This document shows positions 1 through 64,000 of a stretch of 64,000 bases of DNA, one piece after another. The notes beneath the pieces were generated by a model. It was not told the DNA's origin. It worked only from the letters and a program-made list of their open reading frames with translations, and did not search any database. This stretch comes from an uncultured Chloroflexia bacterium (GTDB lineage: Bacteria; Chloroflexota; Limnocylindria; Limnocylindrales; CSP1-4). Where the stretch lies: NCBI GenBank assembly GCA_963746845.1, contig CAVVCZ010000006.1:160001-224000 (forward strand), in the 5' to 3' direction. The position numbers and the translations under genes are program-made. The number at the start of each line of letters is the position of its first letter. Position 1 is the stretch's first letter.

Positions 1-99
1 TTCGAGAAGCTCGTCCTCGACCATCCGACCATCGGTCTGGCGATCCTCCGGGGCCTGTCGGCCCGGCTGCGATCGAAGACCGAGCCGCCCCAGCACTGA
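1..99 (+). CDS. 3' end of a probable cyclic-nucleotide-binding domain protein (partial)
   Basis: Frame 1 reads FEKLVLDHPTIGLAILRGLSARLRSKTEPPQH*, resembling the C-helix of cNMP-binding domains; lies directly upstream of a nucleotide cyclase. Confidence 0.55.
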   Translation, partial: FEKLVLDHPTIGLAILRGLSARLRSKTEPPQH

Positions 100-131
100 C
101 GGAGCGTCCCCCCACGGACACGCAGACCGGG

Positions 132-2873
132 GTGCGGTCCCTGCCGACCGGCACCGTCGCCTTCATGTTCACCGACATCGAGGGCTCGACCGCGCTCGCC
201 CAGGCGCTCGGCGCCGAGCGCTGGAGCGCGCTCCTCGGCCGGCATCGCGAGCTGATCCGGGCCGCGGTCGCCGCCCACGGCGGCTCGGAGGTCTCGACCG
301 AGGGCGACGGCTTCTTCCTCGTCTTCCCCCGGACGTCCGACGCGATCGCCGCGGCCGTGGACGCCCAGCGGGCGCTGGATGCCGAGCCCTGGTCGCCGGA
401 CGCGCCGGTCCGGGTCCGGATGGGGATCCATACCGGGGACGGGCGGCTGGACGGGGACGGCAGCTACGTCGGGGCGGACGTCCATCGCGCGGCGCGGGTC
501 GCCGCCGCAGGGAACGGGGGCCAGGTCCTCCTGTCCGAGACGACCTCGTCGCTCGTCGCGGACGAGCTGCCGCCGGGCGTCGTGCTGCGCGGCCTCGGGG
601 AGCACCGCCTGAAGGACCTCCGGCCGGAGCGCCTGTGCCAGCTCGTCGTCGAGGGGCTGCGGTCCGACTTCCCGCCGATCCGCTCGCTCGACCGGCGACC
701 GAACAACCTGCCCACCCAGCTCACGAGCTTCGTCGGCCGGGCGGCGGAGCTGGCGAAGGCCGAGGAGCTGCTCCAGACGACGCGGCTCCTCACCCTCACG
801 GGCCCGGGCGGCACCGGCAAGACCCGGCTGTCGCTCCAGCTCGCGGCGAACGTGTCCGACCGGTTCCCGGACGGGGTCTGGTTCATCGCGCTCGAGCCCG
901 TTCGCGACCCGGGCCTGATCGACGCCACGATCCTGACGACGGTCGGGCTGGTCGAGGGCGGCGGACGGACGGCGCGCGACATCCTCGTCGACTGGCTCGC
1001 GGCGCGCCAGGCACTCCTCGTCCTCGACAACTTCGAGCAGGTGATCGAGGGGGCGCCGATCGTCGCGGACCTCCTGCGCAGCGCACCGAAGGTCTCGGTG
1101 ATCGTCACGAGCCGGGCCCCGCTGCGGGTCAGCGGGGAGCAGGAGTACCCGGTCCCCGGCCTGCCCGCGCCGGTCGACGTCCTCGCCCTGACGGACCTCG
1201 AGAAGCTGAACCTGCCTGCCGGCGCGCGACGCCTGGACGCGACGTCGATCACGACCTACGAGGCGGTCCGGCTGTTCATCGCCCGGGCTCTCGCGGTCCG
1301 GCCGGATTTCCGGGTCACGAACGAGAACGCGCCCGCCGTCGCCGGGATCGCCGCGCGTCTTCACGGGATGCCCCTCGCGATCGAGCTGGCGGCGGCCCGG
1401 GTCAAGCTCCTCCCGCCGGACGCGATCCTCGAGCGGCTCGAGCACCAGCTCGGCGTCCTGGCCGCGGGGTCGCGCGACCTGCCGGAGCGCCAGCAGACGC
1501 TCCGCGGGGCGATCGCCTGGAGCCACGAGCTCCTGGACGCCGGCCAGCGCCGGCTCTTCGCCCGGATGTCCGTGTTCGTCGGCGGCTGCGAGCTGGACAG
1601 CGCCGAGACGATCTGCGGGCCGGCCTCCGAGCTCGATGGCCTCGACGTCCTCGACGGGCTGATGGCCCTCGCCGACCAGAGCCTCGTCCGGGTCGAGGAG
1701 ATCGACGACGCGACCCGGTTCCGGATGCTCGACACGATCCGCGAGTTCGCTGCGGAACAGCTGACCGCGAGCGGCGAGCGCGAGGAGATCGAGCGCCGCC
1801 ACAGCGCCGCCTTCGTCGAGCTCGCCGAGTCCCTGACGCCGCGGCTGTCCGGCGACGACCAGCGCCGGTGGCTGGGCCGGCTCGAGCGCGACCACGACAA
1901 CATCCGGGCCGTGCTCGACCGGGCGACCGCCGCCGGCGATGGGCCGACCGCGATCCGCCTCGGGTTCGCGATGTGGCGTTACTGGCAGAAGCGCGGGCAT
2001 CTCGCCGAGGCGAGCCGCCGGCTCCGGGCGATGGCCGACGCGCCCTGGTCCCACGACGATCCCGTGCTGCGGGCCCACCTCATGGAGGCGTTCGGCGGCG
2101 TGGCCTGGTGGCAGGCCGACCTCGCCGCCATGGCGCCGGCGTACAACGAGGCGCTTGCGATCTGGGAAGAGGTCGGCGACCAGCGGGAGATCGTCAACGC
2201 GCTCTACAACGACTCGTTCCAGTACTCGGTCACGGTCGATCCGAAGGAGTCCGACCCCGACCACATCGGGTTCCGTCAGATGATCCGCGCGCGCGACCTC
2301 GCGGCCGAGATCGGCGACGAGCGTGGTCACGCGAACGCGCTCTGGGGGATCGGCAACTACCGCTATTTCCATGACGATGAGGACCGCGGCCTGAGCCAGT
2401 TCCGCGAGGCGCTCGACATCTTCCGCCGCATCGGCGACCGGACGATGGAGGCGTGGTCGCTCCACATGCTCAGCACCGCCCTGATCCGCGCTCAAGAGAC
2501 CGAGGAGTCGCGCCGGGACGCGTTCGCGGCGCTCCGGCTGTTCCACCAGTACGGCGACGTCGCCGGGATCACGCTCGCCCTGGACGACTTCGCCGCGATC
2601 GCGATCGCCGATGGGGACGTGCCGCGGGCCGCCCGGCTGTGGGGGGCGGCGCGGGCCCTGTCATCCGCGAGCGGCGTCGGCCTGGCCGACTTCGTCGATG
2701 AGCAGGACGAGTACTACGGCCGGCCGAACGCCCGGTCCTCGGTCGATCCTGCCGAGCTCGAGAAGTATGCAAACGAGGGCCGCTCCATGACCCTCGACGA
2801 GAGCGTCGCCTACGCGCTGCAGTCCTCCATCGACGACCTGGCGCCGCACGACCACGCAGGCACCGCGCGATGA
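132..2873 (+). CDS. Class III nucleotide cyclase - STAND (NB-ARC-like) ATPase - TPR protein
   Basis: FTDIEGST, EGDGFF, RMGIHTG and HRAAR cyclase motifs; PNNLP..LTSFVGR; Walker A GPGGTGKT; Walker B LLVLDNFE; GMPLAIELAAAR; helical C-terminus. Confidence 0.92.
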   Translation: MRSLPTGTVAFMFTDIEGSTALAQALGAERWSALLGRHRELIRAAVAAHGGSEVSTEGDGFFLVFPRTSDAIAAAVDAQRALDAEPWSPDAPVRVRMGIHTGDGRLDGDGSYVGADVHRAARVAAAGNGGQVLLSETTSSLVADELPPGVVLRGLGEHRLKDLRPERLCQLVVEGLRSDFPPIRSLDRRPNNLPTQLTSFVGRAAELAKAEELLQTTRLLTLTGPGGTGKTRLSLQLAANVSDRFPDGVWFIALEPVRDPGLIDATILTTVGLVEGGGRTARDILVDWLAARQALLVLDNFEQVIEGAPIVADLLRSAPKVSVIVTSRAPLRVSGEQEYPVPGLPAPVDVLALTDLEKLNLPAGARRLDATSITTYEAVRLFIARALAVRPDFRVTNENAPAVAGIAARLHGMPLAIELAAARVKLLPPDAILERLEHQLGVLAAGSRDLPERQQTLRGAIAWSHELLDAGQRRLFARMSVFVGGCELDSAETICGPASELDGLDVLDGLMALADQSLVRVEEIDDATRFRMLDTIREFAAEQLTASGEREEIERRHSAAFVELAESLTPRLSGDDQRRWLGRLERDHDNIRAVLDRATAAGDGPTAIRLGFAMWRYWQKRGHLAEASRRLRAMADAPWSHDDPVLRAHLMEAFGGVAWWQADLAAMAPAYNEALAIWEEVGDQREIVNALYNDSFQYSVTVDPKESDPDHIGFRQMIRARDLAAEIGDERGHANALWGIGNYRYFHDDEDRGLSQFREALDIFRRIGDRTMEAWSLHMLSTALIRAQETEESRRDAFAALRLFHQYGDVAGITLALDDFAAIAIADGDVPRAARLWGAARALSSASGVGLADFVDEQDEYYGRPNARSSVDPAELEKYANEGRSMTLDESVAYALQSSIDDLAPHDHAGTAR

Positions 2874-3055
2874 TCGAGCCGATCGAGATCCGGCTGCTCG
2901 ACGACGAGGGGGACACGCCGGCCGAGGCATCCATCAGCGATGATCCGGCCGCCGTCGTCCTGACCTGCGCAAACTGCGGGGCCGCGATGGACGAACGGAA
3001 ATGCAAGCTGATCTGCCGGTGCGGATACTTCCTGTCCTGCTCCGACTACTACTGA
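2870..3055 (+). CDS. Small Cys-rich zinc-ribbon protein
   Basis: CANC...CKLICRCGYFLSCSDYY; ATGA overlap with the upstream stop. Confidence 0.7.
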   Translation: MIEPIEIRLLDDEGDTPAEASISDDPAAVVLTCANCGAAMDERKCKLICRCGYFLSCSDYY

Positions 3056-3089
3056 CCGCGGGCGCGAACGCCCGCCGGAGGACCTTCGC

Positions 3090-3512
3090 ATGACCCTTGC
3101 CGCCTTCGCCGCCACGAGCGCTCCCGGTCCGATCGGCGTCGACTACCAGCCGGGCGTCTGCAACATCGGCCCGGCCGAGATCGCCCGTCGCCGGAGGGCC
3201 GGCCACGTCGGGCTCATCGCGACGGTCGCGCTGTTCGCGATCCTCGTCGCCGTCGATGCGCCGCCGATCGCGAGGCTCGTGCTGTTCCTCCCGGCGGCCA
3301 TCGCGGCCTCGGGCTACCTCCAGGCGTGGCTCAAATTCTGCGCCGGGTTCGGGTCCCGCGGGATCTTCAACTTCGGCGACGTCGGCTCGACCGACGAGGT
3401 CGCGGACGCCGCGGCCCGCGCACTCGACAAGGCGAAGGCCAATCGGATCGGGCTGCTCAGCTTCGCGATCGGGCTGGGCGTGGCGGTCGTCGCGGTGCTT
3501 CTCCCGATCTGA
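3090..3512 (+). CDS. Hypothetical membrane protein
   Basis: GGAGG SD upstream; three hydrophobic segments; YQPGVCNIG motif. Confidence 0.75.
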   Translation: MTLAAFAATSAPGPIGVDYQPGVCNIGPAEIARRRRAGHVGLIATVALFAILVAVDAPPIARLVLFLPAAIAASGYLQAWLKFCAGFGSRGIFNFGDVGSTDEVADAAARALDKAKANRIGLLSFAIGLGVAVVAVLLPI

Positions 3513-3545
3513 ACGGTCCCGGCGCGGCCGCCGTAGACTTCGGCG

Positions 3546-4454
3546 ATGACCGCCGAGGCGACCCAGCCCGCCGCCACCGGGCCGGCCCCGACCACCGCCG
3601 CCGGTGCTTCGGCGCCCGGTCGCGAGAAGACCGCGATCCCGAAGAACCCTGGGCGGCGCGACCTCGGGATGAAGGCGACGCTCCTGTTCCCGAACAAGGA
3701 GATCGTCGAGCAGTACTACGTCCCGCTGATCTACACCGCGTGCCGGACGTGCTACTCGGAGCTGACCCCCGACGACATCTTCGACCGCGCGACCGACGGC
3801 CGGGTCGAGCCGGCGAAGATGCAGAAGCTGATCTCCGGCGTGATCGAGTCCGGCCACGGGAGCACGATCGAGCACGTCGTCTTCACCTTCGGGATCAGCG
3901 GCGTGTCGCGGACGCTGTCCCACCAGCTCGTCCGCCATCGGGCTGGCGTCGCGTTCGACCAGCAGAGCCAGCGCTACGTCACCTTCAAGGGCGCGTCGAC
4001 GATGCTGCCGGCCTCGATCGAGGACGCCGAGCCGGAGCTGCGCGACGCGTACAACGAGCAGATCGCGGGCTCGATGGACCTGTACGGCCAGCTCGTCGGT
4101 GCCGGGATCCCGGGCGAGGACGCCCGGTTCGTCTTCCCGAACGCGACCCGGACGAACCTCGTCATGACCACGAACTTGCGCGCGCTCATCCACATGTCCG
4201 GGCTGCGCCTGTGCACGATGGCCCAGTGGGAGATCCGCCGGCTGTTCCAGCTGATCCGCCACGAGATCTTCCAGGTGAGCCCGTTCCTGGGCTCGTTCCT
4301 CGCGCCGAAGTGCGTCGCCCTCGGCTACTGCGACGAGATGGGCAACCGCGACGAGCACTGCCCGATCCGCCCGCACAAGGACAACGTCCTCGCGGCGTGG
4401 GCGGAGAAGTCGAAGGCCGCGAAGGCCGCGGGTCGCGACCTTCCGGTCCGCTGA
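3546..4454 (+). CDS. thyX: FAD-dependent thymidylate synthase
   Basis: GHGSTIEH and the ThyX motif SHQLVRHR...QQSQRY; EDARFVFP; RLCTMAQWEIR. Confidence 0.95.
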   Translation: MTAEATQPAATGPAPTTAAGASAPGREKTAIPKNPGRRDLGMKATLLFPNKEIVEQYYVPLIYTACRTCYSELTPDDIFDRATDGRVEPAKMQKLISGVIESGHGSTIEHVVFTFGISGVSRTLSHQLVRHRAGVAFDQQSQRYVTFKGASTMLPASIEDAEPELRDAYNEQIAGSMDLYGQLVGAGIPGEDARFVFPNATRTNLVMTTNLRALIHMSGLRLCTMAQWEIRRLFQLIRHEIFQVSPFLGSFLAPKCVALGYCDEMGNRDEHCPIRPHKDNVLAAWAEKSKAAKAAGRDLPVR

Positions 4455-4482
4455 TCATCGGATCGAGCGAGCTCCTCTGAAC

Positions 4483-5061
4483 ATGGCGGAGCCCAATCGC
4501 CTGCAGCAGGCCGTCGCACCGAACACGATCGGCTCGGTGACGCCGCGTCCATCCCCGTCGCCGGCGCCACGGACGGCCCCCGACGGAGCGACGAACGACG
4601 ATGGCGATGCCTTCGACACCTTCGACCTCGATGACCTCGACGAGGCCGCCGCGGCGGCGGACCACGCCGTCTCCCATGGCGAGCTCGACCGGCGGGTCCA
4701 GGAGGCCGTCGCGACGGCGATGGCCGATCAGACGGCGGCGGTCGCGGCGGCCCGACGGCGCGGCCGGATCGGGTTCATCGCCGGGCTCCTCCTCGCGGCG
4801 GCAGGCGTCCCGCTGTTCTTCGGGGCGTCGCTCGTCGCCGAGGAGGCCGGCATCGCGCTGATCTGCATCGGCATCGGCGTGGCGCTCCTGTCGATCCTCA
4901 TCGCCGCCGCCCGAGCCGACGTCGCGGCGAGCCGGCGATCGACGACCGCGGCGGTCGCCACCACGATCCTGTTCCCGCATGCGGCGATCGTCTGGATCGC
5001 CGCGATCGGGCTCGTCGCGTTCGGATTGCTCGTCCTGCTGGTGGCCGTGCAGACAGCCTGA
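4483..5061 (+). CDS. Hypothetical membrane protein with acidic N-terminus
   Basis: Acidic soluble N-terminus followed by 3-4 hydrophobic segments; GC3-biased codons. Confidence 0.65.
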   Translation: MAEPNRLQQAVAPNTIGSVTPRPSPSPAPRTAPDGATNDDGDAFDTFDLDDLDEAAAAADHAVSHGELDRRVQEAVATAMADQTAAVAAARRRGRIGFIAGLLLAAAGVPLFFGASLVAEEAGIALICIGIGVALLSILIAAARADVAASRRSTTAAVATTILFPHAAIVWIAAIGLVAFGLLVLLVAVQTA

Positions 5062-5087
5062 CGAACGGAAGCCCAGGCGAGCCGCGG

Positions 5088-5945
5088 TCAGCCCGCGGCC
5101 AGACCCGCGACGAACCGCCGGATCACGCGCGCGAGACGGGGGCCGGCCTCGGCTCCCGCGGCGAGGACCTCCTCGTGGGTCAGCGGCTCGCCCGAGTACC
5201 CGGCGCCCGCATTCGTGACGAGCGACACGCCGCAGACCTCGAGCCCCGCCCAGCGCGCGGCGATGCACTCGAGGACCGTCGACATCCCGACCGCGTCCGC
5301 GCCGAGCGTGCGGAGCATCCGGACCTCGGCCGGGGTCTCGTATTGCGGCCCGAGGAGCCCCGCGTAGATCCCTTCGGTCAGCTCGACGCCCTCTGCATCG
5401 CCTGCGGCGTGGAGCGCCGCGCGGAGACGCGGACTCCAGGCGTCGGTCAGGTCCTGGAACCGAGGACCGATCGCATCCGCGTTCTGGCCGAGGAGCGGCG
5501 TCCGTCCGGTCAGGTTCAGGTGGTCGGCGATGACCATGAGCGTTCCGGGGCCGAAGGCGGGGTCGACGCCGCCCGCCGCGTTCGTCAGGACGACGATCTC
5601 GGCGCCGAGCCGCCGGAACAGGAGGACCGGCTGGACGACCAGGCCCGGGTCGTTGCCTTCGTACACGTGGAACCGGCCCTGGAGCATGACGACGGGTGTA
5701 TCGCCGAGGCGACCGAGCAGGAGCCGTCCGACATGACCCGGCGCGGTCGCCGCGGGCCAGCCCGGCAGGTCGGCGAACGGGATCGCGGTCGCGTCCTCGA
5801 GGTCGTCGGCCAGGCCGCCCAGCCCGGAGCCGAGGACGATGCCCACGCGCGGGACGAGGCTCGCGCGCGCGCGGATCGCGGCCTCCAGCGCATCGAGACG
5901 GGCGGGCTGGTCCGCGGGCGGGATCGGGGTCGAGACGGGAATCAC
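5088..5945 (-). CDS. punA: Purine-nucleoside phosphorylase (trimeric PNP family)
   Basis: VLGSGLG, GHVGRL, QGRFHVYEG, TNAAGG, GPQYETPAE, VGMSTVLE; GTG start chosen after a GGAGG. Confidence 0.9.
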   Translation of the reverse strand: MIPVSTPIPPADQPARLDALEAAIRARASLVPRVGIVLGSGLGGLADDLEDATAIPFADLPGWPAATAPGHVGRLLLGRLGDTPVVMLQGRFHVYEGNDPGLVVQPVLLFRRLGAEIVVLTNAAGGVDPAFGPGTLMVIADHLNLTGRTPLLGQNADAIGPRFQDLTDAWSPRLRAALHAAGDAEGVELTEGIYAGLLGPQYETPAEVRMLRTLGADAVGMSTVLECIAARWAGLEVCGVSLVTNAGAGYSGEPLTHEEVLAAGAEAGPRLARVIRRFVAGLAAG

Positions 5946-6189
5946 GGGCGCGCGGGCCTCCGGGATCTCATCCAGGGGGAAGACGGCCGAGGCCCGCTGA
6001 GCAGAAAGCCCGACGGACGTACCGACACCGGGATGCCGGTCGCAGTCCGCCGGGCGGTCGTCGCTCGGACGGGGACGAACGAGGCCGCCGGGTCCGGGCA
6101 ACGAAGCGCCCGAAGCGACCGGCGCGGAGCGGAGGCCCTTGATGTGATCTCGGTTTCTCCGGTTCCTGACGGCCCCTTCGGGCACGACC

Positions 6190-6219
6190 TACGGTACGGC
6201 CGGCTCGGGACGGGGGTCA
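6190..6219 (-). promoter_or_regulatory. Putative sigma70 promoter for the PNP leader
   Basis: Minus strand TTGACC-N18-TACCGT. Confidence 0.5.
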
Positions 6220-6225
6220 ACGGAT

Positions 6226-6312
6226 TTGTCCACCAAGTGCGGGCATCGGCGGGGACGAGTATCCACGAGTTCTGCACCGATGTGGACGAGACGTGGACAA
6301 GACGGTGGAGAG
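6226..6312. promoter_or_regulatory. Cluster of six DnaA-box-like 9-mers
   Basis: TTGTCCACC 6226, GTATCCACG 6259, TTCTGCACC 6270; reverse orientation TCGTCCACA 6281, TTGTCCACG 6292, CTCTCCACC 6304; about 11-bp phasing. Confidence 0.5.
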
Positions 6313-6351
6313 TCTGCGCCGCAGACCCGTCGGCCGCGGGTCAGCCGCCCC

Positions 6352-7392
<1,041 letters not shown>

Positions 7393-7621
7393 CGCTCGCA
7401 ATCCTAGCGTGGCCCCGAGGAACCGCCCGCCCATACGACCCGAAGACGACCGAAATCTCGGTTGCGAGCGGTCAACGCGCCAGGGTCCGCCCCTGACGGC
7501 GGTACCACCGGCGCCCGCCGCTGGTACCTCTAGCGGACTCCATCACACCCACCACTCGCCACCACAATGCGGCCACGCCCTGGACCCCCTGCAGCGCGCC
7601 ATCTGGAGAGGCACACGACGC

Positions 7622-9253
7622 ATGGCCACGACCGACGCGAAGAGCGGATTCCGGCTTCCGTGGAGCTCTGACCGGCCCGCGGACGGAAGCGAACCGACCG
7701 ACGAGCCCACCGGCGAGGACGGCTGGCCGTCCGAGTCGGGAGCGCCCGAGCAGACCGACGCCCCCGACGGGACCGCCGACGTGGCGGACGCTCCCGAGGC
7801 CGCCGACGCGCCCGAGGCCGTCGAGGCCCCGGCCGACGCCCCGGCTGACGCCCCCGCCGCCGTCGAGGTCGACGAGCCCGCGCCCGTGCCCGCGGCTGCC
7901 GCCGTCGCCAAGGCGACCGGCAAGAAGCCGAACAAGTTCCTCGCCGACCTGACGAAGGCGATGCAGGCCGCCGCGGAGGACGCGCGCGGTCGCGCGCTCA
8001 GCCAGCTCCAGGCCGACGCGAAGACCCACATCGAGTCGATCCACGGTCGATCCGCGACCGAGGCCGCCGATCTCCGCCGAAACGCCGACGACGACGTCGC
8101 CGCGGTCCGCGAGTGGTCGAAGGCCGAGATCGCCCGGATCCGCGAAGAGACCGAGCAGAAGATCACCGATCGGAAGGCTCGTCTCGAGACGGAGATCGAG
8201 CAGCATGCCGCCGTCATCGAGCGCGAGATCGTGGCCGTCCAGGGGACGGTCGCCGGGTTCGAGAGCGAGATGGCCGACTTCTTCGAGCGCCTGCTCGGCG
8301 AAGAGGACCCGACCCGGTTCGCCACGATGGCCGAGAACCTCCCCGAGCCGCCGACCTTCGACGACCTGACCGTCGCCGCGGTCGAGGCCGAGCCCGAGGC
8401 CGCCGTCGAGACGGTCGCGGACGAGCCGGAGGCCGAGGCCGCCGAAGCCGGTGTCGCGGAGACGGCTGAGGCCGAGGCAGGGACGGCCGACGCGGCGACG
8501 GACGAGACCACCGAGACCGTCGATGGCGTGGCCGAGGAGGCCGCCGAGCCGGTCGAGGGCAGCGCCGAGTCCACCGAGAACGCCGAGGCCGGCATGTCCG
8601 GTGAGGGCTCGTTCGAAGGCTTCGCCGGGGGCGAGGGCATGGACGGCGATACCGAGGTCGACCGCGAGGCCGCCTTCGCCGCGATCCAGGCCGCCGCCGA
8701 GGCCGCCGCCAGCGCGGAGGTCGCGGCCGACGCCGCAGCCCGCGCCGAGGCCGTCGCCGACGTCGCCATCGAGATCATCGGCAACCATGACGGCGAGCCC
8801 GAGAGCGAGGCGGATCCCCGCTTCGCGGCCCTCGGCCTCTCGCCGGACTTCGACGCCGCCGAGGCCGAGGCGCTCGCCAGCGCCGACGCGTCGGGCGACG
8901 ACGAGATCCCGGTCATCGGCGACGACGCGCTCGCCGCACGACTCGCCGGCCTCGTGCCGTCGAAGGGCAAGGGCGCGAGCGGCGACGCGACGCAGACCCA
9001 GGTCGTCGTCGTCGGGCTGGTCAGCGTCGCGAGCATCGCCAGCTTCAAGCGCCACCTCGGGCGGGTCCCGGGCGTGCAGTCGGTCGGCGTGTCGTCCGGC
9101 CCCGACGGGGAGTTCGTCTTCGCGGTGGCCCATTCGGCCGAGACCAACCTCCGCGACGCCATCCCGTCCCTGCCGAGCTTCCAGGCTCGGGTCAACAACT
9201 CCACCGACGGCTCCATTCACGTCACCGCCCATGACCCGGAGGCGGACGGCTAG
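7622..9253 (+). CDS. Acidic, Ala/Glu-rich coiled-coil protein with small globular C-terminal domain
   Basis: GGAGAGG SD; heptad-like central region; low-complexity acidic linkers; C-terminal alpha/beta segment VVVVGLVSVASIASFKRHL. Confidence 0.8.
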   Translation: MATTDAKSGFRLPWSSDRPADGSEPTDEPTGEDGWPSESGAPEQTDAPDGTADVADAPEAADAPEAVEAPADAPADAPAAVEVDEPAPVPAAAAVAKATGKKPNKFLADLTKAMQAAAEDARGRALSQLQADAKTHIESIHGRSATEAADLRRNADDDVAAVREWSKAEIARIREETEQKITDRKARLETEIEQHAAVIEREIVAVQGTVAGFESEMADFFERLLGEEDPTRFATMAENLPEPPTFDDLTVAAVEAEPEAAVETVADEPEAEAAEAGVAETAEAEAGTADAATDETTETVDGVAEEAAEPVEGSAESTENAEAGMSGEGSFEGFAGGEGMDGDTEVDREAAFAAIQAAAEAAASAEVAADAAARAEAVADVAIEIIGNHDGEPESEADPRFAALGLSPDFDAAEAEALASADASGDDEIPVIGDDALAARLAGLVPSKGKGASGDATQTQVVVVGLVSVASIASFKRHLGRVPGVQSVGVSSGPDGEFVFAVAHSAETNLRDAIPSLPSFQARVNNSTDGSIHVTAHDPEADG

Positions 9254-9307
9254 GCGGCGCGGCCGACCTGTCGTCCCCTCACCACCCCCTCATCGAAGGA
9301 GCGACCG

Positions 9308-10543
9308 TTGGCGCGACCGGCGATCGTCATCGCACTCCCGGTCGCGGAGCGCAGGATCGTCGCCGACGAGCTGCGCTCCGCCGGTTTCGAGGCCATCACG
9401 GTCGGTGCACCGGATGAGCTCGAGGCGCTCCTCGCGAACCGGCACGACGTCGCCGTCGCGATCCTCGACGGCGAGACCGACCTCGACTCGTCGCTCGAGT
9501 ACTACGCCCTGCTGCACGAGGGCTCGAGGAAGATCCCGGCCCTGATGGTCATGTCGGCGAGCGCGCTGGACCGGATGTTCAGCCCGGACTCCGCCGACGA
9601 GTTCTTCAGCCGCCCGTACACGGCCGACTCGATCCGCTGGCGGGTCGAGGCGATGTGCATCCGGTCGATGACCGTCGACGACGGGTCCGGCCCGATCATC
9701 CAGGGCGGCTCGATGGAGATGGGCGATTGGGCGCGACGCGCGGCCGTGATCGCGATCTTCAACCCGAAGGGCGGGGTCGGCAAGACGACGATCGCCACCA
9801 ACCTCGCGGCGGCGCTCCAGATCCACCGCGACCAGAAGGTCCTCCTGATCGATGCCGACACGGTCACCGGGCACGTCACGACGTCCCTGGGGCTCGAACA
9901 TGTCCGGACCGTCGCGGACAGCTGGCGCGACCAGGCCGAGGGCGGCCCGATGGAGACGCTCACCGAGCTCGCCGCGCCGCATCCGTCCGGCCTGTCGGTC
10001 GTGCCGCTGACGTCGAGCCCGCTCAACACCGAGATCCTCGACCCAGAGCGGGTGGGTGACGCGATCGCCGCGTCCCGGCCGGTCTACGACTTCATCGTCG
10101 TGGACCTGCACCCGTCATATTCGAACCTGAACCTCGCGATCTTCGAGAAGGCCGACCGCATCCTCGTCCCGGTCACACCCGACGTACCGGCGCTGCGGGC
10201 TGCGGTCCAGCTCCGCGACGTCGCCGTCGAGATGGGGCTCCAGGACCGGCTGGCGCTCGTCGTCAACCGCGCGAACAGCGGCGTGTCCGTGGCCGACATG
10301 GAGCGGACGGTCGGGATGTCGGCGCTGGCCCTGATCCGGTCCGGCGGGCTGCTCTTCGTCCGGGCCGCGAACGAGGGCCGCACGGTCATCGAGATGTACC
10401 CGAAGGAGAAGATCACCGAGGACTTCGACGCCCTCGCGGATCGGCTCGTCCGGACGCACGTGTCCGAGGAACCGGCGACGACCACCCCGCAGCGCGCCGG
10501 GTTCCGCCTGTTCAACCGCACGAAGGAAGTGGCGCGAGCCTGA
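9308..10543 (+). CDS. Receiver-like domain + MinD/ParA (CpaE/TadZ-like) ATPase
   Basis: AAGGAG SD and TTG start; REC-like N-terminus (VAILD); deviant Walker A KGGVGKTT; LLIDAD; YDFIVVD. Confidence 0.85.
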   Translation: MARPAIVIALPVAERRIVADELRSAGFEAITVGAPDELEALLANRHDVAVAILDGETDLDSSLEYYALLHEGSRKIPALMVMSASALDRMFSPDSADEFFSRPYTADSIRWRVEAMCIRSMTVDDGSGPIIQGGSMEMGDWARRAAVIAIFNPKGGVGKTTIATNLAAALQIHRDQKVLLIDADTVTGHVTTSLGLEHVRTVADSWRDQAEGGPMETLTELAAPHPSGLSVVPLTSSPLNTEILDPERVGDAIAASRPVYDFIVVDLHPSYSNLNLAIFEKADRILVPVTPDVPALRAAVQLRDVAVEMGLQDRLALVVNRANSGVSVADMERTVGMSALALIRSGGLLFVRAANEGRTVIEMYPKEKITEDFDALADRLVRTHVSEEPATTTPQRAGFRLFNRTKEVARA

Positions 10544-10631
10544 GACCGGCTCCTCGCCCGCCCGGCCCTCCGGCTCCTCGCCCGCCAGCCCGCCGGCCCG
10601 CCGGCCCTCCGACCCTTCTGTCATCTCGGCC

Positions 10632-10757
10632 GTGTGTCACCCACACGCGACCAAGCTGCGTCGTCGTGCGCGCGTGTCACCCACACATCCAGCAGGCGCG
10701 GGACCACGCCTCATACGTGAGCGTGGCGTCCGCTTCGTTCTCGCGTGTGCCACACGC
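10632..10757. repeat. Short intergenic palindromic repeats
   Basis: GTGTCACCCACAC at 10634 and 10674 (40-bp period); palindrome GCGTGTG-C-CACACGC at 10743-10757; preceded by C-rich repeats at 10548-10612. Confidence 0.6.
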
Positions 10758-10822
10758 AGGCCCGAGAAGAGGATGAGCTCGGGGCGCGACTCAGTCCGCG
10801 GCTCAGGCCGCGGCGTTCGAGC

Positions 10823-11482
10823 CTACGAGCGTTCCTGCCAGTTCGTGCCGCCGAGCGGGGCGCCGGGGAGCCTCTGGGGCTTGGAGCCGGTCCGCTTGTC
10901 GACCTGGTCCACGCCGCGCAGATAGAACCGGTTGACGAGGACCGTGTCGATATCCGGATCGCCGACCCGCTGGTCGCCGTACCAGGCGACCGCATCGACG
11001 ACCGCGACGAACATCTCCGTCGCCCGGTCCAGGAGCCGCTCCGGCTCCGACCCCGGGTGCAGGTAGACGGTCCCGATCACCCGGAACGGCGGCGCCTCGA
11101 GGGCGACGTCGTAGGCGACCTTGTGGACGCGATGGGCCGCCCGCTCGTCGTCCGTGAACTCCGGCAGCGAGCCCTCGCCGGCGAGGACGAGGATCAGGTC
11201 GTACGGATCGACGCTCCGGAGGCCCGGGGCGTCGGCAAAGGGCGAGGACCCGTCGATCGGCGCCCACTGGACGTCGTGGATCGCGACCGATTCGCGCTTG
11301 TTCAGGGCGTCCGAAAGCCGGCCGTCGACGTCCATCCGGCCGACGAGCCGCCACTCCTCGGTGACCCCATCGAACGCGACGCCGGTCCGCGCGACGCGCG
11401 GGGCCGCGGCCGGGGCAGATGGGCCGGCCGGCGACGCAGGCTTCGCGGCGGGCTCGGCCTTCTTCCGCCGGAGGAAGTTCAT
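10823..11482 (-). CDS. Hypothetical protein (apparently two related beta-rich domains, possibly DUF6812-like)
   Basis: GRLSDALN and FVAVVDA...VLVNR segments; coding-like codon bias. Confidence 0.65.
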   Translation of the reverse strand: MNFLRRKKAEPAAKPASPAGPSAPAAAPRVARTGVAFDGVTEEWRLVGRMDVDGRLSDALNKRESVAIHDVQWAPIDGSSPFADAPGLRSVDPYDLILVLAGEGSLPEFTDDERAAHRVHKVAYDVALEAPPFRVIGTVYLHPGSEPERLLDRATEMFVAVVDAVAWYGDQRVGDPDIDTVLVNRFYLRGVDQVDKRTGSKPQRLPGAPLGGTNWQERS

Positions 11483-11507
11483 CGGCACGCGGATCCTCTC
11501 GCGAGGG

Positions 11508-13475
11508 TCATTCCTCGGAGCTCCCGGTGTTGGCCCGGATCGTCTCGACGACGGTGGCGTCGGCCAGCGTGGTCGTGTCGCCGAGCGTCCGGCCCTGGGC
11601 GATGTCGCGGAGGAGACGACGCATGATCTTGCCCGACCGGGTCTTCGGCAGATCCGGGACGAACATCAGCGACTTCGGCTTGGCGATCGGGCTGATCTTC
11701 GTCGCGACGTGGTCGCGCAGCTCCTGTCCGAGCTCCTTCGTCGGCTCGTTGCCGAGCCGGAGGATGACGAACGCGTTGATCGCCTCGCCCGTCACGGGAT
11801 CCGGCCCGCCGACGACGGCCGCCTCGGCGACGGCCGGGTGCGACACGAGCGCGCTCTCGATCTCCGTCGTCGACAGCCGGTGGCCGGACACGTTCATCAC
11901 GTCGTCCACGCGTCCGAGCAGCCAGTAGTAGCCCTCCTCGTCGCGCTTCGCGCCGTCCCCCGCGAAGTACATCCCGGGGAACCGGCTCCAGTACGTCTGC
12001 TTGTAGCGCTCCGGGTCGCCGTAGATGCCGCGGAGCATCGCCGGCCACGGGCGCTTGAGGACGAGGTACCCACCGCCGCCGAACGGCACGGAGTTGCCCT
12101 GGCCGTCGACGATGTCCGCCTCGATGCCCGGGAACGGGAAGGTCGCGGAGCCCGGCTTGGTCGTCGTGACCCCCGGCAGCGGGGTGATCAGGATCTGGCC
12201 GGTCTCGGTCTGCCACCACGTGTCGACGATCGGGGTGTGGCCGCCGCCGATGTGCTCGTGGTACCAGACCCACGCCTCGGGGTTGATCGGCTCGCCGACG
12301 GAGCCGAGGACGCGGAGCGACGAGAGGTCGTGGCCCGCCGGATGAGCGTCGCCCTGCTTCATGAACGCGCGGATCGCCGTCGGGGCGCAGTACAGGATCG
12401 TGACCCGGTAGTCCTCGATGATCCGCCACCACCGATCCCAGGCGGGCGTGTCCGGCGTGCCCTCGTACATGACCCCGGTCGTCGCGTTCGCGAGCGGCCC
12501 GTAGACGATGTAGCTGTGCCCGGTGACCCAGCCGACGTCCGCGGCACACCAGTACACGTCGTCGGGCTTGATGTCGAAGATCATCCGGTGGCTGTAGGAC
12601 GTCCCGACGAGGTAGCCGGCCGTCGTGTGGGTGATCCCCTTCGGCTTCGCCGTGGAGCCGGACGTGTACAGCAGGTAGAGCATGTGCTCGCTGTCGAGGG
12701 CGACCGCCGGGCACTCGCCGGACTGGCGATCGACGATGTCGTGCCACCACACGTCACGGCCGTCGGTCATCGCCGTGCCGCCCTCGAGCGCGTCGCCCAG
12801 GCGACGGACGACGAGGACGTGCTCGATCGTCGGCGTCGACTGGACCGCCTCGTCGACGGCCGGCTTGAGCGCCGTCGCCTTGCCGCGCCGCCACCCGCCG
12901 TCGGCGGTGATGACGAGCTTCGCCTCGGCATCGTTGATCCGGCCGGCGAGCGCCTCGGCGGAGAACCCGCCGAACACGACCGTGTGGGGCGCCCCGATCC
13001 GAGCACAGGCGAGCATCGCGATCGGCAGCTCGGGGATCATCGGCATGTAGATCGCGACCCGATCGCCGGTGCCGATGCCCAGTTCCAGCAGCGCGTTGGC
13101 GGTCTTCGAGACCTCGCGCAGGAGGTCGGCGTAGGTGATCGTCCGGGTGTCGCCCGGCTCGCCGATCCAGTGGTACGCGACCTTGGTCCCCAGGCCGTTC
13201 GCGACATGCCGGTCGACGCAGTTCTCGGTGATGTTCAGCTTCCCGCCGACGAACCACTTCGCGAACGGCAGCTCCCACTCGAGGGTCGTCGTGAACGGCT
13301 CGCGCCAGGTGACCGTCTCGCGGGCGATCTTCTCCCAGAAGGCGACCGGATCCCGACCGGCCTCGTCGTAGAGCGAGGCCCCCGCGTTGGCCTGCGCGGT
13401 GAACGCCGGATCCGGAGGAACGGTCCGCCGTTCTGCGAGGAGGTTCTCGATTTCGGGACGCTGGTCAACGCTCAC
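11508..13475 (-). CDS. acs: Acetyl-CoA synthetase (AMP-forming)
   Basis: [38 protein letters not shown]; GGAG upstream of the GTG start. Confidence 0.96.
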
Positions 13476-13586
13476 GTGGGCCACTCCTGCCGGGATGTGC
13501 GAGGCGCGCCGCGAGTCGCGGGATGAGGGTCCGCCCATTCTACGCGGGCGCCGTCTCGCAAGCCCCTCGCCGGGCTGCGATCCGGC

Positions 13587-14516
13587 CTACTCGTCCGCGA
13601 GGTCGTCCTGGGACGGGGCGCTGGCGACCGGCACGGCCGTCGTGGCGTCCGCGGACGAGACGACGACCTGCCGCGGGCGCGGCAGCTGGATGCCGTTCTT
13701 CGCGAAGGCCTCGATGAGGAGCTTGCGGAACTCGCCGCCGGCCGCCCACTGCTCGGACGCCCGGACCGTGCCGAGGATCTTCAGCGTGATCCCGCGCTCC
13801 TCGATCCGCTCGACCCGCTCGACCCGCGGCGGCTCCAGGATCCGGCGGCGCCAGACCGGGTCGGCCGCCATCTGCTTGCCGAGCTCCTCGACGACCCGGA
13901 TCGCGGCGTCGATGTCCGTCCCGAACGCGACCGTGACGTCCTGGTTGATCCTCGCCCACGTCCGCGTCCGGTTGCTCGCGACATGGATCTCGCCGTTCGG
14001 GACCGTGTGGACGACGCCGTCGAGGTCGCGCAACGTCGTCCGGCGGAGGCTGAAGTCCTCGACCGAGCCGCTGACCCCGGCGAGGGTCACGACATCGCCC
14101 TTGCTGTACTGGTTCTCGATCAGGATCAGCGCCCCGTTGAGGTAGTCGCGGACGAGGCTCTGAGCCCCGAAGCCGACGGCGATCCCGATGACCCCGAGCC
14201 CGGCGACGGCCGGGCCGATGTCGAGCCCGAGGACCCCGAGGATCATGATCCCGGCGATCACCGCGATGAAGAACTGGAGGACGGCGCCGCCAAGCCCGTC
14301 GAGCGTGTCCATCCGCTTCTTGACCTCGACGGCCGACAGCTCCTGGGCGGTGCCCTCGCTCGCCTCGCGGTCGAACAGGGCCTTCAGGATCCCGTGGACG
14401 ACCAGCTTCGCGAGGCGCAGCGCGATCAACGCCAGCACGACGATCACGAGGATCCGCAGACCGTCGGTGCGCAGGAACTCGAGGATCGTGCTCAGCGGCG
14501 GCTTGTTCGGATCCAT
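13587..14516 (-). CDS. MscS-family mechanosensitive channel
   Basis: AGLGVIGIAVGFGAQSLVRDYLNG; GDVV..GSVEDFSLRRTTLRDLDG..VPNG. Confidence 0.92.
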   Translation of the reverse strand: MDPNKPPLSTILEFLRTDGLRILVIVVLALIALRLAKLVVHGILKALFDREASEGTAQELSAVEVKKRMDTLDGLGGAVLQFFIAVIAGIMILGVLGLDIGPAVAGLGVIGIAVGFGAQSLVRDYLNGALILIENQYSKGDVVTLAGVSGSVEDFSLRRTTLRDLDGVVHTVPNGEIHVASNRTRTWARINQDVTVAFGTDIDAAIRVVEELGKQMAADPVWRRRILEPPRVERVERIEERGITLKILGTVRASEQWAAGGEFRKLLIEAFAKNGIQLPRPRQVVVSSADATTAVPVASAPSQDDLADE

Positions 14517-14555
14517 CGGCGCGATGGTACCGGGCGGCGGCCGACCCGCCGGCGA

Positions 14556-15464
14556 TCAGGACGCGGCGGCGACCTCCGGGGCGAGCGCCTCGACACCGGC
14601 GCCGGCGCTCGACGACGCGGGCAGCGCCGACGGCTCGCTCGCGGCAAGCGACGAGTTCGTGAGCGCCTGGGCGAGCGACGGCTGGGCCGCGGTCGCGGTC
14701 CCGGTGCCGCCGAGCCGGACGGAGATCGCGGCCGCCGCCTCGCGCGCCTGGGCGGCAAGCTCGGGGATCCGGCGCGGCGTGAGCCGGAAGGCCGGGCCCC
14801 AGATGTCGACGGCCGCGATCACGTTCCCGCGGGCGTCGTGGACCGGGGCCGCGACGGCGTTCAGGCCCATCTCGAACTCGCCGAGCGCCGTCGCGTAGCC
14901 GCGCCGGCGGATCCGTGCCAGCTCCTCGAGGAGCGGCTCGAGCTCGGTGATCGTCCGCTCGGTGTAGCTGAGAAGGCCGCGGCGGACGATCCGGAGGACC
15001 TCCCGCTCGGCGACCGCGGCAAGGAGCACCTTGCCGGACGCGACGCAGTGGAGCGGCGTCGCGCGCCCGGTCCAGTCGCCGACGGCGATCAGGTTCGGCC
15101 CGTCAGCCTGGGCGACGGTCAGCAGCGAGTCGCCGTCGAGGACGCCGAGGCCCGTCGTCTCATGGGTGAGCCGGGCCAGCCGCTCGAGCTCCGGCATCGC
15201 GATCCCGCGCAGGTCGAGGGTCCGCTCTGCGCGCTCGGCGAGGCGGATGACGACGAGCCCGAGACGGTACTTGCCGGTCTCGTCGTCCTGCTCGACGAGG
15301 CCGCGCTTCTGGAGCGTGGCGAGGAGGCGGGACGCCGTCGACTTGTGGAGGCCGAGCCGCCGCGCGAGCTCGGTGACGCCGGCCTCGCCCTGGGAATCCC
15401 CCAGCGCGAGCAGGAGTGCCGCGGCCCGGTCGACCGAGCGAACGGCGTTTCCGTCGAGGACCAT
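14556..15464 (-). CDS. IclR-family transcriptional regulator
   Basis: SVDRA..LL..GVTELARRLGLHKSTASRLLATL; PLHCVASGKVLLA; AVAAPV. Confidence 0.93.
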   Translation of the reverse strand: MVLDGNAVRSVDRAAALLLALGDSQGEAGVTELARRLGLHKSTASRLLATLQKRGLVEQDDETGKYRLGLVVIRLAERAERTLDLRGIAMPELERLARLTHETTGLGVLDGDSLLTVAQADGPNLIAVGDWTGRATPLHCVASGKVLLAAVAEREVLRIVRRGLLSYTERTITELEPLLEELARIRRRGYATALGEFEMGLNAVAAPVHDARGNVIAAVDIWGPAFRLTPRRIPELAAQAREAAAAISVRLGGTGTATAAQPSLAQALTNSSLAASEPSALPASSSAGAGVEALAPEVAAAS

Positions 15465-15523
15465 CGATCTGTCGCTCCTGTCCTGGTGGTGGCGGTGGTG
15501 GCGTCGGTGGCCGGGACCCCGTG

Positions 15524-16927
15524 TCAGCCGGCGGCCGAGTGGGCCTGGGCGCCCTGCGGGTGCTCCGTCGTCGCGTGATGCGCCCGGTCGTCGAGGGCCC
15601 CCTGGAGGGACTCCTCGAAGATCGAGACGACCCGGTCCACGATGTCGCCCTGGGCATGGGCCTCGCACATGAACCACGGCTCGCGGCTGTCCGGCTCCGG
15701 CATCGCCCCACGGGCGTGCATCCCGAACGCCACGGCGTCGTACAGCTCGTGGTCCGAGCTCGCCCAGTCGCGATACTCGGTCGGAGCCTGCTCCGTGAAC
15801 ATGATCCCGAACATGGACGGATGTCCGGTGAAGATGTACGGGATGCCGGTGGGGTTCAGGACCTCACGCAGGCCGTCCTGCACCCGCCGGCCGGTCGCAT
15901 GGACCGTCTCGAGCGCATCCGTGTCCCGGAGGATCAAGAGGGTCTTGACCGCGGCCGCGGCCGCGACCCGGTTCCCGGCGTACGTCCCGCCGTGGCTGAC
16001 CTTGTCCGGGAGGACCTCCATGACCTCGCGCCGTCCGCCGAACGCGGCGGCCGGATAGCCGTTGCCGATCGCCTTCGCGAAGGTCCCGAGATCCGGCTTG
16101 ATCCCGAAGAACTCGGCGGCGCCACCACGGGCGAACCGGAACCCGGTCTTCACCTCGTCGAAGATCAGGAGGATGCCGAACTCCTCGGTCAGCGCCCGCA
16201 TCGCCGCGTGGAACCCGGGCTGGGGCAGGATCCCCTGCGCGTTGCCGAGGACCGGCTCGACGATGACCGCGGCGATGTCGTCGCCCTGCTCCTCGAAGAG
16301 CCGGCGGAGCAGGTCGATGTTGTTGTAGCGAGCCGGGATGATCGTGTCGGCGACCGCGTCCGGGATCCCCCGGCCCCAGGCGAGGCGGACCGGCCGGTCG
16401 GCGTCGCCGAGCTCGCTCATGTCGTCCGGGGTGACCGAGATCAGGGCGTAGTCGTGGACGCCGTGGTACTGGCCCTCGAACTTCACGATCTTGTCCCGGC
16501 CGGTGAACGCGCGGGCGACCCGCATCGCGTGCATCGTCGCCTCGGTGCCCGAGACGGTCATCCGGGCCATGTCCACCCAGCCCGTGAGCTCGCAGATCAG
16601 CTCGATCGCGCGGACCTCGTCCTCGCTCGTGAGCGAGAAGCTGACGCCCTTCCGCATCTGCTCGTTGACGTAGTCGTCGACCCGCTCGTCGTTGTGGCCC
16701 AGGATCACCGGGCCGTAGCCCATCCGGAGATCGATGTACTCGTTCTGATCCAGGTCCCAGACCATGCCGCCCTTGCCCCGGTCGATGTAGATCGTCTGCT
16801 CGCCCCAGGCGCGGAAGTTCGAGTTCGTCCCACCCGGCAGCGACTTCAGCGCGCGGTGGTACATCTCGAGCTGGCGGGTGCGCCGAAGGGTCGGGGTGTC
16901 GGAGGTCGACCGGGGGTCGGTGGCCAT
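15524..16927 (-). CDS. Class III PLP aminotransferase (glutamate-1-semialdehyde aminomutase-like)
   Basis: PGGTNS, SGTEATM, KFEGQYHG, LIFDEVKTGFR, TFAKAIGNG, HGGTYAGN. Confidence 0.88.
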   Translation of the reverse strand: MATDPRSTSDTPTLRRTRQLEMYHRALKSLPGGTNSNFRAWGEQTIYIDRGKGGMVWDLDQNEYIDLRMGYGPVILGHNDERVDDYVNEQMRKGVSFSLTSEDEVRAIELICELTGWVDMARMTVSGTEATMHAMRVARAFTGRDKIVKFEGQYHGVHDYALISVTPDDMSELGDADRPVRLAWGRGIPDAVADTIIPARYNNIDLLRRLFEEQGDDIAAVIVEPVLGNAQGILPQPGFHAAMRALTEEFGILLIFDEVKTGFRFARGGAAEFFGIKPDLGTFAKAIGNGYPAAAFGGRREVMEVLPDKVSHGGTYAGNRVAAAAAVKTLLILRDTDALETVHATGRRVQDGLREVLNPTGIPYIFTGHPSMFGIMFTEQAPTEYRDWASSDHELYDAVAFGMHARGAMPEPDSREPWFMCEAHAQGDIVDRVVSIFEESLQGALDDRAHHATTEHPQGAQAHSAAG

Positions 16928-17151
16928 GAGGAAACGCACTCCATTGGGTGGTGGACCGTCACACGCGACGGGCGTTCCGGGGGACGGAACGCTCGGACGG
17001 TCATCTTGGCATAGCCGACTGATCCACGTCAACGCGAATATCGCACGGTTGTGCCCGAATACGTGCAAATCACGAGGGTGTGGCGGCCTGATCGTCGCTC
17101 GTTCGCACCGATCCGACGATGGGCCGGCCCGCTCGTCTATCCTCGCGATCC

Positions 17152-18555
17152 ATGGAGCCCTCCGAGATTCGACCGGACGCCGAGACCGCCGTGAGCTACT
17201 GGCTGGCGGCGTCGCCGGCCGGGCCGGTGCGGGCGCCACTCGACGGGGACGGCGTCACGGACGTCGTCGTCGTGGGCGCCGGGTTCACCGGGCTGTGGAC
17301 CGCGATCGCCCTGACCGACACGGATCCGTCGCTGCGGGTGACGGTGCTCGAGGGGGCAACGGTCGGGTTCGGGGCGAGCGGCCGGAACGGCGGGTTCTGC
17401 CAGGCTTCGCTCACGCACGGCCTGGCGAACGGCATCCGGCACTTCCCCGACGAGGTCCGTTTCCTCGAGGAGGAGGGGCTCGCGAGCCTCCGGGCGCTGG
17501 TCGCCTTCACCCGCGATCACGGCATCGACTGCGACCTCGAGGACAACGGCGGCCTGACCGTCGCCGACCAGTCGTACCAGGTCGAGGAGTTCCGCGCCTG
17601 GGTCGACGAGGCGGCCGAGTGGGGCGAGGAGCTGGTCTTCCTCGATCGCGACGCGGTCCAGGCCGAGCTGCACTCGCCGCTCTGGCAGGCGGGGCTCCTC
17701 GCGCCGCCGGGCCGCGAGCTCCTCGTGGATCCGGCGAAGCTGGTGCGTGGGCTCGCCCGCGTGTGCGAGGAGCGTGGCGTGGCGATCCACGAGCACTCGC
17801 GCGTCCGGCGCGTCGAACGCCGAGCCGGCGGCGTCCGGCTCACGACCGAGGCCGGCGCGACCCTCGATGCCGACCACGTCGTCGTCGCCACCTCGGCCTA
17901 CTCGGCGTGGCTGCGCCGTCTGTCGAGCCACTTCGTGCCCGTGTACGACTACGTCCTCGTCTCCGATCCGCTGACGCCGGCCCAGCGCGCGTCGATCGGC
18001 TGGGAGCGGCGGCAGGGCACGGGCGACGCGAACAACCAGTTCCACTACTTCCGGCTGACGACCGACGACCGGATCCTGTGGGGCGGTTACGACGCGATCT
18101 ACCACTGGAACAACGGCGTGGGCCCGGAACTGGACCGGCGGCCCCAGACGTTCGACAAGCTCGACGGCCACTTCCGGCGGGCGTTTCCGCAGCTGGCGGA
18201 CCTGCGATTCCCGTACCGCTGGGGCGGGGCGATCGACACGACGTCGCGGTTCACGGTGACCTTCGGACAGGGCCTCGGCGGCCGGCTGACGTACGCCCTC
18301 GGGTACACCGGGCTGGGCGTCGGGGCGAGCCGCTGGGCGGCCGGCGTCGTCCGCGACTTCATTCTCCGCCCGGACTCGGAGCTGCTCCGGCTGCGGTTCG
18401 TGCAGAGCCGGCCGTTCCCGTTCCCGCCGGAGCCGCTCCGTTCGGTCGCGGTCAACACGGTTCGCCACGAGCTCGACCGGGCCGACCGCAACGAGGGCCG
18501 CCGCGGGCTGATCCTGCGGACGCTCGACGCCCTGGGGATCGGCTTCGACAGCTAG
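17152..18555 (+). CDS. FAD-dependent oxidoreductase, DAO/PuuB-like amine oxidase
   Basis: VVGAGFTGLWTA, GASGRNGG, YFRLT.D.RILWGG, GYTGLGVG. Confidence 0.88.
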   Translation: MEPSEIRPDAETAVSYWLAASPAGPVRAPLDGDGVTDVVVVGAGFTGLWTAIALTDTDPSLRVTVLEGATVGFGASGRNGGFCQASLTHGLANGIRHFPDEVRFLEEEGLASLRALVAFTRDHGIDCDLEDNGGLTVADQSYQVEEFRAWVDEAAEWGEELVFLDRDAVQAELHSPLWQAGLLAPPGRELLVDPAKLVRGLARVCEERGVAIHEHSRVRRVERRAGGVRLTTEAGATLDADHVVVATSAYSAWLRRLSSHFVPVYDYVLVSDPLTPAQRASIGWERRQGTGDANNQFHYFRLTTDDRILWGGYDAIYHWNNGVGPELDRRPQTFDKLDGHFRRAFPQLADLRFPYRWGGAIDTTSRFTVTFGQGLGGRLTYALGYTGLGVGASRWAAGVVRDFILRPDSELLRLRFVQSRPFPFPPEPLRSVAVNTVRHELDRADRNEGRRGLILRTLDALGIGFDS

Positions 18556-18560
18556 GCCGC

Positions 18561-18772
18561 CAACTGCCTTCGTCGCGCAGGAGGCGCCGGTGAGACGACC
18601 CCGACTGCGTTCGTCGCGCATGGGCGAGGCTGGCAAGGCGCACGCGACTGCGTTCGTCGCGCATGGGCGGCGCTGGCAAGGCGCCTCCGAGGAGCGGAGC
18701 GAGCGCACTTGGGGGTGCGTGAGCGAGCACCGCAGGAGGCAACGCAGTCCAGCGTCGTCCAGGCGCGACAGC
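18561..18772. repeat. Palindromic REP/MITE-like intergenic element with tandemly duplicated left end
   Basis: 40-bp unit CGACTGCGTTCGTCGCGCATGGGCG..GCTGGCAAGGCGC at 18602 and 18645, partial copy at 18561; long fold-back GTCGCGC.TGGGCGGCGCTGG...CCAGCGTCGTCCA.GCGCGAC. Confidence 0.7.
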
Positions 18773-18775
18773 CGT

Positions 18776-20458
18776 TCAGGCCGGGGCAGTCACCCAGTTC
18801 GGGAGCTCGCGCGAGAGGGTCGCCAGCGGCAGGGACCCGTGACCGAGCACCTGGTCATGGAACTCGCGGAGATCGAACCGTGAGCCGTCCCGAGCCTCGA
18901 GCACCCGGCGCAGCCGCTCGATCTCGCGGCAGCCGATCATGTACGTCAGGGCCTGACCGGGCCAGGCGATGTAGCGGTCGGTCTCGATCGTCGCGTCGGT
19001 CTCGGACAGGCCGGTCTCGAGCAGGAAGTCGATCGACTGCTGGCGCGTCCACCGGAGGGCGTGCATCCCGGTGTCGACGACCAGCCGCGCAGCCCGCCAG
19101 GCCACCGCGTCGAGCATCCCGAACCGCTCGGCGTCGTCCCGGAAGAGGCCCATCTCGTCGGCGAGCTTCTCGCTGTACAGGCCCCAGCCCTCGACATACG
19201 CCCCGCCGACGATCCGAGCGCCCAGCCGCCGGAAGGTCGACAGGCTCTCGTTCTCCTGCTCGAGCGCGATCTGGAAGTGATGGCCGGGCACCGCCTCGTG
19301 GTAGGTCGTCGTCGCGAGCTTCGTGTACTTCCGGCTCGGCAGGTCGTAGCCGTTCGCGTAGTAGATGCCGGGCCGCGTCCGGTCCGGCGACGGCGGGAAG
19401 TAGTAGGCGAACGGAGCGTCCTTCTCCTTGAACTCCTCGACCGCCATGACCTCGATCCCCGAGACGGGCAGCCGACCGAAGAACCGCGGCGCGACCGCCA
19501 TCGCCCGGTGGATGTCCTCGCGCGCCCGGCCCAGCAGCTCCTCCTTCGACCCGGGCGTGTTCGCCGGATCGTCCGCGAGCCGCCGCCGGTACTCCGCGGG
19601 ACTTGCGGCCCCGGCGGCCGACGCGATGGCCCGCCGCCCCTCGTCGACGATCGCCAGCTCGTCGAGCCCGATCTGGTGGACCTCCGCCGGGTCAAGATCG
19701 AGCGTCGTCCACGACCGGATCTGGGTCCGGTAGAGCGCGTCGCCCGTCGGTGCCGACCAGAGCCCGGGATCCTCGCGGGTCGCGCTCAGGTAGTCGCCGC
19801 GGAGGACGTCGAGGAACGCCCGGTCGGCCGGGTACAGGACCGCCTCGGTGATCTTCCGGACACGGTCGCGATCGGCCTCGTTCGTGACCTTCGCCATCGC
19901 CGGGACGATGGCCTGGTCGAGCGGGATCGCGAGCATCCGCTCCAGCTGGGCGACCGTCCGGTCGGCGACGATCCGCGGGGCGGTCAGGCCGGTGTCGAGG
20001 CCCTCCCGGAGGATGTCCGCGTTCGCGGCCATGTAGCCGCGGTAGCTCTCGAGACGGGCGAGGAACGCGTCCATCCGCTCCGGCGTGTCGAGCGGCTGGA
20101 ACTGGCAGATCTGCGGGAGGAGCGTCTGCGGGCCGGCGATCTGGTCGACGACCTTCAGCCGGTGGATGCCCTGGTCGTCCTCCTTGATGCTCTGCTCCGC
20201 GATGACGATCAGCATGTCCCGGGTGATCCGGTCCTCGACCGGCAGGCCCTCGGCGGGGATTGCCTCGGCCGCGGCCTTCGTCTCCTCCATGAGCCGCCGC
20301 ACGGTGGCCCGGCCCACCGGGCTCGGGTCCTCGAGCCGGTCGGCGTAGCGCTCGTCGCCGTAGACGGTGGCGGCGGTCGGGTTCAGCTCGAGGATCGACT
20401 CCCAGAACCGGTCGGCCAGCTGGTCGACGGGCGAGACGGGTTGGTCGGACACGGTCAC
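18776..20458 (-). CDS. DUF885-family protein (metallopeptidase-like)
   Basis: HEAVPGHHFQ, EGWGLYSE, RAARLVVDTGMH, RY..WPGQALTYMIG. Confidence 0.9.
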   Translation of the reverse strand: MTVSDQPVSPVDQLADRFWESILELNPTAATVYGDERYADRLEDPSPVGRATVRRLMEETKAAAEAIPAEGLPVEDRITRDMLIVIAEQSIKEDDQGIHRLKVVDQIAGPQTLLPQICQFQPLDTPERMDAFLARLESYRGYMAANADILREGLDTGLTAPRIVADRTVAQLERMLAIPLDQAIVPAMAKVTNEADRDRVRKITEAVLYPADRAFLDVLRGDYLSATREDPGLWSAPTGDALYRTQIRSWTTLDLDPAEVHQIGLDELAIVDEGRRAIASAAGAASPAEYRRRLADDPANTPGSKEELLGRAREDIHRAMAVAPRFFGRLPVSGIEVMAVEEFKEKDAPFAYYFPPSPDRTRPGIYYANGYDLPSRKYTKLATTTYHEAVPGHHFQIALEQENESLSTFRRLGARIVGGAYVEGWGLYSEKLADEMGLFRDDAERFGMLDAVAWRAARLVVDTGMHALRWTRQQSIDFLLETGLSETDATIETDRYIAWPGQALTYMIGCREIERLRRVLEARDGSRFDLREFHDQVLGHGSLPLATLSRELPNWVTAPA

Positions 20459-20488
20459 GGTGGGATCTCCGGTGCAGGTACGGTCGGT

Positions 20489-23416
20489 CTACTCGCCGAA
20501 CAGCCCGAGCTGCTCACCGCTTCGCTCGACGATCGGATCGAGCCCCAGGTACGGTTCCATGAGGTCGAGGCTCAGGTCGTCCCGGGCGAGGAACGATGCG
20601 AGGTGGTTCCACTTCAGGATGTGCCAGTTGTCGCGCTCCATCGCCTCCCGGAGCAGCGGCGAGCGCTCCAGCTTGTGGCGGACAAGCTCCGTCCGCTCCG
20701 GGGCGATGACGAGGAACCGGACCATCCCGTCGTCCTGGGGGATCCGCGCGTGGCGGCGGAGGATCACCTCGCCCAGCATCGCGGTCCACTCGACCTCGAA
20801 CAGGAAGGCCATCCGCCGCCGGACGTACCAGACGCAGTCGACGTCGGCGATCTCGTCGACCGCCCGGTTGATGTGGGTCAGCGGGACCTGCCGCTCGCGA
20901 TCGTCGAGCCAGTCAGCGAGCCGATCCCGCCCGATCCGCCGGCCCTGCTCGCGCCGGCCGATCCAGACCGACAGCCCGAGACGGTGACCACCGTCGGCGA
21001 GCATCGCGATCAGCTCGCTGTGGTCCTGGGCGCGCCCGAGCAGGTCGTCGCCCGTCACGATCCGGTCCGCGGTGCTCGCCCGGCTGCGGTAGCTCTGGAG
21101 GCACGCCCGGACGAGGGCCTCGTCCGGGAGGTCCTGACCGCTGAAGATCCCGGCGATCCTCTGCAGGAAGGCGGTCTCGGACAGAGGACCGGCCGTCGAC
21201 AGGAGGCTGTAGACGGACCACTCGACCCGGTCGGACAGCGGGACGGCCGCCGCATCGCGGTCCTTCCGGTCGGCGAGCCACCAGCGGTCGGGGGCGACCT
21301 CCACGAGCCGGTCGCGGCCCGTCGTCGCGAGCCCCTCCCCGATCAGGCCGAGCAGCGCCTCCACCGGGTCCGACGGGGCGTCCGCCGAGCGCACGAACCG
21401 GCGGGTCCGGACGGTCGGATCCGAGCCGCCACGATCGTCGCCCTCCGGCGCCTCTCCCCAGGTCAGGGAGCCGCCGCGCACCGTGGGCCGATGCCCGGAC
21501 CCACCGCTCGTGCCACGATCGCCGGCGTCCGGGCCTGGCCGATCCCGCGCGTCGGCGCCCGGGGCGTCGGGGTCCCCGACGACGGACAGGCCGCGATCCG
21601 CGACGAGCCGGCGGAGCTGGCCCGCCCGGTCCAGCCCGACGAGGATCTCCCCGAGCAGCCGATCCGCGCTCGCGGGCTCGCCGCGTGCCTTGAGGCAATC
21701 GACGGCGACGTCCACGACCGTCCGGCTGACATCGGCCGACGAGAACGGCCGCCGGTCGACCCGTTCGGCCGGGCTGAACAGGCCCGGGCCCGGCACGATC
21801 TCCGGATCACCGGCACCGCCCGGGGCCGGCGTGAGCGAGACGTTCGCCCGCGTCCGGGGCGTCGGGGGCGGGACCGCGCCGGGCGGGAGCAGCTCGACGC
21901 TGCCGAGCGCCTCGTCGTCGCCGTCGCCGAGCCGCGCGGAGAGCAGTCGGAACCCGGCCTCCACGCCACCGAGCGCAGCAGTGACCAGCGCCTCCGACCC
22001 GCCGTCGACGAGGAAGACGACCCGGCCGTCGCGGGCGATCGACGGCTCGACCCCCGCCAGGGACTTGGCCAGCGCGGCCGCCTGCCAGCCCCACGGCGCC
22101 CGGATCGCGGGGCCGGACAGGGCCGCCAGCGGCAGGCCAAGGGCTGCCTCCGCGCCGAGCGTCCAGGCCGTCGCCCAGTACGTCATCGACAGCCGCTCCT
22201 GGTTCGGGCGGACCGCCGGCTGGCCCAGGACGAGGCGGATCCGACGCTTCAGGCTGCCCGCGCCCTCCCAGCCTCGACCGGCGGTCGCCTCCGCGCCGAT
22301 CGCCCGCGTCGTCGACGGACCGGCGATCGCCACGACCGCGGTGGCCGCGCCCTCGTCGAGCGCCTGGAGGTCGTTGCCGAGCCGGGCCTGGACCGCCCCG
22401 CCCGGTCCGCTCTCCAGCCGCTGGATGAACCCGCGGACCGTCCGGATCCCGTCCTCGAACGCGAGCCACGGGTTGCGTTCCCGCCACGGGCCCGGGCTCG
22501 GGGCGCGGACGTGGCCTGCCTGGATCCGGAGCGCGCCGACCCGGTGCGGATGGCCGTTGAGCCGGCTCGCCGGCAGGAGCGCGTGGAGGAAGGCGAGGCG
22601 CAGGGCCGCCTCGACCGGCGCGGCCCGGAGGTCGCCTTCGATCCGCTCGAGGATCGCCTCGAGGCCGGCCAGCTGACGCGGCGTGTGGAGGTCCAGGAGC
22701 CGATCGACCAGCCCGGCGCCACCCTCCACGACCGGGAACCGATCGCGCAGCCTTGCACGGGTCGCGGCGTGGTCGTCGGGGATCGTCCGGGCGCGGACGA
22801 GGTCCGCCTCGTCGAGCTCGGCGCTCCGCTCGCCGCTGCGCTGGCCGCGGCAGACGGGGCAGGAGTAGACCTTGCGGGCGGTCATCCGGGGCTCATCGCC
22901 GCCTTCGCCCGGGTCGTCGGACCCGCGATCGGTGTCGTCGTCGGGGGCCGCATCGCCGTCCTCGGACGTCGCCTCGCCGTCGGCGAGCGCCTCGTGCGGC
23001 CCGTCCTGCTCCGGCCAGACGATCTCGTCGATCACGAGCGATCGGCCGCAGGTCGGACAGCGTGTCGCGAACAGCGCGCCGACCGCGACCTTCAGGCTCG
23101 TCTGGCCGCGGGGCGAGGCACCCATCGCCTGGAACGCGGCGTCGAGATGGCGGAGGTCCGGCGGGCGGAGGACGAGCTCCGCGAGCAGCCGGGTCAGCGG
23201 GGTCGACTCCAGGCTCGCGACACGGCGCTGGCGATCGACCGCCGCGCGGGCCACCCAGCCGCCGCGGCCGGCGAGGTCCAGGACGACGTCACCCGGCTTG
23301 GCGAGGGTGTCGATCCGGCCCTCGACGAGGGCGGGCGGGGGCGGGGGCGCCAGCCGCTCGAAGAACGGCAGGGTGAACCCGGGCTCCGCTCGGACCAGGG
23401 GGGCGCGACCGGCCAT
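20489..23416 (-). CDS. Degenerate DNA-methyltransferase-like protein with Zn ribbon and C-terminal nuclease-like domain
   Basis: PGDVVLDLAGRGG (motif I-like); CPTC/CPVC; RIRLVLGQPAV where DPPY is expected; C-terminal VDCVWY...FLFEVEWT. Confidence 0.65.
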   Translation of the reverse strand: MAGRAPLVRAEPGFTLPFFERLAPPPPPALVEGRIDTLAKPGDVVLDLAGRGGWVARAAVDRQRRVASLESTPLTRLLAELVLRPPDLRHLDAAFQAMGASPRGQTSLKVAVGALFATRCPTCGRSLVIDEIVWPEQDGPHEALADGEATSEDGDAAPDDDTDRGSDDPGEGGDEPRMTARKVYSCPVCRGQRSGERSAELDEADLVRARTIPDDHAATRARLRDRFPVVEGGAGLVDRLLDLHTPRQLAGLEAILERIEGDLRAAPVEAALRLAFLHALLPASRLNGHPHRVGALRIQAGHVRAPSPGPWRERNPWLAFEDGIRTVRGFIQRLESGPGGAVQARLGNDLQALDEGAATAVVAIAGPSTTRAIGAEATAGRGWEGAGSLKRRIRLVLGQPAVRPNQERLSMTYWATAWTLGAEAALGLPLAALSGPAIRAPWGWQAAALAKSLAGVEPSIARDGRVVFLVDGGSEALVTAALGGVEAGFRLLSARLGDGDDEALGSVELLPPGAVPPPTPRTRANVSLTPAPGGAGDPEIVPGPGLFSPAERVDRRPFSSADVSRTVVDVAVDCLKARGEPASADRLLGEILVGLDRAGQLRRLVADRGLSVVGDPDAPGADARDRPGPDAGDRGTSGGSGHRPTVRGGSLTWGEAPEGDDRGGSDPTVRTRRFVRSADAPSDPVEALLGLIGEGLATTGRDRLVEVAPDRWWLADRKDRDAAAVPLSDRVEWSVYSLLSTAGPLSETAFLQRIAGIFSGQDLPDEALVRACLQSYRSRASTADRIVTGDDLLGRAQDHSELIAMLADGGHRLGLSVWIGRREQGRRIGRDRLADWLDDRERQVPLTHINRAVDEIADVDCVWYVRRRMAFLFEVEWTAMLGEVILRRHARIPQDDGMVRFLVIAPERTELVRHKLERSPLLREAMERDNWHILKWNHLASFLARDDLSLDLMEPYLGLDPIVERSGEQLGLFGE

Positions 23417-23481
23417 CCGCGAAAGCCTACCGGCTTGTCAAGTCGCTCAGCGGGGACGTGCCCGCGGGCGACCCGCCGCGG

Positions 23482-24339
23482 CTATGCCTCGTCGGCCTCG
23501 TCGAGCTCTTCCTCGAAGGCCTCGTCCGTGGTCGATTCCGGCGGCAGGACGCGATCGAGGTCCTCGATCTCCTCGTCCTCCTCGTCGTCCTCGAGGTCGT
23601 CCTCGAGGTCCATCTCCTCGCGGATCAGGGTGCCCTTGGTGTACGGCCGCAGGTCGGTCGACTTGGCCGCCATCGGGAAGGACACCTTCCCGTAGTTGCG
23701 CGGGTCCTGGTAGATCTCGCGGATGATGATCCGGACGTCCTTGTCGCCGAGCGAGGTCACGCCGGCCGCGTACTTGTTGCCCTCGGCCATGAGCTTGAGG
23801 AGCCGGGCGGCGACCCGCGGCTCCACGACGCCGATCCTCATCCCGTTGCTGAACGCGATCAGGCGGCCGCCCTCCGGCGTCAGCTCGACCGCATCACCCG
23901 GGTTGACCTGGGCGAGCTTGCGGGGATGGGGCAGGTCCGTCAGGAACGCAAACCCGGTCTTGCCGGTCTCCTCGACGAAGATCGAGACCGGGGCCTTGCT
24001 GCCCTCCTGGGCGGGCACGGTCTTGTCGCCGGCCTCGACGAGCAGGACCCGAAGGCGGTCGATGTTCCGCTCGGCGATCCGGTTCGTGGGATCGAGCGCG
24101 AGCGCCGTCTGGTAGTGCTCGCGCGCGGCGGCGAGCTCGCCCAGCTCCCACAACGACTTCGCGAGGCGGTTCTCCGACTCGGCGTCCGGTCCGAGCTCGA
24201 GCAGGCGTCGGTTCGTCTCGGCCGCCTCGGACCACTGGGCGGCGGTCGCCTGGGCGATCGCCTGGTCGACGAGCTGGCGCTTGAGGCGGACCTGGTTGAC
24301 GGCGCTCGACGCGGGCGTCTCGAGTTCGGGGAAGGTCAC
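23482..24339 (-). CDS. TPR protein with HIRAN-like domain and acidic C-terminal tail
   Basis: TPR (AAREHYQTALALDPTN); FVEETGKT; GDAVELT...IGVVEPRVAARLLKLM; D/E-rich tail; GGAG SD before GTG. Confidence 0.8.
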   Translation of the reverse strand: MTFPELETPASSAVNQVRLKRQLVDQAIAQATAAQWSEAAETNRRLLELGPDAESENRLAKSLWELGELAAAREHYQTALALDPTNRIAERNIDRLRVLLVEAGDKTVPAQEGSKAPVSIFVEETGKTGFAFLTDLPHPRKLAQVNPGDAVELTPEGGRLIAFSNGMRIGVVEPRVAARLLKLMAEGNKYAAGVTSLGDKDVRIIIREIYQDPRNYGKVSFPMAAKSTDLRPYTKGTLIREEMDLEDDLEDDEEDEEIEDLDRVLPPESTTDEAFEEELDEADEA

Positions 24340-24419
24340 GAGGGCACTCCGTTCGTTGCGTTGCCCACCTGCCGGAATGGCCGCAGCCGAGGGGTTTCGA
24401 GTCCCGGAGGGGGCAAGGG

Positions 24420-24448
24420 TTTGTAGCATCGCACGAGCCGCACGTCAA
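24420..24448 (-). promoter_or_regulatory. Putative sigma70 promoter of the TPR gene
   Basis: Minus strand TTGACG-N17-TACAAA with TG extension. Confidence 0.55.
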
Positions 24449-24497
24449 ACGTCGGACGACGGCGACCCGCAGATGCGGGCGGGCACCGAATCGGAGG

Positions 24498-26720
24498 GTG
24501 ATGCGCGGACGACGATCGTGGGTGGCCATCGGGGCGGTCGGGGTCGGGGCACTCGTGCTCGCGATCATCGGGACCGGTCGATTGACCGCGCCGCCGGCTC
24601 CGAGCGGCGGACCCGCGACGGCGTCGGCCAACGCGGAGATCCCGGCGGCGGGTCCCCTCGTCTTCTACGAGATCCTCGATGCCGATGGGGCCGCCCTGAT
24701 GACGCGACGGCTCGACGGTACGAGCCTGCCGCGTCGAGTCGCCGTGCGGTCGACGGACGCCGGCCGGATCTGGTCCGTCGACCCGACGGGCGCCGTCGCC
24801 CTCGCGGTGCTCCCCCAGGGCGACGGCGTGCGCCTCGAGGCGATCGCGACGGCCGACGGGAGCGATCTCTGGCGCGTCGACCTGCCGGCCGCCCAGATCG
24901 ACGAGGCGATCTGGTCCGCCGACGGCCGGCGGTTCGCCCTCGTCCACCGGCCCGAGGCGGCCGGCCCGACGGAGACGCTCGTCCTCGACACGCGCGACGG
25001 GCACCTGGTCCGGACGATCGTGCCCCACGACGCCGTCCTCCAGGGCTTCGACACCGCCGATGCGCTCGTCCTCCGACAGCGGCTGCCGTCGGGTCAGGCC
25101 GGGACGGTCCGCTGGACGTTCCTGCGGGTGGACCCCGCGACGAACATCGTCAACCGACTCGCGGCGCCGCCGGACGTCGGGCCGGCGACGACCTACTCCG
25201 AGGACGTCGACCCGGGGCACGGGGTCGGGGTCGTGTCCGCGCTGGCGCCGAATGACGCGGACACCGCGGTCCAGGCCTGGCCGCTGGGCGGGGGCCCGTC
25301 GAAGACGATCGCCACGCTCCCGTCGGTCGACCAGCTGGCGATCGATCCCGACGGGTCGGGCGTGGTGGTGACGGCCGCCGACCTGGTCCGCCTGATCGGC
25401 TGGGACGGGCGGGCGACGGAGCTGCGGTCCGGCGCCGACGCGGTGACCGCGCTGAGCTGGTCGGCGACGGGCGACTACCTCGGGCTGACGACGGAGCACG
25501 CCGGCGCCCCGCTCACGGTCGTCGAGATGGCGACGGGCCGGAGCGTCGACCTGCCGATCACCGCGCCGGTGGCCGGGGCGATCCTGACACGCGTCGTCGG
25601 CGGGGTGCCCCTCCCGGCGACCCCGCTGCCGGCCGTCGAGCCCGGCCCGACGCCGACGCCCGCCTCGTCGGGCCCGGATCTCGGGGGCGCCCCGTCGATC
25701 GGATCGGCGTGGTTCGACACGTCGAGCGGCGACGTCGTCCTGCACGTCGACCGCCTCGTCCCGACGAGCGAGGGCGGCATGCGGGCCGCGGCCTCGATCA
25801 CGCCGATCGGCCTCGGCGCCGTCCCGATCCCCGACGACGGCGCGCGGACCGTCACCCTGCTCCCCCGCCCGGGCTCGACCGAGATGCTCGTCTGGGTCCA
25901 GACCGCCGACCGCGGCCGGGGCTGGCTGTGGGACGGCGCCGGAGCCGCCCACCCGATCGCCCTGCCGCGCGACTGGCCGGCGAACGCGACCGACGTGGCG
26001 TGGCGACCGGACGGCCTCGCCCTGGCGGGGAGTGCCGCGCGCGTCCGCCCGAACGGGGACGTCCAGGCGACCTTCGTCGTCGGCGAAGTTGGCGGGAGCG
26101 GCGGGTCGCGGACGACGGTCGTCCCGGTCCGGGGCGAGTACGACCGCCTGGAGGGCTGGTGGTCGCCGACGGAGCTCCGCGTCGGGCACGGCATCTGCAC
26201 CGAGGGCTGCGCGGGTCGCTACGCGAACTCGGCCCGGCTGCGCGTCCGCGATGCGCGTCTCACGCAGTTCACCGCCGCGGACCGCGCGCGCGGTCCGATC
26301 GACGACATCTACCCGGACGGGAAGGGCGGGCTCGTCATGAGCGCGATCAACGACGACGTCCGCGACGACATCCACATCGACTGGCCGGCGAACCCCGACG
26401 ATCCGGATGGACCGACGTTCGTCGGGGTGGCGGCGGATCGACATTCGCTGCTGATCGCGGAGGCGCGGTCGACCGGGACGGACCTGTACCGGGTCGCCGA
26501 CCCGGTCCGCCAGGCGGTCGCAGGGCGGGTCACGAACCCCCAGCGGACGCTGATCGGGCACTTCGCGCGGACCGGTCTGGACATCATGGTTTCGCCGGAC
26601 GAGCACTGGGCCGTCACGACCGATCGCGTCGGGGGCACGGAGCTCGTCGAGCTCGCCTCGGGGCGGTCATGGCCGGTGGACCGCGATCGGACGCTCACCT
26701 GGTGGCCGAAGACGGCCTGA
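24498..26720 (+). CDS. Membrane-anchored extracytoplasmic beta-propeller (WD40/TolB-like) protein
   Basis: Basic N-terminus plus one TM; repeated WSADG/IDPDG/WRPDG/VSPDE blade motifs; Pro-rich central linker. Confidence 0.7.
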   Translation: MMRGRRSWVAIGAVGVGALVLAIIGTGRLTAPPAPSGGPATASANAEIPAAGPLVFYEILDADGAALMTRRLDGTSLPRRVAVRSTDAGRIWSVDPTGAVALAVLPQGDGVRLEAIATADGSDLWRVDLPAAQIDEAIWSADGRRFALVHRPEAAGPTETLVLDTRDGHLVRTIVPHDAVLQGFDTADALVLRQRLPSGQAGTVRWTFLRVDPATNIVNRLAAPPDVGPATTYSEDVDPGHGVGVVSALAPNDADTAVQAWPLGGGPSKTIATLPSVDQLAIDPDGSGVVVTAADLVRLIGWDGRATELRSGADAVTALSWSATGDYLGLTTEHAGAPLTVVEMATGRSVDLPITAPVAGAILTRVVGGVPLPATPLPAVEPGPTPTPASSGPDLGGAPSIGSAWFDTSSGDVVLHVDRLVPTSEGGMRAAASITPIGLGAVPIPDDGARTVTLLPRPGSTEMLVWVQTADRGRGWLWDGAGAAHPIALPRDWPANATDVAWRPDGLALAGSAARVRPNGDVQATFVVGEVGGSGGSRTTVVPVRGEYDRLEGWWSPTELRVGHGICTEGCAGRYANSARLRVRDARLTQFTAADRARGPIDDIYPDGKGGLVMSAINDDVRDDIHIDWPANPDDPDGPTFVGVAADRHSLLIAEARSTGTDLYRVADPVRQAVAGRVTNPQRTLIGHFARTGLDIMVSPDEHWAVTTDRVGGTELVELASGRSWPVDRDRTLTWWPKTA

Positions 26721-26723
26721 GGT

Positions 26724-27641
26724 TCAGGCGTTCAGCCGCAGGTTCCAGGCGATGACGATCGCCGCCAGCCCGACGAGGATGACCAGCTCCCACAGCCAGC
26801 GCGGGTCCCGTCGGCGCGACGGCGGCGCGGAGTGGAGCGTGTCCCACAGGTAGAACAGGAACATCAGGAGCGCCGGTCCGATCAGGCGCGGGATCCCGAT
26901 CGCCCGGATCGCCGCCGCCCCGATCGCGATCGCGACGGCGTAGGTCAGCGCGGACAGGAGCGCGTCGCGGGCGTTGGCGGTGCGCAGGGCGGCGGCGCGA
27001 TACCCGAGCAGGCCCGCGACGATCCCGTCGGCGATGGACAGCACCAGGAGGTTGGCGAGCGGCAGCGGCGTGCCCGGCGCGCCCGGGGCCTCGCCGCCGG
27101 CGATCCCGCCGGGGACGCTCGCCGCGACGCCGGCGAAGGCAACCAGCGCGACGACGAGCATCGTCACCAGGGCCGACGAGCGGTCGTCGGCCGTCGGGCC
27201 CTGGGCGGAGCCGGCGATCCGGGTCTCGATCGCCAGGGCACGATCGAGGAGGATCCCGACCGCCACGATCGCCGGGATGATCGCCGCCCCGAGCGGGACG
27301 AGCCGGATCGCCCCGACCGACCCGAGGGCGGCGACCGCCGGGACGATGAGGGACTCGACCGGGACGCCGCGGTCCGACTCGGAGCTCTCGACGTCGCCGA
27401 GGAGCTGGAGCGTCCCGAGGATCGTCGCGGCGAGGAGCAGGACCGCGACTCCCCAGATCAGCGGACCGCTCAGGACCGCGGCCATCCCGACGACGGTCGC
27501 GACGGCGATCTCGAGATCCCGTCGCCGGCCGGTCGCGTCGCGGGCGGCGTCGCGCGCCACACCCCGGATCGGGAGGTGCCGCGAGGCTCGCCCGAGGCCG
27601 CTCGGCTCGAGGTGTCCGACTGGGTGCGACGGGGTCGTCAT
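26724..27641 (-). CDS. Polytopic integral membrane protein, unknown function
   Basis: About 8-9 hydrophobic segments; TACCAT 7 nt upstream of ATG. Confidence 0.78.
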   Translation of the reverse strand: MTTPSHPVGHLEPSGLGRASRHLPIRGVARDAARDATGRRRDLEIAVATVVGMAAVLSGPLIWGVAVLLLAATILGTLQLLGDVESSESDRGVPVESLIVPAVAALGSVGAIRLVPLGAAIIPAIVAVGILLDRALAIETRIAGSAQGPTADDRSSALVTMLVVALVAFAGVAASVPGGIAGGEAPGAPGTPLPLANLLVLSIADGIVAGLLGYRAAALRTANARDALLSALTYAVAIAIGAAAIRAIGIPRLIGPALLMFLFYLWDTLHSAPPSRRRDPRWLWELVILVGLAAIVIAWNLRLNA

Positions 27642-27663
27642 CGGCGGGATGGTACGCGCTCGG

Positions 27664-29562
27664 TCAGCCCGGGACGCGGCCGGGCTTCCCGGCCGCCCAG
27701 GCGAGCACGTCGGCCCGGGAGCGGGTGTTCACGACGTCTGCCGCTGTTACCCACGCCCGGCGCGCCTGGCTGATCCCCCAGCGCACGTAGTCGAGCTCGC
27801 GCGTGTGGTGGGCGTCCGAATCGACCGTCAGGACGCAGCCGGACGCGACGGCCCGGCGCGCCCGTTCCGCCGACAGGTCCAGCCGGTGCGGCGACCCGTT
27901 GATCTCCAGCGCCGTGCCGGTTCGCGCGGCAGCGTCGTACACCGCGTCCCAGTCGAGGTCGAGATCGTCCCGGGTCTGGATCATCCGCCCGGACGGGTGG
28001 GCGACGATGTCGACGTGTGGGCTGTGGATCGCGTTCAGGGTCCGCCGCGTGAGGTCCACGCGTGACTGGCGCCGGGCGACGTGGACCGACGCGACGACGA
28101 CATCGAACGTCGCGAGGAGGTCGTCCTCGTAGTCGAGGTCTCCGTCGGCGCGGACCTCGAGCTCACAGCCGTGGAGCAGGCGGAAGCCGTCCTTCGGCGT
28201 TTCGGGCGGGGCGGTGCCGGCCGCCTCCTCGGCGGCGAACCGGGCGTTGAGCCCGGCGATGATCGCCCGCTCCTCCGCGACCCGGTCCGGGGTGAGCCCG
28301 TTCGCGATCGCGAGCGACTGGGTGTGGTCGGTCAGCACCTGGAAGGCATAGCCGCGACGACGGGCGGCGTCGGCCATGACCTCGATCGGCTGGCTGCCGT
28401 CGCTCCACTCGCTGTGGGTATGGCAGTCGCCCAGCAGGTCCGCCTGGGTGATGAGGACCGGCAACGTCCCGGCGATGGCGGCCTCGATCTCGCCCTCGTC
28501 CTCGCGCAGCTCCGGCTCGATGAACGGCAGGTCGAGGAACGCGTAGGCCTCGGTCTCGGTCGCGAACGTCCGCAGCTCGGCGTCCGGGCCGGTGAGCGGC
28601 TCGCCCGCCTCGTCGATCCGGGCGAAGCCGTACTCGCTCAGGCTCCAGCCGCGATCGCGCGCGCGGGCCCGGAGCCGGACGTTGTGCTCCTTGCTCCCGG
28701 TGAAATGGATCAGGTGGGTCCCGGCGGCGCCGGGCGGCATCGACATCAGGTCGACTTGCGGGCCCCGCAGCAGGCGGACGGCGGACTTGTGGCCGCCCCG
28801 CCCGATCACGGCGTCCACGGCGCCGAGCCCGGTGAAGCGGGCCATCAGCGCATCCGGGTCCGTCGTCTCCGCGAGGAGGTCGAGGTCGCCGATCGTCTCC
28901 TTCTTCCGGCGGAACGAGCCGGCCGGAACAATCGAGACGACGCCGGGCGTCGAGGCCAGAGCGGGCAGGAGCGCGTCGATCTGCGCTTCCGCCTGGTTCA
29001 GGAGCAGCCGCCGGGGGTTGCGCTCGATCCGCTCGATGCCCTCCAGGATCATCGCCTCGGTTCGCTCGGACAGGCCGCGGAGCGACCGGACCCGGCCGTC
29101 CCGGGCGGCCGCCTCGAGATCGGCCATCGTCAGGATCCCGAGCTCGTCGTGGAGCTGCTTGACGGTCTTCGGCCCGAGCCCGGGGATCTGGAGCAGCTCG
29201 ACGAGGCTCGCCGGCACGTCCGCCCGCAGACGCTCGAGGTAGGCCATCCGGCCGGTGGTCACCAGCTCGAGCGTCTTGTCGGAGATCGCCTGGCCGACGC
29301 CCGGGATCTTCGGTGGGTTGCCGGCGCGGTAGGCCGCGACGAGGTCGACGGGGCTGCGGCCCATGGCGTCGGCGGCCCGGTGGTAGGCCACCGTCTTGAA
29401 CGGGAGCTCGCCCTTGACCTCGAGGATGTCGCCGATCTCGTGGAAGACCCGGGCGAGATCGCCGTTCGTCAGGTCGGCGGCGAGATCGGCGGCCTCGTCC
29501 GGCGGCTCGTCGTCGTGGATCGGCGGGCTCGCGAGGAGCTCGTCGGGATCTGCGGTGGGCAC
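27664..29562 (-). CDS. polX: DNA polymerase X / PHP 3'-5' exonuclease
   Basis: HhH IPGVG and IPGLGPK; GSFRR..ETIGDLDLL; QVDL; HFTGSKEHN; PHP motifs HTHSEWSDG, TDH, AHP, DSDAH. Confidence 0.94.
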   Translation of the reverse strand: MPTADPDELLASPPIHDDEPPDEAADLAADLTNGDLARVFHEIGDILEVKGELPFKTVAYHRAADAMGRSPVDLVAAYRAGNPPKIPGVGQAISDKTLELVTTGRMAYLERLRADVPASLVELLQIPGLGPKTVKQLHDELGILTMADLEAAARDGRVRSLRGLSERTEAMILEGIERIERNPRRLLLNQAEAQIDALLPALASTPGVVSIVPAGSFRRKKETIGDLDLLAETTDPDALMARFTGLGAVDAVIGRGGHKSAVRLLRGPQVDLMSMPPGAAGTHLIHFTGSKEHNVRLRARARDRGWSLSEYGFARIDEAGEPLTGPDAELRTFATETEAYAFLDLPFIEPELREDEGEIEAAIAGTLPVLITQADLLGDCHTHSEWSDGSQPIEVMADAARRRGYAFQVLTDHTQSLAIANGLTPDRVAEERAIIAGLNARFAAEEAAGTAPPETPKDGFRLLHGCELEVRADGDLDYEDDLLATFDVVVASVHVARRQSRVDLTRRTLNAIHSPHVDIVAHPSGRMIQTRDDLDLDWDAVYDAAARTGTALEINGSPHRLDLSAERARRAVASGCVLTVDSDAHHTRELDYVRWGISQARRAWVTAADVVNTRSRADVLAWAAGKPGRVPG

Positions 29563-29621
29563 CCCCCGATGGTAGCGGGCACCGCCGAAGGCTCGCCGAA
29601 GCGCGGCCGCCGCTCGAGGGG

Positions 29622-31022
29622 CTACGCGACGACGCGGTCGCGACCCCGTCGCTTCGCGAGATACAGCGCTCGGTCGGCCTGGTCGACGACCGACTCGATC
29701 GATTCGTCGCCGTCGCGGGCGACCGCGGCCCCGACCGACACGCTGACGCTTCGTACCCCGACGTCGTCGAGGTCGAGCGCGCCGACCGCGGCACGGACGC
29801 GCTCGCCCACGTCGAACGCGACGTCGAGCGTCGGGTTGCGGAGGAGCACGGCGAACTCCTCGCCGCCATACCGCGCGGGCACGTCGTCCTCGCGGACCGC
29901 GCCCGCGATCGCCCCGGCCACGGCGCGCAACACCTCGTCGCCGACCTGGTGGCCGTGGGCGTCGTTGAGCGCCTTGAACTTGTCGATGTCGATCATCAGG
30001 ACGCCGACCGAGTCCTCGGCGCGGCGACGACGCGCGAGCAGGGCGCAGAACTCGTCGAAGTAGCGCCGGTTCGGGAGGCCGGTCAGCGCGTCGGTCGAGG
30101 CGCGTGCCTCGGCCTCGCGATGGGAGTAGGCGCGCGAGAGGGCGGCCGAGGCCTCGATCGCCGCGCCGACGAGGATCCGGTGCGCCGACCCGGGCCAGGA
30201 CCCGGCCGTCCGGCGCGAGATCAGGAGAGCGCCGATCTGTCCGGCATCCGTCGTGAGCGGGGCGACGAGCGTATGGCGAAGCCCGAAGACGCTTCGAGCG
30301 CGCTCGGCGATCCGCTCCGCGACCCGGGCCTCGGCGGCGTGTGAGCGGCGGCCGCCGGGGCGAGTCAGCTCCGGGAGCGGCGGAACGTCCGGTGCGCGGC
30401 GGCCGCTCCGGTGCGGCCCGGCCGACGCCGGAGGCGACGTGGCGATCGTGACGGGCCGGCCGGCGGCGAGCGGCAGGATGCCGGCCGGCAGGTCGGCGTC
30501 GGGCTCGATCGGGATCGCGACCGCGACCGGCCCGCGACCGGCGGCGCCCTCGGCCGCCGGGTCCTCGAGGTCGGAGATCGGGAAGAGCGTGGACGACGTG
30601 GAGCCACCGGTCCGGGCGTTCACGAGCGTCGCCTCGAGGACGCGGGCGTCGGGCCGGCGGCGGACGATGACGACGTGATCGGCCCCGGTCCCGGCGCCGA
30701 GCTCCTCCACGATCGCGCCGACGATGGCATCGGGGGAGATCGAGCGGGACAGGCCCTGGAGAATCCGCGCGAAGCTCTCGGCCTCGAACCGCCGGCTCTC
30801 CTCGAGCTCCTGGACGGCGAGGCGGTTGCGGACGGCCGCGAACCCGACGATGACGATCAGGACGGTGATCGCGAGGTCCAGCGGGCGCGCGCCACCGCCG
30901 AACAGGCGGATGACGGAGATCACCCCGAGCGTGAAGAAGGTTCCGGCGAAGACGAGCCAGGAGCGGCGGATCCCGGGATCCTCCGCAGTGGCCGACGGAC
31001 GACGCTCGGTCGGTGTTGTCAC
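29622..31022 (-). CDS. Membrane-bound GAF-GGDEF diguanylate cyclase
   Basis: Two N-terminal TMs; DALTGLPNRR; DIDKFKALND; RxxD I-site and GGEEF. Confidence 0.9.
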   Translation of the reverse strand: MTTPTERRPSATAEDPGIRRSWLVFAGTFFTLGVISVIRLFGGGARPLDLAITVLIVIVGFAAVRNRLAVQELEESRRFEAESFARILQGLSRSISPDAIVGAIVEELGAGTGADHVVIVRRRPDARVLEATLVNARTGGSTSSTLFPISDLEDPAAEGAAGRGPVAVAIPIEPDADLPAGILPLAAGRPVTIATSPPASAGPHRSGRRAPDVPPLPELTRPGGRRSHAAEARVAERIAERARSVFGLRHTLVAPLTTDAGQIGALLISRRTAGSWPGSAHRILVGAAIEASAALSRAYSHREAEARASTDALTGLPNRRYFDEFCALLARRRRAEDSVGVLMIDIDKFKALNDAHGHQVGDEVLRAVAGAIAGAVREDDVPARYGGEEFAVLLRNPTLDVAFDVGERVRAAVGALDLDDVGVRSVSVSVGAAVARDGDESIESVVDQADRALYLAKRRGRDRVVA

Positions 31023-31142
31023 GTTCGGAGGAGAGCATGCCGGTCCGGAGGGGATCAATGCAAGCGACGCGGGTAGTACCTCCGGCGGGCGGGTCCTGGT
31101 ACTTCCGTTCGAACCTGCGGCGGGGCGGGTCGCGTGACCGGG

Positions 31143-32765
31143 TCAGGCGGAGCGGTCCTCCACCCGGCGGCCGCGCTTCATCCGGTACAGCCCGGCGTCG
31201 GCGACCGCGATCAGCTCGGCCGCGGTCCGGCCGTCGGACGGGAACGTCGCGACCCCGACCGAGACGCCGATCGGCACGTTCAGCCGCCCGTCGTGGCAGA
31301 ACGTCGAGCTCGAGAACGCGTCGACCAGACGCTCGGCGGTGCGGGTCGCCTCGTCCTGGTCGGCGTCCGGCAGGAGGATCGCGAACTCGTCGCCGCCGTA
31401 GCGGGCCGGGATGTCCGAGACGCGGATCGTCCGGCGGATCACGTCGGCGGTCCACCGGAGGACCTCGTCGCCGAGGAGGTGGCCGAACGTGTCGTTGACG
31501 AGCTTGAAGTCGTCCAGATCCAGCATCAGCAGGCCGAGCGGCTTGTGGACGCGCCGCGCCCGGACGGCCTCCTGGCCGAACCGCTCGTGGAGCGAGCGGT
31601 GGTTGAAGAACCCGGTGAGCGGGTCGCGGTCGGCCAGCGCCTTCGCCTCCCCGTAGAGGCGGGCGTTCTCGAGGGCGATCGAGGCCTCGTTGGCGATCGT
31701 CCGGGCGAGGCTGAGCCGCTCCTCGTCCGGCTCGATCACCCCGTCCGAGATCAGCTCGACGAGCCCGATGGTCTCGCCCGAGGCGACGAGCGGCAGCATG
31801 ACGAGGGACCGATGGCCGCCGGCGAGCAGCAGGCGCGCCTCCGCCGGGTCGGCGTCCGGCGCCGTTGCGTCGACGCTCTCGGTCCCCTGGTCGACGAGGA
31901 CGCGGCGGGTCTGCGGAAACGCAGACACCTGGTAGTCCGGCTCGAGCTCGTCGGCCTCGACCGCGGGGAACGAGCCGAGGCTCGTGAGCCGGTCGTTCGG
32001 CCGGTCCCACCACGAGATCCCGCACTCCTCGACCTCCATGACGGTCGCGAGGTGGCGAGCGAGGACATTCGCGACCTGGTGCGAGTCCAGGCTGCCGGCG
32101 AGGTCCGCGCTGACGTCGAGGAGCAGCCGCAGCTCGCCGGCGAGGGCACTGCTGCGGGCGAGGTTGCGGGCCGACTCGAGCGCGGTCGCCGCCTGGTCGG
32201 CGAGGATCGACAGCAGGCGGAGGTCGTGGGCGTCGAACTGGTGGAGGCCGAGCTTCGAGAGCGTGATCACCCCGACGACCGCGTCGTCGTAGCGCATCGG
32301 GACGACGAGCATCGATTCGTCGACGTCGTCGGTGCCCGGGATCGACGCGCCACGCGGATCGAGGTTCGCGTCGTGAACCAGCAGCGGCTCGCCGTGCAGC
32401 CCGACCCAGCCGGTGAAGCCGACGCCGAGCGTGGTCCGGAGCAGGTCGAGGTCCACCTCCGCGTAGGCACCGACGCGGCCCTCGAACGCGATCGGGACGA
32501 GGTCGCCGCCCTCGAGGACGTACACCCGGGCGTTGTGGTAATCGATGATTCGGCCGGTCTCCTCGACGACGGCGCGGCCGACCGCCTCGCGGCCGTCGGC
32601 GCGGCTCATCCGGGCCGAGGCGAGCTGGAGGACCTCGAGCTGGCGACCGAACAGCTCGGCGTTGGCGGCGGGGCGGGGCGAGCGGCTGGCCCGTTCGACC
32701 GTGGGCGTCGATGGGTGGGCGGGCGCGCGCGAACGCCGATGGCGGATGGGCGGATGCGCGCTCAT
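31143..32765 (-). CDS. GAF-GAF-GGDEF diguanylate cyclase
   Basis: Two GAF domains; DPLTGFFN; DLDDFKLVND; RVSD and GGDEF. Confidence 0.9.
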   Translation of the reverse strand: MSAHPPIRHRRSRAPAHPSTPTVERASRSPRPAANAELFGRQLEVLQLASARMSRADGREAVGRAVVEETGRIIDYHNARVYVLEGGDLVPIAFEGRVGAYAEVDLDLLRTTLGVGFTGWVGLHGEPLLVHDANLDPRGASIPGTDDVDESMLVVPMRYDDAVVGVITLSKLGLHQFDAHDLRLLSILADQAATALESARNLARSSALAGELRLLLDVSADLAGSLDSHQVANVLARHLATVMEVEECGISWWDRPNDRLTSLGSFPAVEADELEPDYQVSAFPQTRRVLVDQGTESVDATAPDADPAEARLLLAGGHRSLVMLPLVASGETIGLVELISDGVIEPDEERLSLARTIANEASIALENARLYGEAKALADRDPLTGFFNHRSLHERFGQEAVRARRVHKPLGLLMLDLDDFKLVNDTFGHLLGDEVLRWTADVIRRTIRVSDIPARYGGDEFAILLPDADQDEATRTAERLVDAFSSSTFCHDGRLNVPIGVSVGVATFPSDGRTAAELIAVADAGLYRMKRGRRVEDRSA

Positions 32766-32880
32766 GACCGGACGGTCCCACGTCCGCGGCGTCGCTCCTG
32801 CCGACCCGTGGTACCGACCCGCTCGGTCGAACGTACCGACGCCCCGTCGGTGGAGGACGGTCGGGGGCGGAACGGCCGGG

Positions 32881-34344
32881 TCAGGTGCCCGCGGGGACTC
32901 CCTCGTCACGCGCGGCCCGCGCCGGCGGCGTGCGTTGGGGATGCTCGCCGCGGACGACGGGATGACCCTGGGCCCGCCAGGCGGGCACGCCCGAGGCGAC
33001 CCACGACACGTCCTCGAACCCGGACGAGCGGAGGATCGAGGCGGCAACGCCGGCCCGGAGACCGGCCGCGCAGATCGTCACGATCGGATGGTCGCGCGGC
33101 AGCTCGTCGAGCCGGTCCGGCAGCGAGCCCGCCGTGATGTGGATGCTGCCGGGCACGTGGTAGGCCTCGTACTCGTTCGCCTGGCGGACGTCGATGACGA
33201 GCGGTGCGTCACCCGGCTCGGAGCGCTCCAGGCGGGCGGCGAGCTCGTCCACGTTCAACCGACCGGTGGATTCGAGCGGGCCGCCGCCCTCCGCCCAGGT
33301 GCCGAAGCCGCCGCGGAGATGCCCGACGATCGCCCCTTCGGCACCGATCCGGAGCGCCTGGCGGATCGCCTCGTCCCAGTCCTCGGGGCGCTGGAGGACG
33401 AGGACGAGCGGCCACGCCGGATCGACGACCCAGCCGAGCCACGTCCCGAACGACGGGCCGAGCGGCACCGACTGCGATCCGACCGCGTGGGCGACGGCGT
33501 GGTCGGCCGGCGGCCGGAGGTCGAGGAGCAGGGCCCCGGCCGCGAGCTCGCGCCGCGTCTCCTCCAGGCTGAGCGGCCGCGCCTCCGGGATCCGCCCGCC
33601 GAGGAGCGACGGGCCGGCCTGGTTCGTCGGGCGCATCCGGGCGAAGTAGCGCGGGACGGCGGGCTGGCCGCGCAGCAGCCGCTTCGCGAACGTCTCCACG
33701 TCCTCGATCCGGACGAGCGCGTTGTGGCGTCGCTCGTAGCCGATCGTCGTCGTCGGGGTGGACGCGATGCCGGTCGCGCAGAGCGAGCCTGCGCCGTGGG
33801 TCGGATGGACGACCACATGGTCGTCGTGGCGCATGACGACGTCGCGCAGGCTCGCGTGCATCGAGACGGCGTAGTCGTGCGCGTGCTCCTGGCCGAGGAG
33901 GTCCGTCCGTCCGACCGCGCCGACGAGCAGCGAGCCGCCACTGAACAACAGCGCGGGGTCCTCGCCGCGGCCGATGTCCGCGACCGAGTAAGCGACGTGC
34001 TCTGGCGTGTGACCGGGCGTGTCCCGCGTCGTGAAGCGCAGCGCGCCGACGTCGAACGTCTCGCCGTCGCGCGACGGAGCGTGCTCGTGGCGGAGCTCCG
34101 CGCCGGCGCCGATGACGTGCCGCGCCCCGGTCAGGGCCGCGAGGTCGCGCCCGCCCGAGACGTAGTCGTTGTGCAGGTGGGTCTCGACGACATGCGTGAT
34201 CCGGACGTCGAGCTCACGCGCTGCCGCGAGGTAGATGTCCACGTCCCGCCGAGGGTCGACGACCGCGGCAACCCCGGCGACGTCGTCCGCGACCAGGGTC
34301 GACAGATGGCCGAGCCCCTCGATCCGAAACTGGCGGATCTGCAT
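32881..34344 (-). CDS. MBL-fold persulfide dioxygenase-like - rhodanese fusion
   Basis: THLHNDYVSG, TPGHTPEH, GRTDL, HGAGSLC; two rhodanese domains, the last with CAAGLR. Confidence 0.88.
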   Translation of the reverse strand: MQIRQFRIEGLGHLSTLVADDVAGVAAVVDPRRDVDIYLAAARELDVRITHVVETHLHNDYVSGGRDLAALTGARHVIGAGAELRHEHAPSRDGETFDVGALRFTTRDTPGHTPEHVAYSVADIGRGEDPALLFSGGSLLVGAVGRTDLLGQEHAHDYAVSMHASLRDVVMRHDDHVVVHPTHGAGSLCATGIASTPTTTIGYERRHNALVRIEDVETFAKRLLRGQPAVPRYFARMRPTNQAGPSLLGGRIPEARPLSLEETRRELAAGALLLDLRPPADHAVAHAVGSQSVPLGPSFGTWLGWVVDPAWPLVLVLQRPEDWDEAIRQALRIGAEGAIVGHLRGGFGTWAEGGGPLESTGRLNVDELAARLERSEPGDAPLVIDVRQANEYEAYHVPGSIHITAGSLPDRLDELPRDHPIVTICAAGLRAGVAASILRSSGFEDVSWVASGVPAWRAQGHPVVRGEHPQRTPPARAARDEGVPAGT

Positions 34345-34347
34345 GGG

Positions 34348-35097
34348 CTACATCATCACGAGGCCGCCGTCGACGGCCAGCACCTGACCCGTGATGAACG
34401 CCGCTTCGTCGCTCGCGAGGAACGCGACGGCCGAGGCGATCTCCTCGGTCGTCCCGAACCGGCCGAGCGGCGTTCGCGACGTGATCTCGGCCTGGAGCGC
34501 CTCGGGCAGGTCCGCCGTGAGCTCGGTCAGGACGAAGCCGGGCGCGACGGCGTTGCAGGTGATCGAGCGCGAGGCCAGCTCCCGAGCCGTCGCCTTCGTG
34601 AGCCCGATCAGACCGGCCTTGGCCGATGAGTAGTTCGCCTGGCCCATCTGGCCGGCCTGGCCGCTGACGGAGGTGATGTTCACGATCCGGCCGCTCCGCG
34701 CCTTGAGCATCGGCCGCGTCACGGCCTTCGTCATGTAGAACGCGCCGAACAGGTTTGTTTCGAGGACCTCGCGGAACGCCTCGACCGACATCCGCATGAT
34801 CAGGTCGTCGCGGGTGATCCCGGCGTTGTTCACGAGGATGTCGACCTTGCCGAACGTGTCGACGACCTGCTTCACGACCCCCTCGGCCGCATCGGGATCC
34901 GTCGCGTTCGCCTGGATCGCCAGCGCCTGCCGGCCGAGCGCCGTGAGCTCGGCGGTACACGACGCGGCCGCTTCCTCGTTCCCGCGGTAGGTGAACGCAA
35001 CATCGGCGCCCTGGGTCGCGAGTCTGTTGGCGATCGCCCGGCCGATGCCTCGAGAGCCACCGGTGACGAGCGCGGTCTTTCCCGTCAGGTCGATCAC
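34348..35097 (-). CDS. fabG: 3-oxoacyl-ACP reductase
   Basis: TGGSRGIG, NNAGITRD, YSSAK; fab operon context. Confidence 0.95.
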   Translation of the reverse strand: MIDLTGKTALVTGGSRGIGRAIANRLATQGADVAFTYRGNEEAAASCTAELTALGRQALAIQANATDPDAAEGVVKQVVDTFGKVDILVNNAGITRDDLIMRMSVEAFREVLETNLFGAFYMTKAVTRPMLKARSGRIVNITSVSGQAGQMGQANYSSAKAGLIGLTKATARELASRSITCNAVAPGFVLTELTADLPEALQAEITSRTPLGRFGTTEEIASAVAFLASDEAAFITGQVLAVDGGLVMM

Positions 35098-36308
35098 GCG
35101 TGCACCTCTGTGGACGGGTGGGCCCGCTCCGGCTCGCCGGGCGCGACGTCGTCCAGCGGGACATCCAGCGATCCTGGCTGCCGCATCACCGCGGCGAGGG
35201 CGTCCGGGATCGGGTCGACGGAGTCCCAGTCGACCGGGAGCCGCACGGACACGTCCTCCGGCCGGACCGCCTCGTCCGCCGTGCGGCCGCGCGCCGGGTC
35301 CGCGGTCCACTTGATCGTCACCGCGCCGCTCGTGAAACCGGCTCCGAACGCCACGATCGTCACGTTGTCACCGACCTTCACGCAGCCCTCGTTGACCGCC
35401 TCGGCGAGGGCGATCGGCACGGACGCGGCCGACGTGTTCCCGTACCGATCGAGGTTGATGAACATCTTGTCCATCGGCAGGTCGAGGCCCTTCGCGACCG
35501 CCTCGATGATCCGGATGTTCGCCTGGTGGGGGATGAACAGGTCGACGTCCGCCGGCTCCAGCCCGGATCGGCGGATCGACTCGAGCGCGGTCGTCGCCAT
35601 CGTCTTCGTGGCGAACCGGTAGGTCTGGTTGCCCTCCATCCGGACGTAGTGCTCGCCCCGCCGGATCGTCTCCGCGGACGGCGGCGCCTTCGACCCGCCG
35701 GCCGGCAGCCAGATCATGTAGGCGCCCTGCGGCTCGGTCGTCATCTCGATCCCGAGCGCGCCGCCCGGCTCGTCGCTCGCGCTCAGCACCACCGCGCCGG
35801 CCCCGTCGCCGAACAGGATGCAGGTGCTCCGGTCCGTGTAATCGAGGAACCGGGTGAGGAGCTCCGAGCCGATGACGAGGACGTGCTTCGCAAGGCCCGC
35901 CTGGATGTACGCCTGGGCGGTCGCGAAGCCGTAGACGAAGCCGGAGCAGGCGGCCATGACGTCGAACGCGGTCGCGCGGGTGTTGCCGATCGCCTCCTTG
36001 ACGAGCGCCGCGGTCGACGGCATCCAGTAGTCCGGCGTCAGGGTGGCGAGGAGGATCAGGTCGATGTCGTCCGGCTGGATCCCGGCGGTGTGGATCGCCC
36101 GCAGCCCGGCGACCGCGCCCATCGACGCCGTCGTCTCGTTCGCGGCGGCGACCCGGCGCTCGCGAATCCCGGTCCGCGTCCGGATCCACTCGTCGGAGGT
36201 GTCGACCATCTTCTCCAGGTCGGCGTTCGTCAGGACCTGGGCGGGGGCGTAGCGGCCCCAGCCGGTCACGTGGGCGCGTCGGGTGGCGGGAGCCGTGGCG
36301 TCGTTCAC
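35094..36308 (-). CDS. fabH: 3-oxoacyl-ACP synthase III
   Basis: AACSGF, FGDGAGA, PHQAN, GNTSAAS, FGAG. Confidence 0.95.
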   Translation of the reverse strand: MNDATAPATRRAHVTGWGRYAPAQVLTNADLEKMVDTSDEWIRTRTGIRERRVAAANETTASMGAVAGLRAIHTAGIQPDDIDLILLATLTPDYWMPSTAALVKEAIGNTRATAFDVMAACSGFVYGFATAQAYIQAGLAKHVLVIGSELLTRFLDYTDRSTCILFGDGAGAVVLSASDEPGGALGIEMTTEPQGAYMIWLPAGGSKAPPSAETIRRGEHYVRMEGNQTYRFATKTMATTALESIRRSGLEPADVDLFIPHQANIRIIEAVAKGLDLPMDKMFINLDRYGNTSAASVPIALAEAVNEGCVKVGDNVTIVAFGAGFTSGAVTIKWTADPARGRTADEAVRPEDVSVRLPVDWDSVDPIPDALAAVMRQPGSLDVPLDDVAPGEPERAHPSTEVHA

Positions 36309-36928
36309 AGGGGTTCCACCTCGATCAGCGGCTGCTTCGCCTTGACCAGGGCACCGTTCTCCGGCACGACCTTGACGACCCTCCCCGCGAGGTCGGACTT
36401 GATCTCGTTGAACAGCTTCATCGCCTCGATCAGGCCGATGACCTGGCCGACGGCGACCTCGCGGCCGACGGCGACGAACGCTGCGGAGCCCGGCGCCGGC
36501 GAGCCGTACCAGACGCCGGTCAGCGGCGCCTTCACGGACGGGCGGCTCGGAGGCTCGGTCGGGGCGGCTGACGACGACCCGTCGTCGGGCGCGGGGGCCG
36601 GTGACGTGCCTGCGGCTGGTGCCGCGCCCGCGCCCGTCGCGGCGGCCGGAGCCGCGGCGACCGCGACCGCCTTGCGCAGGACGAGCCGCGTGCCGCCGGC
36701 CTCGACGGCGAGCTCCGAGAGGTCGCTCCGGTCGAGGAGCGCCCCGAGCCGGTCGACGAGCGCCAGCAGGGAGGCGTCACCCGGATCCTGGGGCACGACG
36801 GCGACGTCCGCATCGGGCTCCGGCGGATCCGGCGGATCGGCGTCCGGGAGCGAGTCCGCGAGCGTATCCGCGCCGCCGGCCGCGAGGGCCTCCGGCTCGC
36901 CCGTCATGCCGTCCGTCAGTCCGTCCAT
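36305..36928 (-). CDS. accB: Biotin carboxyl carrier protein (biotinylatable)
   Basis: APLTGVWY..P.P; IEAMKLFNEI with intact biotinyl Lys; start could be 36907. Confidence 0.92.
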   Translation of the reverse strand: MDGLTDGMTGEPEALAAGGADTLADSLPDADPPDPPEPDADVAVVPQDPGDASLLALVDRLGALLDRSDLSELAVEAGGTRLVLRKAVAVAAAPAAATGAGAAPAAGTSPAPAPDDGSSSAAPTEPPSRPSVKAPLTGVWYGSPAPGSAAFVAVGREVAVGQVIGLIEAMKLFNEIKSDLAGRVVKVVPENGALVKAKQPLIEVEPL

Positions 36929-38199
36929 CGGCGGAAGATCAGCGCGGTGTTCTGGCCGCCGAACCCGAACGAGTTCGACAGGGCGATCGGGATGTCGTGA
37001 CGGCTCGCCACGTTCGGGGTCAGGTCCAGCCCCTCTCCCTCGGGGTCGACGTCGTGGAGGTTGACCGTCGGCGGGACGCAGCCCTCGCGCATCGTCTGGA
37101 TCGTGATGATCGCCTCGATCGCTCCTGCCGCGCCGAGCGTGTGCCCGATCATCGACTTGTTCGCGGTGATCGAGATCTCGCGCGCGTGCTCGCCGAAGAT
37201 CGTCTTGATCGCCTGCAGCTCGGCCTTGTCGCCCTCGGGCGTCGACGTCGCGTGGGCGTTGACGTGGGCGATGTCTCCCGGCTCGAGGCCGGCCTTCTCG
37301 AGCGCCCGCCGGGCCGCCCGGACCGCGCCGATCCCGCCGGGTGCCGGCAGCGTGATGTGCGACGCGTCCGCCGTCGCGCCGTAGCCGACGACCTCGGCCA
37401 GGATCTCGACGCCGCGGGCGCGGGCGTGGTCGAGCTCCTCGAGGATGAGGACGCCGCAGCCCTCACCGGGGACGAAGCCGTCGCGACCCTGGTCGAACGG
37501 CCGCGAGGCCCCCTCCGGGTCGTCGTTCCGGCGGGACAGCGCCCGCATGGAATCGAAGCCGCCCATCAGCGGCTCGAAGACGCCGGCCTCCGAGCCGCCG
37601 GCCAGCATCGTGTCGGCGTCGTTGCGGCGGATCGTCTCGAACGCCTCGCCGATCGCGTGGCCGCCGGTGGCGCACGCGGAGACAGTCGTGAAGTTCGGCC
37701 CGGTCATCCCGTAGTTGATCGCGATCTGCCCGGCCCCGATGTTCGGGATCCCCATCGGGATCAGGAACGGGCTGATCCGATCCGGCCCCCGCAGGGCGTT
37801 CGTCGTGATCCCCTCGACGAGCGTCCCGACCCCGCCGAGACCCGTCCCGAGGATCACCCCGGTCCGTTCGGCCTCGTCGCCCTCCATCCGCTCCGGCAGC
37901 GCGGCCTGGTCCATCGCCTGTCGCGCGGCGACGAGCCCGAACTGGATGTAGCGGTCGGTCCGCCGGATGTCCTTCCGGTCCATGACGCCCGACGCATCGA
38001 AGTCCTTGACCTCGCCGACGACCTGGGCCTTGAGGCGCGACGGGTCGAAGGCTGCGACCCGGGCGATCCCCGAGCGGCCGGCCACCATCCCCTGCCACGT
38101 GGACGCGACATCGTTGCCGAGCGCGGTGAGCATCCCGGTGCCGGTCACGACGACCCGGCGAGGGGTCGCCGGCCAGGCGCCGTTCGAGCGCGCGGTCAC
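36916..38199 (-). CDS. fabF: 3-oxoacyl-ACP synthase II
   Basis: RRVVVTG, SACATG, NAHATST, KSMIGHTLGAAG, NSFGFGG. Confidence 0.95.
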   Translation of the reverse strand: MTARSNGAWPATPRRVVVTGTGMLTALGNDVASTWQGMVAGRSGIARVAAFDPSRLKAQVVGEVKDFDASGVMDRKDIRRTDRYIQFGLVAARQAMDQAALPERMEGDEAERTGVILGTGLGGVGTLVEGITTNALRGPDRISPFLIPMGIPNIGAGQIAINYGMTGPNFTTVSACATGGHAIGEAFETIRRNDADTMLAGGSEAGVFEPLMGGFDSMRALSRRNDDPEGASRPFDQGRDGFVPGEGCGVLILEELDHARARGVEILAEVVGYGATADASHITLPAPGGIGAVRAARRALEKAGLEPGDIAHVNAHATSTPEGDKAELQAIKTIFGEHAREISITANKSMIGHTLGAAGAIEAIITIQTMREGCVPPTVNLHDVDPEGEGLDLTPNVASRHDIPIALSNSFGFGGQNTALIFRRWTD

Positions 38200-38942
38200 C
38201 GGACGAGCTTCCCGGTGCGGACGGTGGCCGCGCGGTACACGTCGCCGGCCAGCCCGCGGGCCGAGATCGCGTTCGAGACGGCCATCGTGTCGAATTCGGC
38301 GCGCCGGATCTCGGCGGTCACCTCGCGCCCGTCGATCTCGACCAGCGCCCATGAGGCGGTCGGGTCGCCGTCGAAGACGAGCCCGGCAGACCCGTCGTTG
38401 ACGATCAGCTTCCAGCCGAGGTCGCGGATCTCCGGGAGATGGGTGTGGCCGCAGCAGATCACCCGGGCGTCCGTCCGCGAGACGCGCTCGAGGACGACCG
38501 ACGGGTCGAGCTGGGTGTCGAACCCCTGGGTCTGCGAGCCGGGCGAGGCGTGACAGGCCAGGACCATCGTGTCGTCGAGGACCAGGCGGCGCTCGGACGG
38601 CAGGCGGCGCAGCCAGCCGATCCGCTCGTCACCGAGCGTGTCGTGGGCCCACTCGGCGGCCTCGCGGAAGGCATCCGGGACGCCGTCGGTCATCCACGGG
38701 AAGGCAGCCGAATAGTCGAAGTCGGCGACCGCCACGTCCGTGTTGCCCTGGACGATCGTCGCACCGGTCGCCTCCATCTCCCGGAGAGCGTCGACGACGC
38801 CCGCCGGATCCGGGCCCTGGAAGACGTGATCGCCGGCGATGACGACCGCGTCGGGTCGTTCCTTCTTCAGCGCGGCCCGGACGGCGGTCAGCGCCTCGAG
38901 GTTGCCGTGGACGTCCGAGAGGACCGCCAGGCGCGCGGTCAT
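38196..38942 (-). CDS. Calcineurin-like metallophosphoesterase
   Basis: SDVHGN, GD, GNTD, HASP, GHTH, NDGSAG; overlaps both fabZ and fabF. Confidence 0.88.
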   Translation of the reverse strand: MTARLAVLSDVHGNLEALTAVRAALKKERPDAVVIAGDHVFQGPDPAGVVDALREMEATGATIVQGNTDVAVADFDYSAAFPWMTDGVPDAFREAAEWAHDTLGDERIGWLRRLPSERRLVLDDTMVLACHASPGSQTQGFDTQLDPSVVLERVSRTDARVICCGHTHLPEIRDLGWKLIVNDGSAGLVFDGDPTASWALVEIDGREVTAEIRRAEFDTMAVSNAISARGLAGDVYRAATVRTGKLVR

Positions 38943-39457
38943 CGCAGCGCGCCTTCCGGCGGGATGATGAAGCTGAGCGTCGCCTCGCAGGCCGTCTCGC
39001 CGTCGACGCTCGCGACCGCCCGGCCCTTGCCGAACCGCGAGCCGAGCTTGTCCATCGTGACCTCGAGCCGGAGCACGTCGCCCGGCACGACGATCCGCTT
39101 GAAGCGGCACTCCTCGATCGCCGCGAACAGCCCGATCCGCGTCCCGAACCCCGGCTGCTGCGCGACGTAGACCGCCATCGTCTGGGCCAGCGCCTCGACC
39201 TGGAGGACGCCCGGCATCACCGGCATCCCTGGGAAGTGGCCCTGGAAGAACCACTCGGTCGCCGACACGCCCTTGATCCCGACGATCCGCTTCGCGTCCG
39301 GGTCGTACTCGACGATCCGGTCGACCATCAGGAACGGCCAGCGATGCGGGATGAGCGCCTGGATCTGGCTCGTCGTGAGGATGGTCCCGGGTGGGCCGGG
39401 CAGGCCGTCGGGCGGCGCGGACGAGGCGTCCGCGGGCGGCGTGGCGGTGTCGGTCAC
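38939..39457 (-). CDS. fabZ: 3-hydroxyacyl-ACP dehydratase
   Basis: IPHRWPFLMVD; FFQGHFPG.PVMPGVL.VEALAQ. Confidence 0.95.
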   Translation of the reverse strand: MTDTATPPADASSAPPDGLPGPPGTILTTSQIQALIPHRWPFLMVDRIVEYDPDAKRIVGIKGVSATEWFFQGHFPGMPVMPGVLQVEALAQTMAVYVAQQPGFGTRIGLFAAIEECRFKRIVVPGDVLRLEVTMDKLGSRFGKGRAVASVDGETACEATLSFIIPPEGALR

Positions 39458-39562
39458 AAGTCTCTCCGTGCGATGTGGGTCAGTCTCGCCGCCCCGGGGC
39501 CCGTCGTGCGCGCCGTCGTGTGCAGGGACGCACGAGCGCGAGGCCGGCCTCGGGTCGGTGGG

Positions 39563-40933
39563 TCACGACCGGGCCGCGGCCGCGAGGAACGCGGACGACC
39601 CGACCCGGTCGAGAAGGTTCGTCGTCATCCGGCCATCCAGGAAGGCCTCGCTCGAGAGGATCGCCTGGTGGATCGGGACGTTCGTCACGAGGCCCTCGAT
39701 GATCAGCTCGTTCAGGGCGACGCGGCCCCGCTCGATGGCCGCCTGGCGGTCCGCGCCCCACACGATGAGCTTGCCCAGGAGCGAATCGTAGAACGGCGGG
39801 ACCTCGTACCCGGCGAACAGGTGGGAGTCCATCCGGACGCCCGGCCCGCCCGGGGCGAGGTAGCGGTCCACGACGCCCGCCGCAGGCCGGAACTCGCGTT
39901 CGGGGTCCTCGGCGTTGATCCGGAACTCGATCGCGTGGCCGCGGACGATGACGTCGGCCTGGCTGAAGCCGAGCGGCTCCCCGGCGGCGATCCGGATCTG
40001 GGTCGCGACCAGGTCGATGCCGGTCAGCATCTCGGTCACCGGATGCTCGACCTGGATCCGGGAGTTGATCTCGATGAAGTAGAAGTTGCCGTCCCGATCG
40101 ACCAGGAACTCGAGCGTCCCGACGTTCTCGTAGCCGGCCGTCACGACCGCCCGGATCGCCTGGGTGCACAGGTCGTTCCGGGCCTCCGGGCCGAGGGCCG
40201 GGGTGGGGCCCTCCTCGAGGATCTTCTGATGGCGGCGCTGGACGCTGCAGTCGCGCTCGCCGAGATGGACTCCACGCCCGTACCGGTCGACCGCGACCTG
40301 GACCTCGACATGGCGGGTCTCGTCGAGCCACCGCTCCAGGTACAGCGAGTCGTCGCCGAATGCGGCGCGCGCCTCGGACCGGCAGACATTGAGCGACGCC
40401 TCGAGCTCGCGCGGCGTGCGGACCATCCGCATGCCCTTGCCACCGCCGCCGGCCGCGGGCTTGATGAGGACCGGATAGCCGATCCGCTCGCCCTCCTCGA
40501 GCGCGTGGGCATCGTCACGGAGGATCCCGTTGGAGCCCGGGATCGTCGGCAGGCCGAGCGAGCCGAGCAGCCGGCGGGTCAATTCCTTGTTCGAGAACCG
40601 CTCGAGGACGTTGGCCGGCGGGCCGACGAAGGTCAGGTCGTGGGCCCGGACGACCTCGGCGAAGCCCTCGTCCTCGGACAGGAAGCCGTAGCCCGGATGG
40701 ATCCCGTCGCAGCCCGTGACGATCGCCGCGCTGATCACCGCGGGTGCCGAGAGATACGACCGGCGGGCATCCGCGGGGCCGATGCAGATCGCCTCGTCGG
40801 CCAGCTGGACCGGGAGCGACTCGCGATCCGCCTCGCTGTAGGCGACGACCGCCTCGATCCCGAGGGTCCGGCAGGCGCGCAGGACGCGGAGGGCGATCTC
40901 GCCGCGGTTCGCGATCAGGATCTTGCGGAACAT
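39563..40933 (-). CDS. accC: Acetyl-CoA carboxylase, biotin carboxylase subunit
   Basis: KILIANRGEIA, HPGYGFLSE, GGGGKGM, ERDCSVQRRHQK, RIQVEHPVTE. Confidence 0.96.
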   Translation of the reverse strand: MFRKILIANRGEIALRVLRACRTLGIEAVVAYSEADRESLPVQLADEAICIGPADARRSYLSAPAVISAAIVTGCDGIHPGYGFLSEDEGFAEVVRAHDLTFVGPPANVLERFSNKELTRRLLGSLGLPTIPGSNGILRDDAHALEEGERIGYPVLIKPAAGGGGKGMRMVRTPRELEASLNVCRSEARAAFGDDSLYLERWLDETRHVEVQVAVDRYGRGVHLGERDCSVQRRHQKILEEGPTPALGPEARNDLCTQAIRAVVTAGYENVGTLEFLVDRDGNFYFIEINSRIQVEHPVTEMLTGIDLVATQIRIAAGEPLGFSQADVIVRGHAIEFRINAEDPEREFRPAAGVVDRYLAPGGPGVRMDSHLFAGYEVPPFYDSLLGKLIVWGADRQAAIERGRVALNELIIEGLVTNVPIHQAILSSEAFLDGRMTTNLLDRVGSSAFLAAAARS

Positions 40934-41667
40934 CAGGCCTCGCTCCGCTCGGCGGTCCGGCTCGCGTCCGCCGTCCGGGCGGTCAGCTCGATGACGACCA
41001 GCTCCTGGCCGTACTCGACCGCCTGGCCCGGCTCGACGAGCGTCGCCCCGACGATCCCGTCCGCCGGCGCGACGACCTCCTGGGCGATACCGAGCATGTC
41101 GACGGCGCCGAGCCGGTCTCCGGATCGGACGCGGGTGCCGGCCCGGGCCTCGGGACGCGGCTGGAAGACCCCGACCGCGGGCGAGGTCGCGATCGAGCGA
41201 TGTCCGTCGACGCCGTCGCCGGAGGCGCGACCCGTGGCGGACGCGGCCACCCCTCCGCCCGGCCCGCTGCCGTTGGTCGAGCCCGCGGCGACCGCCGCGG
41301 CAGCGCCGACCGGCCGGCTCTCGCGCCCGGTCCGGTGGCCCTCGAAGCCGCCCGGCGCGTGCCCGTGACCGGCGTGACCCGGGTGGGCCCGTGAGGCGCG
41401 GTCGGTGGTCCGGCGGTTGTGACCGGCGGCCCCGCCGGCCGGACGTCGCACGCGGATCGTCCAGTCGCCCTCGCCGACCTCGATCTCGCCCAGCCCGGTC
41501 GCGGCGAGCTTGGCGATCAGCGCGGGCACCAGGTCGTCGGCCAGCCGGTCGATCGCGGCGTGGTCGGCGAGACGGTCCGTGTCCGTGCGATCGGTCCGCG
41601 GGGTCGGGGTGGCCGCCGCCGGCTTCGCGGCAGATCGTGATCCGGTGGTGCGGCGTTCAGCAGTCAA
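40933..41667 (-). CDS. BCCP-like protein lacking the biotinylation lysine (BADC-like)
   Basis: BCCP-type N-terminus (LGEIEV) and C-terminal SPAVGVF...GDRLGAVDMLGIAQEVVAPADG...GQAVEYGQEL; EAMK replaced by DMLG; start uncertain. Confidence 0.8.
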   Translation of the reverse strand: MTAERRTTGSRSAAKPAAATPTPRTDRTDTDRLADHAAIDRLADDLVPALIAKLAATGLGEIEVGEGDWTIRVRRPAGGAAGHNRRTTDRASRAHPGHAGHGHAPGGFEGHRTGRESRPVGAAAAVAAGSTNGSGPGGGVAASATGRASGDGVDGHRSIATSPAVGVFQPRPEARAGTRVRSGDRLGAVDMLGIAQEVVAPADGIVGATLVEPGQAVEYGQELVVIELTARTADASRTAERSEA

Positions 41668-41672
41668 GCGGT

Positions 41673-42704
41673 TCAGACCTCGTCACGGGCCGGCAGCTCG
41701 TCGCGGCGGCCGGCGGGGATCGACGGGATGCCGGACCAGCGGCCCGAATCGAGCAGGTTGCGGAAGCGATCGGTCAGACCCGGCCGCTCCGGCTGGGGCG
41801 GTGGCGGAGCCTCGACCTCGCGGTAGGCACCGAGCGTGCGGAAGCGACGGTAGCGCGCTTCGACGAGCGCGTCGAGGGACAGCCGGCCGAGGCCGTCGAG
41901 CTGCTCGAGGATGACGGTCTTCAGCCGGCGGGCGGTCTCGGCAAGGTCCGTGTGGGCACCCTCTCCGGGCTCGGCGACGACGATATCGATCACGCCGAGC
42001 GCCTGCTGCTCGCGTGCGGTCATCCGCATCGCGACGGCGGCGGTCGCCGCCTCGTCCGCCGTGCGCCACAGGATCGATGCGCAGCCCTCCGGGCTGATCA
42101 CCGAGTAGACCGCGTTCTCGAGCGCGACGATCACGTCGCCGACCGCGATCGCGAGCGCCCCGCCGGAGCCGCCCTCGCCGGTGATCACGACGACGATCGG
42201 CGTCCGGAGCCGGCTCATCAGCCCGATCGAGCGGGCGATCGACTCGGCGATCCCGCGCTCCTCGGACTCGGGACCGGGGTGTGCTCCCGGCACGTCGACG
42301 AAGGTGACGATCGGCAGCCCGAACCGCTCTGCGAGCTCCATCACCCGCATCGCCTTGCGATAGCCCTCGGGATGGGGCATCCCGAAGTTGCGCCGGATGT
42401 TCTCGTCCGTGTCGGCGCCCTTCTGCTGGCCGATCACGACGACCCGCCGCTCGCCGATCCGGGCCAGCCCGGTCACGACCGCCTCGTCGTCGCCGAACAG
42501 GCGATCGCCGTGGAGCTCGATGAACTCGTCGGCCATCTCCCCGACCAGGTCGAGGATCCGCGGCCGGCGCAGGTTGCGGGCCAGCTGGACCCGGGCCCAG
42601 GTCTCGGCCTTCGGATCCGACGGGGCGACGGTCGGCGCCTCGGCGCCGTCGCGCACGGTCCCGTCCGGGACGTCGCGGTTGCGGCCCAGGATGCGGTCAA
42701 CCAT
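41673..42704 (-). CDS. accA: Acetyl-CoA carboxylase carboxyltransferase alpha
   Basis: ELHGDR, RNFGMPHPEGYRKA, GEGGSGGALA, YSVISPEGCASILW. Confidence 0.95.
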   Translation of the reverse strand: MVDRILGRNRDVPDGTVRDGAEAPTVAPSDPKAETWARVQLARNLRRPRILDLVGEMADEFIELHGDRLFGDDEAVVTGLARIGERRVVVIGQQKGADTDENIRRNFGMPHPEGYRKAMRVMELAERFGLPIVTFVDVPGAHPGPESEERGIAESIARSIGLMSRLRTPIVVVITGEGGSGGALAIAVGDVIVALENAVYSVISPEGCASILWRTADEAATAAVAMRMTAREQQALGVIDIVVAEPGEGAHTDLAETARRLKTVILEQLDGLGRLSLDALVEARYRRFRTLGAYREVEAPPPPQPERPGLTDRFRNLLDSGRWSGIPSIPAGRRDELPARDEV

Positions 42705-43905
42705 GGGGCACCTCGTCGGCCGTGGCGACGACCGGTTCGTCGATCCCGGCGGTGTCCGGCGCCGGCCCGTCGGCATCGTCGGCGGCGGTCGTCGTCTCCG
42801 GCTCGGGCGCGACGGGCTCCTGCGGCGTGTCGGCGGCCGCCTTGCGCGATCGGCCCTTCGGCTTCGTCGCGGCCGGCTCGGCCGGTGGCACGGGCTCGGT
42901 CGACGCCACCAGGGCGGACCGCGTCGTCGGCTCGCCCGCCCCGTTCCCGGCCGGGACATGCGCCGGCTCGGTTTCGCCGGGAAGGACGCGCTCGGCGAGG
43001 TTCGACAGGAACGAGAACGGCCGGAAATTCGGCAGCCCGATGACCTCCTGCTCTTCCGCGGTGGCCGCGCCGGTCTGGCGCGGGACGAGGAAGCGGAGCA
43101 GGTCGACGACCTCGTCGCGGAGCGCCGAGCGGTGGACGACGCGGTCGAGGAACCCGTGCTCGAACAGGAACTCGGAGCGCTGGAAGCCGGGCGGCAGCTC
43201 CTGGGCGATCGTCCCCGCGGAGACGCGCGCGCCCGCGAACCCGATCAGCGCGTTCGGCTCGGCGATGTTCACGTCGCCGAGGACCGCGAACGAGGCGAAG
43301 ACGCCGCCGGTGGTGGGGTCGGTGAGGACGCTGACGAACGGCACGCCGGCCGTCCGGAGCCGCTCCAGCGCCGCGACGCTCTTGGCGAGCTGCATGAGCG
43401 ACAGGGTCCCCTCCTGCATCCGCGCGCCGCCCGACGCCGAGACGACGACCAGGGGGATCCGTTCGGCGAGCGCGTGCTCCGCCGCCCGGGTGACCTTCTC
43501 GCCGACGACCGCGCCCATCGAGCCGCCCATGAACCCGAAGTCCATGACGCAGATCGCGACGGGCCGGCCGTCCATGAGGCCGATGCCCCAGACGGCCGCG
43601 TCGCGCATCCCGGTCGCCAGCTGGGCCGCGGCGATCCGGTCGGGGTACGTCTTCTGGTCGACGAAGCCGAGCGGGTCCTCCGATTCGAGCCCCGCATCGC
43701 GCTCGATGAACGAGCCGTGGTCGAGAAGGAGCGCCAGGCGGAGGTCGGCCGACAGGCGGAAATGGTGGCCGCACGACGGGCAGACCCGGAGCACCTTGTC
43801 GAGCTGCTTGTTGAAGAGCATCTCGTCACAGGACGGGCACTTCGTCCACAGGTCCGCCGGATAGGCGTCGCGGCGCGGCCGGAACGACGGCAGCTTGATC
43901 GGCAT
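42697..43905 (-). CDS. accD: Acetyl-CoA carboxylase carboxyltransferase beta
   Basis: WTKCPSC...CPSC Zn finger; FMGGSMG; SGGARMQEG; PTTGGV; FQRSEFL. Confidence 0.95.
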   Translation of the reverse strand: MPIKLPSFRPRRDAYPADLWTKCPSCDEMLFNKQLDKVLRVCPSCGHHFRLSADLRLALLLDHGSFIERDAGLESEDPLGFVDQKTYPDRIAAAQLATGMRDAAVWGIGLMDGRPVAICVMDFGFMGGSMGAVVGEKVTRAAEHALAERIPLVVVSASGGARMQEGTLSLMQLAKSVAALERLRTAGVPFVSVLTDPTTGGVFASFAVLGDVNIAEPNALIGFAGARVSAGTIAQELPPGFQRSEFLFEHGFLDRVVHRSALRDEVVDLLRFLVPRQTGAATAEEQEVIGLPNFRPFSFLSNLAERVLPGETEPAHVPAGNGAGEPTTRSALVASTEPVPPAEPAATKPKGRSRKAAADTPQEPVAPEPETTTAADDADGPAPDTAGIDEPVVATADEVPHG

Positions 43906-44471
43906 CAGTCGAGCCCCTGGCGCCGACCGGGTGTCGCCGGCAGCGTGCCGGCCCCGGGAGCGGCCAGCCGGACCGAGCGGGCGGCCCGTGCGGCACGGAC
44001 CATGGGCGGCGTCGACCGGCTCGGCCGGCCGCGGCGCCAGGCGACGATCGCCGCGCCGGCGATGGAGATCGCCGCCGAGGTCAGGGCACCGCCGATCAGC
44101 AGCGGCCGCGCGATCTCGTGCGTCGCGGGATCGCCATCCGGGACCTCGCCGGCGGGGTCAAGGCCGGATGACGGCATGCGGAACGGGACGACGCGACCCT
44201 CGGCGCCGACGGCGGCCGGGAGGCGCATCGCCACAGCGGCCTCGGCGAGCCGCGTCGCCAGCCGCTCCTCGAAGCGGAACGACGGATGGACGCGGACGAG
44301 GTCCCGGCGGAGACGGTCGGCCGCGATCCTGGCGGCCGGATCCAGCGCGGTCGTGGGGTCGTCCGTGCCGGCCCCTCCCGATCCGAGCAGGGATCCGGCA
44401 AGCAGCGCATCCAGGTAGAGGTCGGTGAGGAGCGCCTCGGCCATCGCTCCGTCGCGGTCGACGAGGCTCAT
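43905..44471 (-). CDS. Single-pass membrane protein, candidate anti-sigma factor
   Basis: Overlaps the ECF sigma stop (ATGA); helical N-terminus (PSFRFEERLATRL) then one TM. Confidence 0.65.
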   Translation of the reverse strand: MSLVDRDGAMAEALLTDLYLDALLAGSLLGSGGAGTDDPTTALDPAARIAADRLRRDLVRVHPSFRFEERLATRLAEAAVAMRLPAAVGAEGRVVPFRMPSSGLDPAGEVPDGDPATHEIARPLLIGGALTSAAISIAGAAIVAWRRGRPSRSTPPMVRAARAARSVRLAAPGAGTLPATPGRRQGLD

Positions 44472-45088
44472 TCCTTGGCGAGGTCGCGGGCCACCGCCCG
44501 CAGCGCCCGGTGGACGAGGACCCGGACCGCCCCCTCGGACCGTCCGAGGACGCCGGCGATCTCCGCGGTCGACATCTCGTCGACGAACCGGAGGACGAGC
44601 GCCTGGCGACGATCCGCGGGCAGCCGCCCGACGGCCCGCCACGCGGCGGCGGCCTCGTCGCGGGTCTCGATCCCGCCCGCGACATCCAGCGGGTCCGCGA
44701 TCATCGCGGCCGCCTCGATCGGGGCGACGGGGTGTCGGCGCCGGCTCCGTCGCTGGTTGGCGACGGAGTTCCGGGCAATCTGGAACAGCCAGACGCGGAA
44801 CGTGGAGGCGCCGTCCCCGTCGGCCGGCCGCGCCCGCTCCTCGAACTGCGGCAGGCCCGCGAGAGCGGCGAGGAACGTGCGCTCGGTTGCGTCCTCGGCC
44901 TCGTGGTGGTCGCCGAGCTCGTGATAGGCGTAGCTGTACACCTGGGCGAGATACCTGCGATACAGGGCGTCGAACCGCAGCGGGTCGCGCCTGGCCTCCT
45001 CGACGAGCGCCCGGTCGCGATCGAGATGGGCGACGCGCGCGGTCGAACCCGCGGCGGCCGTCCGACCCGGACGATCGGTGGCGCTCAC
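44468..45088 (-). CDS. ECF RNA polymerase sigma-70 factor
   Basis: Region 2 FDALYRRY...AEDAT..TF...FRVWLFQIARN; region 4 LP..RRQALVLRF..MSTAEIA..LGRSEGAVR; start GTG 45088 or ATG 45112. Confidence 0.92.
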   Translation of the reverse strand: MSATDRPGRTAAAGSTARVAHLDRDRALVEEARRDPLRFDALYRRYLAQVYSYAYHELGDHHEAEDATERTFLAALAGLPQFEERARPADGDGASTFRVWLFQIARNSVANQRRSRRRHPVAPIEAAAMIADPLDVAGGIETRDEAAAAWRAVGRLPADRRQALVLRFVDEMSTAEIAGVLGRSEGAVRVLVHRALRAVARDLAKE

Positions 45089-45094
45089 CCGTCC

Positions 45095-45121
45095 AAACAC
45101 CGGTCGCGCCATCGTGTTACA
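45095..45121 (-). promoter_or_regulatory. Putative ECF-type (autoregulatory) promoter
   Basis: Minus strand TGTAAC-N16-TGTT immediately upstream of the sigma GTG. Confidence 0.4.
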
Positions 45122-45923
45122 CCCGACCCTGGTTCGATGCGAACCGGAGATGGCGGATCTCGCCCGAGAACACGGCTCGCCGGCCCCGCCCGTCGTCGAC
45201 AAGGAGCGCCCCCGTCCGGTCATCCACGCCCACGGCATCGACGTCCTCGCGCCACCCGTCCGGAAGCTGGAGGACGACCCGACGCCCGGTCGTCACCTGG
45301 CGCGCGGCCCATGCCGTCGCATCGAACCGTCCGTCGCGCAGCTCGCGGACCCGGCCTTCGAGAGCGGAGAGGAAGGCGTCGAGGAGCGACCCGACGTCGA
45401 CCGGCCGGCCCGCGTTCGCGTCCATCAGCGAGGTCATCGCCCCGGCCAGATCCGGCGGGAAATCGGCCCGGCGCCAGTTCCCGTTCACCCCGATCCCGAC
45501 GATCACGTGCGGGTCGGTCGTCCCGAGGCCGACGGACTCGCCGAGCACGCCGGCGAGCTTGCGGACCGTCGCCCGATCCGCGATCACGAGGTCGTTCGGC
45601 CACTTCAGGCGGATCGTTCCCTCCGGCAGCCCGGCCGCCGCCTCCGCCGCCTCCGCCATCGCGAGGCCCACGACCGCCGGGAGCCGCCAGGCCAGGTCCG
45701 CGCCTAGCCAGCCCGGACGGAACCCGACGGACAGGAGCAGCGCCGCGCGCGGTGGCGCGACCCACGTCCGGCCCTCCCGGCCGCGGCCCGCCGTCTGCTC
45801 GGCCGTGACGGCCAGGCAGACCTCCGGCGTCCCGGCGGCCAGCCAGTCCCGGACGACGTCGTTCGTCGAGCCGACGCGCTCGAAGCGCTCGTGCCGGGAC
45901 AGGAACGGCGCGGTGACCGTCAC
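45117..45923 (-). CDS. birA: Biotin-protein ligase (monofunctional, no HTH)
   Basis: STND, QTAGRGREGRTW, LKWPND, KLAGVL, GIGVN. Confidence 0.93.
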   Translation of the reverse strand: MTVTAPFLSRHERFERVGSTNDVVRDWLAAGTPEVCLAVTAEQTAGRGREGRTWVAPPRAALLLSVGFRPGWLGADLAWRLPAVVGLAMAEAAEAAAGLPEGTIRLKWPNDLVIADRATVRKLAGVLGESVGLGTTDPHVIVGIGVNGNWRRADFPPDLAGAMTSLMDANAGRPVDVGSLLDAFLSALEGRVRELRDGRFDATAWAARQVTTGRRVVLQLPDGWREDVDAVGVDDRTGALLVDDGRGRRAVFSGEIRHLRFASNQGRV

Positions 45924-47206
45924 CGGCTCGCCAGGGCCCCCGACGTTGCGTCAACCGCCGCGGAGTCCGGCCGCTCCAGCTCGAACGCCTCGTGAAGGGC
46001 CCGAACCGCGGTCTCGAGGGCGTCCTCCGCGATGATCGTCGTGATCCGGATCTCGGAGGTCGAGATCATCTCGATGTTCACGCCGGCATCGGCCAACGCC
46101 CGGAACATCCGCGCGGCGTAGCCCGGGGCATTCTGGATGCCCGCGCCGACGATCGACACCTTCGCCACGGACGAATCGGTCGTCAGCTCGCGGAAGCCGA
46201 GCTCGCGCGCGATCGGGTCGAGGATCCGCTTGGCCTTCGCGAGCTCGACCTGGGGGATCGTGAAGCTCAGGTCGGTCGCGCTGCCGTGGCCGATGTTCTG
46301 GACGATCATGTCGACGTTGATCCCGGCCTCGGCCAGCGGGCCGAAGACGTGGGCGGCGACGCCCGGCCGGTCCGGGACCTCGACGAGGGTGATCTTCGCG
46401 ACATTCCGATCGTGGGCGAGGCCACGGACCTTGTTCCGCTGCTCCACGAGCGGGTCCTCCTTGATCAGCGTTCCGGGTGCGTCCTCGAACGAGCTGAGGA
46501 CCTCGATGACGACGTCGTTCACCCAGCCGAGCTCGACCGCGCGGGTCTGCATCACCTGGGCGCCCTGGCCGGCGAGCTCGAGCATCTCCTCGTAGCCGAT
46601 GACATCGAGCTGTCGCGACTGCGGGACGATTCGTGGGTCGGCGGTGTGGATGCCCCGGACGTCGGTGAAGATCTGGCAGCGGGTCGCCTTCAGGCGCGCG
46701 GCCAGGGCGACGGCAGTCGTGTCGCTGCCGCCGCGACCGAGCGTCGTGATGTCCGCGCCGGCGGCGTCGTCGCCCTCGGCCCGGCCCTGGAACCCGGCGA
46801 TGATCACGACCTTGCCCCCGTCGAGCTCGCGGCGCACACGGCCGGGGTCGATGGACGCGATCCGCGCCTTGCCGTACCGGCCGTCGGTCGTGATGCCGGC
46901 CTGCGGGCCGCTCAGGCTGATCGCGGCCACGCCGAGCGCGTGGAGCGCCATCGAGACCAGCGTCGCGCTCTGGTGCTCGCCGGTCGCCAGGAGCATGTCC
47001 AGCTCGCGCTCGTCCGGCGTGTCCGTGATCGCGGCGGCGAGGCCGAGCAGCTCGTCGGTCGCGTCGCCCATCGCCGAGACGACGACGACCAGGTCCGAGC
47101 CCGAAGCACGCTCGCGGGCGATCCGCCGCGCGACCCGGCGAATCCTGTCGGCGTCGGCGAGGCTCGAGCCTCCGAACTTCTGCACGACGAGCGGGGCGAC
47201 AGGCAT
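45920..47206 (-). CDS. lysC: Aspartate kinase
   Basis: VQKFGGSS, VVVSAMG, TTLGRGGSDTTA, two ACT domains. Confidence 0.95.
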   Translation of the reverse strand: MPVAPLVVQKFGGSSLADADRIRRVARRIARERASGSDLVVVVSAMGDATDELLGLAAAITDTPDERELDMLLATGEHQSATLVSMALHALGVAAISLSGPQAGITTDGRYGKARIASIDPGRVRRELDGGKVVIIAGFQGRAEGDDAAGADITTLGRGGSDTTAVALAARLKATRCQIFTDVRGIHTADPRIVPQSRQLDVIGYEEMLELAGQGAQVMQTRAVELGWVNDVVIEVLSSFEDAPGTLIKEDPLVEQRNKVRGLAHDRNVAKITLVEVPDRPGVAAHVFGPLAEAGINVDMIVQNIGHGSATDLSFTIPQVELAKAKRILDPIARELGFRELTTDSSVAKVSIVGAGIQNAPGYAARMFRALADAGVNIEMISTSEIRITTIIAEDALETAVRALHEAFELERPDSAAVDATSGALASR

Positions 47207-47389
47207 CGAGGCATTCTACCGCCCGCTCCGGCTGGCTCCCGAGCCCCCAGCCCCTCGTGGCGTCGCCCCGGGCGCCCCGCCCCGGCGCCCCGGGGCGCCT
47301 CGCGCCGCTGCCGGGCCCCCTCCCCGCGCTCCGCCCCGAGCCCCGGCCCGCCCCTCCCCGCGCCCCGCCCCGGCGTTTCGCCGTCTTCC

Positions 47390-47544
47390 CAACCCGTGAA
47401 CACGGTGGGATGTCCACGTCCCGGATGTGCACCCACGATGCATCCGGGGCGCATCCGGGCCGCCGAAACCGCCCGTCCCGCACGGCCCGTACGTCGGGTC
47501 ACGCCGACCGTCGCGCGGAGTTCACGGGTTGAACATCCGGTGAC
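47390..47544. repeat. Degenerate direct repeat, copy 1 (~150 bp, with internal 12-bp inverted repeat)
   Basis: CAACCCGTGAAC 47390-47401 / GTTCACGGGTTG 47520-47531; collinear with the copy at +890 bp. Confidence 0.8.
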
Positions 47545-48197
47545 CGGATGAAGACGATGCCGCGCGGCGGCGTCCCGACTGGCCGACGGATCCAGGACCG
47601 GCACGCCTGCGCCGGTGCCGGCAGCGCCGCACCGAACGCCGGGGCGTGCCGGGAGATCCGCGCCCGGTTCGTCGTGCCTTCGCCCACCACGAGCAGGGCG
47701 GCGACCGGCCCCGCCCGCCAGCCTCGCTTGCGCGCGATCTCCGGCGTGAGCCGCGCCTTCCGGTCGATGCCGATCAGCGTCTGGTTCGCGTCGCCGATCG
47801 ACGCCTTGACTTCGACCGCCACCAGGGCGCCGCCGGGGTGTCGCCCGAGGACGTCGATCGAGCCTCGCTCGCCGAAGATCGCGAACGACACCTCAACCGC
47901 GACCTCCCAGCCCGCTGATCGAAGCCAGCGAACTGTCGCATCGACGATCGTGGCGTGGCGCTCGTCGATCAGCCGGTCCAGCGTCGCGCCGCGCCACCGG
48001 AGATCGAGATCCAGACGACCATCAAGCGCGGCTGCGATCGCCTGAAGATCCGCGAAGGCGATCCGTTCGATCCGTCCGGTCTCGATCCGGGAAACCGTCG
48101 ATCGCGAGAAACCGCAACGTTCCGCGAGCTGGGCCTGCGTCCATCGTCGGCGATCCCGGAGGGCGCGGATGGCTCGGCCGAATCGCCAGCGATCCAT
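47499..48197 (-). CDS. XRE-family HTH fused to PD-(D/E)XK-like nuclease domain
   Basis: LRDRRRWTQAQLAERCGFSRSTVSRIETG HTH; EVSF..GERGSIDVL...VAVEVK nuclease motif. Confidence 0.8.
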   Translation of the reverse strand: MDRWRFGRAIRALRDRRRWTQAQLAERCGFSRSTVSRIETGRIERIAFADLQAIAAALDGRLDLDLRWRGATLDRLIDERHATIVDATVRWLRSAGWEVAVEVSFAIFGERGSIDVLGRHPGGALVAVEVKASIGDANQTLIGIDRKARLTPEIARKRGWRAGPVAALLVVGEGTTNRARISRHAPAFGAALPAPAQACRSWIRRPVGTPPRGIVFIRSPDVQPVNSARRSA

Positions 48198-48283
48198 CGG
48201 ACCAGTTTCGCGATGCGTCCTTATCGCCCGGTCATCGCTCCATTCGTTCGGCGGCTCCCATTTCCGTTCGCCGATTTCTCGCT

Positions 48284-48434
48284 CGGTGAACTCCAGGTGC
48301 TGTCCGCGACCCCGAATGTGCACCCATGACGCCGGCGGGGCAGTCCGGGCTCACGCGCGGCCGAGGTCGAGCGTCGCGGTCGACGAAATCGGGCCGCATG
48401 TCGCGCGGTGTTCACGGGTTGAACATTCAGTGAC
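48284..48434. repeat. Degenerate direct repeat, copy 2 (~150 bp)
   Basis: 48400-48434 matches 47510-47544 at 32/35; GTGAAC, ATGTGCACCCA and TCCGGGC blocks collinear at offset 890-891. Confidence 0.8.
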
Positions 48435-48495
48435 TCGGGCGTTCGCTGCCGCTCCGTCCGAGTCGCAGTAGCCTTCGAGCGGAGGTATCCGCCGC

Positions 48496-49278
48496 ATGTG
48501 CTTCGATCTCGACTCCCGCCCGCCGATCACGCCGATCGCCGGCGGCGCCCTGGACTCGTCCGAGCTGACCCTCGACGCCGAGGACGGCAACCGGTTCCGG
48601 GCGTTCCGGGCGCGGGCGACGGGGGGAACCGGTGCGGGGATCGTGATCCTCCCGGATGTGCGCGGGCTCCATCCCTACTACGAGGAGCTGGCCCTCCGGT
48701 TCGCCGAGCACGGCGTCGATGCGCTCGCCATCGACTACTTCGGGCGGACCGCGGGTCTCGGGCGACGCGGCGACGCGTTCGAGCACATGCCGCACGTCGA
48801 GCAGACCACGTGGGCCGGTCTCTCGGCCGACATCCGGGCGGCGGCGCGGAATCTCCGCGATGACGACGAGGGGCGCGTCGACGCCCTGTTCGCGACGGGC
48901 TTCTGCTTCGGCGGTCGCCTGGCGTTCCTGACGGCCACGCTCGGGATCGACCTCGCCGGGTCCATCGGCTTCTACGGCATCCCGGTCGGGCCGGGCCGCG
49001 CCGACATCCCGGCGCCGGCGGACGTCGCCGACGAGATGCGCAACCCGATCCTCGGCCTGTTCGGCGGCGCGGACGGCGCGATCGGGCCGGACAAGATTTC
49101 CGCGTTCGAGGCGGCCCTGACCGGCGCCCGCGTCGAGCACCGGCTCGTGGCGTTCGACGGGGCGCCGCACAGCTTCTTCGACCGCAAGGCGGACGAGTTC
49201 GCCGATGCGAGCGCCCGCGCCTGGGAGGAGACGCTCACGTTCGTCCGCGGCCACACGCCGAGCGCGATCGAGGCCTGA
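48496..49278 (+). CDS. Dienelactone hydrolase family protein
   Basis: GGAGGT SD; PDVRGL; GFCFGG nucleophile; GGAD; HSFF. Confidence 0.92.
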   Translation: MCFDLDSRPPITPIAGGALDSSELTLDAEDGNRFRAFRARATGGTGAGIVILPDVRGLHPYYEELALRFAEHGVDALAIDYFGRTAGLGRRGDAFEHMPHVEQTTWAGLSADIRAAARNLRDDDEGRVDALFATGFCFGGRLAFLTATLGIDLAGSIGFYGIPVGPGRADIPAPADVADEMRNPILGLFGGADGAIGPDKISAFEAALTGARVEHRLVAFDGAPHSFFDRKADEFADASARAWEETLTFVRGHTPSAIEA

Positions 49279-49280
49279 TC

Positions 49281-49535
49281 GTGGGGTTCCTGAAGCGGCT
49301 GCTCGGCGGCTCCGACGACGCGGCGACGCCGCCCGCGACCGATCCGGCGGTGCCGACGGAGCCAGAGCTCACGCCCGAGGAGATCGAGCGGGCGCACGAG
49401 CTGGAGCTGGCGCGGTTCGAGCAGGACCGGACGACCGATCTCGTCCGGCGTCAGCAGCAGTACAGCGACAAGTCGTGGGTGCCGCCGGCACAGGGCGGCA
49501 CGGTCCGGGCCGGCGACGAAGAGGTGTCCGGCTAG
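49281..49535 (+). CDS. Hypothetical protein
   Basis: MGFLKRLLGG amphipathic N-terminus; 2 bp after the hydrolase stop. Confidence 0.65.
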   Translation: MGFLKRLLGGSDDAATPPATDPAVPTEPELTPEEIERAHELELARFEQDRTTDLVRRQQQYSDKSWVPPAQGGTVRAGDEEVSG

Positions 49536-49717
49536 CGCTTCGCCAGCTTCCAGGCCGACGCGACGAGGACCACGAACACCACGACCGCGAGCATCCCGCC
49601 CGGGAGCGTCCGGTCAAGCGCGCTGACCATGCCGCGGAGCGTGTCGCCGATGAACATCACGGAGCCGGTGACCATGCCGCTGATCCCCGATCCGACCGAC
49701 TGAAAGAGTCCGCCCAT
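49532..49717 (-). CDS. Small membrane protein
   Basis: 61 aa with C-terminal TM; CAGACT 6 nt upstream of ATG. Confidence 0.55.
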   Translation of the reverse strand: MGGLFQSVGSGISGMVTGSVMFIGDTLRGMVSALDRTLPGGMLAVVVFVVLVASAWKLAKR

Positions 49718-49802
49718 GCCCGGAGTCTGGGCTCGCCGTCAATCGCCCCGGACTCCACCGGATGCCACCCCACGGCCGGGGATGTGCACCCGTGCACCGC
49801 GT

Positions 49803-50765
49803 TCAGGCGCGCTTGATCACCTGGGCGCCGTGGTTCAGCGGTGAGACGACCGTGATGTGGCCGGTCAGGTCCGTGTCGGCCGCCGCTGCGCCGAATGCGG
49901 CCTCGATCCGGGTGATCGTCCGGACGCTGTCCGAGAACGCGATGATGGTGGACCCGGCACCCGACAGGCATGCCCCGATCGCGCCGGCGCCGCGCGCGGC
50001 CTCGATGAGCTGCGGCAGCTGCGGGTAGACCTTCGCGCGATAGGGCTCGTGGAGCCGGTCCACAGTGAGGATCCGGAGGAGGTCGAACCGCCCGGTGGCC
50101 ATCCCGGCGACCCCGATCGCGACTCGGGTGAGGTTCGCGATCGCGTCCTCGAGCGGCACGGTCTTCGGCAGGGCCGACCGCATCTCCTTCGTGGGCAGGC
50201 GGAGATCCGGGACGAACAGGACCGCACGAAGGTCCCGCGGCGCGTCGAACCGGAGCGCCTCGACGACGCCGTCGATGATCGCGCAGGCCGTGAACCCGCC
50301 GAGGACGGCCGCGGCCGCGTTGTCCGGGTGCCCCTCGATCTCGGTCGCGAGCCGGATGAGGTCGCCCTGGGTCAGCGGCTCCCCGAGGAGCGCATTGCCC
50401 GCGACGAGGCCCCCGACCGTCGCCGCGGCCGACGAGCCGAGGCCGCGCGCGAGCGGGATCTCGTTGTGCATGTCGATCCGCCAGCCGACGCCCTCCGGCA
50501 TCTCCCCGCGGACCTCGCGGAGGGCGGTCTCGATCCCGAGGACGCAGCGGTTCGTCCGGTCCGACGGCAGCTCGCCCACCCCCTCGCCGTCGACGGTCAG
50601 GTCGATCTCGCCGCGGCTCCACCCGCGGACCTCGACCTCGATCCGGTTCGTCAGGCCGAGCGCCAGACCAAGACAGTCGTACCCCGCGCCGAGATTCGCG
50701 CTCGTTGCCGGGACCTCGACCACGACGCGCCGCCCGTCGAGCTCGGCGAGCCAGTTCGTCACCAT
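49803..50765 (-). CDS. thrB: Homoserine kinase
   Basis: [36 protein letters not shown]. Confidence 0.95.
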
Positions 50766-51847
50766 CCGAGGGCGACCGCCACGCCGCCGACGGTGGGCTC
50801 GGCCCGGATCACGTGGCGATCGGCGATCGCCGCCTCCGCGGTCGCCGGGTCCTTGAGCCCCGTCCCGGTCAGCACGCACACGACGATCGCGTCGCGCGGG
50901 ATCGCGCCCTGCGCGGCGAGCCGGGTCACGCCGGCGACGCTGGCCGCCGACGATGGCTCGCAGAAGATCCCTTCCTCCTCGGCCAGCGCGCGCCACGCGG
51001 CGAGGATCTCGTCGTCGGTCACCGCGTCGATCGCGCCGCCGCTCTCGTCCCGGGCCGCGATCGCCTGACGCCAGGACGCGGGGTTGCCGATCCGGATCGC
51101 GGTCGCGACCGTCTCCGGCTCTTCGACCGGACGCCCGAGCACGAGGGGTGCCGCGCCCGCCGCCTGGAACCCGAGCATCCGCGGGGTGCCGGCCACCGCG
51201 CCGGCGGCCGCGTACTCCTTGAACCCGGTCCAGTAGGCGGTGATGTTGCCGGCATTCCCGACCGGGATCGCGAGGACGTCCGGCGCCCGCCCGAGGTCGT
51301 CGCAGATCTCGAACGCGGCGGTCTTCTGACCGTCGAGGCGGAACGGGTTGACCGAGTTGACGAGCGTCACGGGGTGGTCGTCCTGCTCCGCGAGAGCACG
51401 GACGACCCGGAGGGCAGCGTCGAAGTTGCCGTCGACCGCGACGACGCGGGCACCCGCGATCGTCGCCTGGAGGAGCTTGCCCGCGGCGATCTTGCCGGCC
51501 GGCAGGACGACGACGACATCGAGGCCATGGGCGGCGCCGTACGCCGCCGCCGACGCGGAGGTGTTGCCGGTCGAGGCACAGATGATCGCGCGGGCGCCGG
51601 CTTCGACGGCCTTGGCGACCGCGACGACCATCCCGCGATCCTTGAACGAGCCGGTCGGGTTCTGGCCCTCGACCTTGACGTGGAGACGATCGAGACCGAG
51701 ACGGCCGCCGATCCGGCGGAGCCGGACGAGCGGGGTGAAGCCCTCGCCGAGGCTGACCCGGGGCGTCGCGTCCGTGACCGGCAGGAAGGCGAGGTAGCGC
51801 TCCACGAGCGTCGGGCGGGGCCCGCGGAGGGCGGCCGGCGACGTCAT
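50759..51847 (-). CDS. thrC: Threonine synthase
   Basis: [43 protein letters not shown]. Confidence 0.95.
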
Positions 51848-52902
51848 CGCGCGACGGCCCCCGCGAGGTCGCGCGCCGGCGGCAGGCCGGCCCACGTGCT
51901 CCCGAGCCCACGGGCGATCGCCACGAGGTCGCCGAGCACCGCGCTCGACGTGGCCGGGCCGCCCGCTCCCGGACCGCTGAACGCGACCGTGCCGACCGGC
52001 GTCGCGTCGACCTCGATCCGGTTGAGGACCCCGGCCGTGCGACCGAAGGCGGAGTCGGCGAGGACCGCGGTCGGGAGGACGGACGCGACGATCGCGTCGC
52101 CGTCCCGATGCGCGTCGGCGATGAGCTTGAGGACGCGGCCGGTCGCGCGGGCGGCGGCGATGTCGTCGGGCGCGACGCCGGTGATCCCGGGGGATCGGGC
52201 GCCGGGTCCGCGCTCGGCGATCGTCATGACCGTTGCCGGCGCGATCCACGACCCGAACGCGAGCCGGGCGAGGATCACGAGCTTGTTCACCGCGTCGTGG
52301 CCCTCGACGTCACCCGTCGGGTCGGCCTCCGCGTAGCCGGCGGCCTGGGCATCGGCCAGCACCGACGCGTAGTCGCGGCCCTCGTCGGTCATCGCCGTGA
52401 GGATGTAGTTCGTCGTCCCGTTGACGATCCCGCGGACGGCCGAGATCCGGTTCCCCGCGAGCTCGGAGGCGATCGGGCCGAGGACCGGGATCCCGCCACC
52501 GACCGACGCCTCGAACCGGAGTGCGGTGTCGGTCCGGCGGGCGATCCCCTCCAGCTCGGGGCCGTGATGGGCGATCACGTGCTTGTTGGCAGTGACGACG
52601 GCCTTGCCGGCCGCCATCGACGCGGCGATCAGGGTGTGGGCGGGCTCGTCGCCACCCATCAGCTCGATGACGACGTCCGTGTCGGGCGCGGCAACGAGGT
52701 GGGCCGGGGCATCGGTCAGCAGGTCGGCGGGCAGGCCCGCCGCGCGGGCCCGATCGACGTCGCGGACGGCGATCCCCGCGAGGACCAGGGGCGCGCCGTC
52801 GGACGGAGTGAGCTCGGCCGAGCGGTCCAGCAGCGCGCGGGCCACCTCGCGTCCGACCGTGCCGGCGCCGAGCAGGGCCACCCGGAGCGGCGGAGGGCTC
52901 AT
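51844..52902 (-). CDS. hom: Homoserine dehydrogenase (no ACT domain)
   Basis: [45 protein letters not shown]. Confidence 0.94.
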
Positions 52903-53010
52903 CCGCGCTCTCCGCGCTCGGCTCGTGTCGGCTGCAGCATCCCGCGGAATGGTAGCCGAGCGCGAGCGCGCCCCGAACACCTCGGTGGCCCTCGGCTACA
53001 CTCGCCGCCC

Positions 53011-54036
53011 ATGACGACCGACCTCGCGCCGGCGCCGGCGCCCGCCCTCCAGACGGCCGACGCCCCGCGACCGCGGACGTTCTCCGGCATCCAGCCATCG
53101 GGGATCGTCCACCTCGGCAACGACCTGGGCGCGATCCGCAACTACGTCGCCCTGCAGACGCAGTACGAGGCGATCTACTGCATCGTCGACTACCACGCCC
53201 TCACGAGCACCCACGACCCGGAGCTGCTCCGATCCCGGACCCGCGAGATGGCGGCGGGCCTGCTCGCCCTCGGTCTCGACCCGGAGCGCTGCACGCTGTT
53301 CGTCCAGAGCCACCGGCCCGAGCACACGGAGCTCGCCTGGCTCCTGTGCACGGTGACGCCCGTCAGCTGGCTCGAGCGGACCCCCACGTACAAGGAGAAG
53401 GTCCAGCAGCAGCCGGACGACGTCAACCACGGGCTGCTGACCTACCCGGTTCTCCAGGCGGCGGACATCGTGATCTACAAGGCGTCGCTCGTCCCGGTCG
53501 GGCGCGACCAGGCGGCGCACCTCGAGCTGTCCCGAGAGATCGTGCGCGCCTTCAACCGCCGCTACGGCGACACGTTCCCGGAGCCCCAGGCGGTCTACAC
53601 CGAGGCGCCCGTCGTCCTCGGCACGGACGGCGTGCGGAAGATGAGCAAGTCGCTCGGGAACACGATCGACATCCTCGGCGAGCCCGACCTGATCCGTCGC
53701 CAGGTCATGTCGATGGTCACCGATACCCAGCGGATCAAGCGGACGGATCCGGGCCGACCCGAGGTCTGCAACGTCTGCCAGCTCCAGCGGTTCTTCGGCG
53801 ACGACTACGAGGACCTGTGGGATGGCGAGCGGACCGCCCGGACGGGCTGCGTCGACATGAAGAAGCTGCTGGCCGATCGGATCGTCCGGCGCTACGCGCC
53901 GGCCCGGGAGCGGTACGCGGAGCTCATGGCCCATCCCGCCGAGGTCGACGGGATCCTCGAGTCGGGGGCCGACCGGCTCGCCCCGAAGGCGAGGGCGACG
54001 ATGGACGAGGTGCGCGCGCGCATGGGCCTGCGCTAG
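53011..54036 (+). CDS. trpS: Tryptophanyl-tRNA synthetase
   Basis: SGIQPSG..HLGN, YPVLQAADI, VPVGRDQ..H, KMSKS. Confidence 0.95.
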   Translation: MTTDLAPAPAPALQTADAPRPRTFSGIQPSGIVHLGNDLGAIRNYVALQTQYEAIYCIVDYHALTSTHDPELLRSRTREMAAGLLALGLDPERCTLFVQSHRPEHTELAWLLCTVTPVSWLERTPTYKEKVQQQPDDVNHGLLTYPVLQAADIVIYKASLVPVGRDQAAHLELSREIVRAFNRRYGDTFPEPQAVYTEAPVVLGTDGVRKMSKSLGNTIDILGEPDLIRRQVMSMVTDTQRIKRTDPGRPEVCNVCQLQRFFGDDYEDLWDGERTARTGCVDMKKLLADRIVRRYAPARERYAELMAHPAEVDGILESGADRLAPKARATMDEVRARMGLR

Positions 54037-54154
54037 CCGGTCCAGGACCGCGGATGCAGCCGGGGTGCAGACGCGACGGCTACCATGACCCCCGAGGGAG
54101 GGGCGCCGTCCCTTCCCGAGTGAGCCGTCGCGCGCGCCGAGGTGGAACCCGAGG

Positions 54155-55333
54155 ATGCTGAGCCCGACCGACCGGCAGCAGCGCTGGCTGACGGCCGTCC
54201 TCATCCTCGGCACGGTCGTCCTCGCGATGGTCGCCGTCCAGCTCGCGGCGACGGTCTTCTTTGCCCTCGGCGACGTGATCCTCCTGTTCTTCCTCGCCTG
54301 GCTCCTCGCGTTCATCCTCAGCCCGATCGTGGCCGGACTGACCCGGCTCGTCCCCGTCCTGCCGCGGATCGGGGCGGTCGTCCTGGTCTACGTGACCCTC
54401 GTCGGTGCGATCGTCCTTGTCATCGTCCTCGTCGCGGGCGCGCTCGCCCAGTCGATCGCCTCGTTCATCGCGGGCGTGCCGGACCTCAGGGACCAGCTGC
54501 CGGTGATCCTCGCGCCGTGGCAGGACTGGCTGAAGTCCCTCGGTTTCGACCAGGTCAACCTCGTCGTCCAGGCCCAGAGCTTCCTCGACAACCTCGCGAC
54601 CTACGCGGTCCAGCTCGCCGGGCCCGTGCAGCAGCTCGCGGTCGCGAGCATCGGCGCGCTCGGCAGCGTGCTCCTCGTCCTGATCCTGTCGCTGTACATG
54701 GTGGTCGACCGCGACCAGATCCTGTCGTTCATCTTCCGGATCGTCCCGCCGGCCCGGAAGGACGAGGCCCGACTCCTCGAGCGGAGCGTGTCGCGCTCGT
54801 TCGGCGGCTTCCTGCGCGGCCAGGCGATCCTCGGCGTCACCTATGGCGCGATCGCGGCCCTGACCAGTGCCGTCCTCGGTCTGCCGTTCCTCGCCGTCAC
54901 GAGCGCGACCGCGGGCGTCCTGATGTCGATCCCGTTCTTCGGGCCCTTCGTCGCCTGGGCGCCGCCGGTCATCGTCGCGATCCTCACCCCCGGCGAGCAC
55001 TGGCTGCCGGCCGCGATCCTCATGGGGGTCGGCTGGCTGATCGTCATGAACGTCCTCCAGCCGCGGCTGATGCAGGAGAGCGTCGGCATCCATCCGCTCG
55101 TCGTCCTGGGTTCCGTCCTGATCGGGAGCAAGATCGCGGGGATCACGGGGGCGATCTTCGGGATCCCGATCGCGGCCGTTCTGTCGGCCTTCTTCTTCTA
55201 CTACCTCGCTCTGACCCGCGAGCCGACCCAGGTCACCGCCCGCGCCGCCGCCCGGGTCGAGGCGCGCGAGGGCCGCAAGGTCCGGATCCCGAGCGAGCCC
55301 GTGCCCGGCATCGATCCCGACGTCACCGCCTGA
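54155..55333 (+). CDS. AI-2E (PerM) family transporter
   Basis: Polytopic; AFILSPIV, FLRGQ, IPFFGP, LQPRL..SVGIHP, GAIFGIP. Confidence 0.9.
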   Translation: MLSPTDRQQRWLTAVLILGTVVLAMVAVQLAATVFFALGDVILLFFLAWLLAFILSPIVAGLTRLVPVLPRIGAVVLVYVTLVGAIVLVIVLVAGALAQSIASFIAGVPDLRDQLPVILAPWQDWLKSLGFDQVNLVVQAQSFLDNLATYAVQLAGPVQQLAVASIGALGSVLLVLILSLYMVVDRDQILSFIFRIVPPARKDEARLLERSVSRSFGGFLRGQAILGVTYGAIAALTSAVLGLPFLAVTSATAGVLMSIPFFGPFVAWAPPVIVAILTPGEHWLPAAILMGVGWLIVMNVLQPRLMQESVGIHPLVVLGSVLIGSKIAGITGAIFGIPIAAVLSAFFFYYLALTREPTQVTARAAARVEAREGRKVRIPSEPVPGIDPDVTA

Positions 55334-55337
55334 GCCC

Positions 55338-56342
55338 GTGCCGGACGACGACGCGACACCGGCGGGAGATGGCCGGCCGGACATGACCCGCGAACGGGCG
55401 CGGACGGAGCGGCGCGACCTCGACAAGGAGCGCGGCGAGCCGGTCGCGGGCGGGGTCGAGGGCGGCGTCGCGCGCGGCGGGCCCCGCGCCCTCCGCCCCA
55501 CCGCCGGGCCGCTCCGCGACTGGTCGACGCGGCCGAAGATCCTCATCACGAACGACGATGGTGTCGAGTCGCGAGGCCTGCTCGCCCTCAAGCAGGCGCT
55601 GGATCCGATCGGCGACACCACCGTGGTCGCCCCGGACACGAACCAGAGCGCGGTCGGCCACACGAAGACCCTGATGCGGCCGCTCCGGATCCGGGAACGA
55701 ACGCTCGGCGACGGCTCGATCGCGTACTCCGTGGACGGCAGCCCGACCGATGCGGTGAGCATCGCCTTCCTCGGCTATTTCGGTCACGGGTTCGACCTCG
55801 TGGCCTCGGGGATCAACTACGGCGCGAATCTCGGCGACGACATCACCTACTCGGGCACCGTCAGCGCCGCGATGGAGGCGGTGATCAACAGCTGCCCGGC
55901 CTTCGCGATCAGCCAGGAGTATTACGAGCACCCGGACTTCGTCCTCGCCGCGGCCGCGGCGACGATCGTGGCCCGGAACATCCTCGAGCACGGCCTCTCG
56001 CGCGGGGAGCTGATCAACGTCAACGTCCCCGCCGTGAGCATCGAGGAGTGCGAGGGCATCGAGGTCACCCGCCTCGGCCGGCGCGTGTACCAGGATCAGC
56101 TCGTCGAGCGGCTCGATCCGCGCGGGATCCCCTATTTCTGGATTGGCGGCCCGCCGCCCTCGGGCCTCGCGGTCGTCGGCACGGACTTCCACGCGGTCGT
56201 CCATCGCCGGATCGCGATCACCCCGATCCACCTCGACCTGACCGGCCGGTCCCTCCTCCGCCGGCTGAAGACCTGGTCGTGGCCGCAGCCGACCGCGGAA
56301 GGCGAGGGCGACGGCCAGCGACGACAGATCGATCCCGGTTGA
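55338..56342 (+). CDS. surE: 5'/3'-nucleotidase SurE
   Basis: ILITNDDG, VAPDTNQS, GSPTD, SGINYGANLG..YSGTVSAA; start could be 55383. Confidence 0.93.
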   Translation: MPDDDATPAGDGRPDMTRERARTERRDLDKERGEPVAGGVEGGVARGGPRALRPTAGPLRDWSTRPKILITNDDGVESRGLLALKQALDPIGDTTVVAPDTNQSAVGHTKTLMRPLRIRERTLGDGSIAYSVDGSPTDAVSIAFLGYFGHGFDLVASGINYGANLGDDITYSGTVSAAMEAVINSCPAFAISQEYYEHPDFVLAAAAATIVARNILEHGLSRGELINVNVPAVSIEECEGIEVTRLGRRVYQDQLVERLDPRGIPYFWIGGPPPSGLAVVGTDFHAVVHRRIAITPIHLDLTGRSLLRRLKTWSWPQPTAEGEGDGQRRQIDPG

Positions 56343-56388
56343 TCACAATGGCCCGACGAGCGCCGCACGCACCACAGGGGGACGGGCC

Positions 56389-56835
56389 ATGGACTTCTCG
56401 AATCTCGTCAGCGGTCTCACCGGGGGCGCCGGCACCGACATGATCGACCCGACCGCCGCCGTCGCCAGCGTCCAGCAGCTGATCGACGACTCAGGCGGTG
56501 TCGATGGCCTGCTCAAGAAGCTCGAAGACGGCGGCCTCGGCGAGCAGGCGAAGTCGTGGGTGTCGACGGGCGAGAACCAGCCGGTCGAGCCGGAGCAGCT
56601 GGCCAATGCCCTCGGTCCGGAGACCGTGAACAAGCTGTCCGCGACGTCCGGCCTGTCGGTCCAGAGCCTGCTGCCGCTCCTCGCGATGTTCCTGCCGATG
56701 CTGATCAACCACCTCACGCCGAACGGGCAGAAGCCCCAGCCCGGGAGCGCGCAGAACCAGCCGGACATCGGCGGGATGCTCGGCGGGCTGCTCGGCGCGG
56801 GCGGGCTCGGGAGCATCCTCGGCGGCGGCCAGTAG
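56389..56835 (+). CDS. YidB/DUF937-like protein
   Basis: GG..GLLKKL..GGLG..AKSWVSTGEN.PV; LP.LI..LTPNG. Confidence 0.85.
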   Translation: MDFSNLVSGLTGGAGTDMIDPTAAVASVQQLIDDSGGVDGLLKKLEDGGLGEQAKSWVSTGENQPVEPEQLANALGPETVNKLSATSGLSVQSLLPLLAMFLPMLINHLTPNGQKPQPGSAQNQPDIGGMLGGLLGAGGLGSILGGGQ

Positions 56836-56917
56836 CCGCTCCCCACCGTCGAATGTCGTAGACCGTCGGCGTCGTCCGACGGCTGACCGGGCGGCGACGC
56901 GCGGCGACGATCCGGGC

Positions 56918-57490
56918 ATGGATCAGGACGCGTCCATTGTCGCCGCCACGGCCCGGGTCTCCCGCCTGCTCGAGACCGAGCCGGTGGTCTGGCTCAGCAC
57001 GGTCCGGCCGGACGGGCTGCCCCACCTCGTCCCGATCTGGTTCAGCTGGGACGGCGAGACCGTCCTGATCGCGAGCAAGCCGCACGCCCGCAAGGTCGCG
57101 AACCTGCGCCTGAACCCGCGCGTGATGCTCGCGCTCGGCGAGCCCGAGGAGGACTTCGACGTCGGCCTGCTAGAGGGCGTCGCCGAGATCCTCGATGCGC
57201 CCGCCTCCGAGGCGCTCCCCGCCGAGCACCTCCGCAAGTACCGCGACGAGATGGCGGCGATCGGCCTCGACCGCGACGAGTTCCTCGCGACCTACTCGCT
57301 GGTGATCCGGATCCGGCCGACCCGGTTCTTCCCGTGGCACGGTCGGACGACCCCCGCGAGCGCGGGGCCCGGCTGGACGCGCGCCGATCGCCGGCTCCAG
57401 GCGGCCGTTCGCCGCGTCGCCGCGGCGGTCGCAGGTGAGAGCACGTTGGCCCCGGGACCGATCAAGCTCCGCACCGCTCCGATCGGCTGA
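56918..57490 (+). CDS. Pyridoxamine 5'-phosphate oxidase-like (possibly F420-binding) protein
   Basis: WLSTVRPDGLPHLVPIWF; KVANLR.NPRV. Confidence 0.85.
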   Translation: MDQDASIVAATARVSRLLETEPVVWLSTVRPDGLPHLVPIWFSWDGETVLIASKPHARKVANLRLNPRVMLALGEPEEDFDVGLLEGVAEILDAPASEALPAEHLRKYRDEMAAIGLDRDEFLATYSLVIRIRPTRFFPWHGRTTPASAGPGWTRADRRLQAAVRRVAAAVAGESTLAPGPIKLRTAPIG

Positions 57491-57509
57491 GTGTCCACCA
57501 GCCGACGAC

Positions 57510-59117
57510 CTAGCGTCGGCGCTTCAGGACCGACAGGATCTCGCGGGCCGCGTTCTGACCGGGGCCGCCGGTGATCCCGCCGCCCGGATGGGCGCCGGAG
57601 CCGCACAGGTAGAGCCCACCGACCGGCAGCCGGTACCGGCCGCTGCCGAGGAACGGCCGCCAGACGAACCACTGGTCGAGCGTCTGCTCGCCGTGAAGTG
57701 GGTGGCCGCCGGTCAGGCCGTAGTCGCGCTCCAGGTCGAGCGGGGTGATCACCTCGCGGGCCCTGACGCTCGCGGTCAGACCCGGCGCGAGCCCGTCGAG
57801 CACGCCGACGACCCGGTCGGCGAACGCATCGGCACGGCCACCCTCGTCCCAGGCGCTGTCGCGCAGCCGCGCCGGGGCGTACTGCGCGAGGACGCTCATC
57901 ACGTGCGTCCCGTCCGGGGCACCGTCCACGAGCGACGGGTCGACGAGGGACGGGATCGTCGCCTCGAGGATCGGCGTGTCCGACGTCCGGCCGTATTTCG
58001 CGGCATCGAACGCCCGCTCGATCGGGTCGATCCCGGGCGCCGCCAGGATCCGGCCGCGGAGGAGCTGGGCGTCGTCGCCGGTCGCGGCGGTGAACCGCGG
58101 CAGCCGATCGAGCACGAGGTTGACCTTCGCGACGACACCCGGCGTCCGGTAGTTGCCGGCGCGCCAGCGCATCGACGGGCCGAGCGTCACCGGATCGACG
58201 AGGTCCACGAGCGTCCGCTTCGGATCCAGCCCGGAGATCACGGTTGAGGCTTCGATCTCCTCGCCGGAGGCGAGGGCGACGCCGGTGACCCGGTCGTCGC
58301 GGGCGACGACCGAGACGACATCCGCACCACACCGGATCTCGCCGCCCGCCGCCCGGACCGCGGCCGCCAGTGCCTCCGACAGCGCGCCCGGTCCGCCGAT
58401 CGCGAACACGGTCTGGCCGGCGGCGCCGCCGTCGGTCCCGGCCGAATCGCCGAGCAGGATCGCCGTCGATCCGGCCGACCACGGCCCGAGGAACGAGTGC
58501 CGGACGCCGCGCCACGCCACCGCCGCCCGCAGCGCGTCCGTCTCGAATGCCTCCGCGACGAAGTCCGCGACGGCCATCGGCAGGACGCGCAGGATCGTGT
58601 GCGAGTCGTGCCTGCCGAGGCCGCGGAACGTCCGGCCGATCTTCAGGCCGGCGAGGGCGTCGCCGAGACCGGGCGACTTGATGTCGGGCGGCGTCTGGCC
58701 GGCGAGCTCGGCGAGGAACGAGCCGAGCGAGCGGACCAGCCGGTCGAAGCCGGGCCACGCGTCGGCGTCGGCGGCGCTCCACGACCGGAGACCCTCGACC
58801 GTGCGGGCCTGGTCGGCCCACAGGGTGATGGCGCGGCCATCGGGCTGCGGCGCGAACACGCGGACGTCCGGCGCGACGAGCCGAAGGCCGTGGGTGCGGA
58901 GATCCAGGTCGCGGACCACCGAGGGCCGGATCCGCCCGACCGTGTCCGCGAGCCGCGGGATCCGGACGCCGCCGAGCTCGGTCGTCTCGGCCGCCCCGCC
59001 GACGTGGTCGCGCCGCTCGAGGACGAGGACCCGCCGGCCGGCCCGTGCGAGGTACGCGGCGGTGACGAGGCCGTTGTGGCCGCCGCCGATGACGACCGCG
59101 TCACGCGTCGCAGCCAT
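57510..59117 (-). CDS. Phytoene desaturase-family FAD oxidoreductase (second of tandem pair)
   Basis: IGGGHNGLV.AAYLA; TPLDLER; GLYLCGSGAHPGGG. Confidence 0.88.
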   Translation of the reverse strand: MAATRDAVVIGGGHNGLVTAAYLARAGRRVLVLERRDHVGGAAETTELGGVRIPRLADTVGRIRPSVVRDLDLRTHGLRLVAPDVRVFAPQPDGRAITLWADQARTVEGLRSWSAADADAWPGFDRLVRSLGSFLAELAGQTPPDIKSPGLGDALAGLKIGRTFRGLGRHDSHTILRVLPMAVADFVAEAFETDALRAAVAWRGVRHSFLGPWSAGSTAILLGDSAGTDGGAAGQTVFAIGGPGALSEALAAAVRAAGGEIRCGADVVSVVARDDRVTGVALASGEEIEASTVISGLDPKRTLVDLVDPVTLGPSMRWRAGNYRTPGVVAKVNLVLDRLPRFTAATGDDAQLLRGRILAAPGIDPIERAFDAAKYGRTSDTPILEATIPSLVDPSLVDGAPDGTHVMSVLAQYAPARLRDSAWDEGGRADAFADRVVGVLDGLAPGLTASVRAREVITPLDLERDYGLTGGHPLHGEQTLDQWFVWRPFLGSGRYRLPVGGLYLCGSGAHPGGGITGGPGQNAAREILSVLKRRR

Positions 59118-60754
59118 CAGGCCGCTCGCCGGCCCATCGACCGGAGCACCTCGAGCGCCGCGATCCGGCCGTTCGCGCCCATGATCCCGCCGCCCGGATG
59201 GGTCGAGGAGCCGCACAGCCAGAGGTCGCGGACGGGCGTTCGGAAGCGGGCGTACCCGGGCGTCGGCCGGTTGAAGAACAGCTGCTCGAGGGTCAGCTCG
59301 CCCTGGAAGATGTTGCCCTCGGTCAGCCCGGTCGTCCGTTCGATGTCGAGCGGCGTCTGGACGTTCCGGAACAGGATCGTGTCCGTGATGTTCGGCGCGA
59401 ACTCGGCGATCCGGTTGACGACCGCGTCGCCGAACGCCTCGCGCTGGTCGTCCCACGTCCCGAGCTCCGGCACGAGGTGGTACGGCGCGTACTGGACGAA
59501 GCAGCTGATGACGTGCTTGCCGGGCGGGGCCATCGTCGGGTCGACGAGGGTCGGGATGATCATGTCGATGTACGGCTTCGCGCTGAACCGACCGTACTTC
59601 GCGTCGTCGTAGGCCTGCTCCATCTCGTCGACGGACGGGCTGAAGGAGATCGCGCCGCGGAGGTGCTCGCCGGTTCCCGGGAGGCACGAGAAGTCGGGCA
59701 GCCGGTCGACCGCGAGGTTGACCTTGCCGGACGACCCGCGGAACTTGAACCGGCGAACCTCCTCCTCGAACTCCGCGTCCAGCGTGCCCGGCTCGAGGAA
59801 CGACAGGTACGTCCGCCGCGCGTCGACCGAGGAGAGGATCACGTCGGCGCGGATCTCCTCGCCCGTGCCGGCCAGGACGACACCCGTCGCCTTGCCCCCG
59901 CCGCGGCCGCGGTCGACCAGCACCCGCTCGACGGTCGCCTCCGTCCGGATCTCCGCACCGAGCGCCCGCGCCGCGTCGCCGATCGCGTTCGACACGCCGC
60001 CGGTCCCGCCCTTCGGGATCCCCCACGCGCGGAACGCCCCGTCGATCTCGCCCATGTAGTGATGGAGCAGCACGTAGGCCGTGCCGGGCGAGCGGACCCC
60101 GAGATACGTCCCGATGATCCCCGACGCGCTCATCGTCGCCTTCAGCGGGTCCGTCTCGAACCACTGGTCGAGGAAGTCCGCCGCACTCATCGTCATCAGC
60201 TGAACGAACACCGCCTGCTGTCGCTCCGGCAGCTGCTGGAAGGTCCGGAGCAGCCCGCCGAGCGGGAGGAGCGGGCGCGGGTCAAGGGACGTCAGGTCCG
60301 GCGGAGTGATGGCCAGGATCGGCTTGATGAACCGGGCCATCTCGACCATCAGCTGGCCGTATTCCTCGTACGCCTCCGCGTCCGTCGCGGACCAGCGCCG
60401 GAGCTCGCGGATCGTCCGACCGTGGTCGTTGACCCGCCACAGGTAGTCGCCGCCGCCCTTCGCCGGGCCATCACCGCGGCGCAGTGGGGTGAATGTGCCG
60501 TCGAGCGGGAGGATGTCGAGGCCGTGCCGCGGCAGCTCGAGGTCCCGGATGATCTCGGGCCGGAGGAGCGACACGACGTAGCTGAAGACGCTGAACCGGA
60601 AGCCCGGGAACAGCTCCTCCGTGACCGCGGCGCCGCCGAGCACGTGGCGCTGCTCGAGCACAAGCGTCTTCAGCCCGGCCCGGGCCAGGTACGCGGCGCT
60701 GACGAGGCCGTTGTGCCCGCCGCCGATGATCACCGCGTCGTAGCGCTGGGCCAC
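59117..60754 (-). CDS. Phytoene desaturase-family FAD oxidoreductase (PYROXD2-like, first of pair)
   Basis: AAGGAG SD; IGGGHNGL; GGAAVTEE..PGFRFS; YVLLHH; GNIFQG; HPGGG. Confidence 0.9.
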   Translation of the reverse strand: MAQRYDAVIIGGGHNGLVSAAYLARAGLKTLVLEQRHVLGGAAVTEELFPGFRFSVFSYVVSLLRPEIIRDLELPRHGLDILPLDGTFTPLRRGDGPAKGGGDYLWRVNDHGRTIRELRRWSATDAEAYEEYGQLMVEMARFIKPILAITPPDLTSLDPRPLLPLGGLLRTFQQLPERQQAVFVQLMTMSAADFLDQWFETDPLKATMSASGIIGTYLGVRSPGTAYVLLHHYMGEIDGAFRAWGIPKGGTGGVSNAIGDAARALGAEIRTEATVERVLVDRGRGGGKATGVVLAGTGEEIRADVILSSVDARRTYLSFLEPGTLDAEFEEEVRRFKFRGSSGKVNLAVDRLPDFSCLPGTGEHLRGAISFSPSVDEMEQAYDDAKYGRFSAKPYIDMIIPTLVDPTMAPPGKHVISCFVQYAPYHLVPELGTWDDQREAFGDAVVNRIAEFAPNITDTILFRNVQTPLDIERTTGLTEGNIFQGELTLEQLFFNRPTPGYARFRTPVRDLWLCGSSTHPGGGIMGANGRIAALEVLRSMGRRAA

Positions 60755-61049
60755 TCTGTTCTCCTTGGTCGGACGCCACTGTAGCGGACCGCAGGTCGGG
60801 CTCGGGGCCGACCGATTCCCCGACTTCTCACCCTGTGAACACGCCGAGGACCGTCGCGGGCCACGGGCGCGGATTTCGTGCGTGGACGGCCGCGGATCGA
60901 CGCTTTGGATCCGCCAGATGACGCGTGAAGGGAGAATCCGGCGACGATTCCTTGGGGGGTGATCTTCCGGTGAGAATCCGGTGGTCCGCCAGGTCGGACC
61001 CGTCGGTGCAGGAGGACACGCACCCATCTCTGATGAGCACCATGGACAT

Positions 61050-61508
61050 GTGTCAGGACGACCGCGGCATGCGCACTCGCCATGGCGACACGCTCTGGCC
61101 GCGATGACTGTTGTCGCCGCGATCTCGGGAGGTTGCGTGGGCCTGGCGCCCGGCCCGCCCGCAATCGGATCCGTCGGGCCGACGACCTCGCCGGCGGCGC
61201 TTCCTTCAAGCTTGATGGACGCCGCCATGGCTACGCATCTGGCCAGAGAGCACGTCCAGACGACGGCAGTCGCGCAATCGGCGCGCGCCGACTTCTACGC
61301 GGCGCTGATCGGCGGGATCCAGGGTCGGCCCGATCTCGAGGTCAGCCCCGATCGTGCCGTGTGGGCCGTCACCTTCTCCGACACGTTCGCCATCTGCCCA
61401 CCGAATGGCGGTCCCTGCTTCTCTCCGCGGCCGGGCACGGTCACAGTCCTGCTGGACTACGTCTCGGGCGAGTTCATCACTTCGAGTACCTTTGCCCCTG
61501 CGCCCTGA
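61050..61508 (+). CDS. Putative exported protein or lipoprotein
   Basis: Hydrophobic stretch ending ISGGC (lipobox-like); Cys pair CPPNGGPC; start uncertain. Confidence 0.5.
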   Translation: MSGRPRHAHSPWRHALAAMTVVAAISGGCVGLAPGPPAIGSVGPTTSPAALPSSLMDAAMATHLAREHVQTTAVAQSARADFYAALIGGIQGRPDLEVSPDRAVWAVTFSDTFAICPPNGGPCFSPRPGTVTVLLDYVSGEFITSSTFAPAP

Positions 61509-61577
61509 TCGAGCCCACTGCTGCCTCGATCCCCTGGGGTCGCCTGCTTGGGTACGTGTCCCACGTGAGGCCCTGAG

Positions 61578-63024
61578 ATGCCCGACCATCGCACCCTGCT
61601 CCGCCAGACCGCCGATCTCGCCGCCGACTTCCTCGACGGGATCGAACGACGCCCGGTCCGCGAGACGGCAACCCACGACGAGCTGGTCGCGGCGTTCGGC
61701 GGCCCGCTGCCGGTCCGCGGCGAGGCGCCCGGCGAGGTGGTGTCGGACCTCGCCGCGATCGCCGATCCCGGGTTGATCGCGAGCGCCGGGCCGCGCTACT
61801 TCGGGTTCGTCATCGGCGGCTCGCTGCCGTCGGCGCTCGCCGCGGACTGGCTGACGAGCGCCTGGGACAACAATGCCGGGCTGTATGCGATCGGCCCCGC
61901 GGCGTCCGTCGCCGAGGAGGTCGCCGGCGCCTGGCTCGTCGAGCTGTTCGGGCTGCCGGAGGGATCGTCGGTCGGGTTCTCGACGGGCGCGACGATGGCG
62001 TCGTTCACGGGGCTCGCCGCGGGCCGCCATCGCGTCCTCGAACGGACGGGCTGGAACGTGGAGGAGGACGGGCTGACCGGGGCGCCGGACATCGCTGTCG
62101 TCGTCGGCGCGGAGGCGCACGTCACGATCCACGTCTCCCTCCAGATGCTCGGGCTCGGTCGCAACCGCGTGTTCCGGGTCGATGCGGACGGGCAGGGCCG
62201 GATGCGGCCGGACGCCCTGCGAGCGGTCCTCGACGGACTGCACAACCGCCCGGTTCTCGTCTGTGCCCAGTCCGGCAACGTCAACACCGGCGCGTTCGAC
62301 CCGCTGCCGGAGATCGTCGCGGCCGTCCGCGAGCTGCCGAACGCATGGCTCCACGTCGACGGCGCATTCGGGCTGTGGGCCGCCGCGTCGCCGTCGCTCG
62401 CCCATCTCACGGAGGGGCTCGCGGGACGCCGACTCCTGGACGACCGACGCCCACAAGTGGCTGAACGTGCCGTACGACTCGGGCATCTCGATCGTCCGGG
62501 ACGTCGCCGCGCACCACGCGGCGATGACCCTCGGCGCGTCGTACTACGTCGAAACGGCGGGCGCCGAGCGCGACCCGTACAACTGGGTCGCGGAGTCGTC
62601 ACGCCGCGCGCGTGGCTTCCCGATCTACGCGGCGATCCGCGAGCTGGGGCGCGACGGGATCGCGGCGATGGTCGACCGCTGCTGCGCCATCGCCCGGCGG
62701 ATGGCCGACGGGCTGCGCGACGCGCCGGGCGTGACCATCCTCAACGACGTCGTCCTGAACCAGGTGCTCGTCCGGTTCGCGCCACCGTCGACCGACGGGA
62801 CGCCGCCCGATGCGGCGGCGATCGACGCATTCACCCGCGAGGTGATCGCCGCGGTCCAGGCCGATGGGACGTGCTGGCTCGGTGGCACGACCTGGCACGG
62901 CCTGGCGGCGATGCGGATCTCGGTCTCGAACTGGTCGACGACGGAGGCCGACGCCGACATGTCCGTGGCCGCGATCCGGCGCTGTGCCGACGCCGTCGCG
63001 GCGCATCCGGTCGGCGCTGCCTGA
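61578..63024 (+). pseudogene. Group II PLP-dependent amino-acid decarboxylase, frameshifted near 62424
   Basis: First frame: PRYFGFV, GNVNTGAFD, WLHVDGAFG; continues in another frame as DADSWTTDAHKWLNVPYD; one extra G in GGG 62423-62425. Confidence 0.8.
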
Positions 63025-63070
63025 CGCTCGGCGCGGCCCGACCGTCGTCGGGTCCGCCCGTCGACGAGCC

Positions 63071-63322
63071 TCAGACGGCCCGCACCTCGTCGTCGGTCCG
63101 ACGGGCGACGGGCTCCGCAGGGAGCCGCTTCAACCAGCCGGTGACGACCGCGCTCAGTCGGTCGCCGAATGTCGGCGCCGGTGCTTCCGGTGGCAGTGGC
63201 AGTGCATCCGGCCGCCGGAACATCGCCTCGACCTCCTCCTGCCGGCGTCGTTCGAGGTCGCCGGTGATCAGAGTCAGCATCAGCTTCGGGTCCATCGGGT
63301 CGATCCCCCAGGGTGCCGCCAT
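63071..63322 (-). CDS. Small hypothetical protein
   Basis: Short ORF downstream of the Crp gene, plausible composition; start could be 63295. Confidence 0.5.
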   Translation of the reverse strand: MAAPWGIDPMDPKLMLTLITGDLERRRQEEVEAMFRRPDALPLPPEAPAPTFGDRLSAVVTGWLKRLPAEPVARRTDDEVRAV

Positions 63323-63369
63323 CGGGTGACGGCTTCGGGATCAAGGCTGGCGGGCGGCTCGAGGAACGG

Positions 63370-64000
63370 TCAGGAACCTGCGTTCCAATCCGCCGGTGTC
63401 GCGTCGCCGACATCCGCCGCGAGACGGGCCGGGTCGAGGATCGTGATCGAGCGCGAGCCCGTTGCGACGATCCCCTCCTCGCGGAGGCCACGGAGCTCCC
63501 GGACGACGACCTCGCGGACCGTGCCCACCGCGTCGGCAAGCTGCTGCTGGGTGATCCGCGCGACGCGTGCCCGCCCGCGGCCCGGCTCCGTCGCGACGTG
63601 GAGGAGCTGGCGCGCGATCCGCTGCCGGACGGTCGAGAAGGCGCTGCCCGGGATCTCGCCGACGAACGCCACGACGCGCTCGCTGAGCTCGTCGAGGAAG
63701 GCGTTCGCGACCTCGACGTGCTCGCGCGCGAGGCGGCGGACCACCTCCGGCCGGAGTTCCAGCAGCTCGGAGTCCACGAGCGCGTACAGGGACCCGGGCA
63801 TCGTGTACCCCCGGGCGAACAGCGAGGCGGCGCCCAGGAGGTTGCCCGGACGCGCGTAGCGGATCGTGAGGCTGCGACCGTCCGGCGATGACACCTCGAC
63901 GCGGATGAGGCCGCTCAGGACCAGCTCCAGGTGTGAGCCGCCCGCCCCGATCGGCCGGACGAGGCTGCCGGCGGCGTCCGAGCGGACCCGCGAGCCGGCA
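63370..64000 (-). CDS. Crp/Fnr-family transcriptional regulator (5' end outside window)
   Basis: SGLIRV...DGRSLTI..PG..LG; ITQQQLADAVGTVREVV.R.L HTH. Confidence 0.9.
   Translation of the reverse strand, partial: AGSRVRSDAAGSLVRPIGAGGSHLELVLSGLIRVEVSSPDGRSLTIRYARPGNLLGAASLFARGYTMPGSLYALVDSELLELRPEVVRRLAREHVEVANAFLDELSERVVAFVGEIPGSAFSTVRQRIARQLLHVATEPGRGRARVARITQQQLADAVGTVREVVVRELRGLREEGIVATGSRSITILDPARLAADVGDATPADWNAGS

Follow-up and report, generated by a model that had tools for sequence, protein, structure and literature searches.

A lysine-less biotin carboxyl carrier protein homologue encoded between accA and accC in Limnocylindria-like Chloroflexota

In a window of 64,000 nucleotides from a Chloroflexota genome (the whole stretch of DNA that was analysed), the gene between accA and accC, called X below, encodes a homologue of BCCP (biotin carboxyl carrier protein) with glycine at the position of the biotin-accepting lysine. 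X is probably a non-catalytic subunit of acetyl-CoA carboxylase (ACC) that binds the biotin carboxylase AccC; we infer this function, favour a role as a scaffold or in assembly, and see its likeness to the plant BADC proteins as convergent. Two results go beyond the first-pass annotation of this DNA, namely the origin of X from canonical accB, as indicated by the sequence comparisons below, and the Lys-less orthologues in the ancestral efp-accB-xseA slot of other Chloroflexota.

In fatty-acid synthesis the committed step is that of heteromeric ACC, a target of antibiotics and herbicides. The assembly of its biotin carboxylase-BCCP (BC-BCCP) part is still debated, as is whether plant BADC acts as an inhibitor or as 'glue', and an operon-encoded, long-kept, biotin-free bacterial BCCP would offer a simple system for the BADC question. 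In a search of the full text of open-access papers and bioRxiv, no BCCP without the Lys turned up that had been described from bacteria.

Gene layout and the lost biotin site

The features of the locus are collected in Table 1. The likely ATG of accA, at position 42704, overlaps the end of accD and is preceded by GAGG. X starts 5 nt past the accA stop, with a GAGG 10 nt upstream, and its stop overlaps the ATG of accC, as the first-pass annotation had claimed, in the sequence TGATG. The host is a soil bacterium of the phylum Chloroflexota, and its class is Limnocylindria-like. A search of sequencing runs listed no RNA run with the locus, and none of the 20 DNA runs listed has more than 0.10 of the words sampled, so that the search is uninformative on expression and habitat.

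Table 1. Positions in the window of X, its parts and the neighbouring genes discussed in the text.
Feature	Positions	Strand	Basis or remark
X, Lys-less BCCP homologue, 244 aa, TTG start	40933..41667	(-)	ORF and family matches
N-terminal BCCP-type module of X, residues 29-74 (helix 29-57, β-hairpin 61-74)	41446..41583	(-)	AlphaFold2 pLDDT 88-92
His-rich motif PGHxGHxH ... FEGHR in the linker of X, residues 90-112	41332..41400	(-)	conserved among close homologues
C-terminal biotinyl-type β-sandwich of X, without Lys, residues 156-230	40978..41202	(-)	pLDDT 95-98
Gly193 codon GGT at the biotinyl-Lys position of X; Leu192 replaces Met	41089..41091	(-)	profile alignment, codon located
accC, biotin carboxylase	39563..40933	(-)	Pfam Biotin_carb_N, CPSase_L_D2, Biotin_carb_C; predicted partner of X
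accA, carboxyltransferase alpha	41673..42704	(-)	Pfam ACCA 2.7e-113
accD, carboxyltransferase beta with zinc ribbon	42697..43905	(-)	Pfam Carboxyl_trans, Zn_ribbon_ACC
birA, biotin-protein ligase	45117..45923	(-)	TIGR00121 120.5 bits, above cut-off; Pfam BPL_LplA_LipB
Lys-bearing AccB, fab-cluster BCCP type, between fabF and fabH	36305..36928	(-)	PF00364 49 bits, TIGR00531 103 bits

X is built as a BCCP, with an N-terminal helix and hairpin, a flexible linker (pLDDT below 50 in the AlphaFold2 model and disordered outside the His-rich motif) and a C-terminal biotinyl-type β-sandwich. In the model the C-domain has the barrel-sandwich fold of biotinyl domains, and its nearest structures are the biotinyl domains of BCCPs; Foldseek matched it to 1BDO (TM 0.83, rmsd 1.3 Å) and 4HR7_G (TM 0.86). 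The profile of the X family aligns with E. coli BCCP (4HR7_B) from residue 27 of the latter and covers both the N- and C-terminal parts with an E value of 1.5e-22. This alignment places Leu192-Gly193 of X under the Met-Lys of E. coli BCCP, and the biotinyl-Lys that AccB carries in its (A/V)-M-K-(M/L) hairpin is absent. The only lysines of X are residues 15 and 53, with none in residues 156-244. The replacement of the biotin-accepting Lys by Gly and the lack of any Lys in the C-terminal domain had both been claimed in the first-pass annotation and both stand, and with Gly193 for Lys in a Lys-less C-domain X is predicted to be incapable of biotinylation at the canonical site. The same annotation had the rest of the biotinyl fold and the N-terminal segment retained, which holds for the N-terminal module and the sandwich but not for the 'thumb' loop typical of ACC-type BCCPs. 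Here X has a six-residue gap relative to E. coli BCCP, and 28 residues separate the VG motif from the hairpin tip in X versus 34 in AccB.

Likeness to BCCP is above chance by the TIGR00531 E value, the Biotin_lipoyl score and the TM score to 1BDO. X matches the TIGR00531 BCCP model with an E value of 2.4e-11 and 44.4 bits, below the cut-off of 115.2, and Pfam PF00364 (Biotin_lipoyl) with 21.5 bits, just short of the cut-off of 22.1. An ungapped alignment of X to the window's AccB had been reported, and a 22-residue match is indeed present in the translations; BLASTP of the two proteins, however, stays short of significance (E 1.6), and it takes profiles to reveal the likeness. Among 8000 scored candidates, 2632 were homologues of X at an E value of 1e-3 or below. 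Querying the ESM Atlas with the C-domain of X returned generic biotin/lipoyl clusters only, with scores up to 0.90, and was uninformative.

Conservation and origin of X

A sample of 151 genomes from the class gave a match to X in 150, the exception being a genome that is 76% complete, and the Lys-less form was found in all 47 class genomes read. This tally of 150/151, and that of 32/33 given below for AccB, include genomes flagged as unpublished (G087, G096, G123, G091, G106, G112, G067; G281, G354, G393), with none of their sequences among those read. At the site, x-L-G occurs in 120 of 120 close homologues and in 140 of 150 cluster representatives, the other ten of which are fragments, and M-K occurs in none. 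Had X decayed recently, its orthologues would mostly have kept Lys, a check that the first-pass annotation had proposed; they have not. An in-frame TAG in genome G116 proved to lie upstream of the gene, which is intact.

In a class-wide alignment of 22 sequences (A1), 11 columns, L192-G193 and V217-Q221 among them, do not vary between families f1-f5. Measured against a same-genus orthologue, the linker has a dN/dS of 0.26; the values of 0.09 in the N-terminal module and 0.13 in the C-domain indicate purifying selection on the folded parts. The His-rich linker motif is present in 110 of the 120 close homologues and in 16 of the 150 cluster representatives. At 50% identity the X family falls into 1135 clusters or more, and the gene is kept in six of six small f2 genomes (1.0-1.4 Mb; sequence read in two). 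The gene order in the class genomes read is accD-accA-X-(fabD)-accC. Conservation of accA-X-accC, also proposed as a check, is borne out, with accA adjoining X in 24 of 24 loci and accC following directly after X or after fabD in 23; the other locus stops at a contig edge.

The window's AccB, encoded 4 kb from X, carries EAMKLFNEI (Lys171, codon 36416-36418). An AccB query was matched in 32 of 33 class genomes, and the window, like all six class loci that extend far enough, has an accB with the Lys next to fabF, in the order fabF-accB-fabH. In the tree this AccB falls in the fab_K clade with support of 97/93. The 20 fab-type carriers read have LTG, lack VEYGQ and keep E[AT]MK, and VG.F and VEYGQ are kept in X and in the efp-linked forms. 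By tree and signature residues, the Lys-bearing gene is of a distinct and divergent fab-cluster type of BCCP.

The first-pass annotation had taken X for a paralogue of this 'true' AccB. That relation needs correcting, as the tree, signature residues and synteny indicate that X descends from canonical accB. We also considered that X arose by duplication of the neighbouring AccB within the class and rejected this, since in the tree X belongs with Lys-less, efp-linked forms from other classes; X and canonical AccB moreover share VEYGQ, and the neighbouring AccB sits in the fab-type clade. The efp-accB-xseA slot is the ancestral one. It holds Lys-less orthologues in 21 of the 34 Chloroflexota genomes read from outside the class (13 of 22 families), and Lys-bearing canonical accB in 13 other Chloroflexota genomes. 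Every checked genome with a Lys-less form in the efp slot also has a Lys-bearing fab-linked accB. The claim of a Lys-less BCCP in the acc operon is therefore right for this class and too narrow for the phylum, given the 21 genomes with such a protein at efp-xseA. Because these orthologues from outside the class lie away from acc genes, it is only within the class that linkage in the operon speaks for a role in ACC. Outside the L-G clade the residue at the Lys position is G, N, A, Q, R or M, so the position itself is under no common constraint.

Predicted AccC complex and the role of X

Complex prediction of X with AccC, another check suggested at the outset, gave a score of 0.76 (runs 0.78, 0.76 and 0.76), and the best of three controls scored 0.00. 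The mark reached was also attained by 116 of 157 solved complexes and by 2 of 215 mismatched pairs, counts that hold only roughly here because custom alignments were used. For the partner the pLDDT is 57 or higher, and 29% or more of the contacts are common to the runs. On X, the predicted contacts to AccC come from the C-domain only (residues 164-167, 191-192, 194 and 216-221), with none reported for the N-terminal module, and include 8 of the 11 invariant columns; on AccC they fall within residues 49-73. The prediction passes its controls, though a like complex, the E. coli BC-BCCP complex 4HR7, has been solved, and the score may reflect likeness to it rather than real binding.

In the mechanism that we propose, X is a descendant of canonical accB that has lost the biotin-accepting Lys (Met-Lys to Leu-Gly) and most of the biotin-contacting thumb, and has kept both protein-contact parts of a BCCP, namely the N-terminal helix-hairpin and the C-domain face of VG.F, hairpin and VEYGQ patches. 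Made from a tightly packed operon together with AccD, AccA and AccC, X would bind AccC as a non-catalytic subunit of ACC. The swinging-arm carrier role would have passed to the second BCCP, that of fabF-accB-fabH, in which the Lys is kept and the VG.F and VEYGQ patches are changed. The first-pass annotation had suggested a regulatory or structural subunit of ACC; the Lys-less orthologues, gene order, selection and AccC prediction are in its favour, whereas binding and an effect on ACC are what we infer. Sequence does not separate a scaffold from an inhibitor. The coupling within the operon and the retention of the gene in genomes of 1.0-1.4 Mb lead us to favour a scaffold or assembly ('glue') function.

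We also advance a broader proposal, to which we give slightly less than an even chance. In much of the Chloroflexota the original accB may have become a biotin-free structural subunit of ACC while the fab-cluster BCCP carries the biotin, so that docking and carrying are split and a BADC-type subunit was invented independently of plants; in the window's family the conserved His-rich linker motif may in addition place assembly under the control of pH or metal.

That X instead binds AccC as a competitive negative regulator, an uncarboxylated occupant of BCCP sites, with ACC flux following the X:AccB ratio, we regard as unlikely but worth weighing. The evidence for BC binding (invariant columns, profile match and complex prediction) is common to this reading and to a scaffold, and the different transcription contexts of X (accD-accA-X-accC) and AccB (fabF-accB-fabH) mean that their ratio could vary. 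One might also speculate that the f1-specific His-rich motif is a pH or metal switch. Against a regulator, the TGATG coupling would hold X in fixed proportion to its target enzyme, which suits a stoichiometric subunit better, and retention in genomes of 1.0-1.4 Mb suggests a needed part and not a dispensable brake. The plant literature, in the parts available of PMC10440990 and PMC11926652, offers an inhibitory model for BADC, but later work argues for an assembly role over inhibition (PMC11926652).

A partner outside ACC is improbable. X would then be a BCCP-like shape serving another biotin-dependent carboxylase or an unrelated protein, its place in the acc operon being secondary. Such a role would fit the 21 genomes from outside the class in which the orthologue lies away from acc genes, and the window's genome offers candidates in three further biotin carboxylase homologues (45-47% identity to AccC) and six Biotin_lipoyl matches in all. 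The efp-xseA slot is, however, the place of Lys-bearing canonical accB in 13 genomes and gives no sign of a new role, the class-wide move into accD-accA-X-accC points to ACC, and the other BC homologues lie in long frames with a Lys-bearing biotinyl domain of their own (in the relatives read).

We find it very hard to credit that X is a decoy for biotin ligase, a permanently 'apo' BCCP look-alike that would bind BirA and thereby adjust biotinylation or the control of the biotin operon. Dimerisation of BirA and binding of apo-BCCP compete in E. coli, and birA, the sole TIGR00121 match in the genome, lies 1.2 kb upstream of accD and hence of the operon; yet in X the features recognised around the Lys, the thumb and the tip of the hairpin, are altered, and its invariant residues map onto the predicted AccC contact. 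Decay of an accB copy without function, which the absence of the catalytic Lys, the partial loss of the thumb and the scores below the PF00364 and TIGR00531 curated cut-offs would suit, has next to no probability and is contradicted by the conservation of X: its frames are intact, 11 columns are invariant across five class families, the folded parts have a dN/dS of 0.09-0.13, clustering at 50% identity gives 1135 clusters or more, and reduced genomes keep the gene.

Relation to known systems

To our knowledge BADC proteins are regarded as confined to plants and algae, and X looks like their bacterial counterpart. The plant plastid BADCs (Arabidopsis BADC1-3) are, in the available portions of PMC11926652 and PMC10440990, BCCP homologues without the AMKL biotinylation motif that are not biotinylated, that bind BC and BCCP of heteromeric ACC, and for which two roles have been proposed, inhibition and that of a 'glue' in the BC-BCCP subcomplex. 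X shares with them the lost biotinylation motif, BCCP ancestry and, by prediction, the contact to BC. It differs in that it shares an operon with accD, accA and accC, and its binding is a prediction. We take the likeness as convergence and not common descent, because X falls inside the efp-linked accB lineage of Chloroflexota in a tree built without BADC sequences.

The epsilon subunits AccE and PccE of actinobacterial acyl-CoA carboxylases are not known to be related to X by either sequence or fold, and it is the carboxyltransferase side on which they act. They are small, non-catalytic 'glue' proteins that assemble and activate the holoenzyme, according to the part of PMC11926652 available. 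Within the phylum of X, Chloroflexus aurantiacus has a fused BC-BCCP, BC1, in which BCCP hairpins form a β-barrel tying BC dimers, showing that the BC/BCCP part of ACC has been re-arranged in Chloroflexota (PMC11077971, available in part). In contrast to X, BC1 retains the Lys of EAMKM and is biotinylated, and the same is true of the free BCCP of Chloroflexus; the accessible text of that paper describes no Lys-less BCCP form.

With canonical BCCP, as in E. coli AccB (1BDO, 4HR7), X has in common the three-part architecture, supported by the profile match and TM scores of 0.83-0.86, as well as VG.F and VEYGQ-type patches and a place just upstream of accC; it differs in the missing biotinyl-Lys, the thumb shorter by six residues and the scores below curated cut-offs. 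X suggests that the separation of docking and carrier functions in BCCP is a recurrent evolutionary solution. Public annotation names these Lys-less proteins 'acetyl-CoA carboxylase biotin carboxyl carrier protein', so pathway reconstructions may choose the wrong gene, and the name calls for correction.

Remote matches in other phyla were considered as further Lys-less forms, which was rejected for the eight read (Endomicrobium (2), Lachnospiraceae, Gemmatimonadota (2), Thermoleophilia and two others), all of which have EAMK. The Lys-less matches include relatives named Ktedonobacterales, a group with cultured members.

The acc operon and the structure of X

X, the Lys-less homologue of BCCP (biotin carboxyl carrier protein), is encoded in a fatty-acid synthesis cluster that runs from accD through fabG on the minus strand of the window (G+C, 70-75%). 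The four acc genes form a tight block, with the end of accD overlapped by the accA ATG, the TTG start codon of X placed 5 nt past the accA stop (GAGG lies 10 nt upstream) and the X stop overlapping the accC start in TGATG. The genome has a single birA gene (biotin-protein ligase), 1.2 kb upstream of accD.

Features of the window around X
Feature	Position	Strand
birA	45117-45923	-
ORF between birA and accD	44468-45238	-
ORF between birA and accD	43905-44642	-
accD	43905-42697	-
accA	42704-41673	-
X	41667-40933	-
His-rich linker motif of X (residues 90-112)	41332-41400	-
Gly193 codon of X (GGT)	41089-41091	-
accC	40933-39563	-
fabZ	39457-38939	-
metallophosphoesterase	within ORF 39254-38196	-
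fabF	within ORF 38352-36916	-
accB	36928-36305	-
fabH	36308-35094	-
fabG	within ORF 35310-34348	-

The stretch from birA to accD holds an ECF-type sigma factor gene (Sigma70_r2/r4) and an ORF of 245 aa without a Pfam match; an aspartokinase gene is located farther upstream. The calcineurin-like metallophosphoesterase between fabZ and fabF recurs in loci of family f2 (L013, L014) and is absent from that position in f4 loci. The loci of families f3, f4 and f5 (L015-L024) carry fabD between X and accC; in the window's genome this gene is elsewhere, on contig C5:248350-249243.

X consists of 244 residues and scores 21.5 bits against Pfam Biotin_lipoyl (cut-off 22.1) and 44.4 bits (E 2.4e-11) against the BCCP model TIGR00531 (cut-off 115.2), with which the neighbouring AccB scores 103 bits; BLASTP gave no match between X and this AccB. 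A profile of 22 X orthologues matched both the N- and C-terminal parts of E. coli BCCP (4HR7_B) with an E value of 1.5e-22, aligning its Met-Lys with Leu192-Gly193 of X and leaving a six-residue gap at the thumb. The only lysines of X are residues 15 and 53. In the AlphaFold2 model, a helix (residues 29-57) and hairpin (61-74), with pLDDT values of 88-92, are joined by a disordered linker (82-153) to a β-sandwich (157-228; pLDDT 95-98), for which the top Foldseek matches are BCCP biotinyl domains (1BDO, TM 0.83, rmsd 1.3 Å; 4HR7_G, TM 0.86). The profile alignment, Gly codon, lysine positions, AlphaFold2 model and Foldseek matches thus bear out the first-pass description of a BCCP-type N-terminal part and a biotinyl fold with Gly in place of Lys, apart from the thumb, which is truncated.

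Conservation of X in Limnocylindria-like Chloroflexota

A word-indexed search with X returned 2632 homologues among 8000 scored candidates (E≤1e-3), and in an exhaustive search 1135 of the 50%-identity cluster representatives matched at the same threshold; some of the best 120 homologues are named Candidatus Limnocylindrales or Chloroflexota by their sources. The biotin site reads x-L-G in 120 of 120 close homologues and in 140 of the best 150 representatives, the remaining 10 being fragments, and M-K occurs in neither set. Within the class, X was matched in 150 of 151 sampled genomes, the single miss being a 76% complete genome, and it lacks the Lys in all 47 distinct genomes read, from all five families (genomes flagged unpublished number 7 in the 151-genome tally and 3 in the phylum X-profile and AccB-query tallies; the sequences read come from others). 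The site motif is V[DE][VM]LG in f1 (the window's family), f2 and f4 and [VI][QR]SLG in f3 and f5, and the families share 11 invariant columns: V165, G166, G177, G183, L192, G193 and V217-Q221.

The otherwise disordered linker carries the motif S-R-x-Q/H-P-G-H-A-G-H-G-H-x-P-G-x-F-E-G-H-R, present in 110 of the 120 close homologues versus only 16 of the 150 cluster representatives; it could conceivably bind metal or sense pH. Typical X genes also occur on contigs (L031, L036) assigned to MAGs of Candidatus Methylomirabilota and of Candidatus Sulfotelmatobacter. L036 falls among Limnocylindria forms in the tree, and for both mis-binning seems more likely than transfer.

The efp-xseA slot, phylogeny and the second carrier

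In a 301-genome phylum sample, the X profile scores 150-224 bits with class members and at most 104 bits with all other Chloroflexota. Outside the class the best match was read in 34 genomes, a non-random sample because it was selected for family coverage (22 families). Nearly all hold this gene in the syntenic slot (topA/aroQ)-pepP-efp-[BCCP]-xseA-xseB (L077-L090, L107-L126), which is also the neighbourhood of accB in Bacillus. In this sample the slot protein carries EAMK in 13 genomes (9 families) and lacks the Lys in 21 (13 families), the latter with EVLG, DVLG, ETLG, EALG, EALN, QSLN, EALA, EALQ, ETLR, EVLN, EVLR, EVMM, QVVN, EAMG or EAMR; accC was found at the slot in none of the 34. In the window's own genome pepP-efp and xseA are 3.2 kb apart (G000:C4:572645-578860), and tblastn detected nothing BCCP-like in the interval. 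Searched with the efp-linked Lys-less protein from G295, another Chloroflexota genome, the window's genome gave X (38% identity, E 3e-12) and not AccB.

We built a 47-row tree (IQ-TREE, LG+C20; root not known), which includes two long-branch rows and two of odd composition. One branch (support 96/87) splits all 20 Lys-bearing rows from all 27 Lys-less rows; therefore, with the root not known, a single loss of the Lys would be enough to explain the tree. The f1, f2 and f4 versions of X nest together with efp-linked x-L-G forms of families f22 and f27 (90/90, 94/89), the f3/f5 forms lie at the base of this clade with weak support (81/40), and fab-type carriers, encoded beside fabF, form a separate clade (97/93). 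Counted from the sequences, the thumb has its full 34 residues in f22, f25 and f29, 31 in f27 and, in the class, 28, which suggests that loss of the Lys preceded shortening of the thumb. Four groups keep VG.F and VEYGQ.L: X (16 rows), efp-linked Lys-less proteins (20 real rows; one further regex hit is false), efp-linked Lys-bearing proteins (13 rows) and AccB from other phyla (7 rows). In the 20 rows of fab-type carriers, APLTG is present and VEYGQ is missing, but the Lys hairpin is retained.

For Lys-less genomes outside the class, a second BCCP with E[AT]MK[VIL]FN adjoins fabF in all 14 second-site matches read (11 in genomes whose Lys-less copy was read, 3 in sister genomes from those families), with fabH on its opposite side in 8. 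For genomes with a Lys-bearing efp-linked gene, the AccB query finds that copy alone in 12 of 13, the other (G304) giving three matches; in a TIGR00531 search of five such genomes, none of the extra matches read, in G304 and G312, bears the fab-type signature. G304 has a further BCCP paralogue 18 kb from its efp-linked accB, with IEVMKLMH and ending GQAVDRGQPLF (L142, G304:C1:1682739-1686218), and there is no fabF beside it within that locus.

Predicted AccC contact and the role of X

Complex prediction with alignments of 17 AccC and 22 X sequences scored the AccC-X pair at 0.76 (runs 0.78, 0.76, 0.76; best control 0.00), a mark that 116 of 157 solved complexes and 2 of 215 mismatched pairs attain. 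Partner pLDDT was at least 57 and contact agreement between runs at least 29%. The confident predicted contacts involve X residues 164-167, 191-192, 194 and 216-221, covering 8 of the 11 invariant columns, and residues 34, 49-53, 59, 64-73 and 98 of the AccC N-terminal domain. Because the E. coli complex of biotin carboxylase (BC) with BCCP has been solved (4HR7), this pass may be memory of the family; the prediction shows resemblance, not binding itself, in that X still resembles a BC-binding BCCP.

Overall, X is probably a non-catalytic ACC subunit, and within this reading we favour a scaffold. X would be the original accB, its cofactor site gone, co-expressed with AccC and retained for its protein-contact surfaces, and biotin would be carried by the second BCCP type. 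So read, X follows the logic of the plant plastid BADC proteins to which the first-pass annotation likened it, a BCCP homologue without a biotin site and with a predicted BC contact. BADCs lack the AMKL motif and bind BC and BCCP, and their role is argued to be that of inhibitors or of assembly 'glue' (PMC11926652, PMC10440990). For X, competitive inhibition seems unlikely. A role outside ACC is more doubtful still; accA adjoins X in 24 of 24 class loci, and accC follows directly (f1, f2) or past fabD (f3-f5) in 23, the 24th ending at a contig edge. We regard a decoy for BirA as highly improbable. That X is a decaying gene can practically be dismissed; the f2 genomes, of 1.0-1.4 Mb, retain X and a Lys-bearing accB, and dN/dS against a same-genus orthologue (Nei-Gojobori; more distant pairs are saturated) is 0.09 in the N-module, 0.13 in the C-domain and 0.26 in the linker.

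Full-text searches of open-access papers and bioRxiv turned up no account of a Lys-less BCCP from bacteria, and the sections consulted of a Chloroflexus ACC paper have Lys-bearing forms only (PMC11077971). The Lys-less proteins are publicly named 'biotin carboxyl carrier protein' or 'acetyl-CoA carboxylase biotin carboxyl carrier protein', an annotation trap in pathway reconstruction. Among the best 120 matches of the efp-linked Lys-less profile, 62 have the Lys, 57 lack it by automatic parsing and one more (EQLH) by eye; six of the Lys-less matches are named, all as Chloroflexota and two of them as Ktedonobacterales.

Follow-up and report, generated by a model that had tools for sequence, protein, structure and literature searches.

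Two long, imperfect repeats lie on either side of a gene for an HTH-nuclease protein in the 64,000-nt stretch of Limnocylindrales DNA analysed here (the window). Do the repeats and the gene form a selfish or mobile element, as the initial annotation proposed, or is the gene tied to the repeats in another way? The locus is laid out in Table 1, where X denotes the module that the repeats represent. The repeats are compared first, followed by the history of the gene, the occurrence of X across the gene family and the explanations that these results allow.

Table 1. Features of the bracketed gene and its surroundings, in window coordinates
Feature	Position	Strand	Basis or remark
lysC (aspartokinase), downstream neighbour	45920..47206	-	Pfam AA_kinase 4.4e-44 and ACT domains
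-10-like hexamer	47213..47218	-	6 nt before the lysC start codon; read by eye
Copy 1 of module X	47390..47544	-	repeat families D2 and D5; ancestral; contains the stop codon
Distal arm of the 12-bp perfect inverted repeat	47390..47401	.	inverted-repeat pair I10; bounds copy 1
XRE-HTH and PD-(D/E)XK nuclease-fold gene	47499..48197	-	ORF, translation; 232 aa; stop included
Gene-proximal arm	47520..47531	.	inside the last ORF codons; part of the 16-mer exact in copy 2
Copy 2 of module X	48280..48434	-	divergent DLH/HTH promoter region, ~70-237 nt before the HTH start codon
Dienelactone-hydrolase (DLH) gene, divergent upstream neighbour	48496..49278	+	Pfam DLH 4.8e-33

The repeat pair and the protein encoded between its copies

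The HTH-nuclease gene is bracketed by two degenerate repeats of ~155 nt each, set apart by an offset of 890. The blocks that had been described as common to both copies were recovered: GTGAAC (47396 and 48286), ATGTGCACCCA (47425 and 48316), TCCGGGC (47454 and 48344) and a 35-mer with 32/35 identities (47510/48400). Copy 1 is indeed closed by a perfect 12-bp inverted repeat and encodes the last 14-15 codons of the gene, the stop codon being 47499-47501. The reported recurrence of GTNNAC hexamers was likewise seen, with 4 per copy (read by eye) against ~0.64 per 155 nt window-wide (263 in 64 kb).

The likeness of the two repeats exceeds chance. Ungapped identity at offset 890 is 81/155, compared with a mean of 46.6 (sd 7.2) and a maximum of 74 for ~20,000 random window pairs, and a gapped alignment of 201-nt stretches has 128/192 identical columns. 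BLAST of the upstream against the downstream flank gave 91% over 35 nt (E 5e-10) and 71% over 85 nt (E 4e-5). The 16-mer at 47520 is found again, exact, at 48410; when up to 3 mismatches were allowed it had 3 matches against 0.14 expected, a number reached in 0/100 shuffles. Divergence between the copies is concentrated mid-repeat, and the ends are strongly similar.

Copy 1 begins directly past the last conserved codons of the gene and ends ~180 nt before lysC. Its gene-proximal arm starts, on the gene strand, 19 nt past the F216-aligned codon. Copy 1 is the ancestral module, because the orthologous place is occupied in the nearest relative, L002; three of its blocks are common to L001, L002 and both L003 copies. 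The core of its arm was found again in the 64 kb (up to 1 mismatch) only at X borders. Copy 2 is a later, lineage-specific extra copy, now decaying. It is not present in five orthologous DLH-HTH spacers (L001, L002, L003, L006, L008), which measure 66-139 nt against 298 nt in the window, and in comparison with L002 the window has ~140 extra nt at the place of copy 2. The fold of copy 1 outscores shuffles on either strand (z -3.55/-2.42 in a first run, -3.46/-3.20 in a second). No fold above shuffles was obtained for copy 2 (z +1.19/+0.11 and +0.64/+1.16, respectively).

In the protein, residues ~1-60 form the HTH and residues ~70-217 the nuclease-fold domain; the tail, from residue ~219, lies inside copy 1. 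The fusion of an XRE HTH to a PD-(D/E)XK fold, read from motifs in the initial annotation, was borne out for both halves. The N-terminal Cro/C1-type HTH scores above the Pfam gathering cut-offs that define the XRE family (HTH_31, 7.5e-15, 55.4 bits, cut-off 27; HTH_3, 48.1 bits, cut-off 23), the match covering residues 47-105 of the long ORF, and a profile search of the PDB matched it to HigA2 and C.BclI at about 1e-7. For the C-terminal domain no sequence-level family match was obtained in Pfam, NCBIfam, PADLOC, PHROGs or PDB profiles, apart from weak models (MmcB-like 0.033, YraN 0.015). The AlphaFold2 model has a mean pLDDT of 90.2, and Foldseek against the PDB returned a restriction-endonuclease-like fold, with matches to SduA, the R2 endonuclease domain, NucS/EndoMS, AF1548 and XisH at a probability of 0.99-1.0 (E 2.5e-5 for SduA, 4.1e-5 for R2, 9.4e-4 for NucS) and with TM values against the query that are low (0.28-0.37). 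The D...(D/E)-x-K motif that marks PD-(D/E)XK enzymes lies on core strands of the model (110-119 and 125-131); D115, E129 and K131 are invariant in 105 aligned sequences, and so are E102 and R111, so that the loss of motif conservation which would have told against the initial annotation is not seen. From the invariant motif, the confident model and the Foldseek nuclease matches, the nuclease is predicted to be active, which in this superfamily would mean metal-dependent cleavage of nucleic acids. Matches to PADLOC defence models are confined to the HTH region (residues 3-79; capH and controller proteins), and none beyond the HTH assigns the protein to anti-phage defence. Residues 222-232 are predicted to be disordered (AlphaFold2 pLDDT <50). 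The variable, disordered C-terminal tail is the reading frame running into X.

Inheritance of the gene and its fixed sites

A search for relatives of the protein gave 1254 homologs at E<=1e-3. Matches in the protein atlas were unnamed clusters only, with Chloroflexota as their commonest phylum. The family belongs mostly to Chloroflexota (Ca. Limnocylindrales) and its paralogs occupy fixed housekeeping sites. Besides the lysC group, further groups of paralogs occupy the thrS-infC interval, the vicinity of dnaK-grpE and a 2-oxoacid dehydrogenase operon (between E1-beta and E2), and each genomic context of the family is its own clade in the HTH tree. Downstream of the HTH gene, lysC is found also in L002, L003, L004, L005, L007, L008, L009 and L040, and DLH is the divergent neighbour in L001, L002, L003, L006 and L008 and lies further off in L009. 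Parts of the order thrB, DLH, HTH, lysC, birA, sigma are kept in ten loci (L001-L009, L040). All 9 rows with a lysC context group together in a single clade (100/99), recovered in 100% of the bootstrap trees. As in the HTH tree, the window clusters with L001/L003/L008 or L002/L003/L008 when the tree is built from DLH (98/97) or thrB (100/97). The orthologs are thus largely fixed in their synteny, which tells against the gene as cargo of an element. Within the family, the window gene is a lysC-linked member that has been passed down vertically, and it is not a jumping element. All loci were retrieved via the HTH gene, so the sample is gene-ascertained and gene-less genomes at the site are invisible to it.

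No machinery for moving the gene was seen. The absence of a transposase or integrase, stated earlier, holds for the 31 window ORFs scanned (from 35 candidates of a GC3-filtered ORF picker, which can miss genes) and for the 3 ORFs of a first scan; the 97 scanned neighbour ORFs lack such domains as well. Plasmid (72,556) and phage (50,697) records contain no homolog at E<=1e-3, and the 64 kb hold no second copy of the gene. An IS or composite transposon would carry a recombinase gene inside the unit, where the only ORF family matches are to the HTH, and would occur as near-identical copies at several sites with a patchy spread, which is seen neither in the 64 kb nor in the context clades. The earlier statement that no IS, CRISPR or toxin-antitoxin layout fits can be retained. 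The two repeats do bracket the gene, but not as the ends of a transposon with the gene as its cargo.

The -10-like hexamer before lysC is kept in 8/8 orthologous spacers. Its conservation suggests a leaderless lysC transcript, which would place X upstream of the promoter and not in the lysC leader. A consensus scan of 47100-48600 gave 0 promoters and 0 terminators (no T-run terminator-like site). The history of lysC itself, in the window lineage, differs from that of the HTH, DLH and thrB genes.

Module X across the family and its extra copies

Genes of the family often carry, directly after the last conserved codon, a locus-private module bounded by inverted repeats. This module X is ~130-250 nt long, and the arm motif occurs a third time in its interior. 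At a score >=10, 23/41 HTH 3' regions have an inverted repeat in the set geometry, and at >=12 13/41 do, compared with 40/144 and 6/144 for other ORF 3' ends of the same loci; the remaining HTH 3' regions (18/41 and 28/41, respectively) lack one. The threshold >=10 is weak, because 28% of control gene ends reach it. Inverted repeats were counted in 10/41 HTH upstream regions and in 48/410 mononucleotide shuffles. In 18/23 cases the left arm starts -15 to +25 nt from the F216-aligned codon (median +4). Arm length is 12 nt in the window; across the 23 sources with a match, it is 10-43 nt.

The DNA covered per genome was 12-64 kb. In the 16 loci tested, arm cores were found again almost only at X borders. 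Exact and gapped searches for the window palindrome in 44 loci gave 0 matches, and X matched across loci only between orthologs. By these searches, the arm sequence is private to its locus. CCGRATK was considered as a family-wide arm core and dropped, its forward-then-reverse layout being present in 7/45 sources only. In the dnaK group X lies between convergent genes too, so that X is linked to the HTH gene rather than to a promoter downstream of it. Where a locus has no upstream X, a search near the promoter of the HTH gene did not turn up the arm motif; an autoregulatory operator of the same sequence is thus not general.

Flanking by cognate repeats, on which the initial annotation had built its element, is largely not a property of the homologs, as an upstream copy of X is present in only 3/43 sources: the window, L005 and L010, with start-to-start spacings of 890, 894 and 886 nt. 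The copies are 89% alike over 192 nt in L005 and 71% over 156 nt in L010. At all three loci the duplicated DNA starts 2-12 nt ahead of the left arm and stops 2-25 nt beyond the right one; the copied unit is the 3' module X and not the gene. In L003 two X copies stand in tandem. The upstream copy is lacking in the relatives compared with L005 (L009, L040) and with L010 (L014, L043). Three loci have independently gained a copy of X at one and the same promoter-proximal position, and a fourth has gained a tandem copy. Fold z values of the extra copies are +0.6/+1.2 in the window, -1.6/-1.0 in L010 and -4.2/-4.4 in L005; the older extra copies (window, L010) have lost the fold and the youngest (L005) keeps it. 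No target-site duplication was recognised at the junctions of the X copies, those of the window being read by eye too. L024, which resembles a locus with an inverted extra X, has the whole gene duplicated in inverted, near-perfect form. This is probably a fold-back assembly artefact, and the locus was left out of the analysis.

Possible links between the nuclease and X

The explanations start from what is observed: the architecture of gene and module, the positional lock of X, the recurrence of extra copies, vertical inheritance and a conserved catalytic motif. With a probability of about one half, the adjacent nuclease has its cognate cis site in X, and the extra copies arise as by-products of the interaction between the two. 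The HTH would read the arm motif of X, and the nuclease domain would nick or cut at X, or at an arm hairpin in single-stranded DNA. Repair or template switching may then now and again copy the arm-to-arm unit nearby. Copying driven by the nuclease would account for the same geometry in independent lineages; the landing position of the upstream copy, at -50 to -80, is not accounted for. The proposed tie between a nuclease and its own palindromic repeats thus survives in modified form, whereas the gene as cargo between the repeats does not. More tentatively, gene and X could be a gene-plus-site module of a new kind, a sequence-reading nuclease permanently coupled to a private X, where it would nick or cut the arms or a folded single strand and so drive local copy-and-paste and border recombination. 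Such a module may have entered the thrS/infC, E1-beta/E2 and DLH/lysC sites early in Limnocylindria and then been kept, and it might still be a recombination hotspot. The discordant lysC history in the window lineage is consistent with that idea.

It is unlikely, though less so than for the other rival explanations, that X works as RNA and the copies are incidental. X would then give the HTH mRNA a structured 3' end that serves termination or insulation, transcript stability, switching coupled to translation or production of a 3'-UTR small RNA. For copy 1 and most X elements the fold scores lie well below those of shuffles, the end of the ORF extends into the left arm, and the three motif copies, one of them inverted, make alternative pairings possible; an insulator is plausibly needed for a gene inserted among essential operons. 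However, the fold shows no strand asymmetry (median z about -2.9 sense, -3.0 antisense), and the choice of elements by their complementary arms biases these scores. When six X copies were given to RNAalifold, it drew an outer stem and an inner hairpin with compensatory changes in 7/32 pairs, but its covariation term was unfavourable (+2.69), and the structure was not counted as evidence. Mismatches between arms were 20 of the G:T type, 11 of the A:C type and 56 others, which gives no clear wobble signal. A search of Rfam 15 on both strands of 46500-49500 at E<=10 returned nothing overlapping either copy, and no lysine riboswitch despite the downstream lysC. The lack of a T-run terminator in the scanned region also speaks against the RNA reading, and arm-to-arm copying to one position in three lineages is left unexplained.

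A role for X as an operator array appears distinctly unlikely. The protein would then be an ordinary repressor or activator of the neighbouring housekeeping genes and, via copy 2, of itself, with the nuclease fold serving oligomerisation only. This would agree with an HTH profile whose nearest matches, HigA antitoxins and restriction-modification controller proteins, are binders of palindromic boxes, with blocks that are conserved between the copies as sequence and not as paired stems in copy 2, and with the position of copy 2 next to the presumed core promoter. It would leave unexplained the invariance of the catalytic D...E.K. The occurrence of X between convergent genes also counts against it, as do the arm motif missing upstream of the gene in most orthologs and a lysC start with its own conserved -10-like box, >180 nt from X.

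Still less credence can be given to the flanking copy being debris of a whole-gene tandem duplication followed by loss of one gene body, for which X would need no particular property. Tandem duplication with later deletion happens commonly, and the coding tail of the gene is part of the repeat, but what was copied is an arm-to-arm unit in the same placement in three independent loci, and a second gene copy occurs in 1/44 loci only, the likely artefact in L024. A currently mobile selfish element (a repeat-bounded unit, integron-like cassette or homing-type gene moving the HTH-nuclease gene itself) is very improbable: paralogs do lie between tightly linked core genes (thrS/infC, E1-beta/E2), as free-standing homing endonuclease genes in phages also do, a circle that integrated at a resident X would leave a repeat-gene-repeat layout like the one of 886-894 nt, and one window arm fits the attC inverse-core consensus, but against it stand the separate clade of each context, the agreement of the lysC-context clade with DLH and thrB, arms in L002 and other loci that do not fit the attC consensus, and the lack of an integrase or transposase in the scanned window and neighbour ORFs, of a second gene copy in 64 kb and of a plasmid or phage relative.

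Known systems resemble the nuclease and its X in part. As with REPs and their RAYTs (REP-associated tyrosine transposases), a single, vertically inherited chromosomal gene, itself not mobile, sits beside short, lineage-specific palindromic repeats that are its presumed substrate. RAYTs, however, are HUH/Y1 enzymes and REPs are 20-40 nt units dispersed in many copies, whereas the window protein is an XRE-HTH with a PD-(D/E)XK fold in which an HUH Y1 domain was not found, and X, at 130-250 nt, occurs in the analysed DNA only next to its gene. X also resembles a MITE such as the Neisseria Correia elements in being a non-coding unit of ~150 nt with terminal inverted repeats that is copied arm to arm. 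It differs from the dispersed, multi-copy MITE families with target-site duplications: within the 12-64 kb per genome there are no dispersed X copies (64 kb, 44 loci) and no recognised target-site duplication, and the sequence of X differs per locus while its position is locked to the end of one gene family.

Integron cassettes share with the locus an ORF followed at its stop codon by an imperfect palindrome of 60-150 nt, kept in structure and not in sequence, and a repeat-ORF-repeat layout as in chromosomal cassette arrays. Here, though, no integrase was found, and the would-be cassettes are all of one gene family at fixed housekeeping sites. One arm of the window fits the attC inverse-core consensus, but the arms of L001, L002 and L003 do not, and the idea of an attC site was rejected. 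A small nuclease gene lodged between conserved genes recalls homing endonuclease genes, but the window gene is long-resident, vertical and, within a gene-ascertained sample, not patchy. NucS/EndoMS, the R2 endonuclease domain and Shedu SduA similarly join a PD-(D/E)XK fold to a sequence-reading domain. A full-text literature search found nothing on the family or on Limnocylindria repeats, which is not proof of absence in print.

If the nuclease acts on its gene-attached module, the locus would represent a new pairing of an enzyme with a cis site, comparable in logic to REP/RAYT or integron attC but with another enzyme class and a strictly gene-linked site, in a poorly studied and abundant soil and freshwater lineage. 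It would account for the variable, disordered tails, as the reading frame enters X, for the odd 150-nt repeats beside core genes in these genomes and possibly for the discordant histories of neighbouring genes. A practical outcome concerns the gene call. The protein listed for the window, P0051, has 130 aa, starts at the codon aligned to V103 and comprises the nuclease half only; the call thus looks truncated and is flagged here.

The HTH-nuclease gene and its two repeats

From its best start at 48197, the minus-strand ORF between lysC and the dienelactone hydrolase (DLH) gene encodes a protein of 232 aa. The N-terminal domain is an XRE-type HTH (HTH_31, 7.5e-15). For the C-terminal domain, sequence libraries gave weak matches (MmcB-like, 0.033; YraN, 0.015), and with PADLOC, PHROGs and PDB profiles matches were confined to the HTH, none being obtained for the C-terminal domain. 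The family comprises 1254 matches at E<=1e-3 within the length range searched. Across 105 aligned members, D115, E129 and K131 (window protein numbering) are invariant; the nuclease motif proposed in the initial annotation is thus conserved. The AlphaFold2 model built from this alignment has a mean pLDDT of 90.2, with the final 11 residues disordered. When its C-terminal domain was compared with the PDB using Foldseek, PD-(D/E)XK nucleases were retrieved with high probabilities and low TM-scores (Shedu SduA, R2 endonuclease domain, NucS/EndoMS, AF1548, XisH). The protein listed for the window, P0051, contains the nuclease half only, so the listed gene call looks truncated. The HTH half is uncalled in the window listing, even though over 100 full-length homologs exist.

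Features of the window and of loci (L numbers) retrieved through gene homology; X is the inverted-repeat-bounded stretch often present at the 3′ end of HTH-family genes
Locus	Feature	Position	Detail
Window	HTH-nuclease gene	47499-48197, minus
Window	P0051	47502-47891	130 aa; first codon aligned to V103
Window	X copy 1	47390-47544	3′ end of HTH gene; offset to copy 2, 890
Window	X copy 2	48280-48434	DLH-HTH spacer; offset to copy 1, 890
Window	lysC	45920-47206
Window	-10-like hexamer	47213-47218	6 nt before lysC start codon
Window	lysC-copy 1 spacer	47207-47389	~79% G+C, C-rich on + strand
Window	FabH-KAS pair	35094-38628	no family paralog beside it (34348-35093)
Window	upstream X copy		copy 2; spacing 890 nt
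L005	upstream X copy		spacing 894 nt; 89% over 192 nt
L010 (thrS-infC paralog)	upstream X copy		spacing 886 nt; 71% over 156 nt
L005	18-nt tandem array	6824-6947	at least 5 units; directly 3′ of X
L005	upstream neighbour	3000-5700	~1889-aa ORF of ~355-415-nt repeats, in place of DLH
L024	inverted duplication	6016-7800	centred near 6926
L024	8/16-nt tandem array	5719-6002

Direct reading of 47100-48700 located all the repeat blocks listed in the initial annotation at the positions given there, and also the perfect 12-bp inverted repeat said to close copy 1. Without gaps the two copies are identical at 81 of 155 positions (mean 46.6 and maximum 74 in ~20,000 random pairs drawn from the window); in a gapped alignment, identity extends to 128 of 192 columns. 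The top-matching stretches span 42 nt (86%) and 31 nt (81%), and divergence is concentrated mid-repeat, both ends being alike. A 16-mer is identical in the two copies; with up to 3 mismatches allowed, it occurs 3 times in 64 kb, where 0.14 occurrences would be expected. Alignment with the nearest relative, L002, revealed an equivalent of copy 1 at the same site, between lysC and the end of the HTH gene. L002 has no counterpart of copy 2, and the window is ~140 nt longer at that point; the DLH-HTH spacer measures 298 nt in the window versus 66-139 nt in L001, L002, L003, L006 and L008. Copy 2 is thus a lineage-specific addition, several independent losses in the relatives being the less parsimonious alternative. 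Copy 1 folds far better than its shuffles on both strands and copy 2 no better. The two copies are not equivalent.

X in the gene family

In the orientation of the gene, copy 1 consists of an arm motif beginning within the final codons of the ORF, then the same motif again in inverted form, and a third copy, also inverted, which makes the 12-bp closing stem. These blocks could be aligned in L001, L002 and both copies of L003. More distant orthologs and paralogs have the same three-part plan with differing sequences. The inverted-repeat search required a left arm close to the gene end and, 55-260 nt further downstream, a right arm. Such repeats were found in 23 of 41 HTH 3′ regions at a score of at least 10 and in 13 of 41 at 12 or above; at other ORF ends of the same loci, the corresponding numbers were 40/144 and 6/144. 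The HTH upstream regions gave 10/41 and mononucleotide shuffles 48/410. In 18 of the 23 the left arm starts -15 to +25 nt from the codon aligned to F216 (median +4). The variable tail of the protein is thus the reading frame entering X.

Copying and nature of X

A direct upstream copy of X was present in just 3 of the 43 sources with usable flanks (window, L005, L010), so that flanking repeats around homologs, for which the initial annotation proposed a search, are not a general rule. In these three, the copy lies at about -240 to -50 relative to the start codon, the duplicated stretch runs roughly from arm to arm, and the copy is missing from the relatives compared. L003 has two X copies in tandem. 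The fold is lost in the more diverged upstream copies and kept in the youngest, a pattern suggesting that copies arise repeatedly and then decay rather than that an extra copy is selected for. The near-perfect inverted duplication in L024, at first sight an inverted X copy, was set aside since the whole HTH gene is duplicated with its 3′ region, probably as a fold-back in long-read assembly.

The most economical account, to which we assign a probability of about 0.5, is that the HTH gene is resident at its locus and X is the putative cognate cis site of its protein. The protein may bind or cut X, and the extra copies, window copy 2 included, would be by-products of its action there. Among known systems, REP/RAYT and integron attC sites are closest in logic, and MITEs are closest to X in shape; each fails on a defining feature.

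That X is an RNA element appears unlikely. RNAalifold, on six sequences only, returned the expected stems with compensatory pairs at 7/32 and an unfavourable covariation term. The two strands have equal fold z-scores, and the arm mismatches (20 of G:U type versus 11, plus 56 others) do not clearly favour G:U. No Rfam family matched either window copy and no T-run terminator was found in 47100-48600. Copying from arm to arm, together with the symmetry between strands, makes us lean tentatively towards a DNA site. An operator array, to which the repeated arm motif would correspond, is rather less likely again: X is also found between convergent genes, which ties it to the HTH gene and not to a downstream promoter. 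In the 16 loci tested, the arm cores show almost no recurrence outside the X borders. It is improbable that the upstream copies represent duplication debris, given their arm-to-arm extent in three loci.

Inheritance of the gene and the lysC side

All 44 loci were retrieved through HTH gene homology, and sites without the gene are invisible in this sample. Ten (L001-L009, L040; 53-82% identity) share parts of the neighbourhood thrB, divergent DLH, HTH gene, lysC, birA and sigma factor. The others are paralogs at recurring housekeeping sites: some lie between thrS and infC, some are convergent with dnaK-grpE, some neighbour an AMP-binding enzyme and a 7TM-HD protein, and some are found within or following a 2-oxoacid dehydrogenase operon. 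In a 38-protein tree, built after exclusion of seven frameshifted or short-matching rows, all nine rows from the lysC context fall into a single clade (100/99), and the window groups with L001/L003/L008 in the HTH, DLH and thrB trees alike. No second family member was found in the 64-kb window, no plasmid or phage relatives were found, and the scanned window ORFs contain no transposase or integrase domain, as initially reported. Among these gene-ascertained loci, the HTH-nuclease gene is vertically inherited and chromosomal. The proposal that it is mobile cargo is not upheld by the fixed synteny, the single lysC-context clade and the concordant trees, and a truly mobile gene is very improbable.

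Nearly all loci carry Chloroflexota/Ca. Limnocylindrales MAG labels. L004 and L037 are labelled otherwise (Ca. Polarisedimenticolia and Aeromicrobium). Both genes branch within the Chloroflexota family tree; the lysC synteny is present in L004. Mis-binning or transfer could account for these labels. In L030, a family paralog adjoins FabH and a ketoacyl synthase.

In the lysC tree the window groups with L009/L005/L040 (99/100). This discordance with the HTH, DLH and thrB trees indicates a change of history between the HTH gene and lysC, in the region of copy 1 and its neighbouring C-rich spacer; it could reflect allelic replacement of lysC. The -10-like hexamer, read from the sequence, is also kept in 8 of 8 orthologous spacers (L002-L005, L007-L009, L040), and its position suggests that lysC mRNA is leaderless. 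The lysC-copy 1 spacer is made up of degenerate direct repeats (families D3, D4, D11) and aligns poorly with L002.
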